Source: Candidatus Obscuribacteraceae bacterium
GTDB taxonomy: Bacteria; Cyanobacteriota; Vampirovibrionia; Obscuribacterales; Obscuribacteraceae
Reading direction: 5' to 3'
DNA length: 64,000 bases
Assembly (NCBI GenBank): GCA_044378815.1
Contig: JBIPOV010000007.1
Coordinates: 31,259 to 95,258, forward strand
In this document: piece after piece, positions 1 through 64,000 of the stretch
Position numbering within the stretch: position 1 is the stretch's first letter
How the letters are laid out: each line of letters begins with the position of its first letter
Position numbers and translations under genes: made by a program
The notes under the pieces: generated by a model
Told to the model about the DNA's origin: nothing
The model's input: the letters and a program-made list of their open reading frames with translations, nothing else
The model's database searches: none

Positions 1-1052
1 CGGTAGCTAGTTTCGAAACCAGCGGCATGGGCGTAACCGAGCACCCGCTCTAAGTCTTGCTCTACTATTGCACCAGCCATTTGGGTTACTTCGTCTTCCC
101 ATGGCACATCAAAGTCGTCGGCGCCATAGCGCAAGCCCTGCAGAGCTGCTTCGTTTTGGGTTAGTACAGAAGTGCGCAGGTGTTTGATATTGTCGAGATA
201 AATGCGGCACAAAGCTAAATGACGCAAATATTCATCAGAGCCAATTTCTTCGCCGCCGAGCTCATTTTTGTAAGGCTTGTAAGTCCAGCACAAGAAGCTA
301 AATAGGCCATTTTTGCCGCTGTTAAGGCGTTCATCTTGGAAGTTGCGCACAGTCTCAAGATGGCTGAGGCGCTCATCTAAACTTTCATCAAAGCCAATCA
401 CCATTGTGGCGGTGCTACTTAAGCCTGCGTCGAGTATGTCTCGCTGGGTTTCCATGTATTCAGCCACGGTGTACTTAAGCGGGCTGTGGCGTAGGCGGAA
501 GGAATCGGCCAGAATTTCTGCTCCGCCACCGGTGACCCAGCGCACCCCGGCAGCTTTCAGCCTCGCCAGTGCCTCAGGGGTCGATAGCTTGCTCAGCCGC
601 GCTATGTATAAGAGCTCCACTACTGTGAGGGCATAGAACTCAATTGTGTCACCGTATTTCTGGCGAATTTTGCCAAATAGCTCTTCGTAATACTCAATTT
701 TGAGCTGAGGGTTAAAGCCGCCATTGAAGCCAAACAGATCGCCGCCAACTGCGGTCAGCTCATCGATTTTGGAGAAAATCCATTCGTTGTCACGCACATA
801 GCCATCTTTGTCACGCGGCAGGCGGTAGAAGGAGCAATAGTCACACTTTGCCACACAAATATTGGTGTAATTTATGATACGCATCAGCAAATAAGTAGCT
901 TGATTGGGCTTGTGGTAGCGGTCGCGCACAATGCTGGCCAGTTCAATTAGCTCTTCGTTTGAGGCATTTTTCCACAACCATTCGGCCTGTTCGCGGCTGA
1001 CCCTGACCTGGTTTTGGAGCTGATCTTTGATGCTGCTGGTGGTTATATTCAT
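1..1052 (-). CDS. Radical SAM enzyme, MqnC/MqnE/CofH type (futalosine-pathway-like). The 3' end runs off the window.
   Basis: It is absent from the ORF track because it has no in-window stop. My reverse-strand translation from CAT at 1050-1052 gives MNITTSSIKDQ...INYTNICVAKCDYCSFYR (CxxxCxxC cluster)...VRWVTGGGAEIL...YLRHLALCRIYLDNI...GADDFD. The 313..636 + ORF is its antisense shadow. Confidence 0.8.
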   Translation of the reverse strand, partial: MNITTSSIKDQLQNQVRVSREQAEWLWKNASNEELIELASIVRDRYHKPNQATYLLMRIINYTNICVAKCDYCSFYRLPRDKDGYVRDNEWIFSKIDELTAVGGDLFGFNGGFNPQLKIEYYEELFGKIRQKYGDTIEFYALTVVELLYIARLSKLSTPEALARLKAAGVRWVTGGGAEILADSFRLRHSPLKYTVAEYMETQRDILDAGLSSTATMVIGFDESLDERLSHLETVRNFQDERLNSGKNGLFSFLCWTYKPYKNELGGEEIGSDEYLRHLALCRIYLDNIKHLRTSVLTQNEAALQGLRYGADDFDVPWEDEVTQMAGAIVEQDLERVLGYAHAAGFETSY

Positions 1053-1262
1053 GGGCTTTTTTTGTGTGCTCGGGAGCTTTTTTCTCTTTCGCTTGCCCCG
1101 AAAGCTTGATGCTTATTGGCAAAATTGTCGCAGATTACGGCAGATTTAATCGAAAAATTGGGAATAGCTCGTAAAACTGCGTACAAATACGTAAATGCAC
1201 GTATTAACAAGGTCGTAGGTTTGACATAGACTGCAGGTTGAGTCGATACATGGGGGCTGAAC

Positions 1263-3116
1263 ATGGTTGCTGGAGATGGACGCGCTACTGATGTTAAAGT
1301 CGGGAAAACCACCGACACAGGCTCTGTTGCACAGTTAAGTCATGATGTTAGCGTCAGGATGGTAGGAGAAGCCTATCCTCTGCGCACTGCTATGTCATTG
1401 CCAGTATCTTCCCCTGGAGACGTACAGATCACCAGCGCTCCCGCCGCTGCCGCACCAGCCGTAGTTGACGCAGCACCGTTCGACAAATCTAAATCGGTCA
1501 GTCAGTTGATTCAAGACGGTTCGATTCGCCGTTCTGAAGCTCCTAGCCCAACCCCTGAAGTCGCTAAACCAGGTGCGCAGGCCGGTGTCACTGTCACATA
1601 CGCTGATGCTGCTGCTAACGACCCCACTAAGGTGCCCGATTTCATCATTAAGAAGGATGGCACGATCGAGGCCACCGGAGATTTTGAAGCCTTACAGCGC
1701 AAAAACATTGTAGTGCAGGTAGAGCGTACCCCTGGTGATACTTCTGACCCTAACGATGCTCAGAAAAACGCTATCGATAAGGTTGTTAGCTATGCCTATG
1801 ACCGCCTTGGTGCTGATCCAACCGTGGCTCAGAATGGTCTGAAGCTCAACGACGAATTTGGTTTGATTTCAGAAGACTTGGTGAAAAAGCTGGCCACCAA
1901 TGGTGACCCAGGTGTAGAGCCAAGCATCGCTGATTCTCGCAAAGGCTTCTCGCCTGAAAGTCAGCGCGCTATGTCTAACATGAGCCGCATGACCCCAGGT
2001 TCGTCAGGCAGTATGTCACGGGGTGATGTTGAGCGCCAGTTCCCACCACGGGATGTGCCTACGCTGCCTGGTGAAACAGATAGAGTTCAAGATACAAAGA
2101 ACGCTGTGGCCGGGATGTTCAATCCTGATAGATCAGCACCGTATGAAACTGTGCGGGTTCGCAACAATAATTATGAAGTCGGCCGCTATGGCATGAGCTA
2201 TCCCCTCATGCGTGACTACTTCTATGGTTTGGGCGGCTTTGATCTTGATGAGATGGATGAAGATGGCTTCATTGCTATGCTCGGCAAGCTAGACAAAGAC
2301 GGCAAGTTACCTAAGTCGTTCAAGAGATTCAAGAAGAAAGATGGTTCCTTCGATAAAGAAGCTGTCGGCAAATTCCTGAAATTCGCTAAAGGCATGAAGG
2401 AAGGCCGTAAAGAAGGCCAACCAGAGGGCGTTACAGCGGCTGATGTTAAAGACAATCTGCCGAAAGAAATGCAAGAAGAAATGGCCATGAGCCTGGTTGA
2501 GAAGTACAACAAGGCTGGTGGAGACAGTGCTGGTAAGACAGCCTTGGCTTTCCACTTGGGTAAAGGACCAGATCAATTCACCCAATCAGAACTGAGCGAC
2601 AAAGGCAATCAGGAGTACATGCGCTCGGCAGATCGCTTGGCTACGTTGTCGGGCGCTCGTCACGGCATGGGTGAGAACGACCGCCTCGATTACAAAGTAA
2701 GTCTCGATGGCAATTCGATGGACGCTAAGATCGTTAATCGCGCCTTTAGTCATGCTAATCGAGTTGATACAAAGGGGTGGTGTGCTAGAGAGTTTCAAAT
2801 TGCTTGGGCTAATACCGCTCCTGAACTTATGGGCTCAGGTGATGGTGTGCAGATGACTAGAGCCTTCCAGCGTAGTGATAAGTTCCAGCAAGTTGACTGG
2901 CAGACTGCTCAAGCAGCTATGCTCGGTGGTAAGGCGGTTGCTGTAACTAGAACCTGGGACCCTTCAGTGGGTGACACTTCTCGCGGTGGTCACGTAGCTA
3001 CTTTGGCTATGCATAACGGCCGCATTATGGAAGCCAGCGATCACGTCGCTCAATTCAACAAGAACAACAGTCGCTACCAGCCGCATAAAGATAAGTTCTT
3101 CGTCTACACTGGTTAG
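1263..3116 (+). CDS. Hypothetical 617-aa protein with a C-terminal papain-like (CHAP/NlpC-P60-like) Cys-His module; possible cell-wall amidase or toxin.
   Basis: Long ORF. The C-terminus has TKGWCAREFQ...RGGHVATLAMHNG...ASDH, which resembles a CHAP-type Cys...His arrangement. An N-terminal segment (DFIIKKDGTIEATGD...NIVVQVE...NDAQKNAIDKVVSYAYDRLG) weakly resembles the second half of an amidase_2/PGRP fold. No signal peptide is obvious. Confidence 0.55.
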   Translation: MVAGDGRATDVKVGKTTDTGSVAQLSHDVSVRMVGEAYPLRTAMSLPVSSPGDVQITSAPAAAAPAVVDAAPFDKSKSVSQLIQDGSIRRSEAPSPTPEVAKPGAQAGVTVTYADAAANDPTKVPDFIIKKDGTIEATGDFEALQRKNIVVQVERTPGDTSDPNDAQKNAIDKVVSYAYDRLGADPTVAQNGLKLNDEFGLISEDLVKKLATNGDPGVEPSIADSRKGFSPESQRAMSNMSRMTPGSSGSMSRGDVERQFPPRDVPTLPGETDRVQDTKNAVAGMFNPDRSAPYETVRVRNNNYEVGRYGMSYPLMRDYFYGLGGFDLDEMDEDGFIAMLGKLDKDGKLPKSFKRFKKKDGSFDKEAVGKFLKFAKGMKEGRKEGQPEGVTAADVKDNLPKEMQEEMAMSLVEKYNKAGGDSAGKTALAFHLGKGPDQFTQSELSDKGNQEYMRSADRLATLSGARHGMGENDRLDYKVSLDGNSMDAKIVNRAFSHANRVDTKGWCAREFQIAWANTAPELMGSGDGVQMTRAFQRSDKFQQVDWQTAQAAMLGGKAVAVTRTWDPSVGDTSRGGHVATLAMHNGRIMEASDHVAQFNKNNSRYQPHKDKFFVYTG

Positions 3117-3185
3117 ATTCTGGAGCAACGAAAGCATTTTGCAGAGCTTGAATAAGCCTTAGGTTGGTTTGTCTGCAGCTTTTGC

Positions 3186-4487
3186 TTAAGTCAGATCTCT
3201 TATTTCGAGGTTGTTGACGTCGCCTTTAAACATGCACATCTTGCTTATTTGTTGAGCAGGAAGGCTATCAATTTGTTTTTTGACGTCTTTCTTTTTCGCT
3301 TGGGTAATCACTGAGTATTTTTCGCGCAAGATCGTGGCAGCCTCGGCTACCATGGCTAAATCGTCTCTGCCGCTATCGAAGATTAGAGCAATTCTCTCCA
3401 CCGTAGATGGTGGCACAAATTGTTTGTCGCTGAGAATGCCAATGATGCGTTCGAAACCAATAGAAAATCCGCAAGCCGGAACATCACGACCAGACATTTT
3501 GCCTACCATCTTGTCGTAACGCCCACCGCCAGCGATGGAATAGTTGTAGCCAGGATATCTGATTTCAAAAATCGGACCGGTGTAATAACCCATGCCGCGC
3601 ACCAGAGATGGTTCAAATTGCACTTTGAATTTATCGTTGGCTGTTTTTGAAACCACCGAAACTATGTTCTTGAGGAGCTTTACTACTTCTTCGTCGGCGC
3701 TGATTTTTTCTGCTAAGAAGTTGAGCTGGTCCTCTTCTTTGGCTAGCTCCCCTAAGAGTTGGTTTAAGGCAGTGATAGCGCTTTCTGGATGCCCGTCTTT
3801 AGTTAGCTCTTTGGCGACGCCATCTAGGCCAACTTTGTCTAACTTATCGAGGGCAATGAAGACGCTGTCAAAACGATCCTCAGCAAAACCGCAGTGCTTG
3901 GCAATGCCTGACAGCATGCGGCGATCGTTAATCATAATAGAGAAGCCATCAAAGCCAAGCTTGACCAGAGCTTCAGAGGTTGCTTGCAGTAGTTCGATTT
4001 CAGCGATTTCGTTTTTGACACCAAAGATATCAATATCGCATTGCGTGAACTGCCTGAAGCGTCCTTGCTGAGCGCTCTCTGCCCGCCAGACAGAGCCGAT
4101 TTGAATCGACTTGAAAGGATTAGGCAGGTTGTTCTGATTGTGCGAATAGAAACGCACCAGAGGCACTGTCAGGTCGAAGCGTAAGCCCATGTCGGTAAGT
4201 TGGCCCCGATCAGCTTTGCTGTTGTCGGAATGGGCTTGGCTCAGTACTTTATCGAGCTTCTCGCCGCGTTTTAGTACTTCAAAAATTAGCTGTAGATTCT
4301 CTCCGCCTTCGCCTCGCTTCAGCAGTTGGATGTTTTCTAAGCAAGGTGTTTCAATTTTAGTAAAGCCAAAGCGCTCATAGGTAGCGGTAATTATTTGTGT
4401 GGCCCAGTCGCGTAGACGTACTTCGGCCGGGGCGAAGTCACGCATGCCGCTGAGTGGGGCTGAGCTAATTTGAGTGTCGGTGGCCAT
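3186..4487 (-). CDS. hisS: Histidyl-tRNA synthetase (class II).
   Basis: The 433-aa ORF has MRDFAPAEVRLRDW, FGFTKIETPCLE, RFDLTVPLVRFY, WRAESAQQGRFRQFTQCDIDIFG and GFSIGFERI, plus a C-terminal anticodon-binding-like region. Confidence 0.9.
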   Translation of the reverse strand: MATDTQISSAPLSGMRDFAPAEVRLRDWATQIITATYERFGFTKIETPCLENIQLLKRGEGGENLQLIFEVLKRGEKLDKVLSQAHSDNSKADRGQLTDMGLRFDLTVPLVRFYSHNQNNLPNPFKSIQIGSVWRAESAQQGRFRQFTQCDIDIFGVKNEIAEIELLQATSEALVKLGFDGFSIMINDRRMLSGIAKHCGFAEDRFDSVFIALDKLDKVGLDGVAKELTKDGHPESAITALNQLLGELAKEEDQLNFLAEKISADEEVVKLLKNIVSVVSKTANDKFKVQFEPSLVRGMGYYTGPIFEIRYPGYNYSIAGGGRYDKMVGKMSGRDVPACGFSIGFERIIGILSDKQFVPPSTVERIALIFDSGRDDLAMVAEAATILREKYSVITQAKKKDVKKQIDSLPAQQISKMCMFKGDVNNLEIRDLT

Positions 4488-4687
4488 GTGGTTCCTTCTT
4501 AGAGCGAGGGCTTAGGGCTAGGGCTTGAGTCTTGAGCTTAGGGCCGTGTAATGCAATAGAGAGGCGAGCTCTATTGGAGCTGCTCCCTGTGAACGCATAC
4601 AAGAATACTGCAAATTTTGACTTTATTTATACTATTCAGCTTAGTAGGGTGATGTTTTTAAAAATCGCCCAAAGAGAAAACGAGAAG

Positions 4688-4721
4688 ACCTAGGGTGCCA
4701 CAATGAAGTAGCACCCTAGGT
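4688..4721 (-). terminator. Hairpin (11-bp perfect stem, 12-nt loop) followed by a T-rich tract on the minus strand.
   Basis: acctagggtgc / cacaatgaagta / gcaccctaggt. On the minus strand it is followed by cttctcgttttctctttgggcgattttt. It lies downstream of the 6053->4790 minus-strand gene set. Confidence 0.5.
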
Positions 4722-4789
4722 ATCTATTGTCCTCGTTAGAGAGCAGTCAATCTTGATTTAGGCGATTGGCTGGCTCTGTTTGATGGTGG

Positions 4790-4972
4790 TTACCAGAGAG
4801 CCCTTTCGGCCTCGACGCGATGAGCGAAAGTCTTCCGGGCGCGCGGCGCTGGCGAAGATTTGGCGCTCTCGACGAAGAGAGGAGAGGTGCTCGCTTGGCT
4901 GTTTGCGGGAGAAGAGCTCTTCTGCTCTTCGGTTTCCTGTGAGGAATTGATTTCGTTGGTGTTGCTGGTCAT
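4790..4972 (-). CDS. Possible small Ser/Pro-rich hypothetical protein (60 aa).
   Basis: An internal ATG (CAT 4970-4972) of the 104-aa track ORF gives MTSNTNEINSSQETEEQ.... It sits between the 211-aa gene and the 4688-4721 terminator. The RBS is weak and there are no recognisable motifs. Confidence 0.25.
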   Translation of the reverse strand: MTSNTNEINSSQETEEQKSSSPANSQASTSPLFVESAKSSPAPRARKTFAHRVEAERALW

Positions 4973-5198
4973 AAGTTGTAAGACCCCTTGATGGTGGTTA
5001 ATTAGTCTGTTTATCCTTGATGGTTGGCGCTCCATCCGAATGAAAAAAGAAGCGCAGTCGAAGCCCGCCCGTTGAAGGAAAAGCCTTGGCTGCGCCTCTT
5101 TCAAAGTTTGTCTCTAGGCCAGTTTTTCTTGCTTTTAAACTAGAGTGCCGATTTTTTGCAGCAAGAGTTCAGTTCAGCTCAGGGCTGAGGATGAACTG

Positions 5199-5834
5199 CT
5201 AGATGCTGCAAGAGCCGCTGTCGCCGTGGCAGAGGGTCATGCGCGCTTGGCGCAGCTGACCTTCGGCCTGAGCGATTGCAGACTCGGAGAACTTGATCAG
5301 CTCGTCGACGCGAGTGATCTTGCTGTTCAGGTCGATAGGCAGCTCGACAACGACGCGAGGTGCTTCGCAGCTCGTCGGTGCGGGCTGTTGCGGTTTGCCG
5401 GCCTGTAGCTGCTCGAACCACTTGTTCGGGTCAGGTGCCGCGCAGGTTGTGCAGCCAGGTTTGGCGGAGAAGTCGATCAGGGGTGCGTCTTGGTTGACTT
5501 CGGGGATGGGGCCAGAGTGAGCCTTGAGTGGGCTCAGTGCGGCGACATCTTCGAAGGAAACAACGGTGACTTCAAGCTTGATCGATTCACAGCGCAGTGC
5601 TTCGAGTGCCGATTGGTTGACCACTGTGTCTGCCGCTTGCGACAGATTGGTGGCGGTGACGGAGTTGGCGCGAGCACGGCTGACGAGAGCGGTAGCTGCT
5701 TCGTTGTTGGCCGTGCCCACTTGCTTTTCCAGCCCGCTGAGCAGAGATTGCAAGTTGACCAACCGCTTTTTCAAGCGCGTCAGTTGTACGGGAGCAGCGT
5801 TTGTCCCTGGGTAGGATTGTTCGCCGGGATACAT
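5199..5834 (-). CDS. Hypothetical 211-aa protein with coiled-coil-like ends and a Cys-containing C-terminus.
   Basis: GC-rich ORF. An RBS (gaggaagaataaacc) precedes the ATG, and that stretch also contains the TAA stop of the upstream 71-aa gene. The product ends ...MTLCHGDSGSCSI. I recognise no family. Confidence 0.5.
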   Translation of the reverse strand: MYPGEQSYPGTNAAPVQLTRLKKRLVNLQSLLSGLEKQVGTANNEAATALVSRARANSVTATNLSQAADTVVNQSALEALRCESIKLEVTVVSFEDVAALSPLKAHSGPIPEVNQDAPLIDFSAKPGCTTCAAPDPNKWFEQLQAGKPQQPAPTSCEAPRVVVELPIDLNSKITRVDELIKFSESAIAQAEGQLRQARMTLCHGDSGSCSI

Positions 5835-5837
5835 GGT

Positions 5838-6053
5838 TTATTCTTCCTCAGGTTTGTCGTCAGCTCTCAGGCAATAGCCCAGAGGGTTGAGACCTTTTTG
5901 CGAGTTGCAGGAGGTACATTGGCCGTTGAACATGATCTGCTTGTACTTCTTGCAGCATGGACAAGTACCAGTGTCGGGGCCGATCAGGCTATGCCCGCAT
6001 AGGGTTGTCGGCGGCTTGGTGTAGTCCAAGTCGATCAGTGCGTGATTTGTCAT
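5838..6053 (-). CDS. Small Cys-rich (zinc-ribbon-like) protein, 71 aa.
   Basis: Seven Cys residues, including CPCC...CTSC spacing. It is tightly coupled to the downstream 211-aa gene (3-nt gap) and has the same GC-rich composition. Confidence 0.45.
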   Translation of the reverse strand: MTNHALIDLDYTKPPTTLCGHSLIGPDTGTCPCCKKYKQIMFNGQCTSCNSQKGLNPLGYCLRADDKPEEE

Positions 6054-6687
6054 TCGTGAGTATTTACCTTTGCTGGTTATTGGTCAGTGCGGAGATGATT
6101 GCTGCACGCTAGCGCGAAGATAGATGCGCTTGTGGTCAATCATCACCGCCAATGATGGGATGAAAATATCGGTTAAATGTTCGTGGGGGGGGAGTTGGAA
6201 AGTTTGGTTGGAGGTCCGGAGGAAGAGAAGGAAAAATAGCTTCATCAGCCTATGAAACTTCCAGCCCGTGTTTCAAATCCAAGCCCTGGTGCCCGTTACG
6301 TAATGTTTGCATATAATTCGTGGGGTGAAAGTATATTTTAATTTTGTCGGACACTTTCGTCTGATTGCGCTAACTCTCGCTGCCATTGGGTTTTCGGCTC
6401 TATGACTGCCGTCGCGATTGCGGCAAATATTTCTTTTTCGCTGATAGAGAACTGATTAAGACAAGCTTAAATCAACGGTCTTGTCTCTTGACGCTAGCGA
6501 GCGCGCGCGAGCTAGCGTATAACTCAGTTTCCTCTTTGCAATTTCGAAAGCTATACAGTATGCGGCTTTTGGGAGTTGGTGCTTTTATGAGTTGTAGCCA
6601 ATTTATAGTTCCTTTAGGAACGGCCAGGTTTCAAGGTTTCCAGGGTTTGGTAACTGGATGCCTGGGCCTTATGAAAACTGGCTGACG

Positions 6688-7191
6688 TCAAACATTTTCG
6701 GAAAGTTGAGTCTTAATCAGCTTTGACAGTGCTTCCTTAGTGGTTTTTAGCTCAGGTTCGCTAAGGGGTTGAAGCAATTTCTTCTGCACCTTTTCAGTGA
6801 TGCGCTTGGCGTGAGTGAGAGTTTTGCGACCCTTGGGTGTAATCAATAGCTGATATTTGCGCCGGTCGTTTTCGTCTTTGTGGCGCAGCAGCAGTTCGCG
6901 CTCTTCTAGTCTGTCCACGATGTCTACCATTGAGGTGCGGTCAATACCGTTGCGTATTGCCAGCTCCTGTTGGGTTTCGCTGGCTTGATTCTCAATCATA
7001 CGCAGAATTACATACTCTTGAAATGATAGTGACAGCGGCTTTAGGCCGTCGGCAACAGCATCACGCATTAATCGGGCGGCTTTGTTCAGGAGAAAGCCGA
7101 GATTGTCTTTCAAATTATCTGGAATTGGAGCTTCGTTGTCTGTGGGCATAGGGTTCTCCAGATTCAGCGCTACAATTGGTTGGTTGGTCAA
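6688..7191 (-). CDS. MarR-family transcriptional regulator.
   Basis: The 167-aa ORF has LGFLLNKAARLMRDAVADGLKPLSLSFQEYVILRMI...QQELAIRNGIDRTSMVDIVDRLEERELLLRH...DRRKYQLLITPKGR, a winged-HTH MarR pattern. Confidence 0.85.
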   Translation of the reverse strand: MTNQPIVALNLENPMPTDNEAPIPDNLKDNLGFLLNKAARLMRDAVADGLKPLSLSFQEYVILRMIENQASETQQELAIRNGIDRTSMVDIVDRLEERELLLRHKDENDRRKYQLLITPKGRKTLTHAKRITEKVQKKLLQPLSEPELKTTKEALSKLIKTQLSENV

Positions 7192-7239
7192 CTGATCAGT
7201 AATTCAAACTAATGCCTACCTAATATATAAGTAGATGCG

Positions 7240-7255
7240 CAATTGTCATCAATTG
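7240..7255. promoter_or_regulatory. Candidate operator: two CAATTG palindromes 4 bp apart in the marR / 7348 divergent intergenic region.
   Basis: The sequence caattgtcatcaattg lies between the divergent MarR gene and the signal-peptide/LTXXQ locus. The assignment rests on position and symmetry only. Confidence 0.25.
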
Positions 7256-7347
7256 TGAGATTGGTTTTATCTAAATATGGAATCATTACCTGGGCACCTG
7301 CGTCTATAGATGCATGAAGGAAACAAGTGCTTTGAAGGAGCCAAGTG

Positions 7348-7488
7348 ATGAACAAATTTACCCCCCTCGCATTATCAGGTTTGCTTTTTTGTGCTCTCCC
7401 AGCCATTGCAGATGATTCCGCTTCTACTGGCAGTGCACGCGCTCAAACAGCTGTTCAAGTGTCAGCTAATGTCGAAAGCTACTATTGA
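7348..7488 (+). other. Signal-peptide-only ORF (46 aa); probably the detached 5' part of the downstream LTXXQ gene.
   Basis: An RBS (gaaggag) lies about 10 nt upstream of the ATG at 7348. The translation is MNKFTPLALSGLLFCALPAIADDSAS...VESYY* and the TGA is at 7486-7488. It overlaps the next ORF in a different frame. Confidence 0.35.
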
Positions 7489-7741
7489 TAAATCGGCTGT
7501 GCTGGCACTGCAAAGCAAGATCAATTCACTGAGAGATGATTTGTCCAATGCCCGTATTGATATGGCTTTGACTGCATCAGCTGTGTTCACTCCCGAGCAG
7601 CGCGAAATGTTTGCAAAATTTGGTCATGGTCGCGGTCATGGTGGGCCTGGTATGCACAAGTGGGGCGGACACAGACCGGGTGGTCCGATGGGTGGACCTG
7701 GTGGCGGATGGGAGCATAAGGGTGCGAGCGCAAACGGTTAG
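7469..7741 (+). CDS. LTXXQ-motif periplasmic chaperone-like protein (Spy/CpxP/ZraP-like) with a Gly/His-rich tail. The start is uncertain.
   Basis: It reads ...ALTASAVFTPEQREMFAKFGHGRGHGGPGMHKWGGHRPGGPMGGPGGGWEHKG. The frame is open from 7391, and the first ATG (7469) gives a product with no signal peptide. Confidence 0.5.
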   Translation: MSKATIDKSAVLALQSKINSLRDDLSNARIDMALTASAVFTPEQREMFAKFGHGRGHGGPGMHKWGGHRPGGPMGGPGGGWEHKGASANG

Positions 7742-7803
7742 TTTTTAAAAGGTCGTAGGTTTTTCAAAAGCAGAGGGGCTCACCCTCTGCACAGGAGAGA
7801 GTC

Positions 7804-8427
7804 ATGAAGATCAAGGTAGCTAGTTTGTTTGGAGTTTCCCTGGCACTAGCAGTGATCGCGTTTGCTGCGCCCGCACAAGCCCGAGATAACAATGGTTATG
7901 GCAATTACTTGAGTAGTGGAGTTAGCAGTAACTTCGGTGGCAGAGGCGGCAGTTGTGATCGCGATAAAGATGGTGATGGTGGTCATCATCGTCATGGTCA
8001 AAGAGCCTTTGGTGGCCAGTTCCAGAATCAATACGGTAATCAGAATCAGTTTGGCAACCAGAATCAGCTAGGAATTTATCCCAATACTCCCTTTGGTGCT
8101 AATACCGCCTATGGTTACAATCAAAATGTTGGTTATAACGGTTTTGGTGGTAATCAATCGCTCTTGAACCAAGTAACCCAGATTCAGCAACAACTCTCTG
8201 CCGGCAACTTGTCTTCTCGTGATCGCAATAAGTTGGTGAATAGGCTAAATAAATTGCAAGCTCGTTTAGGCAATCAAAATTATGGTTCTAATGTATACAA
8301 CAACGGCATTCTCAGCAACTTACGCAATCAGTATTTGAATAATGGCACTCTCAATAATGGTTTAGGCGTAAATGGTCTGGCTAATGCCGGGTATGTCAAT
8401 CAAGTGCGCGGTATGCTTGGATTCTAG
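7804..8427 (+). CDS. Secreted Gly/Asn/Gln-rich low-complexity protein.
   Basis: An RBS (ggagagagtc) precedes the ATG. The signal peptide is MKIKVASLFGVSLALAVIAFAAPAQA, followed by NQYGNQNQFGNQNQLG-type repeats. Confidence 0.7.
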   Translation: MKIKVASLFGVSLALAVIAFAAPAQARDNNGYGNYLSSGVSSNFGGRGGSCDRDKDGDGGHHRHGQRAFGGQFQNQYGNQNQFGNQNQLGIYPNTPFGANTAYGYNQNVGYNGFGGNQSLLNQVTQIQQQLSAGNLSSRDRNKLVNRLNKLQARLGNQNYGSNVYNNGILSNLRNQYLNNGTLNNGLGVNGLANAGYVNQVRGMLGF

Positions 8428-8547
8428 GAACTACAACGAGCTCTAACGTGGTTGGTCTATGTCGACGGAAGCAATTCCGTCGACTTTGTTTTTGGAGAAT
8501 TCGTTTTGATAGGCTAAACTGGGTGGCTGAGTTTCGAGGCCATTGCT

Positions 8548-19214: not shown

Positions 19215-19484
19215 GTTCTCGTCTCCTTCTGCGCCGCAGTCGCTTGTCATATCAAGATTTCTGGCTCAATATGGTACAGCATCTCTCGATCTGGTTGCCA
19301 CCACGGAGATGTCAATAAACTCAAGTGCCATGAAGGTCTCTAATTTTGTCGTTGGCATAGCTCAAATGTAGAGATTAGACCTCGTGATGCCCTGTACCAG
19401 TAATGCGTAGAGTTCAGTTATTACTATGGCGGTTAGTAGGTGGCGCTAAAAATAGAGATTGATAGAAAAAATACTCCTCCGAAA

Positions 19485-19517
19485 GAGCAGAGAGATTTTG
19501 TCAGAATCTCTCTGCTC
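19485..19517 (-). terminator. Hairpin with a 13-bp perfect stem and 7-nt loop; likely the terminator of the five-gene operon.
   Basis: gagcagagagatt / ttgtcag / aatctctctgctc. On the minus strand it is followed by tttcggaggagtattttttc. It lies about 60 nt downstream of the stop at 19577. Confidence 0.6.
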
Positions 19518-19576
19518 TTGTTGGGGTAAGTTTGAGTGTTACTGCGCTTTTCGCACAGTCTTGGCCTAGATGCGGC

Positions 19577-20281
19577 TTAGATGTCCTTGGCCTTGCTCTC
19601 CATCGAGAAGAGGTCCTTTCCGCTGGGTGAGGGCGGCAGTTGCTGACGGCTGACTAGCTTGAAGGTTTTGCCGTCGAAGTCATAGGTATTGATAGAGGCC
19701 GATGGCACCCCTTCTTTGCCCAGCTGCTCAAGATCTTCGCCAGCCCATTGCCATTGGCTTACGCTGACGACAGTTTCGTGAGTGCTGATCAAGACCACCG
19801 CTGATGGTGGCAGGCCGTTGATGCGTTCTTTCTGGAAGTCGAGAAAACGCGCAGCGACATCGTGCCAATTTTCGCCTCCTTCGGGGCGATAGTGCACCTT
19901 GCCGACTGTGCGCCGCTCTTGCCATTGGGTCGGGAACTTCGCCGCGCGACCCTTTTTGGTGAGGTCGACGAAAATGCCAAAGTCGATTTCGCGCAGGCGC
20001 TCATCCAGCACCAGCTCTACTTTCGTCGGCAGCTTGCTCAGGGCGAAGGCGCCGGTTTGAGTGGTGCGCTTGAAGGGCGAACTGAAGCCATGGGTCGGTC
20101 TTTCGCTCTCGGGCAGTGAGGCGAAGAAGAGTGCGAGTGCTTCTCCCTGCTCGTCGCCGAGTTGAGAGAGTGGCACCGCTGAGTCGGGCAGAAGCTCGGG
20201 CGGAACAACCTCGGCAGCCGGGTTGCTCATTCGCCAGCGCATGGCAGCGCTTTCACAGTGTCTTAGAACATATATTCGCAT
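19577..20281 (-). CDS. Histidine phosphatase superfamily (phosphoglycerate-mutase-like) protein.
   Basis: The start is set at MRIYVLRHCES (CAT 20279-20281), which places the RH(G/C)E catalytic motif at the N-terminus. A later STHE motif (VVLISTHETVV) is also present. It overlaps the upstream GT gene by 29 nt. Confidence 0.75.
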   Translation of the reverse strand: MRIYVLRHCESAAMRWRMSNPAAEVVPPELLPDSAVPLSQLGDEQGEALALFFASLPESERPTHGFSSPFKRTTQTGAFALSKLPTKVELVLDERLREIDFGIFVDLTKKGRAAKFPTQWQERRTVGKVHYRPEGGENWHDVAARFLDFQKERINGLPPSAVVLISTHETVVSVSQWQWAGEDLEQLGKEGVPSASINTYDFDGKTFKLVSRQQLPPSPSGKDLFSMESKAKDI

Positions 20282-21521
20282 GGGTGCTCCATTGTATCGT
20301 GTTGGTTTGAGCGCTGGCGTTGCTTTTCGACAAGGCTGCTCGAATGTAGGCGAGAATCTTCTTCTCACCAGACCCGGGCACCAGAATTCTTTTGCTGTTC
20401 TTGCCTTTCTTGTCGTTGATAATGTTGGCAGCGAAGCTCTCGAGTTGAGAAAGGAATGTCGCTAGTTGCGGCTGGTTGATGTTTTCAGCGCAGACGCCGA
20501 AGTTGTTGTCGCCGACGGCATGAGCGTTGATCTGTTGCTCGTAGACAGCCAGCGGAATCAGGTAGGCCGGAATGCCCAGGTACATTGCCTCCGAAACCAG
20601 GGTGTGGCCACCGGTGGTGACAATGCCCTGGCATTCGGCTAGCACATCGAGGAAGCGCGGATCGCCGTGGCGACGCAGGGTGACGTTGCTGGGCAGCACA
20701 GCCAACAGCTGCTGCGGCAGTTCTTTGACGAAGACGTGGAAGTGATACTCGGGGGCTGAGGACAGCACATTGAGCACCTCTTCGTAGCTTTGTACAAAGT
20801 CTCTTTGCGACGAGATGTAGACCAGAATTGATCTGGAACTGGTTCCGATTCCGTTTCCGGTTGCAGATTTCGCTTTGTCCTGCTGGGCCTGGCGGCGCCG
20901 CTGCTTCATCGCCACGATGGCTGGCTTGATGATGGGCGGGCAGATGATCACCTTTTCGCTGGCAGCACTTTTGCCAAAAGCGCGCCGTGGCACGGTGAAG
21001 AACGAGCAGGCCAGCCGCATTACTGCTGCTGGAAAGAAGAGCCGGAGCCGAGCTACTTCATCGAGGCAGGTCTGGCCAGCGATGGCTTGGCTGTAATCAC
21101 CGACCAGATATTTGCTCTGCTGGTCGATTGTCACCAGCGGCGTGCCGCTGGCATAGGCGTACTGAGCGCTGACAGGCTCGTAGTCTGAGATCACCAGGTC
21201 GGGTTTGCCGATCAGCTTTTGCGTCAATTCCATGGCCGCCAGGTTGATGGCCTCATGGTCAATGCCGCTTGCTGCGATGCGTCTGGCTGTTTCGGCGAAG
21301 TCGAGGCCTTGGGCGTTGCCGACATAGAACGGCACCGAGACAGTCAACACCGTGACATTTTCGCTGTGGCGGAAATGCTCTTCGTAGAAACTTTTGCTTT
21401 CGCCATAGACGAAGAGCACGATGCGATTGTCTTTCGCCAGTTCGTCGAGCAGTGGTAGCTGGCGGTAGGTGTGACCCATGCCGATGCCACACACTCCATA
21501 GAGTATCTTTTTGCTTTTCAT
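20253..21521 (-). CDS. GT-B-fold glycosyltransferase (MurG/UGT/MJ1255-like).
   Basis: The N-terminus is KILYGVCGIGMGHTYRQLPLLDEL. The C-terminal region is TTGGHTLVSEAMYLGIPAYLIPLAVYEQQINA, typical of the GT28-like donor-binding half. An ATGA overlap (4 nt) joins it to the upstream kinase gene. Confidence 0.75.
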   Translation of the reverse strand: MKSKKILYGVCGIGMGHTYRQLPLLDELAKDNRIVLFVYGESKSFYEEHFRHSENVTVLTVSVPFYVGNAQGLDFAETARRIAASGIDHEAINLAAMELTQKLIGKPDLVISDYEPVSAQYAYASGTPLVTIDQQSKYLVGDYSQAIAGQTCLDEVARLRLFFPAAVMRLACSFFTVPRRAFGKSAASEKVIICPPIIKPAIVAMKQRRRQAQQDKAKSATGNGIGTSSRSILVYISSQRDFVQSYEEVLNVLSSAPEYHFHVFVKELPQQLLAVLPSNVTLRRHGDPRFLDVLAECQGIVTTGGHTLVSEAMYLGIPAYLIPLAVYEQQINAHAVGDNNFGVCAENINQPQLATFLSQLESFAANIINDKKGKNSKRILVPGSGEKKILAYIRAALSKSNASAQTNTIQWSTHANICSKTL

Positions 21522-22477
21522 AAATCCTCCAGTGTGTGGTTGATGAAGGGTAGTGAGCCTTCCAGCTCCCAGACCGGTAACTTCGTCAGCGCTTGGGAGA
21601 GCTCGCTCGCCAGTCGCTTGTTGACGCCGCTGGGCGGGCTGCCAGCAAAGACAAGACGGCCGCCAGCCAAGACGATGTCAGCATTGACGGCATCGAGGAA
21701 GAAGGGATAGAGCTTATGCAGAGCCGAGAGAGCGCTGAGTTGCCGCGATTTTTCTGCGCCGTCGTTGAGACGCGGCAAGCTGATCAGGGTCACTGCCTGT
21801 GGTGCCGGGTCGGCATAGAAGCGCTTGCTCAGGCTAAAAGCTGAACGCCCTTCGTAGCCAACTTCCTCGTTTTCCAGCGCCTCCGGCAGGTGTCTGGCCA
21901 GGTCTTCTGCCCTGGTGGTGATGGTGCGGGTGCCGGCGATTGCCGTGATAATTGCAGGGTCTTCTTTGCTTGAACCAGGTGTGATTTTCACCAGGGTGCG
22001 GTTGCCAGAGAAGACTTTGTAGCCGCGTGCCAGAGCGCTCAGCGTCACTGCTGTTTTGCCCACACCGGAATGGCCGACGATCAAGCTCAATTGCTTTTGC
22101 TGATTCTCCAGGCAGGCAGCATGGACGCAGTAGAGACCAAGCTTCAGCCACTTCTGCCGGACAATGCCGTAGGTGAGGAAGATCAGGTCCATCAGCGCGG
22201 CTTCGGTACTCGGCGTGAAGAAGTTATAGCTCTTGCCGTTCTTGCTGAGCGACAATCTCGGCTTGCTTGATTGCCGCAGGGCGATTGTGATCAGGCCTTT
22301 GCCGCTTTTCGCACTGTTTGCTCTTTTCTCGCTGAGATCAGCTAGCTCGACGCCTGGCAGATAGGCCCCTAAGAGCAGACACGCTGACGGGTCATCGAAG
22401 AGCGGCTGGGGCAGGTCGAGCAAAACTTGCAGTGCACCAGGCAGCCGCAAGAGATACTGATGTTTGGCGCTAGACAT
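21518..22477 (-). CDS. HPr-kinase/phosphorylase C-terminal-domain-like P-loop kinase.
   Basis: The start is set at MSSAKHQYL (CAT 22475-22477), preceded by a perfect aaggagg RBS. The P-loop region GHSGVGKTAVTLSALARGYKVFSGNRTLV aligns to the HprK pattern GxSGxGKS..L.L..RG..L..DD. An 8-nt overlap joins it to the upstream gene. Confidence 0.7.
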   Translation of the reverse strand: MSSAKHQYLLRLPGALQVLLDLPQPLFDDPSACLLLGAYLPGVELADLSEKRANSAKSGKGLITIALRQSSKPRLSLSKNGKSYNFFTPSTEAALMDLIFLTYGIVRQKWLKLGLYCVHAACLENQQKQLSLIVGHSGVGKTAVTLSALARGYKVFSGNRTLVKITPGSSKEDPAIITAIAGTRTITTRAEDLARHLPEALENEEVGYEGRSAFSLSKRFYADPAPQAVTLISLPRLNDGAEKSRQLSALSALHKLYPFFLDAVNADIVLAGGRLVFAGSPPSGVNKRLASELSQALTKLPVWELEGSLPFINHTLEDL

Positions 22478-23660
22478 TTTGTACCTCCTTTCGGCTTGCT
22501 TGGTTCTTGGCTTGAGTATTGGCTGGAGCGCAGCTTTGTCGTTGGCTTTGCTGATAGACCAGTTCAGCGACATGCTGCGCCCCACCTGAGCCGAACCGCT
22601 CTACGAGAGCCGTTAGGCGGCTGTTTTGCGGCAAGGCTTTGATTTGCTGGTGCAGCAATTTGGCCAAGCGGGTCTTTGCTTTCTTCGAGCTTTGCCCCTG
22701 GTTTAGGGCGGCGGCAATGCTTTTGAGAACAGCACCTTGGTCGGCGCTGTAGTCGATGGCGCTGATTGGCAGAATCTGGTGCCAGTCGACAAGGCCGTCC
22801 ACCAGGCTGCTCTGGTTCAAAAGCGCTAGCTGCTGACCTTGGCTGTCGTTGGCCGGTGGCAACCAGATGGTTGGGGTGTCGAAGCGAGCAGCGTCGTAGA
22901 TATTGCCCAGACCCGGCGTCATCAGAGCATATTTTGCTTGTTGCAGAACAACTTGCATTTGCTCGCGGCTGAGATTCTTGGCGCCGAGGTGAGCCAGAGC
23001 CGCCGAGATAGCGGAGTTGGCCGCGACCACGACCTTTTGACCGGCCAGGGTGGGCAGCACTGCTTCGAGAATTTGGCGGGCATAAGACAGCGCCTCATTG
23101 CCGGTCCACAACGGGTTGCTCAGGCCGCCGAGGTTGACTAGAATCAGGTCTTTGGCGCTTTCAGCCTTGCCGCCGGGCTCATTGTCTGACTGCTGGCCGA
23201 CGATTGGCGCTATGGTTTGGCAGTTGGCAGCGGCGAATTCAGCCGATTTCAGCCGTTCTTCCACTCCGAAGAAGTTCTGGGCGATGTACAAGTCGACGTC
23301 CCGAACCACGCCTGGAATGGTCTTCCAGTACCAGGTGAGCGGGTCGTAGATGCAGACAGTCAGGCCCTGCCCAAGTGCCTTTTCGGCCATGGCAAAGTCG
23401 AGGGCGGTGAGGAAGATGTCGTACTGAGCGAAGATTTCGTTCAGTGCCGCTTCTTCGAGCTGACTGGCGTCATGAATGGCATCGTAGGCAAGCGGCCTCT
23501 GCAAATCGAGAGTGTGTCCGGTGCCAACGAACCCAATGGTGCTGAAGTGCTTCCTCAGAAAAGGGAAGCAGTCAGCAATAGCAGCGGTTGGTCCGAAGCC
23601 AAAAGCCTCGGCGTTGAGCAACAGCCGCGGCTTTGTCTGTTCAGTATTTTTCCTGGCCAT
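22470..23660 (-). CDS. Second GT-B-like (MurG/UGT-like) protein; putative glycosyltransferase.
   Basis: The 396-aa ORF has an N-terminal LLLNAEAFGFGPTAAIADCFPFL and a C-terminal MTPGLGNIYDAARFDTPTIWLPPANDSQGQQLALL resembling the GT28-type C-terminal half. A 20-nt overlap joins it to the upstream PhyH gene. Confidence 0.5.
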   Translation of the reverse strand: MARKNTEQTKPRLLLNAEAFGFGPTAAIADCFPFLRKHFSTIGFVGTGHTLDLQRPLAYDAIHDASQLEEAALNEIFAQYDIFLTALDFAMAEKALGQGLTVCIYDPLTWYWKTIPGVVRDVDLYIAQNFFGVEERLKSAEFAAANCQTIAPIVGQQSDNEPGGKAESAKDLILVNLGGLSNPLWTGNEALSYARQILEAVLPTLAGQKVVVAANSAISAALAHLGAKNLSREQMQVVLQQAKYALMTPGLGNIYDAARFDTPTIWLPPANDSQGQQLALLNQSSLVDGLVDWHQILPISAIDYSADQGAVLKSIAAALNQGQSSKKAKTRLAKLLHQQIKALPQNSRLTALVERFGSGGAQHVAELVYQQSQRQSCAPANTQAKNQASRKEVQNV

Positions 23661-24789
23661 AGATTAACCTTCCGAGTTTAGTTAGTTTTTCTGACCGGCG
23701 CAGGGCTGCTAACCGATTCTGGTTGGTGAAACGCGGACGCTTGCTGGCGTGCATCAAGGCGTCGCGAACATTGCTGCCCAAGCCGCTCTCAAAGGCGTCC
23801 TGCCGGGCCTGGCAAGCGCTCTCATCGCTCTGCCTTTGCGGGCCGAAGGCAATGTATGCGACTGTGCGCGTCTCTTCTGATACGTTGCTGCTGTTGGCGT
23901 GCGTGGTGCGGCTGTCCCAAGAAATCAAATGACCAGCGCGCAGCGGGCAGAGTTGAGCGCTAGCAGTGAACTTGGCAGCGATGTCGTGGCCGAGGTCAAG
24001 CTCCACGTACTCACCCTGGTTTTTTGCCATGGAGCCGTAGACCGAGAAGCTGTCGCGGGAGCCGGGTACTCCGACGAAAGTGCCGCGCTCTGCTGGGCAG
24101 TCGGCTAGCGCTAGGACACCCTGCACAGTGCGGAAGTCGGGGTGCACATTGGGATTTTGGTCCACGTGCAAGGGCAGGGCTTTGCCATCGGCAAGACCTG
24201 GAAGCTTGATGCCAAGACGGTCGAAGGTCGTCCACAGGTCAGCCCGGCCCCAGATCAGAACGTAGTGCAGGTAGACGCGCACGCTCTGGCGGATGGCGGC
24301 GAGGGTCTGGTCATGGTAGATTTCGAAAAATCCACGAGAGATGATTGGAACACCGGCTTGATCGACTGGAACGTTGTTCCAGGTTGAAGGCTTGCTCAGG
24401 TCGCAGGTGCCTTCGCTGAGAGCTAGCAGAAGCTCATGCATGCGCGCCACGACTTCTTGGCATTGGCTTTGGCTGACGACGTTGGCGCCAACGACAATGC
24501 CATACCGATTCCACGAATCAATGAACGCTTTCTCTTGGGTGAGAGGGTCGAAGCCGATGACATAACCGTCCTGGTCGAGGGGAAGACGTGGGGCTGCGGC
24601 GGGCTTTGCGGTCTTGGCTAACTGGCGGCCATACTGGGCGTAGCGAGCGACCACTTTGGGATGGGCGCAACGCTTCTGCAGTTTGGCAATGAGGCGGGTC
24701 AGAAGCAGATCGAGCGGTTCTTCGCCTTTGTCGATGCGCTGAACCAGGTTGCGTATTGATTGGTTAATGATCCACATGTTTTTTCTCAC
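23641..24789 (-). CDS. PhyH-family Fe(II)/2-oxoglutarate dioxygenase.
   Basis: It contains LPLHVDQNPNVHPDF (HxD), ...SWDSRTTHANSSN (distal His) and an N-terminal GYVIGFDPLTQE.... The track start is a GTG at 24789; an alternative ATG is at 24777. Confidence 0.75.
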   Translation of the reverse strand: MRKNMWIINQSIRNLVQRIDKGEEPLDLLLTRLIAKLQKRCAHPKVVARYAQYGRQLAKTAKPAAAPRLPLDQDGYVIGFDPLTQEKAFIDSWNRYGIVVGANVVSQSQCQEVVARMHELLLALSEGTCDLSKPSTWNNVPVDQAGVPIISRGFFEIYHDQTLAAIRQSVRVYLHYVLIWGRADLWTTFDRLGIKLPGLADGKALPLHVDQNPNVHPDFRTVQGVLALADCPAERGTFVGVPGSRDSFSVYGSMAKNQGEYVELDLGHDIAAKFTASAQLCPLRAGHLISWDSRTTHANSSNVSEETRTVAYIAFGPQRQSDESACQARQDAFESGLGSNVRDALMHASKRPRFTNQNRLAALRRSEKLTKLGRLIYGQEKY

Positions 24790-24801
24790 AGAGTTGTCGA
24801 C

Positions 24802-24817
24802 CGATGGAGCTCCATCG
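24802..24817. promoter_or_regulatory. Perfect 16-bp palindrome immediately upstream of the PhyH start codon.
   Basis: The sequence cgatggagctccatcg lies 13-28 nt upstream of the GTG at 24789. It could be an operator or a 5'-UTR hairpin. Confidence 0.3.
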
Positions 24818-25273
24818 ACCTTTGGTTAGGTGCAAGCTGTTGAGTGGCAGCTGGTAGACGTTGCCCTTTAGGCGTTCAGTGGCCGTGAAGATTGAGAGAG
24901 AGCATCTCTTCTCGTGGTTCTTGCAAGGGCCGTTGTGGTGCTGGGCGTAGCGGTAAGTAAATCTCAGAAAATTGAAAGGTGATGTACTTAAACTACTTGG
25001 CTCTTTGACATCAATACAAGATCTGAGTAGTAAAGAGTTGCAAAGAGTTGAGGCCGATATTATGGAGAGTTTAGACGCGGGGCCTTAGTAGAGAAGCTAG
25101 CGCAGTTTCACGTGGGCTGGTTTAGGTGGTATAACTGGCAAGTTGCAACTATAATATGTAATAAATAGGCGAAAAAAGAAAGCAAAGTGAGAGCCGTGGC
25201 TCCTACTCTGCTTTCCCAAAAGAGAAGTTCTCTTTTTAGTGCCTCGACAGCTGCTTAGAGCTTCGAGATTTTT

Positions 25274-26827
25274 TTACAGCTTCGAGTACTGGCGCAGCAA
25301 CTGGCCCAGGGTGCGAACAGCCACACCGGTAGCACCAGCCGCATCGACACCATGGTCGTAGCGACGGAAGCTCGTGCCAGCCACGTCCATGTGCACCCAG
25401 ACCGTGCCATCCTTGATGAACTCGCGAAGGAACCAACCAGCCGAGATAGCACCAGGGCCGGTACCGCTGTTGTTGAGGTCAGCCATGACGCCCTTGTTGC
25501 AGTCCCTGTACTCATCGAAGAGCGGCAGTTCGTGCATCGGTTCGCCGGCTTCCTTCGAGCACTTCAGCACTTCGCGAGTAAAGCGCTCGCTATTGCCCAT
25601 CACGCCCGAAATCTTGTCACCAAGCGCCGTTTCGACATCACCGGTAAGGGTGGCCACGTCGATTACCTGGTTGGCACCGCTGACGGTCTGGATGTAGTGC
25701 AGAGCATCAGCCAGCGTCAGGCGGCCTTCGGCATCGGTGTGTCCGATTTCGACAGTCAGACCGGCCATGGTCTTGAGGATGTCGCCCTGGCGCATGGCCT
25801 TGGCGTCGATCAGGTTTTCGCTGGCGGCAATCACTGCCCGCACCGAAATCTGCGGCTTCAGCACCGAGAGAATCGACATCACCTGCAACACAGCGGCGGC
25901 ACCGCCCATATCGTTCTTCATGTCGAGCATGCCGTCATAGTCTTTGGCATTGAGGCCACCGGTATCGAAGGTGATGCCTTTGCCAACCAGACCAATCACC
26001 TGCTGAGTCACACCGACTTCGGGGTCATAGCTCATGGTGATGAAGGCCGGAGGATTCTGCGAGCCCTGATTGACAGCCAGCAGGCCGCCCATCTTGAGCT
26101 TCTTGATGCCGGCCAGGTCGAGCACTTCGCACTTCACCAGACCGCCCGAGTTCTCGGCCACAGCGCGAGCCATGGTAGCGATCTTCTTGGGCGTCATGAT
26201 GTTCGAAGGCTCGTTCACCATGTTGCGGGCGCGATTGGTGGCGTCACCAAGCAGACGACCCATGAGGATGCCCTTCTTGGCCGCAGTGAGAGTGCCGGCG
26301 GTGCAGAGCATCGTCAGTGACTTCAGGTGCGTACGCGGGGCTTCGTTCTGCCACTCCCGCGTCTTGCGGTGGTTGGGCTCGTAGTCGGCCAGAACGGAAT
26401 ACTCCGTCACGACCTGGGCGAACTGCTCGACGGTGAACCCTTGCAGGTCAACGTCAATCAGCGGGAAGATCAGGCGCTCGGAACCGGCCACGTCGCGAGC
26501 GGTGGTGAACGCTTCAGCCAGAGCTGCGCGCAGACCGTTGAGGGTGAGCTTGGAGCGTGCGCCCAGGCTGACCAGGATGACTTTGTCCAGACCCTTGGTG
26601 GTGAGATCGGTATCGATCACCTTGGTCTGGATGAACTTGGCTTGAAAGCCGTCCTGCTTGATACGACGCTTGATCAGACCATTGGTCAGATCGTCAGCGG
26701 CGAGAGCCTGGCCGGAAAGCTTTTCACCAGAGAATACAACGAGAAGGAGGTTGGCGCGTTCTCCAGCTTTGACCCGCGTAATTGCCGAGTCAAGACGGCT
26801 GGATGTTGCCGAAATGATGAGAGACAT
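25274..26827 (-). CDS. pepA: Leucyl aminopeptidase, M17 family.
   Basis: The ATG at 26825-26827 is preceded by gaggaaaataaac. It has VGKGITFDTGG and the family signature GHTDAEGRLTLADAL. Confidence 0.9.
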   Translation of the reverse strand: MSLIISATSSRLDSAITRVKAGERANLLLVVFSGEKLSGQALAADDLTNGLIKRRIKQDGFQAKFIQTKVIDTDLTTKGLDKVILVSLGARSKLTLNGLRAALAEAFTTARDVAGSERLIFPLIDVDLQGFTVEQFAQVVTEYSVLADYEPNHRKTREWQNEAPRTHLKSLTMLCTAGTLTAAKKGILMGRLLGDATNRARNMVNEPSNIMTPKKIATMARAVAENSGGLVKCEVLDLAGIKKLKMGGLLAVNQGSQNPPAFITMSYDPEVGVTQQVIGLVGKGITFDTGGLNAKDYDGMLDMKNDMGGAAAVLQVMSILSVLKPQISVRAVIAASENLIDAKAMRQGDILKTMAGLTVEIGHTDAEGRLTLADALHYIQTVSGANQVIDVATLTGDVETALGDKISGVMGNSERFTREVLKCSKEAGEPMHELPLFDEYRDCNKGVMADLNNSGTGPGAISAGWFLREFIKDGTVWVHMDVAGTSFRRYDHGVDAAGATGVAVRTLGQLLRQYSKL

Positions 26828-26898
26828 GTTTATTTTCCTCAAGCGCTAGGCTTATGGGCTCTGCGCATGTTTGAGTTTGTTGGTGAGTGAAACCTGCA

Positions 26899-27342
26899 TC
26901 AGACGGTAAGCAGGCTGACCTGCTCCGTGATGTTGGCGTAACCGCTTTCCGAATCGCCGACGAAAGTGGCACAGGCTGTCCCGTCTTGCATATCAGACTG
27001 GAGCAGTGCTTCGACCTTGCCGTAATTCAAGAGTTCGGTATCGAGAAAGTTGAGAATGTGAACCTCGAGGTCTTGCGTCCGGGCTAGCGGTGCAGTGACA
27101 TAGAGGCTTGGTGGAACACCTCCGGTGAGGTCCATGTCGTTGGTGCGGGCGATGACGCTATCACCGGTGGTACCAGGTGCGATGCGTTCCACCATGATCC
27201 AGACGAAGCGAGAGTAGGAACTGTTTGATGTGGTGGACACCAAACGCATTCTTGTCGAGCTGAGGTTACCGGTAATTGCACTAAGCATATCGGCAACCGC
27301 AGCGCGCACAAAAGATTGGGCGTTGCTATAGGTTGTTGACAT
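26899..27342 (-). CDS. Hypothetical 147-aa protein with no family I recognise.
   Basis: The ATG (CAT 27340-27342) is preceded by ggagattttt. It has the same GC-rich codon style as pepA downstream. The translation starts MSTTYSNAQSFVRAAVADML.... Confidence 0.55.
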   Translation of the reverse strand: MSTTYSNAQSFVRAAVADMLSAITGNLSSTRMRLVSTTSNSSYSRFVWIMVERIAPGTTGDSVIARTNDMDLTGGVPPSLYVTAPLARTQDLEVHILNFLDTELLNYGKVEALLQSDMQDGTACATFVGDSESGYANITEQVSLLTV

Positions 27343-28103
27343 AAAAATCTCCATGCATGTCACCTGCCTAACTGCGAAACGCAAGCGTTAGGTATGTGCA
27401 CAAGCAATAGTGGTTGGGGCGGAATTCGAATATTGGGGGGGTAAGAGAGACCTATTCGATTTATGAAAGTAGAAGATGTCTTGAATGTAGTGATGAGAGC
27501 TAAACAGGATCAACTTCTACGCTCTCTAATAACTCTTGAAAGCACTAAACATTGTTAACAGACCGCTTTACATGCTCGCGTCAGCTCGCGCAGGTGAATT
27601 GTCAAGAGTCAGGCTCCGCTATAGTCTTGGGCTTTGAAGATGCATGTAGAGTAAGTGTTTTGCTGCCAGCTGACAACTGCTTTTGCGCTTCTCTGCTTGG
27701 TTCTCAAGCAATTCTCATAATCTGCTTTAGATACATGGCTTGACATCGCTTGATATCAAATGGCCATGCATCATAGGTTCCATAGGCACACCCAAACTCT
27801 TTCCCTTGCTCCAAAAAATATCCATCTAAAAGCGCACTAGTTCAGCTTCTATATCACTTCTCCTTCACTCACCCTGGTGTGCTGCTCAGACTTCGTCTTG
27901 GTGAAATCGAGAATATAAGCGCTTCTTGATGGAAACACTGTTCGGAAAAACAAGAATTGAAACACTCATTTTCTTCGCGTGCTTTTTTTTACGCGGGCAA
28001 TGAGTAACACCATTTGGAATTGCCTTGTTGGCTACAAGTGGTGATTTCGATCTGGGAAATTATCCGCAAGCTTTGCTTGCTTAAAAAAACAAAGGAGATC
28101 CAG

Positions 28104-28346
28104 ATGAGTCGTTCGTTGAAGCGGACCCCCATCACCGGCATGACTGATGCTGATTCGGAAAAGAATGACAGACGTTTGGCCAACCGCAAGCTGCGGCGCA
28201 GCACTCGTCAAATTCTTTCCCTGTTCGGCGTCGATTGTGACACCACTTCCCTGCCCACCATTCGTCAAGTCAGCGATGTAGCGCTGTTTGGCAAAGGTGG
28301 CAAGCAGTGGCTCGAGGACCCCGACATAAAGGATCTTATGAAGTAG
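28104..28346 (+). CDS. Small basic hypothetical protein (80 aa).
   Basis: A strong RBS (aaaggagatccag) precedes the ATG at 28104. The translation is MSRSLKRTPITGMTDADSEKNDRRLANRKLRRSTRQ.... Confidence 0.55.
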   Translation: MSRSLKRTPITGMTDADSEKNDRRLANRKLRRSTRQILSLFGVDCDTTSLPTIRQVSDVALFGKGGKQWLEDPDIKDLMK

Positions 28347-28613
28347 CGATTGTGAATAATCGGTGGTTAGTGTCCAAGTGAAATAGTCTTGCCTGACTAA
28401 CTTTCGATTCTTCATCAACCTTAATCAGGGGGGAGGGTAACAGGGCTCAGGCTCTGAATCTTCCCCCCGTTTCTCTCTTGGTGTTAATCGCTCTAAATTT
28501 TTTAGATTTTTATACTATGCTTTATAGTTAAAAGTTTAGTAACTAAGCCGTAACAACTTTTTCCTATATTGAGTCCACAGAGACCCCCCCTCTCAACTCA
28601 GGTAGGAAGCGAA

Positions 28614-29798
28614 ATGTTAGATTCAAACCATTTACCAACTGATCGCACTGCTCCAGCTGCCCTTGGCGGTAACAGTGCTGGTGTGCAGCGTGAATTGCTA
28701 GAGCAGTATAGAATTCCAGCTCGTAGCAATGGCGCTTGCTCTCTCAATGATGCTTGCTCGCCCTTTAAGCCCGACTATGAGCGTAGAACTGAGTCTGGTC
28801 GTGCCTGGGACAAAGAAGCAAAGAAACAGCAAGGTAGCAACCTTGAAGTCGGCCCTGATGGTAAATATGAAGTTAAGCCTGGTGACAGCCTTTGGGGCAT
28901 AGCCGAACGGGCCATAAAAAAAGAAGGTGGTAAGTCGTCCGCTGCCGAAGTGCAGAAACGTGTTAAAGAATTGGTCGAGGCCAACAAAGAAAATTTGCCT
29001 GGTCTTGATTGCAATCCACACTTATTAAAGCGCGGAACCAAGTTGAATATTCCTGGGCGTACGAACCAGGATCAGTCGTCAGAAAAACCAGCAGAAAATC
29101 CAACACCAGGTAACGCCGCTAAGCCGTCAGAAAAACCAGCAGAAATTCTGACACCAGGAAACGCCGCTAAGCCGTCAGAAAAACCAGCAGAAATTCTGAC
29201 ACCGGGTAACGCTGCCAAGCCGTCAGAAAAACCAGCAGAAATTCTGACACCAGGTAACGCTGCAAAGCCTTCTGACGGCATCCAAGACAGACCCACCGAC
29301 AAACCCGGTGAAACCGTCCGTCCTGATGTCTGTAAGCCCGGCGATATCTATAAAGATCTGGCTAAGTTTCCCGAGCTCAGCCAAAAGGAATATGTCACTG
29401 CTTGCCGCATCAGTAAGGCTGTCATAGACGGAGATGCCGAAGCTTTGAAGAAAGCCATGATTGATTTTCCCGCTAACAAAGAATCTGGCGAGCGAGTTGC
29501 CCGCGCTCTTAATGAGACCTTCAGAGACCAGGGAATAGTGGTGGACTATAACCAGTTCAACTTCTTCCGTGCCTCCACTCCCGATAAGCAGGAGACAGCT
29601 AGTTCTTTCCGTATCTACCATCGTGGAGCCGAGCGCTATTTAGAAGTTGGCAAAGACAATGTCGGCATGGGTGGGCCGGTGCGTCAGGGGCCTGGCGACT
29701 CCATTGATTGGGGAACGGTAGCCTATCACGGCGAAAGTCAACGCAAAGCAGTTATCGATGATCTCTCGGCAGCGATGAGACGCCGTTATTGTCCGTAA
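28614..29798 (+). CDS. LysM-domain protein with a 4x16-aa Pro/Ala/Lys tandem repeat.
   Basis: The ATG at 28614 follows aggaagcgaa. The LysM-like segment is YEVKPGDSLWGIAERAIKKEG...LKRGTKLNIPG. It is followed by (PSEKPAE(N/I)(P/L)TPGNAAK)x4. Confidence 0.75.
   Translation: MLDSNHLPTDRTAPAALGGNSAGVQRELLEQYRIPARSNGACSLNDACSPFKPDYERRTESGRAWDKEAKKQQGSNLEVGPDGKYEVKPGDSLWGIAERAIKKEGGKSSAAEVQKRVKELVEANKENLPGLDCNPHLLKRGTKLNIPGRTNQDQSSEKPAENPTPGNAAKPSEKPAEILTPGNAAKPSEKPAEILTPGNAAKPSEKPAEILTPGNAAKPSDGIQDRPTDKPGETVRPDVCKPGDIYKDLAKFPELSQKEYVTACRISKAVIDGDAEALKKAMIDFPANKESGERVARALNETFRDQGIVVDYNQFNFFRASTPDKQETASSFRIYHRGAERYLEVGKDNVGMGGPVRQGPGDSIDWGTVAYHGESQRKAVIDDLSAAMRRRYCP
29079..29270 (+). repeat. Tandem repeat, 4 x 48 bp, in-frame within the LysM gene.
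   Basis: The units begin at 29079, 29127, 29175 and 29223 (tcagaaaaaccagcagaaattctgacaccaggtaacgccgctaagccg) and differ by only a few substitutions. Confidence 0.9.
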
Positions 29799-29895
29799 AA
29801 TTTTCGTCCTTCAGTGACCGTGATAAGTAGCACATGTTCATTTAAGCCAAAGCTATTTTCGCGTTTTCTGACAATTCTGTTTTTCTCGAGGGGGA

Positions 29896-29991
29896 GGAAG
29901 AGGTGTGGTTGCTAGTTGCTAGCCACACCTCTTCCGTATGTGTGTCTGTATGTGTGGTTGCTAGTTGCTAGCCACACCTCTTCCGTATGTG
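29896..29991 (+). repeat. A 13-bp-stem hairpin plus a 40-bp direct repeat downstream of the LysM gene (terminator-like).
   Basis: The hairpin is ggaagaggtgtgg / ttgctagttgctag / ccacacctcttcc (29896-29935). The 40-mer gtgtggttgctagttgctagccacacctcttccgtatgtg occurs at 29903-29942 and again at 29952-29991. Confidence 0.7.
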
Positions 29992-30553
29992 GGGATCCAA
30001 TCGGCTTACTTTCGCTATGCGGTGATTTTGCCTCAGTGCGGCTATTGGCTACCTAGTGCTAGCTTCGCCAGGCAGTGGCTAAATTAGAGATTTGCATGGA
30101 TAACTATCGTGTCTTTCAATTCTTAAGACGACCGCTGAGCCTTATGGGATGAGCAATTGCTAGTCTGGGTTGGCCTTTGACAACCCGAATGGTTAGCGCC
30201 AACTGCGTCGATTTAATAATCTGGCTTGGCAAGCTTAAGGAATCCTATTTTACATCAATCTGTAATATCCGCCTTGGCTGGCTATTAATTCGTAGGTTTT
30301 GAGTTCCACAACTCTTCCCGTTCGCAACCAAGCAAACCACTCGAAAAACCACCCCTGTTCATCACCTTCGATTTTTCAACGTCCCCACAAAGGATGCGTG
30401 TCTGAATCTGTTGTGTGATGTTCTGTTTTTCAGTCATGAGTGTTGAGCTGGTCAATTTCGGAAGAGACGGTATCTCAATGTGCAATCGCGTCAGTGCTGC
30501 GAACCACAGGCTCCATTGCACGATCATTCACGAAAACACCAAAGGACAATTCT

Positions 30554-32716
30554 ATGGACATCATGCTGTCACTGCTTCCCTGGGTTCCGGCCGTCATCGG
30601 CCTTCTCGCCCTCGGCTTTCTGGCCACACGTTTCATCGTCAACGTAGGCCCTACCGAAATCGCCATCACCGAACGCCGCTACCTCGGCAAGAAGCTGCCT
30701 TCCAACCGCGCTTTCGCCACTTCCGGCGAAGTCGGTATCCAGGCGGCTTATCTCTCTCCCGGCCTGCACTTCATTTTCTGGCCCATCACTCGCGTCATCA
30801 AGAAGGCTCCCTTCGTGGTGATTGGTTCCGACCAGCTTGGCGTCATCACTGCTACCGACGGCGAATCCATGCCTTCCGGTCGCGTGTACGCTGAAGATGC
30901 TGCTGGCGAAGCTCACGGTTCCTTTCAGGATCCGACGGGCTTCCTCACCAACGGCGGTATCCGCGGTAAGCAGCTGCGCTTCCTCACCAACGGTACTTTC
31001 AAGATTCACCCCTACCTGTTCAAGGTTGAACTGATCAACAAGACCATTGTGCCCGAGGGCAGCATCGGTGTTGTTACCGCAGCTGACGGTGCTTCGCTGG
31101 TCGAAGGTCAGCTGCTTGGTCAGCGCGCCGCCGGTCACGACAACTTCCAGAAGGGTGAGACCTTCCTCAAGAACGGCGGCCAGAAGGGTCCGCAAATTGA
31201 CTTCCTGCGTCCGGGTACCTACAACATCTTCTCCGACATGTTCAAGGTCGATGTGAAGCCGGCCATCCAGGTCAAGGAAAACCAGATCGGTATCGTCGAA
31301 GCCAAGTCGGGTGAGCCGATGGGCAAGGACGACGTCGTTGCCGCTACCCCCGAGATGAGCCTGCACATGTCCTACCAGGACGGCCAGGCCTTCCTCACCG
31401 CCGGCGGCAAGCGTGGTCCGCAGGAAGCGGTTCTGCGCCCCGGTACGTACTACGTCAACCCCTACCTGTTCTCGGTGACCATGCAGCCGCAGACTGTGAT
31501 CAAGCAGGGTGAAGTGGGCGTGATGATCTCCAACATCGGCAAGGACCCGGCTGAACTGTTCGGTGACGACGCCAACTTCAGCACTTCCACCGTGCCTGCC
31601 GCCCCGGCCGACACTTCGGTTGCTGACAGTTCGCCGCTCACCGTCGGCGCCACCGACCCCGAAGAGACCCGCCACAACACCGGCGTGCGTGCTCGCCACG
31701 TGGTGCCTGCTGGTTACCGCGGTATCCAGAAGGATGTCCTCAACCCCGGCAAGTACAACATCAACCCGCTGGCTTACACGGTCATCGTCGTTCCCACCAC
31801 CACCCGTTCCATCGAGTGGTCCGAGAACGCCGGCGCCAAAGACTTCGACCCGTTTGCTGTCGTTTCTCGTGACGGCTTCATGATGCAAGTCGAAGTGCGC
31901 TGCCAGTATCGCATTCTGCCCGAGAACGCACCGTATGTGGTGCAGAAGCTCGGCTCGGTGGAAGAGCTGGAGAAGAACGTCCTGCACCCGCAGATCGACG
32001 GTATCTTCCGCGCCCAGGTTAGCAAGTCGCCGGCCATCAACTATCAGCAGGAGCGTGCCACCGAGCAGCTCGACGCTGAGAACGCCGTGAAGAGCGACCT
32101 GGTCAAGTACAAGGTCGAAGTGGTGTCGGTGATGATCTGCAACATCAAGCTCCCGCAGGAGCTGATGCACACCACCCAGGAACGCAACCTGGCCCAGCAG
32201 CGCGAGACGATGTTCGACGCCCAGGAAAAGGCCGAGAAGCGTCGTATCGAGTTCCAGGCCACGAAGTCGCAGGCTGACCAGCAGGACACCATCGTCAAGG
32301 CGAAAGCCGGCATCGAGGTGGCCAAGCACGAAGCGGCACAGATGGAAGAGCGCGCCAAGGGTAAGGCTGCGCAGATTCGCATCGAAGCGGAAGCCGATGC
32401 CGACCGCGTCAAGCGCGTCGGTGACGCTGAAGCCGGTGTCATCCAGGCCAAGGGTGAAGCGACTGCCGAGGCTTACGGCAAGCAGGTTGCTGCGCTCACG
32501 GCTCAGGGCGTTACCTCCATCGAGGTGACCAAGCTGCTCACCGCTTCCGGTCAGGCTCTGGTGCCGCAGGTTGTTGCCGGTGGCGACAACGGCGGTGGCA
32601 ACGGTCTGGTCAATCTTCTGCTCGCCGACACGCTCATTCGCAACCGCGAAGAGAACGCTGCCGCGCGTGACCTGAGGAAGCCGGCCGCTGACGCTGGCAC
32701 GACCGACCAGAAGTAA
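30554..32716 (+). CDS. Flotillin/SPFH (band 7) family membrane protein with a four-fold repeated N-terminal module.
   Basis: The ATG at 30554 follows aaaggacaattct. There is an N-terminal TM segment (LLPWVPAVIGLLALGFLATRF). The four repeats fit GG-(K/R)-G-x-Q-x3-L-x-PG-x-Y-x-(I/V)-x-P-x2-F-x-V. The C-terminus is the flotillin-type EA-rich helix (RIEAEADADRVKRVGDAEAGVIQAKGEATAEAYGKQV). Confidence 0.85.
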   Translation: MDIMLSLLPWVPAVIGLLALGFLATRFIVNVGPTEIAITERRYLGKKLPSNRAFATSGEVGIQAAYLSPGLHFIFWPITRVIKKAPFVVIGSDQLGVITATDGESMPSGRVYAEDAAGEAHGSFQDPTGFLTNGGIRGKQLRFLTNGTFKIHPYLFKVELINKTIVPEGSIGVVTAADGASLVEGQLLGQRAAGHDNFQKGETFLKNGGQKGPQIDFLRPGTYNIFSDMFKVDVKPAIQVKENQIGIVEAKSGEPMGKDDVVAATPEMSLHMSYQDGQAFLTAGGKRGPQEAVLRPGTYYVNPYLFSVTMQPQTVIKQGEVGVMISNIGKDPAELFGDDANFSTSTVPAAPADTSVADSSPLTVGATDPEETRHNTGVRARHVVPAGYRGIQKDVLNPGKYNINPLAYTVIVVPTTTRSIEWSENAGAKDFDPFAVVSRDGFMMQVEVRCQYRILPENAPYVVQKLGSVEELEKNVLHPQIDGIFRAQVSKSPAINYQQERATEQLDAENAVKSDLVKYKVEVVSVMICNIKLPQELMHTTQERNLAQQRETMFDAQEKAEKRRIEFQATKSQADQQDTIVKAKAGIEVAKHEAAQMEERAKGKAAQIRIEAEADADRVKRVGDAEAGVIQAKGEATAEAYGKQVAALTAQGVTSIEVTKLLTASGQALVPQVVAGGDNGGGNGLVNLLLADTLIRNREENAAARDLRKPAADAGTTDQK

Positions 32717-32852
32717 GCTTCGCTTCTTCTTTCGGACTGGGGGTGGCGTCGACTGACTTGAAAAAGTTAGTTGGCGCCACCGCCTTTTTTAACTCACCTG
32801 TAAAGGCTATCCAATCTTGGAGGCTTTCCAACGTTTATAGGAGAAATATTCT

Positions 32853-33962
32853 ATGAATGGACCTGCTCTATTACTTGTCGGTGCGGCTGTTTTGATTGGC
32901 CTGGCGGTGATCCTCTACCGATCGCTGAAGGGCCCGAAGTTGCCTGCACCCAATCCTTTTGATGCTGTCAGCCCTTCGCGGCCGCCGGCTTTTCCTGATA
33001 GCGCCGCTGAGCCTGTGGCCGCAGTCGCTTCACCCGCCGCTGATTCCGAGCACTCGGAGCAGCAAGAAGATGTCGAGCCGGAGGAAGACATGACCATCGC
33101 AGCCTATGTCGCTCAAGCGGAAGAGCAAGAAAAAGACGCTGATTTCGATCAAGCCATCGACAGCATCAGCGAAGCCATTTCCCTCGCCCAGGTTGAGTTC
33201 GGTGGCGATTCGGTGGAAGTGGCTCAACTCCTGATTCGTCAGGGTCAGCTCTTTCAACTGCGCGATTACCAGGAAGCCGCCGATGAAATCGACTGCTCCA
33301 AGTATCTGCAGGGTCTCGCCATCCTCCAGCAGCGCTACGGTGGCGAAAGCGAAGAGCTTTTGCCGGTGCTCAAGCTCTTGATCTCCTGGTACTACCAGAC
33401 CGGTGATCAACAAAAGGCCGAGACGCTCATTCGTCGCAGTCAGAACATCATCGATGCTGTTGCTGACGCCAAGCGACTGCTGGCCGACCGTGCTGATGGC
33501 AGCACCTATGCGCCTACCCTGAAGGTTTCTCCCTTCAAGGTGCCGTTCACTAGCACTGACAGCACCGCTGTCGAGTCGTGTAAAGAAGGCGACGCAGCCT
33601 TCGCTGCCGGTGAATACGACGACGCGGTTTCGGCTTTCGAGTCGGCCATCGAATCGGTGCAGACAGAGGTCGGTCGCGGTGCTCCCGAGCTGGCTCAGCT
33701 TTTCCATCGCCTCGGCCGTGTGCTGCAGGTGAAGGACGCTGATGAGCGCGACGAGGAAGGTGCTTTGTACACCGACCCGGCCGACAACTTCCAGATTGCT
33801 CTCAGCTTGCTGGTCAAGACCCATGGCTTTGATGCTGTGGTGCTGGTACCGCTGCTGCTCGACCTGGCTGCCTTTGAAGACCAGCGCGGCGAGCACTACA
33901 AGGCCGATGGTTATCTGCGTCGGCTGGCCGAAATCGAGCGCAACGCTCGCAACAAGCAGTAA
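32853..33962 (+). CDS. Membrane-anchored TPR-like helical-repeat protein, probably co-transcribed with the flotillin gene.
   Basis: An RBS (aggag) is present. The N-terminal TM segment is ALLLVGAAVLIGLAVILY. Repeated D(F/Y)DxAIxxxxxAI...G...A motifs follow (DFDQAIDSISEAISL; EYDDAVSAFESAIES). It has the same GC-rich composition as 30554-32716. Confidence 0.65.
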   Translation: MNGPALLLVGAAVLIGLAVILYRSLKGPKLPAPNPFDAVSPSRPPAFPDSAAEPVAAVASPAADSEHSEQQEDVEPEEDMTIAAYVAQAEEQEKDADFDQAIDSISEAISLAQVEFGGDSVEVAQLLIRQGQLFQLRDYQEAADEIDCSKYLQGLAILQQRYGGESEELLPVLKLLISWYYQTGDQQKAETLIRRSQNIIDAVADAKRLLADRADGSTYAPTLKVSPFKVPFTSTDSTAVESCKEGDAAFAAGEYDDAVSAFESAIESVQTEVGRGAPELAQLFHRLGRVLQVKDADERDEEGALYTDPADNFQIALSLLVKTHGFDAVVLVPLLLDLAAFEDQRGEHYKADGYLRRLAEIERNARNKQ

Positions 33963-34008
33963 AAAGAATAAAGCTCAGCTGTTGGCTGGGTAAGGAAATT
34001 CTTTTGTA

Positions 34009-34066
34009 GGGTCGTCGGGGTCAGGAACACGCTTGTGCTCTTGCTCTCCGACGACCCTTTTTTTTG
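34009..34066 (+). terminator. Rho-independent terminator.
   Basis: An 11-bp stem (agggtcgtcgg...ccgacgaccct) is followed by a T8 run. It lies 47 nt after the stop at 33962. Confidence 0.8.
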
Positions 34067-34285
34067 TGGCTTAAAATCAGCAACTCTATCGAAGTAGAAA
34101 ATAGAAGCAAAAGACTACAATTGGTCAATCTTTTCCCAGCATCTACTTTTTGTTTTTATTATACTGTTTGGCGTAGTACTACGATGCTAAGTATAGCTGG
34201 CAAGCATACAGCTTGTTAGGCCACATGAAGTTCGCAGCAAGAAGTTCGCTGAACAAATTGAGCAGAACGAACCTATTAGAACGAC

Positions 34286-34799
34286 TTAGTAGGTCGCACT
34301 TTTCCTTAGCTCCTTGAACGGGTCTAATTCACTGTCAGTCGCTTGTGGTGGCTTGACCGGCGGAGCTACACGGGCTGCCAAATTTATGCCATGCCATTGC
34401 CAGAACTCAATTTGCCCACCTTTACTGATCATTTCTGCTGATGCCATATTAGGAAAAGGCGCAGCCTTGCTTATCAGTGCCAAGACTTTTTTCTCGAGGT
34501 CAGTGGGGGGGCTTTTCAGAGATAACCTTGAGGTTTTCAATTCGGCCGGTCTTGTTGACGTTAAAGTTGCAGAGGACGTTCTCGTTCTCAGTCAGGTTCT
34601 GCTCTAGACTTTTCACTATCGACTGGTAGTCTTTCTCACTTTTGATTTTATCGATTATTGATTCTTGGCCGTAATCGCGTTGGTGTCTCAGATCTTCAAA
34701 AACTAGATCTCGGTCGTGAGTTCCTGCCCAGGCGGCATTAACGGTTAGGGGCATGGCTATAAGGCTTGCTACTAAGAAATGCCAGCGCAAATATTGCAT
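34286..34799 (-). pseudogene. TonB_C-like secreted protein interrupted by a frameshift at a C7 (plus-strand G7) homopolymer.
   Basis: Two overlapping track ORFs (34500..34799 and 34286..34540). Removing one C from the run at 34505-34511 fuses ...CNFNVNKTGRIENLKVISEKPP to TDLEKKVLALISKAAPFPNM...GGQIEFWQW, which restores a continuous TonB C-terminal-like pattern behind the signal peptide LVASLIAMPLTVNAAWA. Confidence 0.55.
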
Positions 34800-35052
34800 A
34801 TTTGATTGACCTCGATTGCTAGGTTGTTGGCACAGGCATTAGTTCATTCGCTTGCCTATTTATTCCCATATTGAGGCAATCCTACATCTTGCGTTACATC
34901 AAGATTATGGGTGTGAGCTGTAAAGCCATTAAACATAGGCTTCTCGGATATACACGTTTTCGTTAAAACGCATTCGAGAATCGACAGTCTATCTGGGGCA
35001 CCTGAAGATGAAAAAGTAAGTGTTTATGGCGCCTTGGCGGCGGGAGAGAGAA

Positions 35053-35268
35053 ATGACTAATGTACTTCAACTACGAAATATCCCCTTCTTTGTTTTTATG
35101 TTTGCTTTGCTCTGCTTTCTGCCTGAGCCAGCTTGCGCCTATCTAGATCCGTCCACTGGAAGCTATGCGATTCAATGCGGCTTAGGTACTCTATTCGCTT
35201 TAGTATTCAATTCACGTAGGCTATGGGGTTGTGCTCAAGCTTACTTTCGCACAATGGTGAGAAAGTGA
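35053..35268 (+). CDS. Small membrane protein (71 aa) with an AYLDPSTGS motif.
   Basis: The ATG at 35053 follows gggagagagaa. It has a hydrophobic N-terminus (FFVFMFALLCFLPEPACAYLDPSTGSYAI) and overlaps the start of the next ORF. Confidence 0.4.
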   Translation: MTNVLQLRNIPFFVFMFALLCFLPEPACAYLDPSTGSYAIQCGLGTLFALVFNSRRLWGCAQAYFRTMVRK

Positions 35269-36686
35269 GTTTGAGTATTAGCACTAGAGAAGTCAGCACT
35301 TCGTCTTTTCGCGATCCGGCTGGTTGTATTTTTCGAGAAAATGATCAGATCTATCGACAGGTTAACCTTGTGTATAAACCGCATTATGATTGGCTTTTTC
35401 AGTCTGGTTTGTATCAGGCCTTGATCGCGAAAAATCTACTAATTGTTCATGAAGAAATTGAGTTGGTAAAAGAGGATGCCCAGCAGACAAAATCCGCTGT
35501 CGATAATCGCTCTAGTATTTACAAGATTTGCAAACCCCAAAAAGTGCCGTTCATTTCCTACCCCTATGAGTGGTGCTTTAGTCAGCTCAAAGACGCTGCT
35601 TTAGCCACTCTTGAGATACAGTCTATGGCTCTAAAGTATGGCATGACTCTCAAAGATAGCAATGCTTTCAATATTCAGTTTGTCAATGGTAAGCCTCTAT
35701 TAATAGATACACTCTCGTTCGAGCTCTATGAACCGGGCAAGCCTTGGGTCGCTTATCGGCAGTTTTGTCAGCATTTCTTAGCACCATTAGTATTGATGTC
35801 AACGGTAGATGTTCGCTTGGGCAGTCTTTCGCGTAATTATATTGACGGTATTCCCCTTGACCTAGCATGCAAGCTTTTACCAACTCTGACACTAATTCGT
35901 CCAAGCGTGGCAATACATCTAGCAATTCATGCTAACGCTCATAAAAACACAGTTACCAAGCTAGAATCTAGCGGTGAGCAATCGGGTTTCTCAAAAGATG
36001 CCATGTTGGGTCTGGTGGATAGCCTAAAGGGGGCTGTGGAAGCACTCAAGATTGCGAAAATCAAGTCTGATTGGACTGGCTATTATGAAGACAATAACTA
36101 TACGGTGGCGGCACAGGAAGAGAAGCAGAGGATTGTTTCTCGTTTGATCGACCATACCAAACCACGCATGCTTTGGGATTTTGGAGCTAATACTGGAGCC
36201 TTTAGTGAGATAGCAGCAGCTAAGGGAATTTGCACTGTATCTATGGATTTTGATCACAACTGTGTGGAGACGAATTATCTAAAGAGTCGTGAATCTGGGC
36301 AGAATCTTTTGCCTTTAGTGGTAGACATGTCGCAACCAACACCGGCCATTGGTTGGGCCAATGCTGAAAGACAGAGGCTTGATCAGAGGGGCAAGGCCGA
36401 TACAATTTTAGCTTTGGCGCTGGTTCATCACTTGGCCATTGCTAACAATGTTCCCCTTGATCAAATTGCTGCCTATTTTTCTAAGCTAGGCCATTGGCTA
36501 ATTATTGAGTTTATTACCAAAGACGATTCGCAAGTGAGACGCTTGCTGTCGAGTCGCAAAGACGTATTCGCCGATTATTCACAGGCATCTTTTGAATCGA
36601 GCTTTTCGCAATATTTTTCTATGGTTGAGCGCTTGCCAATTGGCGGCAGTCATAGAACTATTTATTTGCTGGAAAGTAAGGCATAG
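35223..36686 (+). CDS. Class I SAM-dependent methyltransferase.
   Basis: It has an N-terminal SFRDPAGCIFRENDQIYRQV and motif I MLWDFGANTGAFSEIAAAKG...VSMDFD. The start is uncertain; a GTG near 35265 is also possible. Confidence 0.75.
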   Translation: MGLCSSLLSHNGEKVSLSISTREVSTSSFRDPAGCIFRENDQIYRQVNLVYKPHYDWLFQSGLYQALIAKNLLIVHEEIELVKEDAQQTKSAVDNRSSIYKICKPQKVPFISYPYEWCFSQLKDAALATLEIQSMALKYGMTLKDSNAFNIQFVNGKPLLIDTLSFELYEPGKPWVAYRQFCQHFLAPLVLMSTVDVRLGSLSRNYIDGIPLDLACKLLPTLTLIRPSVAIHLAIHANAHKNTVTKLESSGEQSGFSKDAMLGLVDSLKGAVEALKIAKIKSDWTGYYEDNNYTVAAQEEKQRIVSRLIDHTKPRMLWDFGANTGAFSEIAAAKGICTVSMDFDHNCVETNYLKSRESGQNLLPLVVDMSQPTPAIGWANAERQRLDQRGKADTILALALVHHLAIANNVPLDQIAAYFSKLGHWLIIEFITKDDSQVRRLLSSRKDVFADYSQASFESSFSQYFSMVERLPIGGSHRTIYLLESKA

Positions 36687-36741
36687 CCAAAGCCGAGACG
36701 AGATTAGGTGATTTTCTAGACACTGAGGGGTTTAAGCAAGT

Positions 36742-38412
36742 ATGCTCAAAGCTGTGCCACTGCATTCGATACTGTTTGGTGTTCTTCCTGTGCTCTGCGC
36801 CTACTCAAGTTTGGTTGCATATCTTCTGCCTGAAGAATTGGTATTGCCGCTAATTGTGAGCCTGGTTCTTGCTATTGTTGTGCTTTTGCTGTCCTATGCC
36901 TGTCTGCGTAATTGGTGCAGAGCTGGAATCGTCACATCAGCGCTTATGTTGATGAACTTCTCTTTTGATGCCATGGCTGCTCCTGCCGATCGACTATTGA
37001 GCAGCTATGGATTGCCGCATGATGACAGAGTTTACCTTGTGCCTTTTACGCTTTTGATTTTCGTTATCATCTATCTTTTGCTCAAGTCAAAAAGCGATTA
37101 TAAGGCAGTGACATCGTGCCTCAACATAATGAGTTTATTGCTGGTGTCGGGCAATGCTTTCTATATTGCCTGGCATGAGTACAAAATTAGTCTAACCATG
37201 AGCAAGATCTATCAGAATGACGATAGGGAGCTGGCGGCCATTGATCTGAAGCAGGTGCGGCATTCAAACAGTTCAAGCAATTCGAATGAATCACCGGATA
37301 TTTATTACTTTATTCTTGATGCTTTTGGTCGCAGCGATACTCTCAAAGAGATCTATGATTTCGATAACTCGTCGTTTATAGATGGGCTCGAAAAGAGGGG
37401 CTTCATCGTTCCGGCTGGCAGTCGCAGTAACTATCAAATGACCTGTTTGTCGCTGCCTTCGTCTTTGAATATGCAGTATTTAGATTATTTAGAGCCAACA
37501 TTGGGTCGCAATTCTACCGATTACAGCGTGCTCTACCGTCTGATTCAGCGCAATAAGGTGACTTCCTTGCTGAAAAGGCTGGGTTATCGCTATGTCAATG
37601 TACGCTCTGGCTGGAGCCCGACCGACTATATGCCAAATGCTGACGTCAATGTAGGCTTTGCCTATGGCAATGTTTTCCACCTTGCCCTGCTGCGAAACAC
37701 TCTGATAGGTCCTTTGCAGCGTAATTTTGACTTCTTGGGCTGGGCGGCGCGGCAGGTACGTCTTTATGGCCTAAAGAATATTGAGACAATTGCTCAATTG
37801 CAGTTTCAGGCTCAGTCACAGGCTCAGTTGCCGTCTCAATCTCAATCCGGGGCGCAATCGCGTTCCTGCGCTGCCCCGAAATTTGTTTTTGTCCACATCG
37901 TCGTTCCTCATCCACCCTTTCTTTTTAACGAAGATGGAAGCACGTGCCCCCTTGGCGTAATTTCGCTATCTGACAAGTTTGAGAAGGAGAAATATGTCGC
38001 CCAGGTGAAGTTTATCCAGAAACAAGTTCTGGCGATGTTGGATCAGCTGGACAAAAACCCCAGAAAGAAAGTTGTGATCATCCAGGGTGATCACGGCCCG
38101 GCTTTGCAAAATGGTAGTGACGGTAACCCTTCGCCGGCCTTCCTTCGCGAGCGTATGCGCATATTAAATGCCTACCGACTGCCCGATGCTGATTCAAGAC
38201 TTATCTATGATGGAATAACACCGGTAAACTCCTTTCGTGTCATCCTTAACCACTACTTTGAAGCTAAACTTCCGCTGCTAGCCGATAAATGCATCTACTC
38301 TCCCAACCCAACTCCTTTTCAGTTCATTGATGTCACGGCCGAAGTAAGTAAAGACGTAAGTAAGGAAACAACACTCGATACGCCAGCGAAAGTGGCAACG
38401 GATACTCATTAA
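36742..38412 (+). CDS. Polytopic membrane protein with a sulfatase/alkaline-phosphatase-superfamily domain (LTA-synthase or phosphoethanolamine-transferase-like).
   Basis: About four N-terminal TM segments, then PDIYYFILDAFGR... and ...VVIIQGDHGP motifs. Confidence 0.7.
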   Translation: MLKAVPLHSILFGVLPVLCAYSSLVAYLLPEELVLPLIVSLVLAIVVLLLSYACLRNWCRAGIVTSALMLMNFSFDAMAAPADRLLSSYGLPHDDRVYLVPFTLLIFVIIYLLLKSKSDYKAVTSCLNIMSLLLVSGNAFYIAWHEYKISLTMSKIYQNDDRELAAIDLKQVRHSNSSSNSNESPDIYYFILDAFGRSDTLKEIYDFDNSSFIDGLEKRGFIVPAGSRSNYQMTCLSLPSSLNMQYLDYLEPTLGRNSTDYSVLYRLIQRNKVTSLLKRLGYRYVNVRSGWSPTDYMPNADVNVGFAYGNVFHLALLRNTLIGPLQRNFDFLGWAARQVRLYGLKNIETIAQLQFQAQSQAQLPSQSQSGAQSRSCAAPKFVFVHIVVPHPPFLFNEDGSTCPLGVISLSDKFEKEKYVAQVKFIQKQVLAMLDQLDKNPRKKVVIIQGDHGPALQNGSDGNPSPAFLRERMRILNAYRLPDADSRLIYDGITPVNSFRVILNHYFEAKLPLLADKCIYSPNPTPFQFIDVTAEVSKDVSKETTLDTPAKVATDTH

Positions 38413-38504
38413 TCAGGATCTATTAACTATCTCTTAACCGCTCCTTTAATGCCCTGGGTATAGGTTGGTATCAGATAAATAGAGAAGAAAGAGAGAAGAG
38501 AAAA

Positions 38505-39416
38505 ATGAATCCGTTTGAAATACATGGCCCAGCATATCTGGTGTTTTATTTGATAGTTTGCAGCACTGTTTTTATGGTTGCACATGTCCTGAGAGGGAGC
38601 CTTCTAGATCAAGCCGCTGAAGCAAATGATCGCACTCAAAATGTCGATGCTAAAGATGTAGCTCAGACATTAGAACCATACGAAGCGGCCTACCTTGCCG
38701 GTGGGGTTGAGCGAGTTTTCCTCACTGCGTGTGGCAGCCTTGCTCGTCATAACCTGATTGAAATTGACCCTGTCGGGGATAAAGTCAAAATTACTGGCTC
38801 AGCTAATTCTAAGGTTTACGCAGCCTTAGATCGAATAGAAAGGGCATTGATTAGTCGCTGTAGCGGCTCCGGTGCGTCTTTGTCGTCGTGCAAAGCGGCC
38901 GTGACCACTGCTACTGCTGATTTGAAGCGCAAGCTAGCAATGAACGGCTTGATAGTTGATTCAAGTCAGAACACCACAGTTCAGATCTTGCCTGGTTTTA
39001 TCTACTTGTTTGTTGTTCTGCTGTTTGCAGTACCCAAGTTTATAATTGCCAGCCAGACGCACTTGCCCTACACCTTTTTGGTTTTAGAAATGGCAACCGC
39101 TTTGGCCGCTAGTTATTTTCTGTTTTGCGCAGACAATTCAAGAACGGTTAAAGGTGATCGGGTATTGCGAGCCTTGAGTGATGGCAATTCGGCTTTGATG
39201 CTAACCCATGCCACCAATCCATCCAGCCTTTCTCTTAGAGATTGCGCCCTAGCTTATGGAGTATTCGGTGCTATGGCTCTAGCTGGTGATCCCTTTATGG
39301 CTGCTCACGCTGGTTTGCACCGAGCCTATGCCGGTAGCAGCGATTCCGGCAGCGGCTGTGGTAGCAGCTGTGGCAGCAGTTGCGGCGGCGGATGTGGTGG
39401 CGGATGTGGTGGCTAA
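38505..39416 (+). CDS. TIGR04222-like polytopic membrane protein with a C-terminal periodic Cys/Gly/Ser tail.
   Basis: It has an N-terminal TM segment, then LEPYEAAYLAGGVERVFLTACGSLARHNLI, internal TM segments (ILPGFIYLFVVLLFAV, FLVLEMATALAASYFLF), and ends GSSDSGSGCGSSCGSSCGGGCGGGCGG*. Confidence 0.8.
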   Translation: MNPFEIHGPAYLVFYLIVCSTVFMVAHVLRGSLLDQAAEANDRTQNVDAKDVAQTLEPYEAAYLAGGVERVFLTACGSLARHNLIEIDPVGDKVKITGSANSKVYAALDRIERALISRCSGSGASLSSCKAAVTTATADLKRKLAMNGLIVDSSQNTTVQILPGFIYLFVVLLFAVPKFIIASQTHLPYTFLVLEMATALAASYFLFCADNSRTVKGDRVLRALSDGNSALMLTHATNPSSLSLRDCALAYGVFGAMALAGDPFMAAHAGLHRAYAGSSDSGSGCGSSCGSSCGGGCGGGCGG

Positions 39417-39417
39417 C

Positions 39418-40254
39418 ATGACTAGTGTGACTACAATCACCAAACAGAACAAGTCTATTCAGACCATTCCACAGCTAGGAATTGGCTTTCGGCCTGAGCT
39501 TGCTCGCTTCATTGAACAACAGGAAAATATTCAGTTTGTCGAAATCGTCGCTGAAGATTTTATGCATCTAGAGTGTATTCCCCAGGCCTTGCGTGATTTG
39601 CAAAAGCGTGGTGTGACGATTATTCCCCACAGCTTGTCGCTCTCCGTCGGCGGAGCAGAACGAGTTGCAGTAGAACGAATTGAGCATTTGAACAGTCTGG
39701 CTCAGTATTTTGACTCGCCTTTTGTCAGCGATCATATTGCTTTTGTCCGGGCTGGCAATATTGAAAGTGGGCATCTCTTGCCGGTGCGGCGCACCGAGGC
39801 TAACTTAGCGGTGGTCTGCGAAAACGTTCATTCGGTAAAAGCGGGCTTGTCTGTGCCTTTTGTCTTAGAGAATATCGCCACTACTTTTGAATGGCCAGAC
39901 AATGAAATGGATGAGGCCACTTTCGTCACTGCCGTTTTGGAGCAAACCGATTCGCGCTTATTGCTGGATGTGTCAAATCTATTTGCCAATAGCCACAATC
40001 TCAAATTTGATGCCATTGATCATTTGCAGTCTCTTCCCCTTGAACGTCTTGAGTACGTTCATATGGCTGGGGGAATTTTCAAAAATGGTCTCTATCACGA
40101 TAGTCACTGTCATTCTCTTAAAGAGCAGTCGCTCAAGCTCTTAAGCGCACTAAAAGGCATCTGTTCGGTGCCACGGGTCATGCTTGAGCGTGATGATAGC
40201 TTTCCATCCATGGCTGAGTTAGTTGATGAGTTGGAGGCAATAGCCAATGCCTGA
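39418..40254 (+). CDS. DUF692 / MbnB-like multinuclear non-heme iron oxidative enzyme (MNIO).
   Basis: The ATG at 39418 is 1 nt after the upstream TAA. The translation is LGIGFRPELARFI...FVEIVAEDF...IIPHSLSLSVGG...FVSDHIAF...GHLLPV...PFVLENIATTF...LLLDVSNLFANSHN...YVHMAGG, which matches the DUF692 TIM-barrel pattern (GlGlR..., HG..LSlG, SeHl, lEN, LLLDvnN, iHlAG). Confidence 0.85.
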   Translation: MTSVTTITKQNKSIQTIPQLGIGFRPELARFIEQQENIQFVEIVAEDFMHLECIPQALRDLQKRGVTIIPHSLSLSVGGAERVAVERIEHLNSLAQYFDSPFVSDHIAFVRAGNIESGHLLPVRRTEANLAVVCENVHSVKAGLSVPFVLENIATTFEWPDNEMDEATFVTAVLEQTDSRLLLDVSNLFANSHNLKFDAIDHLQSLPLERLEYVHMAGGIFKNGLYHDSHCHSLKEQSLKLLSALKGICSVPRVMLERDDSFPSMAELVDELEAIANA

Positions 40255-40756
40255 AGAAGAAATAGCATTTGAAGCTGGCGCGCAGGCAAGCTTGGACAGC
40301 AAGCGTCTGGCAATGGCGCAGGAGCAAATGGAGCTTATCGAAGCCTTGCTCTGTGGCGCCCCGCACCCGACCGGATTCGAATCTTCCCGCTTGCAATCGG
40401 CCTCTGAGGCCCTGGTGCGGAAAAGAATTCGTTGTATGCAAAGGGCGCATCCCTTGGTGCAAGAGATTTGCTCAGGCGACAACGATTCAATTTTAGAGAC
40501 GCTGCACCAATTTATTCGTGAAAACCCTTCAGTGCACCCTCGGGGGCCATACTTCGATGCCCTGGCATTTCTCTCCTATCGTGGTCTGAATAGTTCCTCC
40601 AGGCTGGATTGGAAGCCGAGTCGCCTGGCTGTTTGGAAAGCTGCCTCGAAAGCTTTGTGGAACGTTTTTTTGAATGCTTTTTGTAAGGCTGGCTGGAGCG
40701 CAATTGGACAGACCAAGTTAGGCAGTCGGTTGAAGCGTTACCGACCAAACTATTAA
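40247..40756 (+). CDS. Hypothetical 169-aa protein. By position it is the MNIO partner, equivalent in role to MbnC, TglI or DUF2063.
   Basis: An ATGCCTGA overlap (8 nt) joins it to the DUF692 gene. I recognise no motif with confidence. The segment RLQSASEALVRKRIRCMQRAHPLV...FIRENPS weakly resembles the DUF2063 N-terminal region. Confidence 0.55.
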   Translation: MPEEEIAFEAGAQASLDSKRLAMAQEQMELIEALLCGAPHPTGFESSRLQSASEALVRKRIRCMQRAHPLVQEICSGDNDSILETLHQFIRENPSVHPRGPYFDALAFLSYRGLNSSSRLDWKPSRLAVWKAASKALWNVFLNAFCKAGWSAIGQTKLGSRLKRYRPNY

Positions 40757-40790
40757 CCAAACTATCTGCGCCAGGTTTATAATCGGCGTA

Positions 40791-42581
40791 ATGCAAATTA
40801 AATTGACAAACCAAGGCTTCATACTTGTGCTCATTCCTCTGGTAGTGCAAGTGGCTTTTTTGGTGGCATTTTTTTGCATGTTGCAGCAGGCTGAAAACGA
40901 GATTATTCAAGAGCAGCAAGCCCGCGATATGGTGACCAGTCTCAACCATATTGCCAGAACTATCTTGGCATCGAGTGCTGGTGTTACTTTGCAAACTCCC
41001 GACGGCGGCACTGTCGGTGACGGTTTTCGGCCTTCCACTCCGGGTGATTCTCTCCCCCGTGAGTTCGCTAAATTACGACGCTTGTCGGTTGGTCATCCTG
41101 AGCAGATAAAGGCTATTGAGCATCTAGAGGTAACCTGGCGCGAGAGCTGGTACGCCATGAAGGAGATCAAAAACTATGCTAAGTCTGGTGAAAATTTTAC
41201 TGTATTAGCCAAGGTGGCGAAGCTGCAAGTAAAGCTGCAGTCTGTCTATCGGGCGATTGAAGCTTGTGCCGTTTACTTTGAACAATTGCAGGCACAAGGG
41301 CCAGTGGTGCAGGAAGAGTTGAGGCAGCAGCAAAAGATAGCGCTATTAGCCTTTCTTTTGGTTGATGTGGCCATGGCGCTGGGCCTTTGCATATACTTTA
41401 GTAAGCAGACTGGTAGTCGCTTGAAGACTCTGATGCAGAATGCTCGCAGTCTGGTGATTGGCAAACCAATTGAGGGGCGATTGACCGGTAACGATGAGTT
41501 GGCTGAGTTGCAACGTACCTTGATCCAAATGGCAGACTCTTTGGTGCAGGCTAGACAAAAAGAACGAGCCATTTTAGACAATGCTGGCGATGTCATTTGC
41601 TCTCTCGATGGTAATAGCTCTATCGTTACTACTAGTAATGCCGCTCAAAAGCTCTGGGGCTTCAGCGAAGATGATTTGCTCGGGCGTCGTTTGGCAGAAT
41701 TAATTGACCCAGCAGATTGGGATGTCACTCGCCAAAAATTGGCAGAAATCAAAAAGACAGGTCAGGCACAAGACATTGAAAATAGAGTCTTGACGGCCTC
41801 GGGAGCGGCCCTGGCTATGCTGTGGAATATCAATTGGTCCGAGTCGGAGAAAAGTTATTTTTGTGTCGCTCACGATATCACCGCAAGGCGGCAACTGGAG
41901 CGCCTCAAGCTAGAATTTATGTCAATGATTACCCATGATATTCGCTCGCCGATAAATTCGGTTCAGGCATTTCTATCAATGTTAGCTGAGAAGTTTTATG
42001 GTGAGTTGAACGAGAAGGGCATGCACCGCCTCAAGTCACTAGAAGAGAGTGTCAACCTTGTCAGTCGGCTGATTTCTGATCTGCTTGATTTAGAGAAGGC
42101 TGAATCGGGGATGCTTGTTTTAGAGCCTATTGATGCTGTATCTACTCAAATAATTGCCAGCTCAATTGATGTTGTACGTTCTATGGCAGAGCGAAAACAG
42201 GTTGCGGTAAGCCAAAAGGGAACTGCATTTGATCTTCTCGTTGATCAAAATAGAATGGTTCAGGTGCTGGTTAATTTGATTGCCAACGCCATCAAGTTTT
42301 CTCCTGCAGGAACGACTGTGACTGTAGAGTGTCGCCAGGAGGGTAAAGAGGCAATATTTGTTGTGGCGGATCAAGGACCTGGTATCAAGCCTGAGTATCA
42401 AGCTCGTATTTTTGATCGCTTTGAACAAATTGTTGGTCGTGGCAAGAGCAGCGCCGGTAGTGGCTTGGGTTTGGCAATTGCTAAAGCAATAGTAGAGAAG
42501 CACAATGGACGTATTGCTTTAGAAAGCGATGGTGAGCACGGCAGCACATTTGTTGTGCGTCTGCCAATTGGTGATGTTTGA
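40791..42581 (+). CDS. Sensor histidine kinase (TM-helical sensor/CHASE3-like, HAMP, PAS, HisKA, HATPase_c).
   Basis: It has the H-box FMSMITHDIRSPIN, the N-box LVNLIANAIKFSP, G-boxes DQGPGI and GSGLGLAIAK, and a PAS segment ILDNAGDVICSLD.... It starts 34 nt after the MNIO-partner gene. Confidence 0.9.
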   Translation: MQIKLTNQGFILVLIPLVVQVAFLVAFFCMLQQAENEIIQEQQARDMVTSLNHIARTILASSAGVTLQTPDGGTVGDGFRPSTPGDSLPREFAKLRRLSVGHPEQIKAIEHLEVTWRESWYAMKEIKNYAKSGENFTVLAKVAKLQVKLQSVYRAIEACAVYFEQLQAQGPVVQEELRQQQKIALLAFLLVDVAMALGLCIYFSKQTGSRLKTLMQNARSLVIGKPIEGRLTGNDELAELQRTLIQMADSLVQARQKERAILDNAGDVICSLDGNSSIVTTSNAAQKLWGFSEDDLLGRRLAELIDPADWDVTRQKLAEIKKTGQAQDIENRVLTASGAALAMLWNINWSESEKSYFCVAHDITARRQLERLKLEFMSMITHDIRSPINSVQAFLSMLAEKFYGELNEKGMHRLKSLEESVNLVSRLISDLLDLEKAESGMLVLEPIDAVSTQIIASSIDVVRSMAERKQVAVSQKGTAFDLLVDQNRMVQVLVNLIANAIKFSPAGTTVTVECRQEGKEAIFVVADQGPGIKPEYQARIFDRFEQIVGRGKSSAGSGLGLAIAKAIVEKHNGRIALESDGEHGSTFVVRLPIGDV

Positions 42582-42587
42582 ATGATC

Positions 42588-43265
42588 TTAACCGTTGCTG
42601 CTGGACAGTTTGTATCCGACGCCATAAATCGTTTGAATTGCTGACTTGTCATCGACATCTATTTTTTTGCGCAAGCGTTTGATCCAGGTGCGCACAGTCT
42701 CCGGGCCAGCTTCTGAATCTGATTTCCAAACATGAGCAAGAATGGCGTCTTGACTGAATACCCGGTCGGGGTGGCGCATAAAGAACTCAAGTAAAGCCAG
42801 TTCTTTTGGTAAGAGCTCCACTTTCTTTCCTGCCACTTCTGCTACCAAAGATTTGGTATTTAAACTGAGGTGAGCCACTTTCAAAACTTCTTCTTCAAGC
42901 TGCGCTGGTCGTCTTAATAGCGCCCTGACTCGAGCTGATAACTCGCGCAGGTCGCAAGGTTTGGTGAGGTAATCATCGGCACCGCTATCAAATCCACTGG
43001 TCTTGTCGTCGATGCTGCCAAGGCCTGTGAGCATTATCACTGGGCTGACACCGCCATTCTTGCGGTAGCTCTGGCAGACCTCTACCCCGGATAGGCCTGG
43101 TAACTGCCAATCTAAAATTATCAAATCAAAGCGAAATGACTTGGTCATCTCCAGACCAGAATCGCCGTCATGGCAGATTTCTACCGTATGATTCTCGCGA
43201 CCTAGCCAATCGGTGACAATGGCAGCGAAGGCCTCGTCGTCTTCAACCAGTAGTATTTTAGCCAT
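42588..43265 (-). CDS. OmpR-family response regulator.
   Basis: It has MAKILLVEDDEAF...DLIILDWQLPGLSG...DDYLTKP and a winged helix (...IQTIYGVGYKL). It is convergent with the kinase and separated from it by 6 nt. Confidence 0.9.
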   Translation of the reverse strand: MAKILLVEDDEAFAAIVTDWLGRENHTVEICHDGDSGLEMTKSFRFDLIILDWQLPGLSGVEVCQSYRKNGGVSPVIMLTGLGSIDDKTSGFDSGADDYLTKPCDLRELSARVRALLRRPAQLEEEVLKVAHLSLNTKSLVAEVAGKKVELLPKELALLEFFMRHPDRVFSQDAILAHVWKSDSEAGPETVRTWIKRLRKKIDVDDKSAIQTIYGVGYKLSSSNG

Positions 43266-43500
43266 ATCTGTTTATGGACACCCCGAGCAGCGACAAAAGT
43301 ATAACCGTTTCACAGTGCTGTCACAATTGCTGCTTAGGATGCAAATACGGAAGTTCGGAAACCAAACACAAACTTCTAGCACAAAAATGTTCTGTACAAA
43401 AAACACCAAGAAGGCGACCTTTGTCGCCGGTCGCAAGACTATAGGTGTTTGAGTTTTACTATCTTCGGCTTTGCCGATATTTTCTATATTTGGAGGTTCT

Positions 43501-44322
43501 ATGAGCGATCATTTACGACCGTCGTTTCAGGCTGAGAATTTTCGCGGAAATGACTCTAGCCCCATGCGTGATGCCGCCTGCCAGGCATATTCTCCGGACA
43601 ATCAAGCAGTTTTTCGAATCGATATTCGCTCGGCGCAGGGTACAGAATCGCTTCCTAGTTTGCAAATAGTATTTGAACAGGACGGCAATAATTCGCGCAA
43701 TTTTTCTGGACGTGGTGAATCCTCTCACTCAGACCAATTTTCACGCAATCCCTGGCACCACGGTCATGAGAATCACTCCCACGGCCATTACCGTATGAAT
43801 GATTCCTCTTCTAGTGGGCCGCGGTTTTTAGGTAATGATCGCACGTTTGATTTTGGTCCGTCATCGCCCTTTGACCGCCGCTCAGGCAAAGACAATTCCT
43901 TTGTGAGTATCAACTCGCCGCCCTGGGAAAGCCAAAGTGATTTCAGTCGGGGCTATGGTAGTAGCGACCGCGGCCGGTACAGAGATGGTTCTCGCTATGC
44001 CTCCCCGCTCGAATTACTAAATCAATTAGCTGAATATTTCCGCCAGAATGATCTGTCTAATTCCCTTGACGGCAATGGCTTTACCTCTGGTCCTGGTTCG
44101 CAGTTTCGTCTAGTTGATAGTACTTATCGCCTCCCTACTCAACTACCAGCCTTGGATGCGTTCAAACCCCCATCTCCTAATGACCTCTTGAGTGGTTTAC
44201 CGACCCCTCCGGGCTTGCCTAAGCCAGGCGACCTGTTATCTCACTTACCAACCCCTCCTGGTCTACCTTCGCCTAAGAATATCTTTGATAAGTTGCCAAA
44301 TCCGTTCAAGCTATTCGGTTAG
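43501..44322 (+). CDS. Hypothetical low-complexity protein (Ser/Gly/Arg/Asp-rich) with a C-terminal LPTPPGLP repeat.
   Basis: A strong RBS (ggaggttct) precedes the ATG at 43501. The C-terminus is LLSGLPTPPGLPKPGDLLSHLPTPPGLPSPKN. Confidence 0.6.
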   Translation: MSDHLRPSFQAENFRGNDSSPMRDAACQAYSPDNQAVFRIDIRSAQGTESLPSLQIVFEQDGNNSRNFSGRGESSHSDQFSRNPWHHGHENHSHGHYRMNDSSSSGPRFLGNDRTFDFGPSSPFDRRSGKDNSFVSINSPPWESQSDFSRGYGSSDRGRYRDGSRYASPLELLNQLAEYFRQNDLSNSLDGNGFTSGPGSQFRLVDSTYRLPTQLPALDAFKPPSPNDLLSGLPTPPGLPKPGDLLSHLPTPPGLPSPKNIFDKLPNPFKLFG

Positions 44323-44455
44323 GTTCAAGTCTGATCGAGTCTTGGAGTTGTCCAAAAACAGATATGCACCTCTTGGGAAAGTACAAAAGGTGCATATTTG
44401 ATTGAGTGAACGATTTTCTTGAGTTAGTTACCAACTAACTAACTTACTTACTTAG

Positions 44456-45175
44456 CTATTTTTTGCCGCCAATATATTTGATGATCATGTCGTGCCATTG
44501 CGGCCAATCATGAGCATTTTCGTTATATTCTTCCACCGCGTGCCAGACGCCTTTGTCCCACATCAGTTGTGAGAATCTTTTGTTGTTGCCGTGAAGCGGG
44601 TCTTCAACACCGATTGGAATGATCCAGTCGATTTCGCGAATCTTATGGAGCTTGTCGTGATCGTTTAAGTTTTCGATGTACTCACAGGGGCTGCCTTCTT
44701 TGATGACATCGTCAAAATGGTTGTCGGTCCATTCGTGCACATCGTAAACACCGCTCATGGCGACTACGCGCTTGAAGTGTTCAGGAAAACGCAGTGCTAT
44801 GCTGGCCGAGTGATAAGCGCCAAAGCTGGCGCCAGTAGCGATGGCAAAAGGATTGTCATTTTTTGAGAGTGTAAAGGGCAAGACTTCTTGGACAATATAG
44901 TTTTGATATTGCAAGTGTCTATGAGCGCGATCTGTTGGGTGGGCGTTTTTGTTGAACCAACTTTCGGGGTCAACACTATCGACGCAGAAGACTTGAATCC
45001 AGCCTTCGGAGATGTGATGGCCGAGGGTATTGATCAAACCCCGGTTTTCCCAGTCGTAAAAGCGTCCTTGTGAAGTTGGAAAGACTATGACGCGAGCGCC
45101 ACTGTGTCCGAACTGAAGAAGCTCCATCTCGCGACCGAGAGCTGGGCTATGCCATTTATGATATTCCCGCAACAT
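44456..45175 (-). CDS. Esterase-family alpha/beta hydrolase.
   Basis: The 239-aa ORF has a GxSxG motif (ATGASFGAYHSA) and an N-terminal HKWHSPALGREMELLQFG...VIVFPTS typical of 'putative esterase' proteins. Confidence 0.7.
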   Translation of the reverse strand: MLREYHKWHSPALGREMELLQFGHSGARVIVFPTSQGRFYDWENRGLINTLGHHISEGWIQVFCVDSVDPESWFNKNAHPTDRAHRHLQYQNYIVQEVLPFTLSKNDNPFAIATGASFGAYHSASIALRFPEHFKRVVAMSGVYDVHEWTDNHFDDVIKEGSPCEYIENLNDHDKLHKIREIDWIIPIGVEDPLHGNNKRFSQLMWDKGVWHAVEEYNENAHDWPQWHDMIIKYIGGKK

Positions 45176-45365
45176 TTGCCTTGATTGCCTTTAGCCAGTA
45201 TTGATGCCGAGAAATTGTATCATGGTGGCGCGAGCGTCAAGGGTAACCGCGCGGTTACTAGTGTCATAAGTAACTAAATCGCTATACTTGTTAACGCAAA
45301 TTGTTCATCCTTGTCATGATTGGGGCCATGCTCCTGGCAAGTTTCTCCAGTGAAGTGATTAACCT

Positions 45366-46526
45366 ATGAATTCAGTATTTCTATCGCCGAATTTTCCTCC
45401 CAACTTCGCTAACTTTGCTGTACAGCTAAAGCAAGCTGGAGCCTGCGTTTTAGGTCTTGGTGATGATCATTATGATGATCTCAGTGGCGATGTGCGACGC
45501 AGTTTGACCGATTATTATCGTGTTTCAAGTATGCATAACTATGACGAACTGGTGCGGGCCATGGGCTACTTTACCCATCGCTACGGCAAGATGGACCACC
45601 TCGATTCACACAACGAATATTGGCTTGAAACCGAAGCTCGCCTGAGAACCGATTTCAATATTGAAGGCATTGACGTTCATCAAATAGGCAAAATTAAACG
45701 TAAGTCTGAGATGAAGGAAGTGTTCTTAAAAGCCGGGCTTGAACCTGCCCGTGGGCGTGTTTGCAATAGCAGAGAAGAGCTAGTTGCTCTCATAAAAGAG
45801 GTGGGTTATCCCGTTGTTGCTAAGCCAAACATTGGTGTTGGTGCGGCTAAAACCTTCAAAATTTGTTCTGAGTCTGAAATAGATAATTATCTGACCGAAA
45901 AATTGCCAGAAGAATACATCGTAGAAGAATATTGTGAAGGCCGAATTGTTACTTATGATGGGCTTGTAGACGGCAATGGCGAGGTGGTTTTTTCATCATC
46001 GCTGCGCTACAGTCGTGGGGTGATGGAAGTTGTTAATGAAGATTCTGATATCTACTATCATACTGTGCGCGAAATTGAACCAGAGCTAGAAGCTGCTGGT
46101 ATTGCCACTCTTAAGGCTTTTGATATGCGCAAACGTTTCTACCATCTTGAATTCTTCATGAAAGAAGATGGCTCCATTACGCCTTTGGAGGTCAATATTC
46201 GCCCGCCAGGCGGCTTGACTCTTAATATGATGAATTATACCTTTGATGCCGACTGCTACCGCACTTGGGCCAATTTGATTGTCAACGGTGTCTCTGAGCC
46301 GTTGGGCGAGCGCAGCCATCTTGTATTTTACGTTGGTCGCAAAGATCGCATTCCATATCAAATGACACACCAACAAGTTTTGGAAAAGTGTTCGGGCGTG
46401 ATGATGCATCATGAAAGATTGAATGATGTTTTCTCTGGTGCACTAGGTAATTATGGCTATCTCTTGCGCCATGAAGAGATTGAGCCTTTGCTCGAAGCTA
46501 CTGAGCTGATTCAGCGACGGGGCTAA
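45366..46526 (+). CDS. ATP-grasp domain protein.
   Basis: It has KRKSEMKEVFLKAGL...GYPVVAKPNIGVGAAKT...YIVEEY..G.IVTYDGL...HLEFF...PLEVNIRPPGG. It is divergent from the esterase gene. Confidence 0.75.
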   Translation: MNSVFLSPNFPPNFANFAVQLKQAGACVLGLGDDHYDDLSGDVRRSLTDYYRVSSMHNYDELVRAMGYFTHRYGKMDHLDSHNEYWLETEARLRTDFNIEGIDVHQIGKIKRKSEMKEVFLKAGLEPARGRVCNSREELVALIKEVGYPVVAKPNIGVGAAKTFKICSESEIDNYLTEKLPEEYIVEEYCEGRIVTYDGLVDGNGEVVFSSSLRYSRGVMEVVNEDSDIYYHTVREIEPELEAAGIATLKAFDMRKRFYHLEFFMKEDGSITPLEVNIRPPGGLTLNMMNYTFDADCYRTWANLIVNGVSEPLGERSHLVFYVGRKDRIPYQMTHQQVLEKCSGVMMHHERLNDVFSGALGNYGYLLRHEEIEPLLEATELIQRRG

Positions 46527-46941
46527 AGGCGCACTTGTGCTAGCTGCGTTAGGTTTGTGGTCGGATGACAAGGTTAACCGCCTCACAGGTCTGGCTGCTT
46601 AATTGATTGTCAAGCACCGGGATCGCTTGAGCTGAAGGGGCCTTGCTGCTTGTTTACAAGCCTTGATTAACCAGGTCCAATACGTGTTTCCTGAACATTG
46701 GGCCTGACATGTCTTAAGGTCAGGAGCCTCTTTAACCAACTTTTCAACAAACCTAAAAACACAGAAACCAAGCAATCCCAACTCATTCCAGATAAAAGCA
46801 GCGCTGATGTTGTCTTTTGTTGGAACTCGCACTTTGTTGTGTGCTTGCTGAGTCGAGACTTGATTGGTTTTCTGATGATTTGTTTGTGGACTGGTTCGGT
46901 TTTGTGTAGAGGAAAACCCCATCAACCCGAGAAGAGAACTC

Positions 46942-48075
46942 ATGAACACACCCTCCACGACCCCCGCTCAGAAGTCCAATGTCACCATTGGCTTCGGTCT
47001 GTCTCTCCTGAAGCAGGAAGCAGCTGCCTCCACTGGCAAGAACGTTCTCGTGTCGCCGGCATCTGTTGCCATCGCCCTGGCTATGACCCTCAATGGTGCC
47101 AAGGAAGCCACTCTCGCGGCCATGAAGGCTACCCTGGGCTACTCCGAAACGGAGAGCGTCGAAGCCATCAACGCCAGTCTCGCTGCCATCATTGCCGGTG
47201 TCACCGACCCGAACATCGGCGTCGTGCTCAAGGTTGCCAACGCCATCTGGGCCGAGAAGAACATCGAATTCAAGACCGACTTCTTCGACCGTGCGGCCGA
47301 CAGCTACAAGGCCCAGGTCAACACCGCCGACTTCCTCGACCCGCAGACCGTCACCGACATCAACGGCTGGGCCGAACTCAACACCAACGGCAAGATTCCC
47401 ACCATCATCGAGGAGATCTCTCCCGACATGGTCATGTATCTGCTCAACGCCGTCTACTTCAAGGGCCCCTGGACCACGAAGTTCGACAAGTCGCTGACCA
47501 GCACCGGCACCTTTGCTGGCGAAGCTGGCGCCGAGGACGCGGACATGATGTTCCGCAATGGCGACATGCGCTATTCGCAGGGCTCGAACTACTCGGCCGT
47601 GGCCCTGCCCTTCGGCGAGAACAAGCGCGTTCAGCTCTATGTTCTGCTGCCCAACCAGGGTGTCGACATCAACACCTTCGTCGCCGGCCTGGACGCCTCG
47701 GTGCTCGCAACCATCAAGGCCACCACCTGGGAGAGCGAAGTCGACCTCACCCTGCCGCGCTTCGAGCTCGACTACGACGTCGACCTCAAGGACTCGCTCT
47801 GCGCCCTCGGCATGGAACCGGCCTGCCTGCCTGGCGCCGACTTCACCGGCATGGCCGATGAAGCCCTGGTGATCAGCACCGTCAAGCACAAGACCTATGC
47901 CAAGTTCGACGAAGACGGCGGCGAGGCTGCTGCTGTCACCGCCGTTGGCATGGCGCTCGAGTGCATGTCCTACACGCGCCAGATGCGCGTCGATCGCCCC
48001 TTCGTCGCCATCCTGATGGACGAAGGCACTGACACCCTGCTCTTCGCTGGCAAGATCGCCTCGACGAAGAAGTAA
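46942..48075 (+). CDS. Serpin (serine protease inhibitor).
   Basis: It has LLNAVYFKGPWTTKFDK and the hinge/RCL region FDEDGGEAAAVTAVGMALECMSYTRQMRVDRPFVAILMD. No signal peptide is evident. The codon usage is GC-rich. Confidence 0.9.
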   Translation: MNTPSTTPAQKSNVTIGFGLSLLKQEAAASTGKNVLVSPASVAIALAMTLNGAKEATLAAMKATLGYSETESVEAINASLAAIIAGVTDPNIGVVLKVANAIWAEKNIEFKTDFFDRAADSYKAQVNTADFLDPQTVTDINGWAELNTNGKIPTIIEEISPDMVMYLLNAVYFKGPWTTKFDKSLTSTGTFAGEAGAEDADMMFRNGDMRYSQGSNYSAVALPFGENKRVQLYVLLPNQGVDINTFVAGLDASVLATIKATTWESEVDLTLPRFELDYDVDLKDSLCALGMEPACLPGADFTGMADEALVISTVKHKTYAKFDEDGGEAAAVTAVGMALECMSYTRQMRVDRPFVAILMDEGTDTLLFAGKIASTKK

Positions 48076-48123
48076 GGCTTCACGCCTAAAGGTTAACGCC
48101 TAAAGTTAACGCCTCTGCTCTAA

Positions 48124-48153
48124 AGGGCTGCTCGGATATTTTTCCGGGCAGCC
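48124..48153 (+). terminator. Hairpin downstream of the serpin gene (11-bp stem with one mismatch, 8-nt loop).
   Basis: gggctgctcgg / atattttt / ccgggcagccc. No T-run follows, so this is tentative. Confidence 0.35.
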
Positions 48154-48275
48154 CACATGGCTCTGGCAAGTTTTTTACTCGCACTTGCTACTGCGTGAGG
48201 TAGTAGTAATTATGTCACATCCCAGTGGTACTTATTGGCTCTCAAAGAGCTTTTTGCTCCTGCCGTATTGCGCTG

Positions 48276-48318
48276 CCAAGCTTGTCTCATTTTCACTAGA
48301 AAAATGAGACAAGCTTGG
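48276..48318. repeat. Perfect 18-bp inverted repeat (hairpin, 7-nt loop) between convergent genes.
   Basis: ccaagcttgtctcatttt / cactaga / aaaatgagacaagcttgg. It lies between the serpin gene (+) and the TPR gene (-). Confidence 0.85.
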
Positions 48319-48381
48319 AGAAGGTAGAGTGATTGGAGGCTGACTCTATCGCTTTGGATTGCTGTCTTTTGCTGCCAGCAT

Positions 48382-49320
48382 TTAATACTGCGATTTGTCT
48401 TCTATACTGGCCTTTTTTAGATCCTCAGCTGCTTCTTTGGGCTTACCGATCAGCTTGTAAAGCGCTGCCCGTTCTTTGTAGCAGCGTGCCGTCGGCTCTA
48501 ATTTAATCGCCTTGGTGTAGTCGTCGATGGCCTCTTTGTAGTGCTTTGCTAGCCCCAGCATGCGGCCTCTTGTCTGGTAGGCTTCTGAGTCTACAGCGTT
48601 GATTTTGATCAGCTGTGTAAGCTCTCCTGCGGCCTTGTCGTATTGATGTTGTTGTTCAAAGCAATAAACTATGCGGTAAATAGTCCAATCTCTAAATTGC
48701 TTTTTCAGAGCGGCGCGATAAGCGGCAATGGCATCGTCATAGCGATTTAGGTTCACTAGTACTGAGCCTTTCAGTTCCAACATCTCAGCTTCTGGAGCAT
48801 ATTTATCTGAATATATAGTGATGTCGCTTAGTGCCTCTTTATGCTTGCCCAGGGCTTCGTAAGCAAGACAACGCTGAAGGTAAGCTTTCGTATCTGGATC
48901 TTTTACTGTTAGCGCTTTGGTGCTAGAGGCGATTGCCTGTGCGGGTTTGTTTTGTAAATTGTATAGTTGGGCCTGAAGTTTATAGGCATTGCCCCACTCA
49001 GGATTGAGTTTGATAGCGCGTTTGGTGAGCTTCTCGCATTCAGCTATGTGATCATCCGTGATAGTACTTTCTTCTGCCAAATAGGTCCAGGCGAGCAGGC
49101 ACAGGGCTTGAACTGAGGCGTTGGGGAGATTACACAGTCTGACAAGTATCTTTTGTGCCTCAGCAATATGTTTTTGATTCGTCAGTTGTTGTGCTTGCTT
49201 GAATAAGAGTTCTTCTTGATTGGCTGCAGTCGCCGGTATAAGCGTGGTTGGAGCGGTCAAAGCCAACGCAGTAGCCGAGTAAAGTAGAGTGTTTTGGAGC
49301 TTTCTTTGTCTTCCGTTCAT
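48382..49320 (-). CDS. Secreted TPR-repeat protein.
   Basis: Signal-like N-terminus (LLYSATALALTAPTTLIPATAA). Multiple 34-aa TPR units follow (e.g. AYKLQAQLYNLQNKPAQAIASSTKAL, AYQTRGRMLGLAKHYKEAIDDYTKAIKLEP). Confidence 0.8.
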   Translation of the reverse strand: MNGRQRKLQNTLLYSATALALTAPTTLIPATAANQEELLFKQAQQLTNQKHIAEAQKILVRLCNLPNASVQALCLLAWTYLAEESTITDDHIAECEKLTKRAIKLNPEWGNAYKLQAQLYNLQNKPAQAIASSTKALTVKDPDTKAYLQRCLAYEALGKHKEALSDITIYSDKYAPEAEMLELKGSVLVNLNRYDDAIAAYRAALKKQFRDWTIYRIVYCFEQQHQYDKAAGELTQLIKINAVDSEAYQTRGRMLGLAKHYKEAIDDYTKAIKLEPTARCYKERAALYKLIGKPKEAAEDLKKASIEDKSQY

Positions 49321-49327
49321 TGCTGTT

Positions 49328-50605
49328 TTAATTCCATTCTTCGTATCGTTTTATTTTGGTGCGCAGAAGGTTTTCTACGAATATTTCTTTTGACTGGCTA
49401 TCTAATGAGCTTTTCGGAACAATGACGTTGACATTTAAAGATCGGCAAATGTAGTGGTCTTTTGTGGCAAAGCAATTGAGGAAGTTGGCCCATGGATTAG
49501 CGATTAGATTTCTGCGAGAACGCACGGTGAGTTTATCATCCGAGAATGTTATAAAAACAGGCAAGTCTAACTCTACTAGTTTGCGCAGTCCGTCAACTCT
49601 TTCTTTGAATATGCAGAGGGCGTGTATAAAGAATATTGGTATTATTAGCGGTGCGCACCTGGATATTGCAGTGTTGACTTCACTTCCTGCTGCTTCTCCC
49701 AAAATACATAAAATAAGAAATGAACAGAAATAGCCAAACAGTATGAAGCCTATGTAGCGTATGCCAAGAAAGGCAAGACTGTACTTAGGGAAGAGCTTTT
49801 TCTCCAGGTTTGTTAGCTCTTGCAGTGAATAGTTGCATTCTATTGTGAGAGCCTTTGCGCTCGGCTGCCATTCTTTTGATTCTGGGATTTTCGCGAGCCT
49901 TGCTGATTCTTGTTCGAGCTTGTTCCGTTCTAGGTTTTTGAGTTTGGGTGCACCAGCGAAGACAATATCTGCTTCCTGCGGGCCCAGTTTGGAGTAAGCC
50001 ACTCCGCTATCAATAATCAATTTGCGAACTTTGTTTAATTGCTCAGCGGAAGCGAAACATCTTTTGGGTAGGGGGATGATTGTCTTGTCAGAATAGAGTG
50101 TCAGTGATTGCGCTAGCTCATAACAGGCGCTTGTTTCACTCCAGGGCGAAAGCATTGTTATGTAGGCCGTCGAAAACTCAAAACCGGCTGAACTAAGTGT
50201 GTATGTGACGGGTGATCGGTAGCGCCGTTCACGGGCGAAGGTATTAAGTTGCGTCGCCTTTATCAGTTGCCATAACCAGCAGGCAAACAGAGGCGGAATC
50301 AATAGCACTGCTAGAAATAACGAAACCTTGATCCACGATTGATACGGACCTTCTGGTAGTGGAGAGTCTGTGAATATGCCTAAATAGCGAAGTACTATAA
50401 TGGCTGTAACTAGTAATGCTATGCAAAAAGCTGCAATTACGAGGTTATTGGCGCTTTCTTTCTTGTAAACCAACCAGCTGGCATTGTTTACTTCAGAGTC
50501 TTGGTAGTTAACTACTATAACGTAGGGCTCATCTAGCCAGTAGGCAGAAGCATAGTCGTTGTTGGTGTTTTCATACTCGCTCATTGCCGCTGAAGCGCTA
50601 AACAA
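49328..50605 (-). CDS. Multi-pass membrane protein, hypothetical.
   Basis: The 425-aa ORF has several hydrophobic segments. It overlaps the upstream gene by 8 nt and is 7 nt from the downstream TPR gene. Confidence 0.6.
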   Translation of the reverse strand: MFSASAAMSEYENTNNDYASAYWLDEPYVIVVNYQDSEVNNASWLVYKKESANNLVIAAFCIALLVTAIIVLRYLGIFTDSPLPEGPYQSWIKVSLFLAVLLIPPLFACWLWQLIKATQLNTFARERRYRSPVTYTLSSAGFEFSTAYITMLSPWSETSACYELAQSLTLYSDKTIIPLPKRCFASAEQLNKVRKLIIDSGVAYSKLGPQEADIVFAGAPKLKNLERNKLEQESARLAKIPESKEWQPSAKALTIECNYSLQELTNLEKKLFPKYSLAFLGIRYIGFILFGYFCSFLILCILGEAAGSEVNTAISRCAPLIIPIFFIHALCIFKERVDGLRKLVELDLPVFITFSDDKLTVRSRRNLIANPWANFLNCFATKDHYICRSLNVNVIVPKSSLDSQSKEIFVENLLRTKIKRYEEWN

Positions 50606-52484
50606 GCAGATCTTTAAAGAATATCATTTGTTCGCCACGGTCGCGAGCGCAGTGCATGCTCATTTCTGCAGCGCCAAGCAATGAGTTTATGTCGGTAAAG
50701 TCTTCAGGAATGCTGGCTGAGCCGAAAGCGTACGAAAGTTGCTTGCCCTCGGTACCGACTAGTGGTTTTTCCATAAGCGTCTTGATGATTTTCTGGGCAA
50801 AAACCTTTGTGCCACTAGATTTGGTGCTAGGGAGAAGAATGCCGAAATCGTAAGCTTCATAGTGAGCCACGATATCGGTATGACGTTTCTTGCTGTTGAT
50901 GCGAATTGTAGCGTCGGCAATGGCGTCTATCGGTATGGGTTTGCGTCGCACTACTCCGTCTACAGTTACTACTTCGCGGATCTCGAAAATAATTACCGAC
51001 ATTGAGCCTTTGGCCCGATAGATGCGGAAAAATTCTTCTTCTAAGAAGTAGAGGAAGGCTGGGTGAATGAAAAGACCAGTGTCTTCTCGGCGCAGACTCA
51101 TCATTACTGACTGAATAGCTGCACCATCTATGTTCTTTGGCTTTACAATTGGCTTGGTGGGTGGTCCTAGTTTGGCCGGTTGGGCTAGCGGTGTGCTTGG
51201 TGCTGGCTTAGCCGGTGGTGCGGTTTGGGCAGGCGGTGAGCTTGGTGCTGGTTTCGCCGGTTGGGCCGGTTGAGCCATCGGCTGCAATAGTGCTTGTTCT
51301 CGCGTTTGGTGCGCAGTGGAAACTGGTGGGAGTGGCGGTGCTGCCCTTTCTGGCTGCGTCGATTTAACTGGCTCTTTGTTGACGAAAGTAATGATGTCGC
51401 AGGCAATCAGGTGGTGAATTGACCTGACCAGTAGCGGCCGTGGCAGAATTTGTACATTTTCCAAATCTGACATGGTGCTGTCACCATCAAGACGTAGATA
51501 GAGAGCGGCGAGGGCTTCCATGTCGACTGGCGCATCAGGGGTGGCTTTGGCTGAAAATTCTTCGCCAGTTAGAGCTATATGAGCGTGCTTGAAGACGGAA
51601 TCAGCAGTCATGCCGCGACTTGTCAGTTCTTCTAGAACCTGGGCCAGGGGCCGGACATGCTCAAGTAGAATTTCTGATGATTTGACCAAATTGCGGGTGC
51701 TTGTGGTGGCACCTACTTTGAAGGTGTAGTTGGCGGCAGTCCAGTACATGATTTCAGCAAAGGCGCCGTCACCCGCAAGTTCGCCTTCAGTGTCGAGCAG
51801 TTTCGCTTCAATTGGGTGGCCTTCTTGAATGAAAAGACTGGCTGTATTGCCTTCTTCTTCCAGCTGTAAAAGACCTGTCATTTTCTCATTGCTAATGAGC
51901 TGCAGTAGTCTTGGCAGCGATATTTCCGCTATTTTTCCAATTAGTGGAAATGCTAACTGTCTTGTCCGTGGTGGCGCTGTTATATTTACCGTCGGACTAG
52001 TTCCAGTTGTTGCATTGGCTGTTGTATTTGTAGATTGACCTGGCTGGTTCGGAGATTGTTTCTGGGAGCCCTGGGATGATTGTTGCCCCACTGAGGCGCT
52101 GAGGGACATATTGGCTTTTGTTAGGGCCGGGTGGTTGTCGCTTGACTTGGCCAATCGGGTAGAAGTCTCAAGTTCTTCAGCTTTTGATATGACTTCCTGG
52201 GCATTAGCTGAGGCTGTAGCAATCTGCTTGTATATCAAGAGCACGTCGTGACCGCTAATTTGCGAGACAACGCTACGTTTGCCGCTTTTCTCGCAAATCA
52301 AAAGCCAGCGAGGGTCTCTGTCTTTTAGCGAGCAGATTACTTCAAGGGTAAAGAGCAGTGTTTCGTTGTTGCGCCAGGTGGCGATAAGCTTCTCGCCAGG
52401 CTTCTGGAGAGACTGTGACAGCATCTGGTGAAGAACAGGAATGTCCGGCACATTTTTTAGGGTAATGCCGGTTTTCTTGATCAT
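50598..52484 (-). CDS. DUF4388-like domain, Pro/Ala-rich linker and a degenerate GGDEF domain that retains the I-site.
   Basis: The ATG (CAT 52482-52484) is preceded by gggggag. The DUF4388-like segment is LPRLLQLISNEKMTGLLQLEEEGNTASLFIQEGHPIEA. In the C-terminus, KKRHTDIVAHYEAYDFGILLP aligns to RxxD-x5-GGDEF..LP with the motif replaced by EAYDF. Confidence 0.65.
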   Translation of the reverse strand: MIKKTGITLKNVPDIPVLHQMLSQSLQKPGEKLIATWRNNETLLFTLEVICSLKDRDPRWLLICEKSGKRSVVSQISGHDVLLIYKQIATASANAQEVISKAEELETSTRLAKSSDNHPALTKANMSLSASVGQQSSQGSQKQSPNQPGQSTNTTANATTGTSPTVNITAPPRTRQLAFPLIGKIAEISLPRLLQLISNEKMTGLLQLEEEGNTASLFIQEGHPIEAKLLDTEGELAGDGAFAEIMYWTAANYTFKVGATTSTRNLVKSSEILLEHVRPLAQVLEELTSRGMTADSVFKHAHIALTGEEFSAKATPDAPVDMEALAALYLRLDGDSTMSDLENVQILPRPLLVRSIHHLIACDIITFVNKEPVKSTQPERAAPPLPPVSTAHQTREQALLQPMAQPAQPAKPAPSSPPAQTAPPAKPAPSTPLAQPAKLGPPTKPIVKPKNIDGAAIQSVMMSLRREDTGLFIHPAFLYFLEEEFFRIYRAKGSMSVIIFEIREVVTVDGVVRRKPIPIDAIADATIRINSKKRHTDIVAHYEAYDFGILLPSTKSSGTKVFAQKIIKTLMEKPLVGTEGKQLSYAFGSASIPEDFTDINSLLGAAEMSMHCARDRGEQMIFFKDLLV

Positions 52485-52586
52485 AGCTCCCCCTTGTTCC
52501 ACTTAGTTTATGCCATCTCTCGGCGGCTTCGGCAAGTGGTTGTAAAGGTTGAGGCTCAATGGTTACAGCTGATTGGCTGATAACTT

Positions 52587-53348
52587 TTACTGAACTTCAG
52601 TCCATTTTATCGGTTCGGCGCCCTCTGGCTCGGCACTGGTTTCGTCTGCGCGGCTGAATTGGTCTGTGTTGACGGTGGTTGCCGGCTTGTCTTTTGTTAC
52701 TTTCATGGCAATGGCTGGACGCAGGGCCGGGACTGCTTCTAGTTTTGCTTCTGTTTTTGTCTCTGGTTTTGCCGCAATTTTAACTGTTGCCGGCTTTTCA
52801 GCCACGATCTTCTCGGGCAAGATCTTTTCTGTAGCAAGTTTTGCTACTGCGGTCTTCTCAGGCACAGCCTTCTCCGCCACAGTCTTGGCCAGTTCGACTT
52901 TGCCTGCACCAGTTTTTGGTTTTGGCACAACCGTGCAGCCAACTTTGCAGGTACCGGCTCTAATCATGTCTAGCTCGGCGGCCGCGCTATGGGAGAGGTC
53001 AATTACTTTGCTTTTAGTGAAAGGTCCGCGATCGTTGATTACTACGATACAACTGCGGCCGTTGCAGTGATTTTTTACGTGAACATGGGTGCCAAATGGC
53101 AGGGTGCGGTGGGCAGCAGTAAAGAGATGTTTTTCTAAGACCTGCCCTGAAGCTGTCTTCTTGCCATACAAAGAATGGTGGTAGTAGTCAGCCATGCCCA
53201 TAAAATCATGGCCAGTTTTGTCCTTTGCAGCGGCCTTAGACGAATCTTCAAGGGCAAAGGCTGGTTCTATAAACCATAGCGTGTTGCCAGATAAGGCGCT
53301 GACCATGGCGGTAAAGAGAGCGAAACTAGCTACTAATACTGGACGCAT
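52587..53348 (-). CDS. rlpA: RlpA-like lipoprotein (DPBB domain) with a Lys/Ala/Glu/Pro repeat tail.
   Basis: It has a signal peptide, then YYHHSLYGKKTASGQVLEKHLFTAAHRTLPFGTHVHVKN..NGRSCIVVINDRGPF...IDLSHSAAAEL. Confidence 0.8.
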   Translation of the reverse strand: MRPVLVASFALFTAMVSALSGNTLWFIEPAFALEDSSKAAAKDKTGHDFMGMADYYHHSLYGKKTASGQVLEKHLFTAAHRTLPFGTHVHVKNHCNGRSCIVVINDRGPFTKSKVIDLSHSAAAELDMIRAGTCKVGCTVVPKPKTGAGKVELAKTVAEKAVPEKTAVAKLATEKILPEKIVAEKPATVKIAAKPETKTEAKLEAVPALRPAIAMKVTKDKPATTVNTDQFSRADETSAEPEGAEPIKWTEVQ

Positions 53349-53473
53349 CAGCTAACTCCGTTGGGGAAGAAGCATTGTCGGGCTATCTTGACATATCTAC
53401 CTTAAGCGATTCCAATAATCCTGGCTGTCCGGTTACAATAAATCGTTCCCCGTCATTGATGATTCGCATAGTT

Positions 53474-53911
53474 ATGTCTGAAGCCCCCAGTAAATCCGAA
53501 ATTAGAGACAGTGTCATCTATTACACTTGTCAGCGTCGTTGCTATGGCGTAACTGGCCAGTCTGGCATTTGTTGCACCTTAGGCAATAGAGATTGGATTA
53601 TGGGTCCCATAACTGATGCCAAAGAATTTCTACAAAGGCTCAATGTGCGCTTTGGAAAAAAATATAAATATGACGACGTCTTTATTGAGTTCGAGGAAGG
53701 TCGTCGCCTGTTTCCTGAACGTTCATGCTGGCAGAACCCGGATCACTTTCCCGCACTTCGAGTCGTACTTGACCCTGAAGAATCCTATCCTTGCCAGTTT
53801 CTTGAGAATCACCAGTGCACTATTCAAGATATTAAGCCAAAAATTTGTGCTGACTACCTGTGTGATCACCTCAAGCATGTGATTTCTACAGTTACTGGTG
53901 AGAGCCCTTAG
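53474..53911 (+). CDS. YkgJ/UPF0153-type Cys-cluster (CxxCxxCC) protein.
   Basis: The ATG at 53474 gives MSEAPSKSE.... It has YTCQRRCYG...GICCT and PCQFLENHQCTIQDIKPKICADYLC. Confidence 0.6.
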   Translation: MSEAPSKSEIRDSVIYYTCQRRCYGVTGQSGICCTLGNRDWIMGPITDAKEFLQRLNVRFGKKYKYDDVFIEFEEGRRLFPERSCWQNPDHFPALRVVLDPEESYPCQFLENHQCTIQDIKPKICADYLCDHLKHVISTVTGESP

Positions 53912-54176
53912 TCACAATACTTACCGTTTATATAGAATTGGTTTTCTTGATCACAAGTTCAGTACTTCTATCGAATAAAACATTGTGGTGCGGTCGGTAT
54001 TGGTAACGCATCATTGCTGATAGAGAAGTTGTAGTAAAGGACTGCTGACTTTATTCAAAGCTTGATGCATGATTTTTGCGTGCTTTCTTTTTAAAGATGG
54101 CACTATCTGTAGTGTCGTTGATCTTTTGCTGCTTTTCTGGCCGCCCGGTTCGCAATTCGAAATATTGGGGGCAAAA

Positions 54177-54467
54177 ATGTTATCGTTTAAGGCTCTAGGC
54201 CTAGCTTTGGCGCGCCCATTCGGAGGTAGTGCGCAGTCGCCATTGTGCTTGTATCTCAGTGCATTGATTGTGATGGTGCTGTTTTTGCTTAGTGCTATTC
54301 TCGCCGTGTTGGCCGAGCCCCTGGCAGGTAAGCTTGATAGTGCACACGATGGTAATCCCAGAATCACATTAGTCTCTAACGCTATGGTTATTTGTAGTTT
54401 GAGTGGCCTGCTATACTCAAACTATTGGTTCAACGAGTGGTTCGCCTATGCCAAGGAGTCTTGCTGA
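54177..54467 (+). CDS. Possible small membrane protein (96 aa).
   Basis: The ATG at 54177 follows ggggg. It has one clear hydrophobic segment (LCLYLSALIVMVLFLLSAILAVLA) and overlaps the LRR gene start by 20 nt. Support is weak. Confidence 0.3.
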   Translation: MLSFKALGLALARPFGGSAQSPLCLYLSALIVMVLFLLSAILAVLAEPLAGKLDSAHDGNPRITLVSNAMVICSLSGLLYSNYWFNEWFAYAKESC

Positions 54468-55470
54468 AGGAACCCCTGCCCTCGGAATCCATATCTCGTC
54501 TTTAGTAGTGCTGCTCGGAATTTCTGTCGCTAGCTTTGCTCATGGCAGTGCTTATGCTGCAAATAAGAATGAAGGGGTGCGGCTCTTACCTTTCCCCACT
54601 GAATACTCAGTTGGCACCTTGGGCCTGTTCGATGAGGCTCCTGGATTAACCTCTAAGGGCAAACTTTTACCTATTGGTGAAGCTCGGGGCCTAATCAAAG
54701 TGCCGCAGGATAAATTGGTGAAGCTGTATCCGGGGGTGCACTTCTTCCAGCATCCAGAGTTTTTGCTCAAGCTACCTCCTGATGGGCTTGATTACATCAA
54801 CTTGCGCTTCACAGCTATGACCGATGCTGATGAAAAGATCAGTGATCGATTGATTCCCTATATTCATCATCTTTCTGGCTTGAAAGGTATTGATATGGAT
54901 AAGTCTGAAACTACAGATGCTGGCTTATCTAAGCTGGGAACTATGCCGGAACTGAGAGCTCTGGGGTTGGCTGAGACCATGGTCACAGGAAAGTGTTTGC
55001 GCGACTTGACGGGATGCAAAAAACTTGAAGCATTGCGTTTTGCAAAAGAGACCATCGATAATGATAGTTTGCGTTATTTGAAAGAGTTTCCCAATCTTGC
55101 TAGTTTAGAGTTATCGCGAACCAACTTGTCATTGCGCGGTCTTGAGCACGTGAGCAAATGTACTAAGCTGAAGAGTCTCGATATCAATGAGAACCCTGAT
55201 ATTGATGACAGAGCTGTGCCACTACTCTTGAAGTTGACGAATTTAGATCAGCTGTACATAAAGCAAACGAAGATTTCATTTGCTGGATTGCTACAGCTGA
55301 GTAAATTAGGCACTATCAAAATCCTTCTTCCTCAGCCATTTGACCTATATACAACAGCTCAGCAAGCGCAGATTCGAAAATACTTTCCCGATTTTAAGCA
55401 AAAAGGAGCGAAGGGTGGACGAAAGGTAGACTCTTATACCAAGACAATGTTTGGGCCGCTATCTCGCTAA
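54448..55470 (+). CDS. Secreted leucine-rich-repeat protein, paralogue of 8548-9552.
   Basis: MPRSLAEGTPALGIHISSLVVLLGISVASFAHGSAYA is signal-like. LRR units follow (LSGLKGIDMDKSETTD, MPELRALGLAETMVTG, CKKLEALRFAKETIDN, FPNLASLELSRTNLS, CTKLKSLDINENPDIDD). Confidence 0.8.
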   Translation: MPRSLAEGTPALGIHISSLVVLLGISVASFAHGSAYAANKNEGVRLLPFPTEYSVGTLGLFDEAPGLTSKGKLLPIGEARGLIKVPQDKLVKLYPGVHFFQHPEFLLKLPPDGLDYINLRFTAMTDADEKISDRLIPYIHHLSGLKGIDMDKSETTDAGLSKLGTMPELRALGLAETMVTGKCLRDLTGCKKLEALRFAKETIDNDSLRYLKEFPNLASLELSRTNLSLRGLEHVSKCTKLKSLDINENPDIDDRAVPLLLKLTNLDQLYIKQTKISFAGLLQLSKLGTIKILLPQPFDLYTTAQQAQIRKYFPDFKQKGAKGGRKVDSYTKTMFGPLSR

Positions 55471-55555
55471 TGCGAACCACTGAGTGCGATTTTGTTGCGA
55501 CATATTCTGCTAGCCCATAGGGCGATCTCCCTGGGCCTGAATTCGGACTTTCGTT

Positions 55556-56170
55556 TTATCTCAACCGCTTAACTTCAAAGCCACAGAGATAGTCGATGAT
55601 TGATTCCGAGACTGCTTTAGAGCGCGGCCAGTTTGCTGCTGCTGCAGATAAGATCGGGAATAGTGGCAAGGTGGACCAGGCTGCTGTAGTTTGAGTTGCG
55701 GTATTTGCTGCACCGAATAGATTTAATTGAAGACACACGGATATTGCTATGCTGCCAATCACTGTTCCCAGTGCAAGAATGTAGTACTGAAGCATGGCAA
55801 AGAGAAGCTCACGATACACTCCAGAAAGCCCCGTTGCGTGTGAAATTGTCACAGTGCCGGCGAACATTTCGCCCGGCGTGGGTGAACGAAGTAGTCTTCG
55901 AAAAACAAAACGCAGGTAAAGCAGCGGCAGAGGAGAAAATGCTAGACAAAAACATCCAAACATCACATAGTCGTTAGCGATAGCTCCGAAAGTATGGTCT
56001 GGCATTGGATGTTTGAGGTAGCGAAAGAGGCAGGGTGCAAATGCCACCAAGCCAATGGCAGTAAAGTCAATGCAAACTCCAATAGCGCGATCTAGAGCGA
56101 TCATGCTTGCCGGCGTATTTTGAATTTTATTTTGAACTACATCTGGAACTACATCTGGAACTAGATCCAT
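55556..56170 (-). CDS. Hypothetical multi-pass membrane protein (possibly RDD-like).
   Basis: The 204-aa ORF has four or more hydrophobic segments. The N-terminal DLVPDVVPDVV is encoded by a short 12-bp tandem repeat. Confidence 0.5.
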   Translation of the reverse strand: MDLVPDVVPDVVQNKIQNTPASMIALDRAIGVCIDFTAIGLVAFAPCLFRYLKHPMPDHTFGAIANDYVMFGCFCLAFSPLPLLYLRFVFRRLLRSPTPGEMFAGTVTISHATGLSGVYRELLFAMLQYYILALGTVIGSIAISVCLQLNLFGAANTATQTTAAWSTLPLFPILSAAAANWPRSKAVSESIIDYLCGFEVKRLR

Positions 56171-56233
56171 ACACTCAAAATCACTTCTCGCAGGGTATCT
56201 ATTCTTTATTCCCTGCTGCAGCTCGCTTGCAAC

Positions 56234-56896
56234 TTAACCACCATAGCCAGGTTGTGGTCTGCCCATTTGTAGAGTGAGGATCATCATGGCATTTTGCCAG
56301 CTACCGGTGTAGCGGCCGCTGTAGACGAAATGTTCGAAGGCAGCTGGGAAGTCAGTTTGCGAAAGAGCAACTTCTTCAGGGCTGTACCAGCCGACGAAGC
56401 CTTCGCAAGTAGTAGCTGGTTGGTAGCCTTCGCCGGGAGGTGGGCCGTAGTCTACTGGGTTGTTTCCGCCACCGCCGACTACTGTGGGAACGCCGTCGTC
56501 AGCGAAACCGCTGCTAGATGAGTGGCCTCTGGCGCCTGATTGGCCCCATTCGCCAGGAGGAGCAATGAACTCGTCTTTGCCAGAAGCATCGGGCATGTAG
56601 CTACCGTGGCCGGTGGTTAGGCCAGCGTCGCGGCGATCCATGATGCCAGCATTGATGCGGTGCGCTTTGCTGAAGCCCATGTAAGGGGGCAAGCCATTGA
56701 CGCCTTCGTCACCGTAGATGTGCTCGGCGTGGCCGCCAGCTTCGTAGACGAAGCTATCCATGGTGGTTGGGGGAAGACCGTTTTTCAAGCTGGTAGCCAC
56801 TCTTTGTTGAGCTTCGGCTGGTGAAGAAACAAGACCGCTGAATAAGACTGCTACTGCTAGAACCACTTGAATTGCTTGTTTGGCAAATGCGCTCAT
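56234..56896 (-). CDS. Secreted hypothetical protein (220 aa).
   Basis: The signal peptide is MSAFAKQAIQVVLAVAVLFSGLVSSPAEA. The mature part is Gly/Pro-rich, and I recognise no family. Confidence 0.6.
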   Translation of the reverse strand: MSAFAKQAIQVVLAVAVLFSGLVSSPAEAQQRVATSLKNGLPPTTMDSFVYEAGGHAEHIYGDEGVNGLPPYMGFSKAHRINAGIMDRRDAGLTTGHGSYMPDASGKDEFIAPPGEWGQSGARGHSSSSGFADDGVPTVVGGGGNNPVDYGPPPGEGYQPATTCEGFVGWYSPEEVALSQTDFPAAFEHFVYSGRYTGSWQNAMMILTLQMGRPQPGYGG

Positions 56897-57018
56897 TTTC
56901 TCGGCCCCTTTAGTAAGTGCTGCACTGGCAACGTGCTCAATATAGGTAAGGGGGTTGGCAGGACCCGGGCAAAGATTTGGCAGAGTTTTGGCATTCCTGA
57001 ATTTGCAATAATAGCTAG

Positions 57019-58821
57019 ATGTCTTTAAGCCTCTCTAAAAAAGCACTGATTCTTGTGGCCATTCCCCTGGCCTTTGAAATAGTCTTTGTCGTCAGCTTGT
57101 CGGCCCTGCTCTATTCGGTCGACAACGAGCGCAAGCGTGAGAACCACGCCCGTGAGGTAAGTGCTAGTGTCAATGCCGCTCTAACCGCCCTGCTAGACAG
57201 GTTTTCGTCTTGTGTGCTCTATCACGTCTCCGATAGCCCTTCTTTTAAAAAGCGCTTTGAGACCTCGCGTTTCAAGATTCGCGCCCAGATAGATGGCCTT
57301 GAGGCCTTGGTGCGCAATCATCCCGAAGAAAAGGCCGCCGTTGACAAGATTACTGGTCTGCTTACTGTCTCGGTGGAAAATCTTCAACGGGCTCAAGGTC
57401 AGCTTGAGTTAGGCAATAAAATTGGGGCCGCCCGCATGTGGATGCGCGCCGACAAAGACATTGGCCATCTTCTGGGGGCGATAGATGAAATTACTGTCTA
57501 TCAAGAGAAAGTCTTGGCTGAGCGGAAGGCTGCCCAGGCCGGCTATCGTCGTGCTGTAGAGATTATTTTGCCAGCTGGGCTGCTATTGAACGTGCTTATA
57601 GCCATTGGTCTGGCTTTCTACTTCAATCGCGGTACCACTAGGCGGCTTAATGTTTTGCTCGACAATACCAAGCGCCTGGCAGTTGACCAACCGTTAAACC
57701 CGCCTTTGGTTGGCCGCGATGAAATTGCTCGGCTCGACCATACTTTCCGCGATATGGCTTCGGCTTTGGAAGAATCCCGGCGCAAAGAGCATGCTGTGGT
57801 AGACAATGCTGAAGACGTTATCTGCTCCCTCGACCGCGACGGCCGCTTCCTTGCTGTAAACCCAGCTGTGGCAAGGCTCTGGGGCTACTCTGATGAAGAT
57901 TTGATTGGTGATGGGCTTGATGCCATTGTCCATCAAGACGATGTCAAAGCGACTTTTAAGGCGATCGATGAGCTGGTGGCCAGTGCCAGTGGCACAGGTT
58001 CATTTGAGAACCGCATTATTTGTCAGGACGGTCGTGGCGTTGACTTTGCCTGGTCTGCCCATTGGTCTAAGGCTGATAAAACGCTGTTTTGTGTGGCCCG
58101 CGATATCACTGAGCGCAAGCAGGTCGACCGCATGAAGCGCGATTTTGTCGCCATGGTTAGTCATGACCTGCGCACTCCTTTGACTTCCATTCAGATGGTT
58201 CTATCGCTCTTAGAGGCCGAAGCCTATGGCCAGCTTAGCGATAGCGGCCATGAAAACTTAGAGGCGGCCGAGGCTAACGTTAACCGTTTGATTGGTTTAG
58301 TTAATGGTCTGCTAGACCTTGAGAAAATGGAGTCTGGCAAATTAATACTGCTGCGCGAAAGCTATAAGCTCGCCGATATTCTCACGCCATCTTTGCAAGC
58401 GGTGCGTGGATTTGCTGAGCAGCAAGGAGTGCAGTTGGCTGCTCCAGCTCACGGCAATCCCGAGATTTTTGCCGACCGCGACCGTCTTGTGCAGGTCATT
58501 ATTAATTTGGTTTCTAATGCCATCAAGTTTTCTCCTAAAGGTGGCACTGTCACCTTGGCTATCGCTGAAGAGCCCGAGTGGATCAGGTTTAATATCATTG
58601 ACCAGGGCAGGGGCGTTCCCGAGCAGTTGAGGGAGGCGATTTTTGATAGATTTAAACAGGTTGAAATCGATGATGCCAAGGTAAAAGGCGGCAGCGGTTT
58701 GGGGCTAGCTATCTGTAAGGCAATTGTTGAGCGTCATGGTGGAACAATTGGGGTAGATTCGCAAGAGGGAAGGGGCAGTACCTTCTGGTTTAGAATTCCT
58801 CGTAAAATACAAACTGTTTGA
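57019..58821 (+). CDS. Sensor histidine kinase, paralogue of 40791-42581.
   Basis: The N-terminus KALILVAIPLAFEIVFVVS compares with GFILVLIPLVVQVAFLVAF in the first kinase. It has HAMP, PAS (VVDNAEDVICSLD), the H-box FVAMVSHDLRTPLT, the N-box LVSNAIKFSP and GSGLGLAICKAIVERHGG. Confidence 0.9.
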   Translation: MSLSLSKKALILVAIPLAFEIVFVVSLSALLYSVDNERKRENHAREVSASVNAALTALLDRFSSCVLYHVSDSPSFKKRFETSRFKIRAQIDGLEALVRNHPEEKAAVDKITGLLTVSVENLQRAQGQLELGNKIGAARMWMRADKDIGHLLGAIDEITVYQEKVLAERKAAQAGYRRAVEIILPAGLLLNVLIAIGLAFYFNRGTTRRLNVLLDNTKRLAVDQPLNPPLVGRDEIARLDHTFRDMASALEESRRKEHAVVDNAEDVICSLDRDGRFLAVNPAVARLWGYSDEDLIGDGLDAIVHQDDVKATFKAIDELVASASGTGSFENRIICQDGRGVDFAWSAHWSKADKTLFCVARDITERKQVDRMKRDFVAMVSHDLRTPLTSIQMVLSLLEAEAYGQLSDSGHENLEAAEANVNRLIGLVNGLLDLEKMESGKLILLRESYKLADILTPSLQAVRGFAEQQGVQLAAPAHGNPEIFADRDRLVQVIINLVSNAIKFSPKGGTVTLAIAEEPEWIRFNIIDQGRGVPEQLREAIFDRFKQVEIDDAKVKGGSGLGLAICKAIVERHGGTIGVDSQEGRGSTFWFRIPRKIQTV

Positions 58822-58828
58822 GGTTCAC

Positions 58829-59500
58829 GTGGCCAAAGTTCTGATTGTCGAAGATGATGTTTCGCTGGGCAAGATGATTCGCGATTGGCTTTTGATGGAG
58901 CATCATAAAGTCGAGATCGTCACCGATGGTGCCGAGGCCCAGAACATGTTGAAAGTCTATGAGTATGACATTCTCATTCTTGATTGGGAGCTGCCTCACG
59001 TTTCTGGAATTGAAATTCTCAAAGAGTTTCGTGGTCGCGGCGGCGCCACTCCAGTTTTAGTGCTTACCGGCAAAGGTGAGATCGATGATAAAGAAACCGG
59101 TTTCGATGCTGGTGCCGATGATTATTTGACCAAACCATTTCACGGTAAAGAGCTAACAGCCAGGCTGCGAGCTCTTTTAAGACGCCCTGAAGGTTATGTT
59201 GGCGATTTGCTCAAGTTTGCTCACCTTACTCTCGATCACCAAAATTTTCAGGTGATGAAGAATGGGGAAGAAATCAGGCTCTTACCTAAAGAATTTGCCT
59301 TGCTTGAATTTCTCATGCGCAATCCCAATCGCGTTTTTGCTGCTGAGGCCCTGCTCAATCGCGTTTGGGTAACTGAGTCAGAAGCCACTGTTGATGCCCT
59401 CACCACTTGCATTAAGCGCTTGCGCAAGAAAATAGATGTAGAAGGGCAGCCTTCTATTATTCGTACTATTCACGGTGTTGGCTATCGCTTAGAGGCTTAA
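58829..59500 (+). CDS. OmpR-family response regulator.
   Basis: GTG start 7 nt after the kinase stop. It has KVLIVEDDVSL...DILILDWELPHVSG...DDYLTKP...IRTIHGVGYRL. Confidence 0.9.
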   Translation: MAKVLIVEDDVSLGKMIRDWLLMEHHKVEIVTDGAEAQNMLKVYEYDILILDWELPHVSGIEILKEFRGRGGATPVLVLTGKGEIDDKETGFDAGADDYLTKPFHGKELTARLRALLRRPEGYVGDLLKFAHLTLDHQNFQVMKNGEEIRLLPKEFALLEFLMRNPNRVFAAEALLNRVWVTESEATVDALTTCIKRLRKKIDVEGQPSIIRTIHGVGYRLEA

Positions 59501-59510
59501 ACCAAGCTAC

Positions 59511-60482
59511 CTAAGCTCTGCTTTGCAGGATTGATTTTCGCTTGCATGATTGGCGGAAGGGTGATTCTGCCATGGCATAGAGAATGTCCATGCCCACAGT
59601 TGCTCCGAGAATGGCAGTAATGTGCGATGGGTCATAAGGTGGTGAGACTTCCACCACATCGCCCCCGACAATGTTCAAACCGCGAAATCCCCAGAGAATT
59701 TCTCTTTGCATAGCCGAGGTAAGGCCACCGGGCAAGGGAGTTCCCGTGCCTGGTGCAAAGGCTGGATCCATTCCGTCTACATCAAGTGAGATATAGCATT
59801 TGCGGTCACCGACCACTTGCCGCACTCTGTCAATAATTGCTTGGGCGCCCATGTGCAGACATTTGTCGGCAGTTATCACAGTGAATTTATCATCCGGCGG
59901 AATGAGCGTACGAATACCGATTTGAATAGAGGTTTCTGGATCAATTAGACCCTCTTGTGCGGCATACCAGAACATACTGCCATGATTGAGGTGTTTGGCC
60001 TCGTGAGTGTCAGTGTGAGCATCAAAATGAATCAGTGAGAGTTTGCCGTGATGCTTAGCGTGGGCTTTGATGGCAGGGTAGGCCACTAAGTGATCGCCGC
60101 CCAGTCCAAGAGTTCCGGCACCGCTTGCAGCCATTAAGCCTACATGCTTTTCTGTATTGGCAAGCATTTGATCTACTTGGCCTGGGTAGAACTGAATATC
60201 GCCGTAGTCAATCAGTTTGTATTCTTGCATTAGATCGTAGTCGAAGGGCCAGTGTATACCGGTGATACCGACATACAGCGACTGTTCACGAATGCTGCGT
60301 GGGCCGTAACGTGTTCCTGGGCGATTGACAATCTCTATGTCACAGGGAACTCCGTAGACAACAAATTCGGCTCCGTTGAGATCTTGAGTATGTTCTGCGC
60401 GCCAGAACGTGGGAATTCCGTGATACGGTACGCGTCCGAGAATGGTCTTTGAGTCCAGTATTCCCGACATAAGGGCTCCCAT
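59511..60482 (-). CDS. speB: Agmatinase / ureohydrolase family.
   Basis: It has GGDHLVAYP, IHFDAHTDT, SLDVDGMDPAFAPGTGTP and VEVSPPYD. Substrate specificity within the arginase family cannot be resolved by eye. Confidence 0.8.
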   Translation of the reverse strand: MGALMSGILDSKTILGRVPYHGIPTFWRAEHTQDLNGAEFVVYGVPCDIEIVNRPGTRYGPRSIREQSLYVGITGIHWPFDYDLMQEYKLIDYGDIQFYPGQVDQMLANTEKHVGLMAASGAGTLGLGGDHLVAYPAIKAHAKHHGKLSLIHFDAHTDTHEAKHLNHGSMFWYAAQEGLIDPETSIQIGIRTLIPPDDKFTVITADKCLHMGAQAIIDRVRQVVGDRKCYISLDVDGMDPAFAPGTGTPLPGGLTSAMQREILWGFRGLNIVGGDVVEVSPPYDPSHITAILGATVGMDILYAMAESPFRQSCKRKSILQSRA

Positions 60483-60915
60483 AAAGATTGAAAGTAAGGC
60501 TCCGAATTAAATCAGATCTGTCAGTACGCTGTCAATGTGATGGTGAGGCTTTTCCTCTGTTTCTGCCGAATAATAAAGATTGGTCGGTAGTGTTTGCACC
60601 ATATGTGGTGCCGGTGGCGGTCGGGTGGTTTTGTCTTTGAGCATTTGTGTCGGTGTTCAAGAATGGCTCTACGTCTACTTGTGTCAGACTTGTGTCTTAA
60701 CTGTGGCGGACTTGTGGCAGAAAAAGTTTTACTTGCCAAATCGTATTTGCGATTGTATTGTCATGGGGTGAGTCGGAATTGCAAGCGCAACCAACCGACA
60801 AATTTCAAAAACAGCAAAGGTTTTCACTGAACAAGCCACGGGCTTTCAGCTATATCCCTGTGCGTTTTTGAAAAGAGACAACGACATTTCGCCTTTCCCC
60901 CAAGAGGAATATCCC

Positions 60916-62019
60916 ATGGACAAGCCTAGCCACGATCACGCTAAACACAGCCATAAGCATGGCGACAACCAAGCCAATATGGCCGCCGATATCCAAGATG
61001 CTCGTGTGGCCTGGGATCTCTGGAACAGTAAGAATCCTCAAGATTGGGACAAGGCTTTAGCAATTGTTGATAAAAACAATGAGCATAAGCACAAATACAA
61101 CAAGAAACAGTGGAACGGCGCGATGGATGAAGTGGCTGCCGAAGCTGAAGCTAAGAAAGTTCACAAGCAATCTCAGACTATGCGTCCGCACAACAGAGCT
61201 GCAGCCAAGTCTCATGCCGCAGATGATGGTTTCGAGATCAACGATATCAATGACCTTGATGATAAAAATTCAGCTACCCGTCGAACTGACGCTGATGTTC
61301 GCATCAAGCACCCAGGCTACGCACCTGATAGTCGTTTCGCTCCAGAAGTGCCGAACAGCCCTGCTTATGATGCTGTCTACAATCAGCCAAAGCCTGAGTT
61401 TCATGGTCTAGATTTGGGCATCGTCAAGCTCGGTTACAACGACGGTGGTTCCCTAGAAGCCGGTGTCAATATCGGTGTGGCCAAGACCGATGTTCAACTT
61501 GGTGCTAACACCCGGGTTGATGCTGAGTTTATGCCAATTGGCGGACCTATTCACGCTAGAACAGGCGCTGGTGTTAACTTCAGCGAGAACGGTGTGCGCG
61601 GCGATGTTGGCGCTGGTGCCAACTTCTTCAATCTCGTCAACGGCGACGCTGATTTTGATGCCAGATTCGGCAGAAATACCGGTGTTGATGGTGATGTTCG
61701 CGGTCGTGTCTATCCTGTTGATGTACAAGCTGAAGCCGGTGCTGGTGTTGGTCCTGAGGGCGTGCATGCCTATACTGGTGCTAACACTGACGTAGCAGAT
61801 TTAATTGGTGTTCGCACTGGTGGTCACTTCGATTTAGATAGCGAAGATTCTAGTGTTGGTGCTGGTGTTGGTCTGAGAGCAGGAGATCACACTCTTGATT
61901 TTGGTCCAAGCATCTACAGTGATGGAAATCGCACCATTAGACCAGATTTGCAATTGGACACAGGTTCAATTGATGATGAGACGTTCTATCCTACTGGTAC
62001 CAGACGTAACAGAGAATAG
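60916..62019 (+). CDS. Hypothetical protein with a His/Lys-rich N-terminus and a Gly/Asp/Val-rich repeat C-terminus.
   Basis: The ATG at 60916 follows agaggaatatccc. It starts MDKPSHDHAKHSHKHGDN.... The C-terminal half has degenerate G(A/V)(G/N)xxxx(D/N)G repeats (GAGVNFSENGVRGDVGAGANF...). Confidence 0.6.
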   Translation: MDKPSHDHAKHSHKHGDNQANMAADIQDARVAWDLWNSKNPQDWDKALAIVDKNNEHKHKYNKKQWNGAMDEVAAEAEAKKVHKQSQTMRPHNRAAAKSHAADDGFEINDINDLDDKNSATRRTDADVRIKHPGYAPDSRFAPEVPNSPAYDAVYNQPKPEFHGLDLGIVKLGYNDGGSLEAGVNIGVAKTDVQLGANTRVDAEFMPIGGPIHARTGAGVNFSENGVRGDVGAGANFFNLVNGDADFDARFGRNTGVDGDVRGRVYPVDVQAEAGAGVGPEGVHAYTGANTDVADLIGVRTGGHFDLDSEDSSVGAGVGLRAGDHTLDFGPSIYSDGNRTIRPDLQLDTGSIDDETFYPTGTRRNRE

Positions 62020-62058
62020 TGACCAACCATCAAAAGGCTCCACGGGGGTGGCAGAGAG

Positions 62059-62082
62059 AAGCAGCTGAGCAATCGGCTGCTT
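62059..62082 (+). terminator. Candidate terminator hairpin (7-bp stem, 10-nt loop).
   Basis: aagcagc / tgagcaatcg / gctgctt, followed by tcctcttgg. It lies 40 nt after the stop at 62019. Confidence 0.35.
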
Positions 62083-62162
62083 TCCTCTTGGAGGGGGTGT
62101 TTTGAGTATTTGAGCCACGACGGTGTCAGTTCTTTGTCTGAATCATTGTGCTAGTGCGCTAC

Positions 62163-64000
62163 TTAAGCACGAGGCAGGGTGAAGTGAAATACACTGCCTT
62201 TTTCTTTGCCGTTAGTAACCCAGATTTTGCCACCATGCAGATTGACTATTTCTTTGCAGATGGTCAACCCAAGGCCTGTTCCGCCTTGGCTGTTGTGAGT
62301 TGAATCTGAAACTTGTTGAAAGCGCTCAAAAATAGTTGATACCATATCTGGTGGAATACCAGGGCCTTGATCCGTGACTGTTATTTCTACCATCGTTGTA
62401 GCAGCTTCTTTTTGACTAGATTCTTTCTTCCACTCTTCTTGGGGGCTAATTGAGGCGGCTAGAATCAGTCGACTATCGGGTGGGGAGAATTTAATTGCAT
62501 TCGAAACAAGATTGAAAATTACGCGGTTGAGCTTTTCTTTGTCTGCCACCACCGCCAGGTTGGTTGTTGGGCTCTCGAAATGAATTTTGCCTTCTTCTGT
62601 TAGGGCCGCGACATTTAGTTTTACTGTGTTGAATACTTCTTGCAGATCAACTATCTCACTAGTTAGTGTCATGGTGCCTGATTTGATTTTTTCAATATCG
62701 AGCAGATCGTTAATCAGTCCAATCATTCTGACACCGTTTCTCTCTGCGGCTTTTATCAGCCTTTCGCCCCGTTCATTTAATTGGCCTAGCAAACCGGCGT
62801 CGGCCATCTCTAGAGTTCCTTGAATGGTACTGAGTGGTAGGCGCAAATCATGGGTAAACATAGCTACCATCTCTTGCCTGGCCCTCTCTAGTTCTTTGCG
62901 GTCAGTCATATCGTGCACGACAAAGAAGATAGAACGTTCTTCTTCAGACCAGTGGCCAGACCAGAGCGTGTCTACATACGAGCTTTCTTGCTGATTGAGG
63001 CGTCGACGCACCACGAATTCGCGTTCTTGGTCGCCTGAATGATTACGCAAGCTATTCATCCAAGAGAGCATTGCTTCTCTGCTGCTCTCGTCAATCACGT
63101 CTACTAATCTATAACCAATTAATTCATCAGGTTCTAGGCCAAATAGGTCAAAGCTGGCCGGGTTGACGCTTAGAAATCGACCGTCCTTGTCAACGGCGCA
63201 AATAGTGTCAAGGGCATTTTCAATTACAGCCCGTTCTTTATGGCTAAGGTCGTTCAAAGACCGAGCCATTTTGCGAAAGACGCGATCAGCTTCGGCAATT
63301 TCGTCACTACCTTGCAAGGGCGCTCGCAGCTGCATTCCCGTTGCCAGTCGCTCAGCGTTTTCTTTTAATACGCGCAGTCTACCGGTGACATCTTTCAATA
63401 AAAATATGGCTAGGGCAATGCTAAGAATGACGTTAACTACAGCAGCGATGGCCGCTACGCCAAGAGTTTGCTCACGCAGTTCAGATTGCCGATTGGGGCT
63501 GCGATCGGCCCAATCACGCCGGTAAATGGCCTCTAATTCCTGGTTCTTAATGCCAAGTTGACGAATTGTGGCAGGCATATTGCGCAAGACTTCTACGTCT
63601 TCTTTGTCCGTGGCCGGACCTAAACCGCTTTCCATTGCCGCCGCTGCATGGTCTAATATTTTTTGAGCATTGCTTAGAATTTCGCGGGATTGCCTCAACC
63701 TGCTTTGAATTTCAGGTTGATCGTTGCAGAGGCCTTCAAGCTCGGCATATTCAGCGTTGAGCTTGTCAATTGCAACTTTGTAGCTTTGGTCAAAGTTGCC
63801 GCTGGTGGCCCATTGCTTTTTAAGTTTTGGCACGACATTTTGCCAGAGGTCAAATAGCTCGGCTGACAAGCGGCTAATGCCCGCAGCCACCCTTCTTGAG
63901 CGCTGTGAGTTGGCTGTCTCGGCTTCAGCCTGCTTTTGCAGGTTGACGAGCACGGCCACCACTCCGACCTCGAAAAAGAGGGGAATGGATACCAGAATTA
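62163..64000 (-). CDS. Sensor histidine kinase, third paralogue. The 5' end runs off the window.
   Basis: The frame stays open past the track start to the window edge (...ILVSIPLFFEVGVVAVLVNLQKQAE), matching the N-termini of the other two kinases. It has the H-box MVAMFTHDLRLPLS, the N-box LVSNAIKFSP and GTGLGLTICKEIVNLHGG. Confidence 0.9.
   Translation of the reverse strand, partial: ILVSIPLFFEVGVVAVLVNLQKQAEAETANSQRSRRVAAGISRLSAELFDLWQNVVPKLKKQWATSGNFDQSYKVAIDKLNAEYAELEGLCNDQPEIQSRLRQSREILSNAQKILDHAAAAMESGLGPATDKEDVEVLRNMPATIRQLGIKNQELEAIYRRDWADRSPNRQSELREQTLGVAAIAAVVNVILSIALAIFLLKDVTGRLRVLKENAERLATGMQLRAPLQGSDEIAEADRVFRKMARSLNDLSHKERAVIENALDTICAVDKDGRFLSVNPASFDLFGLEPDELIGYRLVDVIDESSREAMLSWMNSLRNHSGDQEREFVVRRRLNQQESSYVDTLWSGHWSEEERSIFFVVHDMTDRKELERARQEMVAMFTHDLRLPLSTIQGTLEMADAGLLGQLNERGERLIKAAERNGVRMIGLINDLLDIEKIKSGTMTLTSEIVDLQEVFNTVKLNVAALTEEGKIHFESPTTNLAVVADKEKLNRVIFNLVSNAIKFSPPDSRLILAASISPQEEWKKESSQKEAATTMVEITVTDQGPGIPPDMVSTIFERFQQVSDSTHNSQGGTGLGLTICKEIVNLHGGKIWVTNGKEKGSVFHFTLPRA

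Follow-up and report, generated by a model that had tools for sequence, protein, structure and literature searches.

The operon described here is built around a recurrent enzyme cassette, which is found in many uncultured microbes, is often fused into giant proteins, and leads to a product that has never been described. The cassette, consisting of a PhyH-type dioxygenase (g1), a GT-B glycosyltransferase (g2), a P-loop kinase-like protein (g3) and a GT1-type UDP-glycosyltransferase (g4), is self-contained and horizontally mobile, and we tentatively read it as an ordered pathway that would hydroxylate, glycosylate, phosphorylate and again glycosylate a small, probably nucleotide-derived molecule. 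In the window (the whole stretch of 64,000 nucleotides that was analysed), whose host, a non-photosynthetic relative of the cyanobacteria, belongs to the Obscuribacterales (Melainabacteria), the cassette is followed by a gene for a histidine phosphatase (g5).

All five genes lie on the minus strand at 19577-24789, and the proposal of the initial annotation that they constitute a single operon of a dioxygenase, two GT-B glycosyltransferases, a P-loop kinase-like protein and a histidine phosphatase has been confirmed; recomputation from the sequence has returned identical positions and the same stop/start overlaps of 20, 8, 4 and 29 nt. The first gene, g1 (23641-24789), opens with a GTG in this frame, and since its homologues begin with MWII, translation probably begins at the ATG at 24777. 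It is followed by g2 (22470-23660), g3 (21518-22477, counted from its ATG), g4 (20253-21521) and g5 (19577-20281, counted from its ATG), and the five genes thus arranged are one translationally coupled operon. The 4-nt overlap between g3 and g4 reads ATGA, the AAGGAGG ribosome-binding site noted for g3 is indeed located inside g2 (22484-22490, 6 nt 5' of the g3 ATG), and motifs resembling ribosome-binding sites for g2, g4 and g5 (GGAAGG, GGAGG and GGAG) are each embedded in the preceding gene.

The gene set is more than a chance arrangement, because the same order, g1-g2-g3-g4, is found again in 42 dereplicated loci of other organisms, distributed over at least six phylum-level lineages, with otherwise unrelated flanks. 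Carriers have been found among Obscuribacterales, Micavibrio-like Alphaproteobacteria, several CPR phyla, Chlamydiae and Kistimonas as well as in one archaeal MAG. Furthermore, the genes have been fused independently in the combinations g2-g3, g3-g4, g2-g3-g4, g3-g4-g2, g3-g4-X-g2 and g1-g2-g3-g4, the last represented by a single protein of 1412 aa (P0326) with all four domains in operon order. The conserved unit, initially thought to comprise five genes, is one of four: co-conservation holds for the core, with g1 adjoining g2 in 28 of 33 assessable groups and g3 likewise adjoining g4 in 29 of 32, and not for the phosphatase, which is confined to 3 of 42 groups (window/L007, L008 and L005).

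Among the enzyme families assigned at the outset, PhyH, Glyco_trans_1_3 and His_Phos_1 pass their Pfam thresholds, whereas the first glycosyltransferase, g2, has no Pfam match and owes the confirmation of its fold to the predicted structure. For g1, the Pfam profile search has given 41.1 bits to PF05721 (cut-off 22), no PDB sequence match has been obtained, and H208-x-D210, H297 and R308 are at least 95% conserved among 36 homologues, corresponding to the HxD...H facial triad and 2-oxoglutarate-binding arginine of PhyH-family Fe(II)/2-oxoglutarate oxygenases. Unlike other members, g1 carries an N-terminal extension of ~90 aa that is particular to its family and is replaced by a signal peptide in Chlamydiae and by an NTPase_I-T domain in locus group L044. 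Six arginines are at least 95% conserved, a set that is compatible with an anionic substrate.

The closest described family to g2 is TIGR04467 (CGA synthase), to which it aligns end to end (residues 20-368 on positions 5-378 of 382) with 81.9 bits, far below the cut-off of 300. In the NCBIfam search, TIGR04467 has been matched by all 24 diverse g2 homologues and TIGR04469 (CGA synthase-related protein) by two of them, with no further NCBIfam family matched in this set. The predicted structure (pLDDT 90) adopts a GT-B fold whose PDB neighbours are mostly GT1 enzymes acting on small molecules or natural products, and also include the protein N-glycosyltransferase HMW1C. None of the 331 homologues, which are 43-57% identical across phyla, carries a name, and g2 represents an undescribed GT-B family distantly related to cytosylglucuronate (CGA) synthase, the enzyme that couples free cytosine with UDP-glucuronate (PMC3715490). 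The CGA synthases BlsD and MilC of the blasticidin S and mildiomycin pathways are of the same size as g2 and likewise of GT-B fold; however, they belong to Streptomyces and are surrounded by peptidyl-tailoring genes, whereas g2 is carried by CPR bacteria, Chlamydiae and Melainabacteria, is accompanied by no such genes, and has neither the CMP hydrolase BlsM/MilB nor the radical-SAM decarboxylase BlsE beside its cassette.

The designation of g3 as HPr-kinase-like stands at the level of the superfamily and not at that of the HPr kinase family. Its Walker A motif (GHSGVGKT in the window, GHSGxGKT in the family), preceded by a conserved histidine, is shared with the PEPCK-like P-loop superfamily comprising HPr kinase/phosphorylase, HprK-related RiPP kinases and ATP-PEPCK, and profile matches are weak, to P-loop and HprK_rel_A/B models. 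Weak similarity to PF07475 (9 of 27 homologues), PF01293 (3 of 27) and TIGR04355 has been seen in the family, while the window protein passes none of these thresholds and does not match PF07475. The predicted structure (pLDDT 93) has its best PDB matches in full-length ATP-PEPCKs (E 6e-10, TM about 0.52-0.59), covering nearly the whole of g3, although g3 has 319 aa and PEPCK ~530. In place of the ADD/GDDE motif, g3 has SGN(K/R)T or SGDKT; the position of the HPrK 'DD' motif is occupied by Asn in the window clade and by Asp in others, so that the classical catalytic base is uncertain there. An HPr, lasso or RiPP context, as for HPr kinase and the RiPP kinases, does not surround g3. A search of 1.84 billion representatives gives ~200 clusters of g3 relatives at E<=1e-30. 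Judged by its model, g3 is an ATP-utilising P-loop enzyme of PEP-carboxykinase/HPr-kinase fold with presumed kinase activity.

Its frequent fusion partner g4 scores 125.7 bits with PF13528 (Glyco_trans_1_3, cut-off 25) and 107.7 bits with TIGR00661, below the cut-off of 195.9, and is thus placed near the uncharacterised MJ1255/VC2487 family. The best PDB sequence match is the UDP-glucosyltransferase YjiC, the sequence neighbours are mostly GT1 enzymes of natural products or small molecules, and a weak similarity to MurG/GT28 has been noted. With small-molecule UGTs such as YjiC, OleD/MGT, CalG and Gtf, g4 shares the N-terminal catalytic histidine (G-x-G-H17) and the C-terminal nucleotide-sugar motif (GGH..SEA...P...P...EQ..NA), but unlike known GT1 UGTs it is always paired with, and often fused to, g3; it is predicted to be a GT1-type (MJ1255/VC2487-like) UDP-glycosyltransferase. 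For g5, the match to PF00300 (His_Phos_1; 93 bits, cut-off 21.7) and the RHCE and THE motifs indicate a branch 1 histidine phosphatase, and within the operon g5 is the lineage-specific accessory gene. Elsewhere, a NUDIX, NTPase_I-T or unrecognised domain substitutes for it, in some cases joined to a core enzyme: NTPase_I-T genes directly neighbour the cassette in four groups, and one such gene is fused to g1 in L044, whilst NUDIX occurs as a fusion with g3 in the archaeal MAG and is situated between g4 and g5 in L005. Further neighbours are a PNP_UDP_1 nucleoside phosphorylase (L052), a weak HIT match (L068) and, in three groups, a cytidine deaminase that could reflect inherited synteny. Nucleotide-related neighbours occur in about a dozen of 42 groups and most loci have none, so that only a minority of lineages supply the nucleotide signal.

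The operon architecture, folds, catalytic motifs, co-conservation, fusions and accessory nucleotide hydrolases are observations, from which, by the order of genes and fusions, we infer the sequence of steps; the kinase activity of g3, the donor sugars and the kind of acceptor are predictions as well. In the tentatively favoured pathway, g1 to g4 would act successively on one substrate, with g1 as Fe(II)/2-oxoglutarate hydroxylase installing a hydroxyl, g2 attaching a first sugar, g3 phosphorylating the intermediate with ATP as donor, and g4, by means of the usual catalytic histidine, adding a second sugar. Gene and fusion order favour this course (hydroxylase, glycosyltransferase, kinase, glycosyltransferase) over the succession of hydroxylation, phosphorylation, two glycosylations and dephosphorylation first suggested. 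In the window, g5 might remove a phosphomonoester, either during preparation of the precursor or at product release, and in other lineages the NUDIX, NTPase_I-T or unrecognised fused domain could take over its place beside the core enzymes. The conserved catalytic motifs support the view that g1, g3, g4 and g5 are active enzymes. The substrate would most likely originate from a nucleotide, nucleoside or nucleobase, or be carried on one, as the kinship of g2 to CGA synthase and the accessory nucleotide hydrolases point to such chemistry rather than to the compatible-solute route of the initial annotation; in that case, the cassette would yield a hydroxylated diglycoside bearing a transient or permanent phosphate. 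A small-molecule acceptor is suggested by the fold neighbours of g2 and the sequence neighbours of g4, and also by the modelled resemblance of the whole of g3 to PEPCK, a small-molecule enzyme, more than to the HPrK catalytic domain alone. As anticipated, homology searches have placed the set in no described pathway.

The leading rival reading, itself unlikely, is that the enzymes are delivered outside the producer and modify a macromolecule of a host, a prey or a surface, with a residue on a protein or glycan being hydroxylated, glycosylated, phosphorylated and glycosylated again in analogy to the Hyl-Gal-Glc of collagen, Skp1 hydroxyproline glycosylation and POMK-type glycan phosphorylation. 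Most carriers depend on a host, live as epibionts or are predators (CPR, Chlamydiae, Kistimonas and Micavibrio-like bacteria), relatives of HPrK act as protein and peptide kinases, the fold neighbours of g2 include HMW1C, and in Obscuribacterales the cassette has LRR, ankyrin and annexin-like genes in its vicinity. In three chlamydial loci all polypeptides (g1, g3-g4 and X-g2) start with Sec-type signal peptides, which also precede the fusions P0264, P0296 and P0223, and P0290 has a hydrophobic, two-helix N-terminal region; the chlamydial signals suit a target on the host side or at the surface no less well than metabolite synthesis in the cytoplasm. However, Chlamydiae export whole sugar-metabolising pathways into the inclusion, and export alone therefore does not imply a protein target. 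Moreover, signal peptides are absent from the window proteins and most homologues, no conserved candidate target gene lies beside the cassette, both glycosyltransferases look like GT1 small-molecule enzymes, and the NUDIX and NTPase_I-T fusions are hard to reconcile with a protein target. The GT1-like character of both enzymes would also suit a non-nucleotide small glycoside or compatible solute, for which the kinase would make a phospho-acceptor and the phosphatase finish the product, following the logic of glucosyl-3-phosphoglycerate synthase/phosphatase or of sucrose-phosphate pathways. We consider this improbable. A kinase, glycosyltransferase and histidine phosphatase do share one operon, and a self-contained cassette with variable flanks is expected if only common metabolites are used; GpgS/GpgP and the PolQ2/PolJ-type cryptic phosphorylation of nucleoside antibiotics likewise bracket glycosyl transfer by a kinase and/or a phosphatase. 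Yet homology to these enzymes has not been detected, nor any match to GT81/GpgS, SPS or OtsA-type families, the phosphatase is dispensable in most cassette lineages (39 of 42 groups lack it), a pathway secreted in its entirety, as in Chlamydiae, is ill-suited to an osmolyte, and the hydroxylase, the CGA synthase kinship and the nucleotide-hydrolase fusions are left unexplained.

Smaller chances are given to three further targets. Modification of an envelope glycolipid or glycan, by the lipid A/LPS-core logic of LpxB, LpxK and WaaA (or WaaP) combined with a PhyH-type acyl hydroxylase, is decidedly improbable: the order GT-B, P-loop kinase, GT-B agrees, the founding PhyH member hydroxylates acyl-CoA, g4 resembles MurG/GT28 weakly, and a fatty-acid desaturase adjoins the cassette in L016, but the carriers include CPR bacteria and an archaeal MAG, which are not known to possess LPS, membrane segments are absent from the window proteins, the flanks show no recurrent lipid-carrier or envelope genes, and homology to LpxB, LpxK or WaaA is absent. 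The weak HprK_rel_A/B and PF07475 matches of the g3 family, and the nitroreductase-like and adenylating-enzyme-like genes preceding the cassette in L005/L006, could recall the tailoring of a ribosomal peptide encoded elsewhere, phosphorylated by g3 as in phosphorylated lasso peptides and decorated by the hydroxylase and glycosyltransferases. This is very unlikely, as the lack of a lasso cyclase, leader peptidase or conserved precursor ORF, already remarked upon for the window, extends with that of PqqD/RRE to all 42 locus groups, the fold of g3 matches whole PEPCK, and minimal CPR genomes carry the cassette. The least probable reading is hypermodification of DNA or RNA bases, hydroxylated and then phosphorylated or glycosylated in the polymer as in phage 5-hmU/5-hmC and base J. 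Nucleotide-related accessory genes accompany the cassette, and a GT-B, dioxygenase and P-loop kinase set resembles phage hypermodification toolkits; against this, a search of 2.9 million viral contigs has found no g2 relative, giant-virus PEPCKs are the only viral proteins matching the fold of g3, g1 is PhyH-type and not TET/JBP, DNA-binding domains and PADLOC defence-family matches are missing, and chlamydial components bear Sec-type signal peptides.

The ends of the operon are marked by conserved elements. The closing hairpin, a probable terminator, is present and stronger than first noted, with a stem of 15 pairs at 19483-19519 (minus strand) instead of 13 bp at 19485-19517; its 61-nt stretch folds with -26.9 kcal/mol (z = -5.9 vs shuffles), the T-run does not directly adjoin the hairpin, and the sequence is kept in L007 and L008. 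The reported 16-bp palindrome in front of g1 has been recovered as CGATGGAGCTCCATCG at 24802-24817, with arms conserved among relatives and a variable centre. The upstream region (24790-25110, minus strand), which holds this inverted repeat and a direct one and gives no Rfam match, is a putative operator or leader: blocks within it are shared by the window and L007/L008 at 93-100% identity, compared with ~80% for the coding genes relative to L008. Within it, the tandem 10-nt direct repeat AACTCTTTGC AACTCTTTAC is located at 25030-25049, and the same 20-mer also occurs 5' of the longer cluster in L005/L006.

The minus-strand operon at 19577-24789 is real, and its genes had largely been called correctly in the initial annotation. 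It encodes a PhyH-type Fe/2OG dioxygenase (g1), a GT-B protein related to cytosylglucuronate (CGA) synthase (g2), a P-loop protein of the PEPCK/HPrK fold (g3), a GT1-type glycosyltransferase (g4), and a histidine phosphatase (g5). The 6.7 Mb Candidatus Obscuribacterales chromosome OZ245871.1 (locus L007) is 92-97% identical to the window at the nucleotide level, and there, too, pepA lies upstream of the operon and a DUF1254/DUF1214 gene downstream. All proteins retrieved with g3 and g2 as queries are unnamed and stem from metagenomes and MAGs. Genome and metagenome scans, with a 13-sequence alignment used for the g3 genome scan, yielded 61 further loci, which together with eight from contig look-ups form 42 groups when clustered at 85% g2 identity. 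Among groups with sufficiently long contigs, g2 has g1 as a neighbour in 28 of 33 and g3+g4 in 29 of 32, while g5 is present in only 3 of the 42, so that of the proposed five-gene set the four-gene core g1-g4 is co-conserved and the phosphatase is not. Carriers include Obscuribacterales, a 'Planktothrix' MAG, Micavibrio and other Alphaproteobacteria, Chlamydiae, Kistimonas, and an archaeal MAG, as well as Saccharibacteria, Peregrinibacteria, Moranbacteria, Collierbacteria, and Uhrbacteria. Since each group has its own, unrelated flanking genes, the g1-g4 cassette is an autonomous and mobile unit. Two groups hold g2 in two fragments without adjoining g3 or g4 (L061 1619-2725 and L066 92-1208), and these may be decaying cassettes.

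The cohesion of the core is further seen in the fusions of its members, of which BLAST mapping of long homologues has resolved at least nine architectures: g2-g3 (P0110, P0245), g3-g4 (P0185, P0189, P0223, P0263, P0284, P0290, P0291, P0300, P0312, P0317), g2-g3-g4 (P0191, P0253, P0264, P0296, P0301), g3-g4-g2 (P0323), g3-g4-X-g2 (P0192, Kistimonas), X-g2 (Chlamydiae), NTPase_I-T-g1 (L044), NUDIX-g3 (P0271, archaeal MAG), and, in operon order, g1-g2-g3-g4 in the 1412-aa protein P0326. Adjacency and fusions together define one co-functional cassette, and the fusions are strong evidence that the four enzymes act on one substrate, probably as a complex. The additional domain X of ~280 aa, fused ahead of g2, occurs in Chlamydiae and Kistimonas (L050 5695-7680, L052 9110-11140, L051 6833-11164, there residues ~745-1056). 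No match to it came from Pfam, from profiles run against the PDB, or from searching for homologues; motifs such as EYKFLIP, RRGxVIQQYL, and ExRL are reminiscent of CYTH triphosphatases, and it may be a CYTH-like enzyme.

The dioxygenase g1 matches PF05721 with 41.1 bits (cut-off 22), residues 93-309 spanning the whole profile. Its iron triad H208-V-D210 and H297 and the 2OG-binding R308 are at least 95% conserved among 36 homologues, and because H208-x-D210, H297, and R308 are retained, g1 is assigned to the hydroxylase-type Fe/2OG enzymes and a halogenase is ruled out. Six arginines of g1 are conserved. PDB sequence searches with g1, g2, and g5 gave no match for any of them. For g4, PF13528 (Glyco_trans_1_3) is matched with 125.7 bits (cut-off 25) and TIGR00661 (MJ1255/VC2487) with 107.7 bits, below the cut-off of 195.9; in the PDB sequence search the protein resembles the GT1 enzyme YjiC, and it retains the GT1 catalytic His and donor motif. 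The phosphatase g5 matches PF00300 (His_Phos_1) with 93 bits (cut-off 21.7) and carries R-H-C-E near the N-terminus and T-H-E later, and none of the equivalog thresholds for CobC, PspA, and GpmB is reached.

No Pfam family matches g2, and its single NCBIfam match, to CGA synthase (TIGR04467), aligns end to end with 81.9 bits against a cut-off of 300. This family is matched by all 24 diverse g2 homologues (best E 4.8e-23), and apart from TIGR04469 (CGA synthase-related protein), which two of them match as well, NCBIfam gives nothing else; g2 is related to the CGA synthase family and not a member of it. CGA synthase joins free cytosine to UDP-glucuronate (PMC3715490). The surroundings of g2 differ from those of that pathway, as neither a CMP/hmCMP hydrolase nor a radical-SAM decarboxylase nor peptidyl-nucleoside tailoring genes occur among the Pfam-scanned neighbours or in the window flanks. 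The AlphaFold model (pLDDT 90.2) adopts a GT-B fold with two Rossmann-like domains and has 285 PDB matches at E<=1e-3; all 50 among the matches listed are GT-B enzymes, mostly GT1. The fold neighbours are mainly GT1 small-molecule glycosyltransferases, in addition to BshA, PimB', and HMW1C.

The 'HPr-kinase-like' description of g3 has held for the fold and the Walker A motif (GHSGxGKT, here GHSGVGKT), which is invariant, but not for family membership, as the threshold of Hpr_kinase_C (PF07475) is not reached. The window protein gives weak P-loop and HprK_rel_B matches only and matches neither PF07475 nor PEPCK_ATP (PF01293). Among 27 homologues, nine show weak, sub-threshold PF07475 matches (best 7.7e-6) and three match PF01293 weakly. 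The model (pLDDT 93) superimposes over nearly its full length on ATP-dependent PEP carboxykinases (E 6e-10, TM ~0.52-0.59, falling to ~0.35 when normalised to the target), and a PDB profile match connects it to the HPrK chains 1jb1/2qmh (E 9e-4); in BFVD, only giant-virus PEPCKs share the fold. ATP-dependent PEPCKs comprise ~530 aa and g3 319 aa, and a full-length family match is lacking. g3 belongs to the PEPCK/HPrK superfamily and to neither family. An exhaustive profile search among 1.84 billion representative proteins returned ~200 clusters (50% identity) at E<=1e-30, in keeping with a small, discrete family.

The cassette is made of known enzyme superfamilies and would represent a glycoside- or nucleoside-type tailoring pathway with an unusual distribution of carriers. 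Literature searches by enzyme-name combinations and for Obscuribacter gene clusters have not returned it, no PADLOC defence model matches any of the five proteins, and overall we could not find the four-gene cassette described in Pfam, NCBIfam, PDB, PADLOC, or the searchable literature. The families g2 and g3 have neither their own Pfam entry nor a solved structure or name in the sources searched.

Clues to the substrate have come from the neighbours. Of the Pfam families in 109 flanking proteins, NTPase_I-T alone is found repeatedly; in four groups it directly adjoins the cassette, two of these having a tandem pair and one a fusion to g1. NUDIX genes lie between g4 and g5 (L005/L006) or upstream of g1 (L004), and the archaeal MAG has a NUDIX-g3 fusion. 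In this archaeal variant (L068 8001-11511 and L069, HOW29803.1), NUDIX-g3 and g4 are followed by a UDPGT/EryCIII-type glycosyltransferase in the place of g2; a PhyH gene is missing, and a HIT-family gene (weak match) and a methyltransferase are divergently transcribed. The accessory slot of the cassette therefore holds phosphohydrolases of different folds, the histidine phosphatase in the window and NUDIX or NTPase_I-T elsewhere, and possibly the X domain as well, and most of these families act on nucleotides. In the chlamydial locus L052, the cassette lies between a nucleoside phosphorylase ahead of it and a sulfotransferase behind it. BLAST clustering of the flanks has found a single recurring pair, in three Obscuribacterales groups, consisting of a TPR-like protein (331-353 aa) and a cytidine deaminase (130-136 aa) within 1.5-6 kb of the cassette (L001 1760-3231, L004 13624-14995, L011 6295-7700); the window does not have this pair. 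Another Obscuribacterales lineage carries an extended cluster (L005 4385-14562, L006 696-10791), in which a nitroreductase-like gene, an adenylating-enzyme-like gene (SSGSTGKPT motif, no Pfam match), and a small ORF of 136-151 aa precede g1-g4, with NUDIX, g5, and an SDR gene behind, and which may make a more elaborate product. Homologues of the deaminase, NUDIX, NTPase, adenylating-enzyme-like, nitroreductase-like, and SDR genes are absent from the window. Taking into account the kinship of g2 with CGA synthase, the GT1-like glycosyltransferases, and the six conserved arginines of g1, we tentatively favor a nucleotide-, nucleoside-, or nucleobase-derived small molecule as the substrate, at somewhat less than even confidence because the clues stem from a minority of loci and from distant homology.

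Other targets have to be weighed against such a small molecule. A compatible-solute route is unlikely, since the phosphatase is rare and both the hydroxylase and the nucleotide hydrolases are left unexplained. An envelope glycolipid is more improbable again, as CPR bacteria and an archaeal MAG also carry the cassette and its flanks contain no recurring envelope genes. Tailoring of a RiPP, to which an HPr-kinase-like protein might point, has very little in its favor: no lasso cyclase, leader peptidase, RRE, or precursor peptide accompanies the cassette, either in the window or in any related locus group, in agreement with the absence of a local cyclase, peptidase, and precursor noted initially. 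Least probable is the hypermodification of nucleic acids, given that no viral g2 relatives have been found in IMG/VR, that PADLOC defence families are not matched, and that g1 is of the PhyH type and not of the TET/JBP type.

The predicted location of the enzymes bears on a further alternative. In three Chlamydiae loci (L045, L050, L052; PIS03209-PIS03211, NGX58144-NGX58145), the cassette is rearranged to g1, g3-g4, and X-g2, and all three polypeptides start with a Sec-type signal peptide as judged by eye, with a positive n-region, 12-15 hydrophobic residues, and a small-x-small site. By the same inspection, Sec-type signals are present on the fusions P0264, P0296, and P0223, and P0290 begins with a hydrophobic segment of two helices. 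If exported as predicted, enzymes that depend on ATP, UDP-sugar, 2OG, and O2 would have to function in a compartment derived from the host. These signals on the whole chlamydial pathway keep alive the idea that the cassette modifies a host or surface macromolecule, which we regard as rather unlikely, though the most probable of the rivals. The window's own proteins carry no such signal. Returning to the small-molecule pathway, a bolder version, speculative and to be held with low confidence, sees a mobile, self-sufficient pathway of symbiotic, epibiotic, or predatory microbes (CPR bacteria, the archaeal MAG, Chlamydiae, Endozoicomonadaceae, Micavibrio-like bacteria, and Melainabacteria) that would make a new class of nucleobase- or nucleotide-derived diglycoside phosphates as an interaction metabolite. 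If so, the whole chlamydial pathway would be exported and operate in the inclusion or host compartment, and its product would serve interaction or the manipulation of host nucleotides and not housekeeping.

The cassette has spread horizontally among mostly uncultured, host-dependent lineages, including minimal genomes that keep little non-essential metabolism. Its product is directly testable through natural single-chain versions, among them the 1412-aa protein with all four domains; a defined product would give a function to several hundred 'hypothetical proteins' and might reveal a nucleoside-type natural product or host-interaction chemistry in Chlamydiae and CPR bacteria. Near the operon, an LRR protein is encoded at 8548-9552 (+) and a 2407-aa ORF with a borderline annexin-repeat match only at 9631-16854 (+), and in L005 an ankyrin-repeat protein (1365-2990) is encoded close to the cassette. 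Eukaryote-like domains of this kind hint that these Obscuribacterales interact with a host.

The layout of the operon has been reproduced as described initially, with five overlapping minus-strand ORFs and, counted from the ATG starts at 23660, 22477, 21521, and 20281, overlaps of 20 nt (g1/g2), 8 nt (g2/g3), 4 nt (ATGA, g3/g4), and 29 nt (g4/g5). The AAGGAGG ribosome-binding site of the kinase-like gene is likewise present at 22484-22490, 6 nt 5' of the g3 start, and GGAAGG, GGAGG, and GGAG lie ahead of g2, g4, and g5, respectively. Because these motifs are embedded inside the preceding genes, the operon is probably translationally coupled. As g1 homologues begin with MWII..., the true g1 start is likely the ATG at 24777 and not the GTG at 24789. 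The closing hairpin exists, but its stem has 15 bp at 19483-19519 instead of the 13 bp at 19485-19517 reported before (-26.9 kcal/mol, z = -5.9 against shuffles). Between 19000 and 25600, no Rfam family is matched, and there is only sub-threshold microRNA/snoRNA noise on this terminator hairpin.

Upstream of g1, the reported palindrome has been recovered as CGATGGAGCTCCATCG at 24802-24817, its arms conserved and its centre variable. The intergenic region 24790-25110 (minus) is better conserved than the genes (counterparts L007 7362-7689 and L008 7365-7692), and within the 320 nt 5' of g1, lineages that share only ~80% identity in their coding genes have blocks of 93-100% identity. Its core is a tandem 10-nt direct repeat, AACTCTTTGC AACTCTTTAC, at 25030-25049 (AACTCTTTGCAACTCTTTAC), and the same 20-mer is found at L005 4148-4167 and L006 393-412, ahead of the nitroreductase-like gene that heads the longer cluster. 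We infer that the repeat probably serves as the operator of a response regulator, with a structured leader of ~200 nt behind it. A sigma-70 promoter scan has found none. A 38-codon antisense ORF at 24972-25088 is not counted as a gene, as it overlaps the conserved repeat and its shared 'SKELQRV' is the repeat translated. Two histidine kinases are located upstream of g1 in L009/L024. The G+C content of the operon is 57%, compared with a window average of ~50% (2-kb bins 44-59%). In a comparison of 19577-26842 with L007, the proteins of the cassette are 93-98% identical (g3 lowest, 93%) and thus more diverged than pepA on the upstream side (99%); at 97%, the DUF1254/DUF1214 gene downstream falls inside the range of the cassette.
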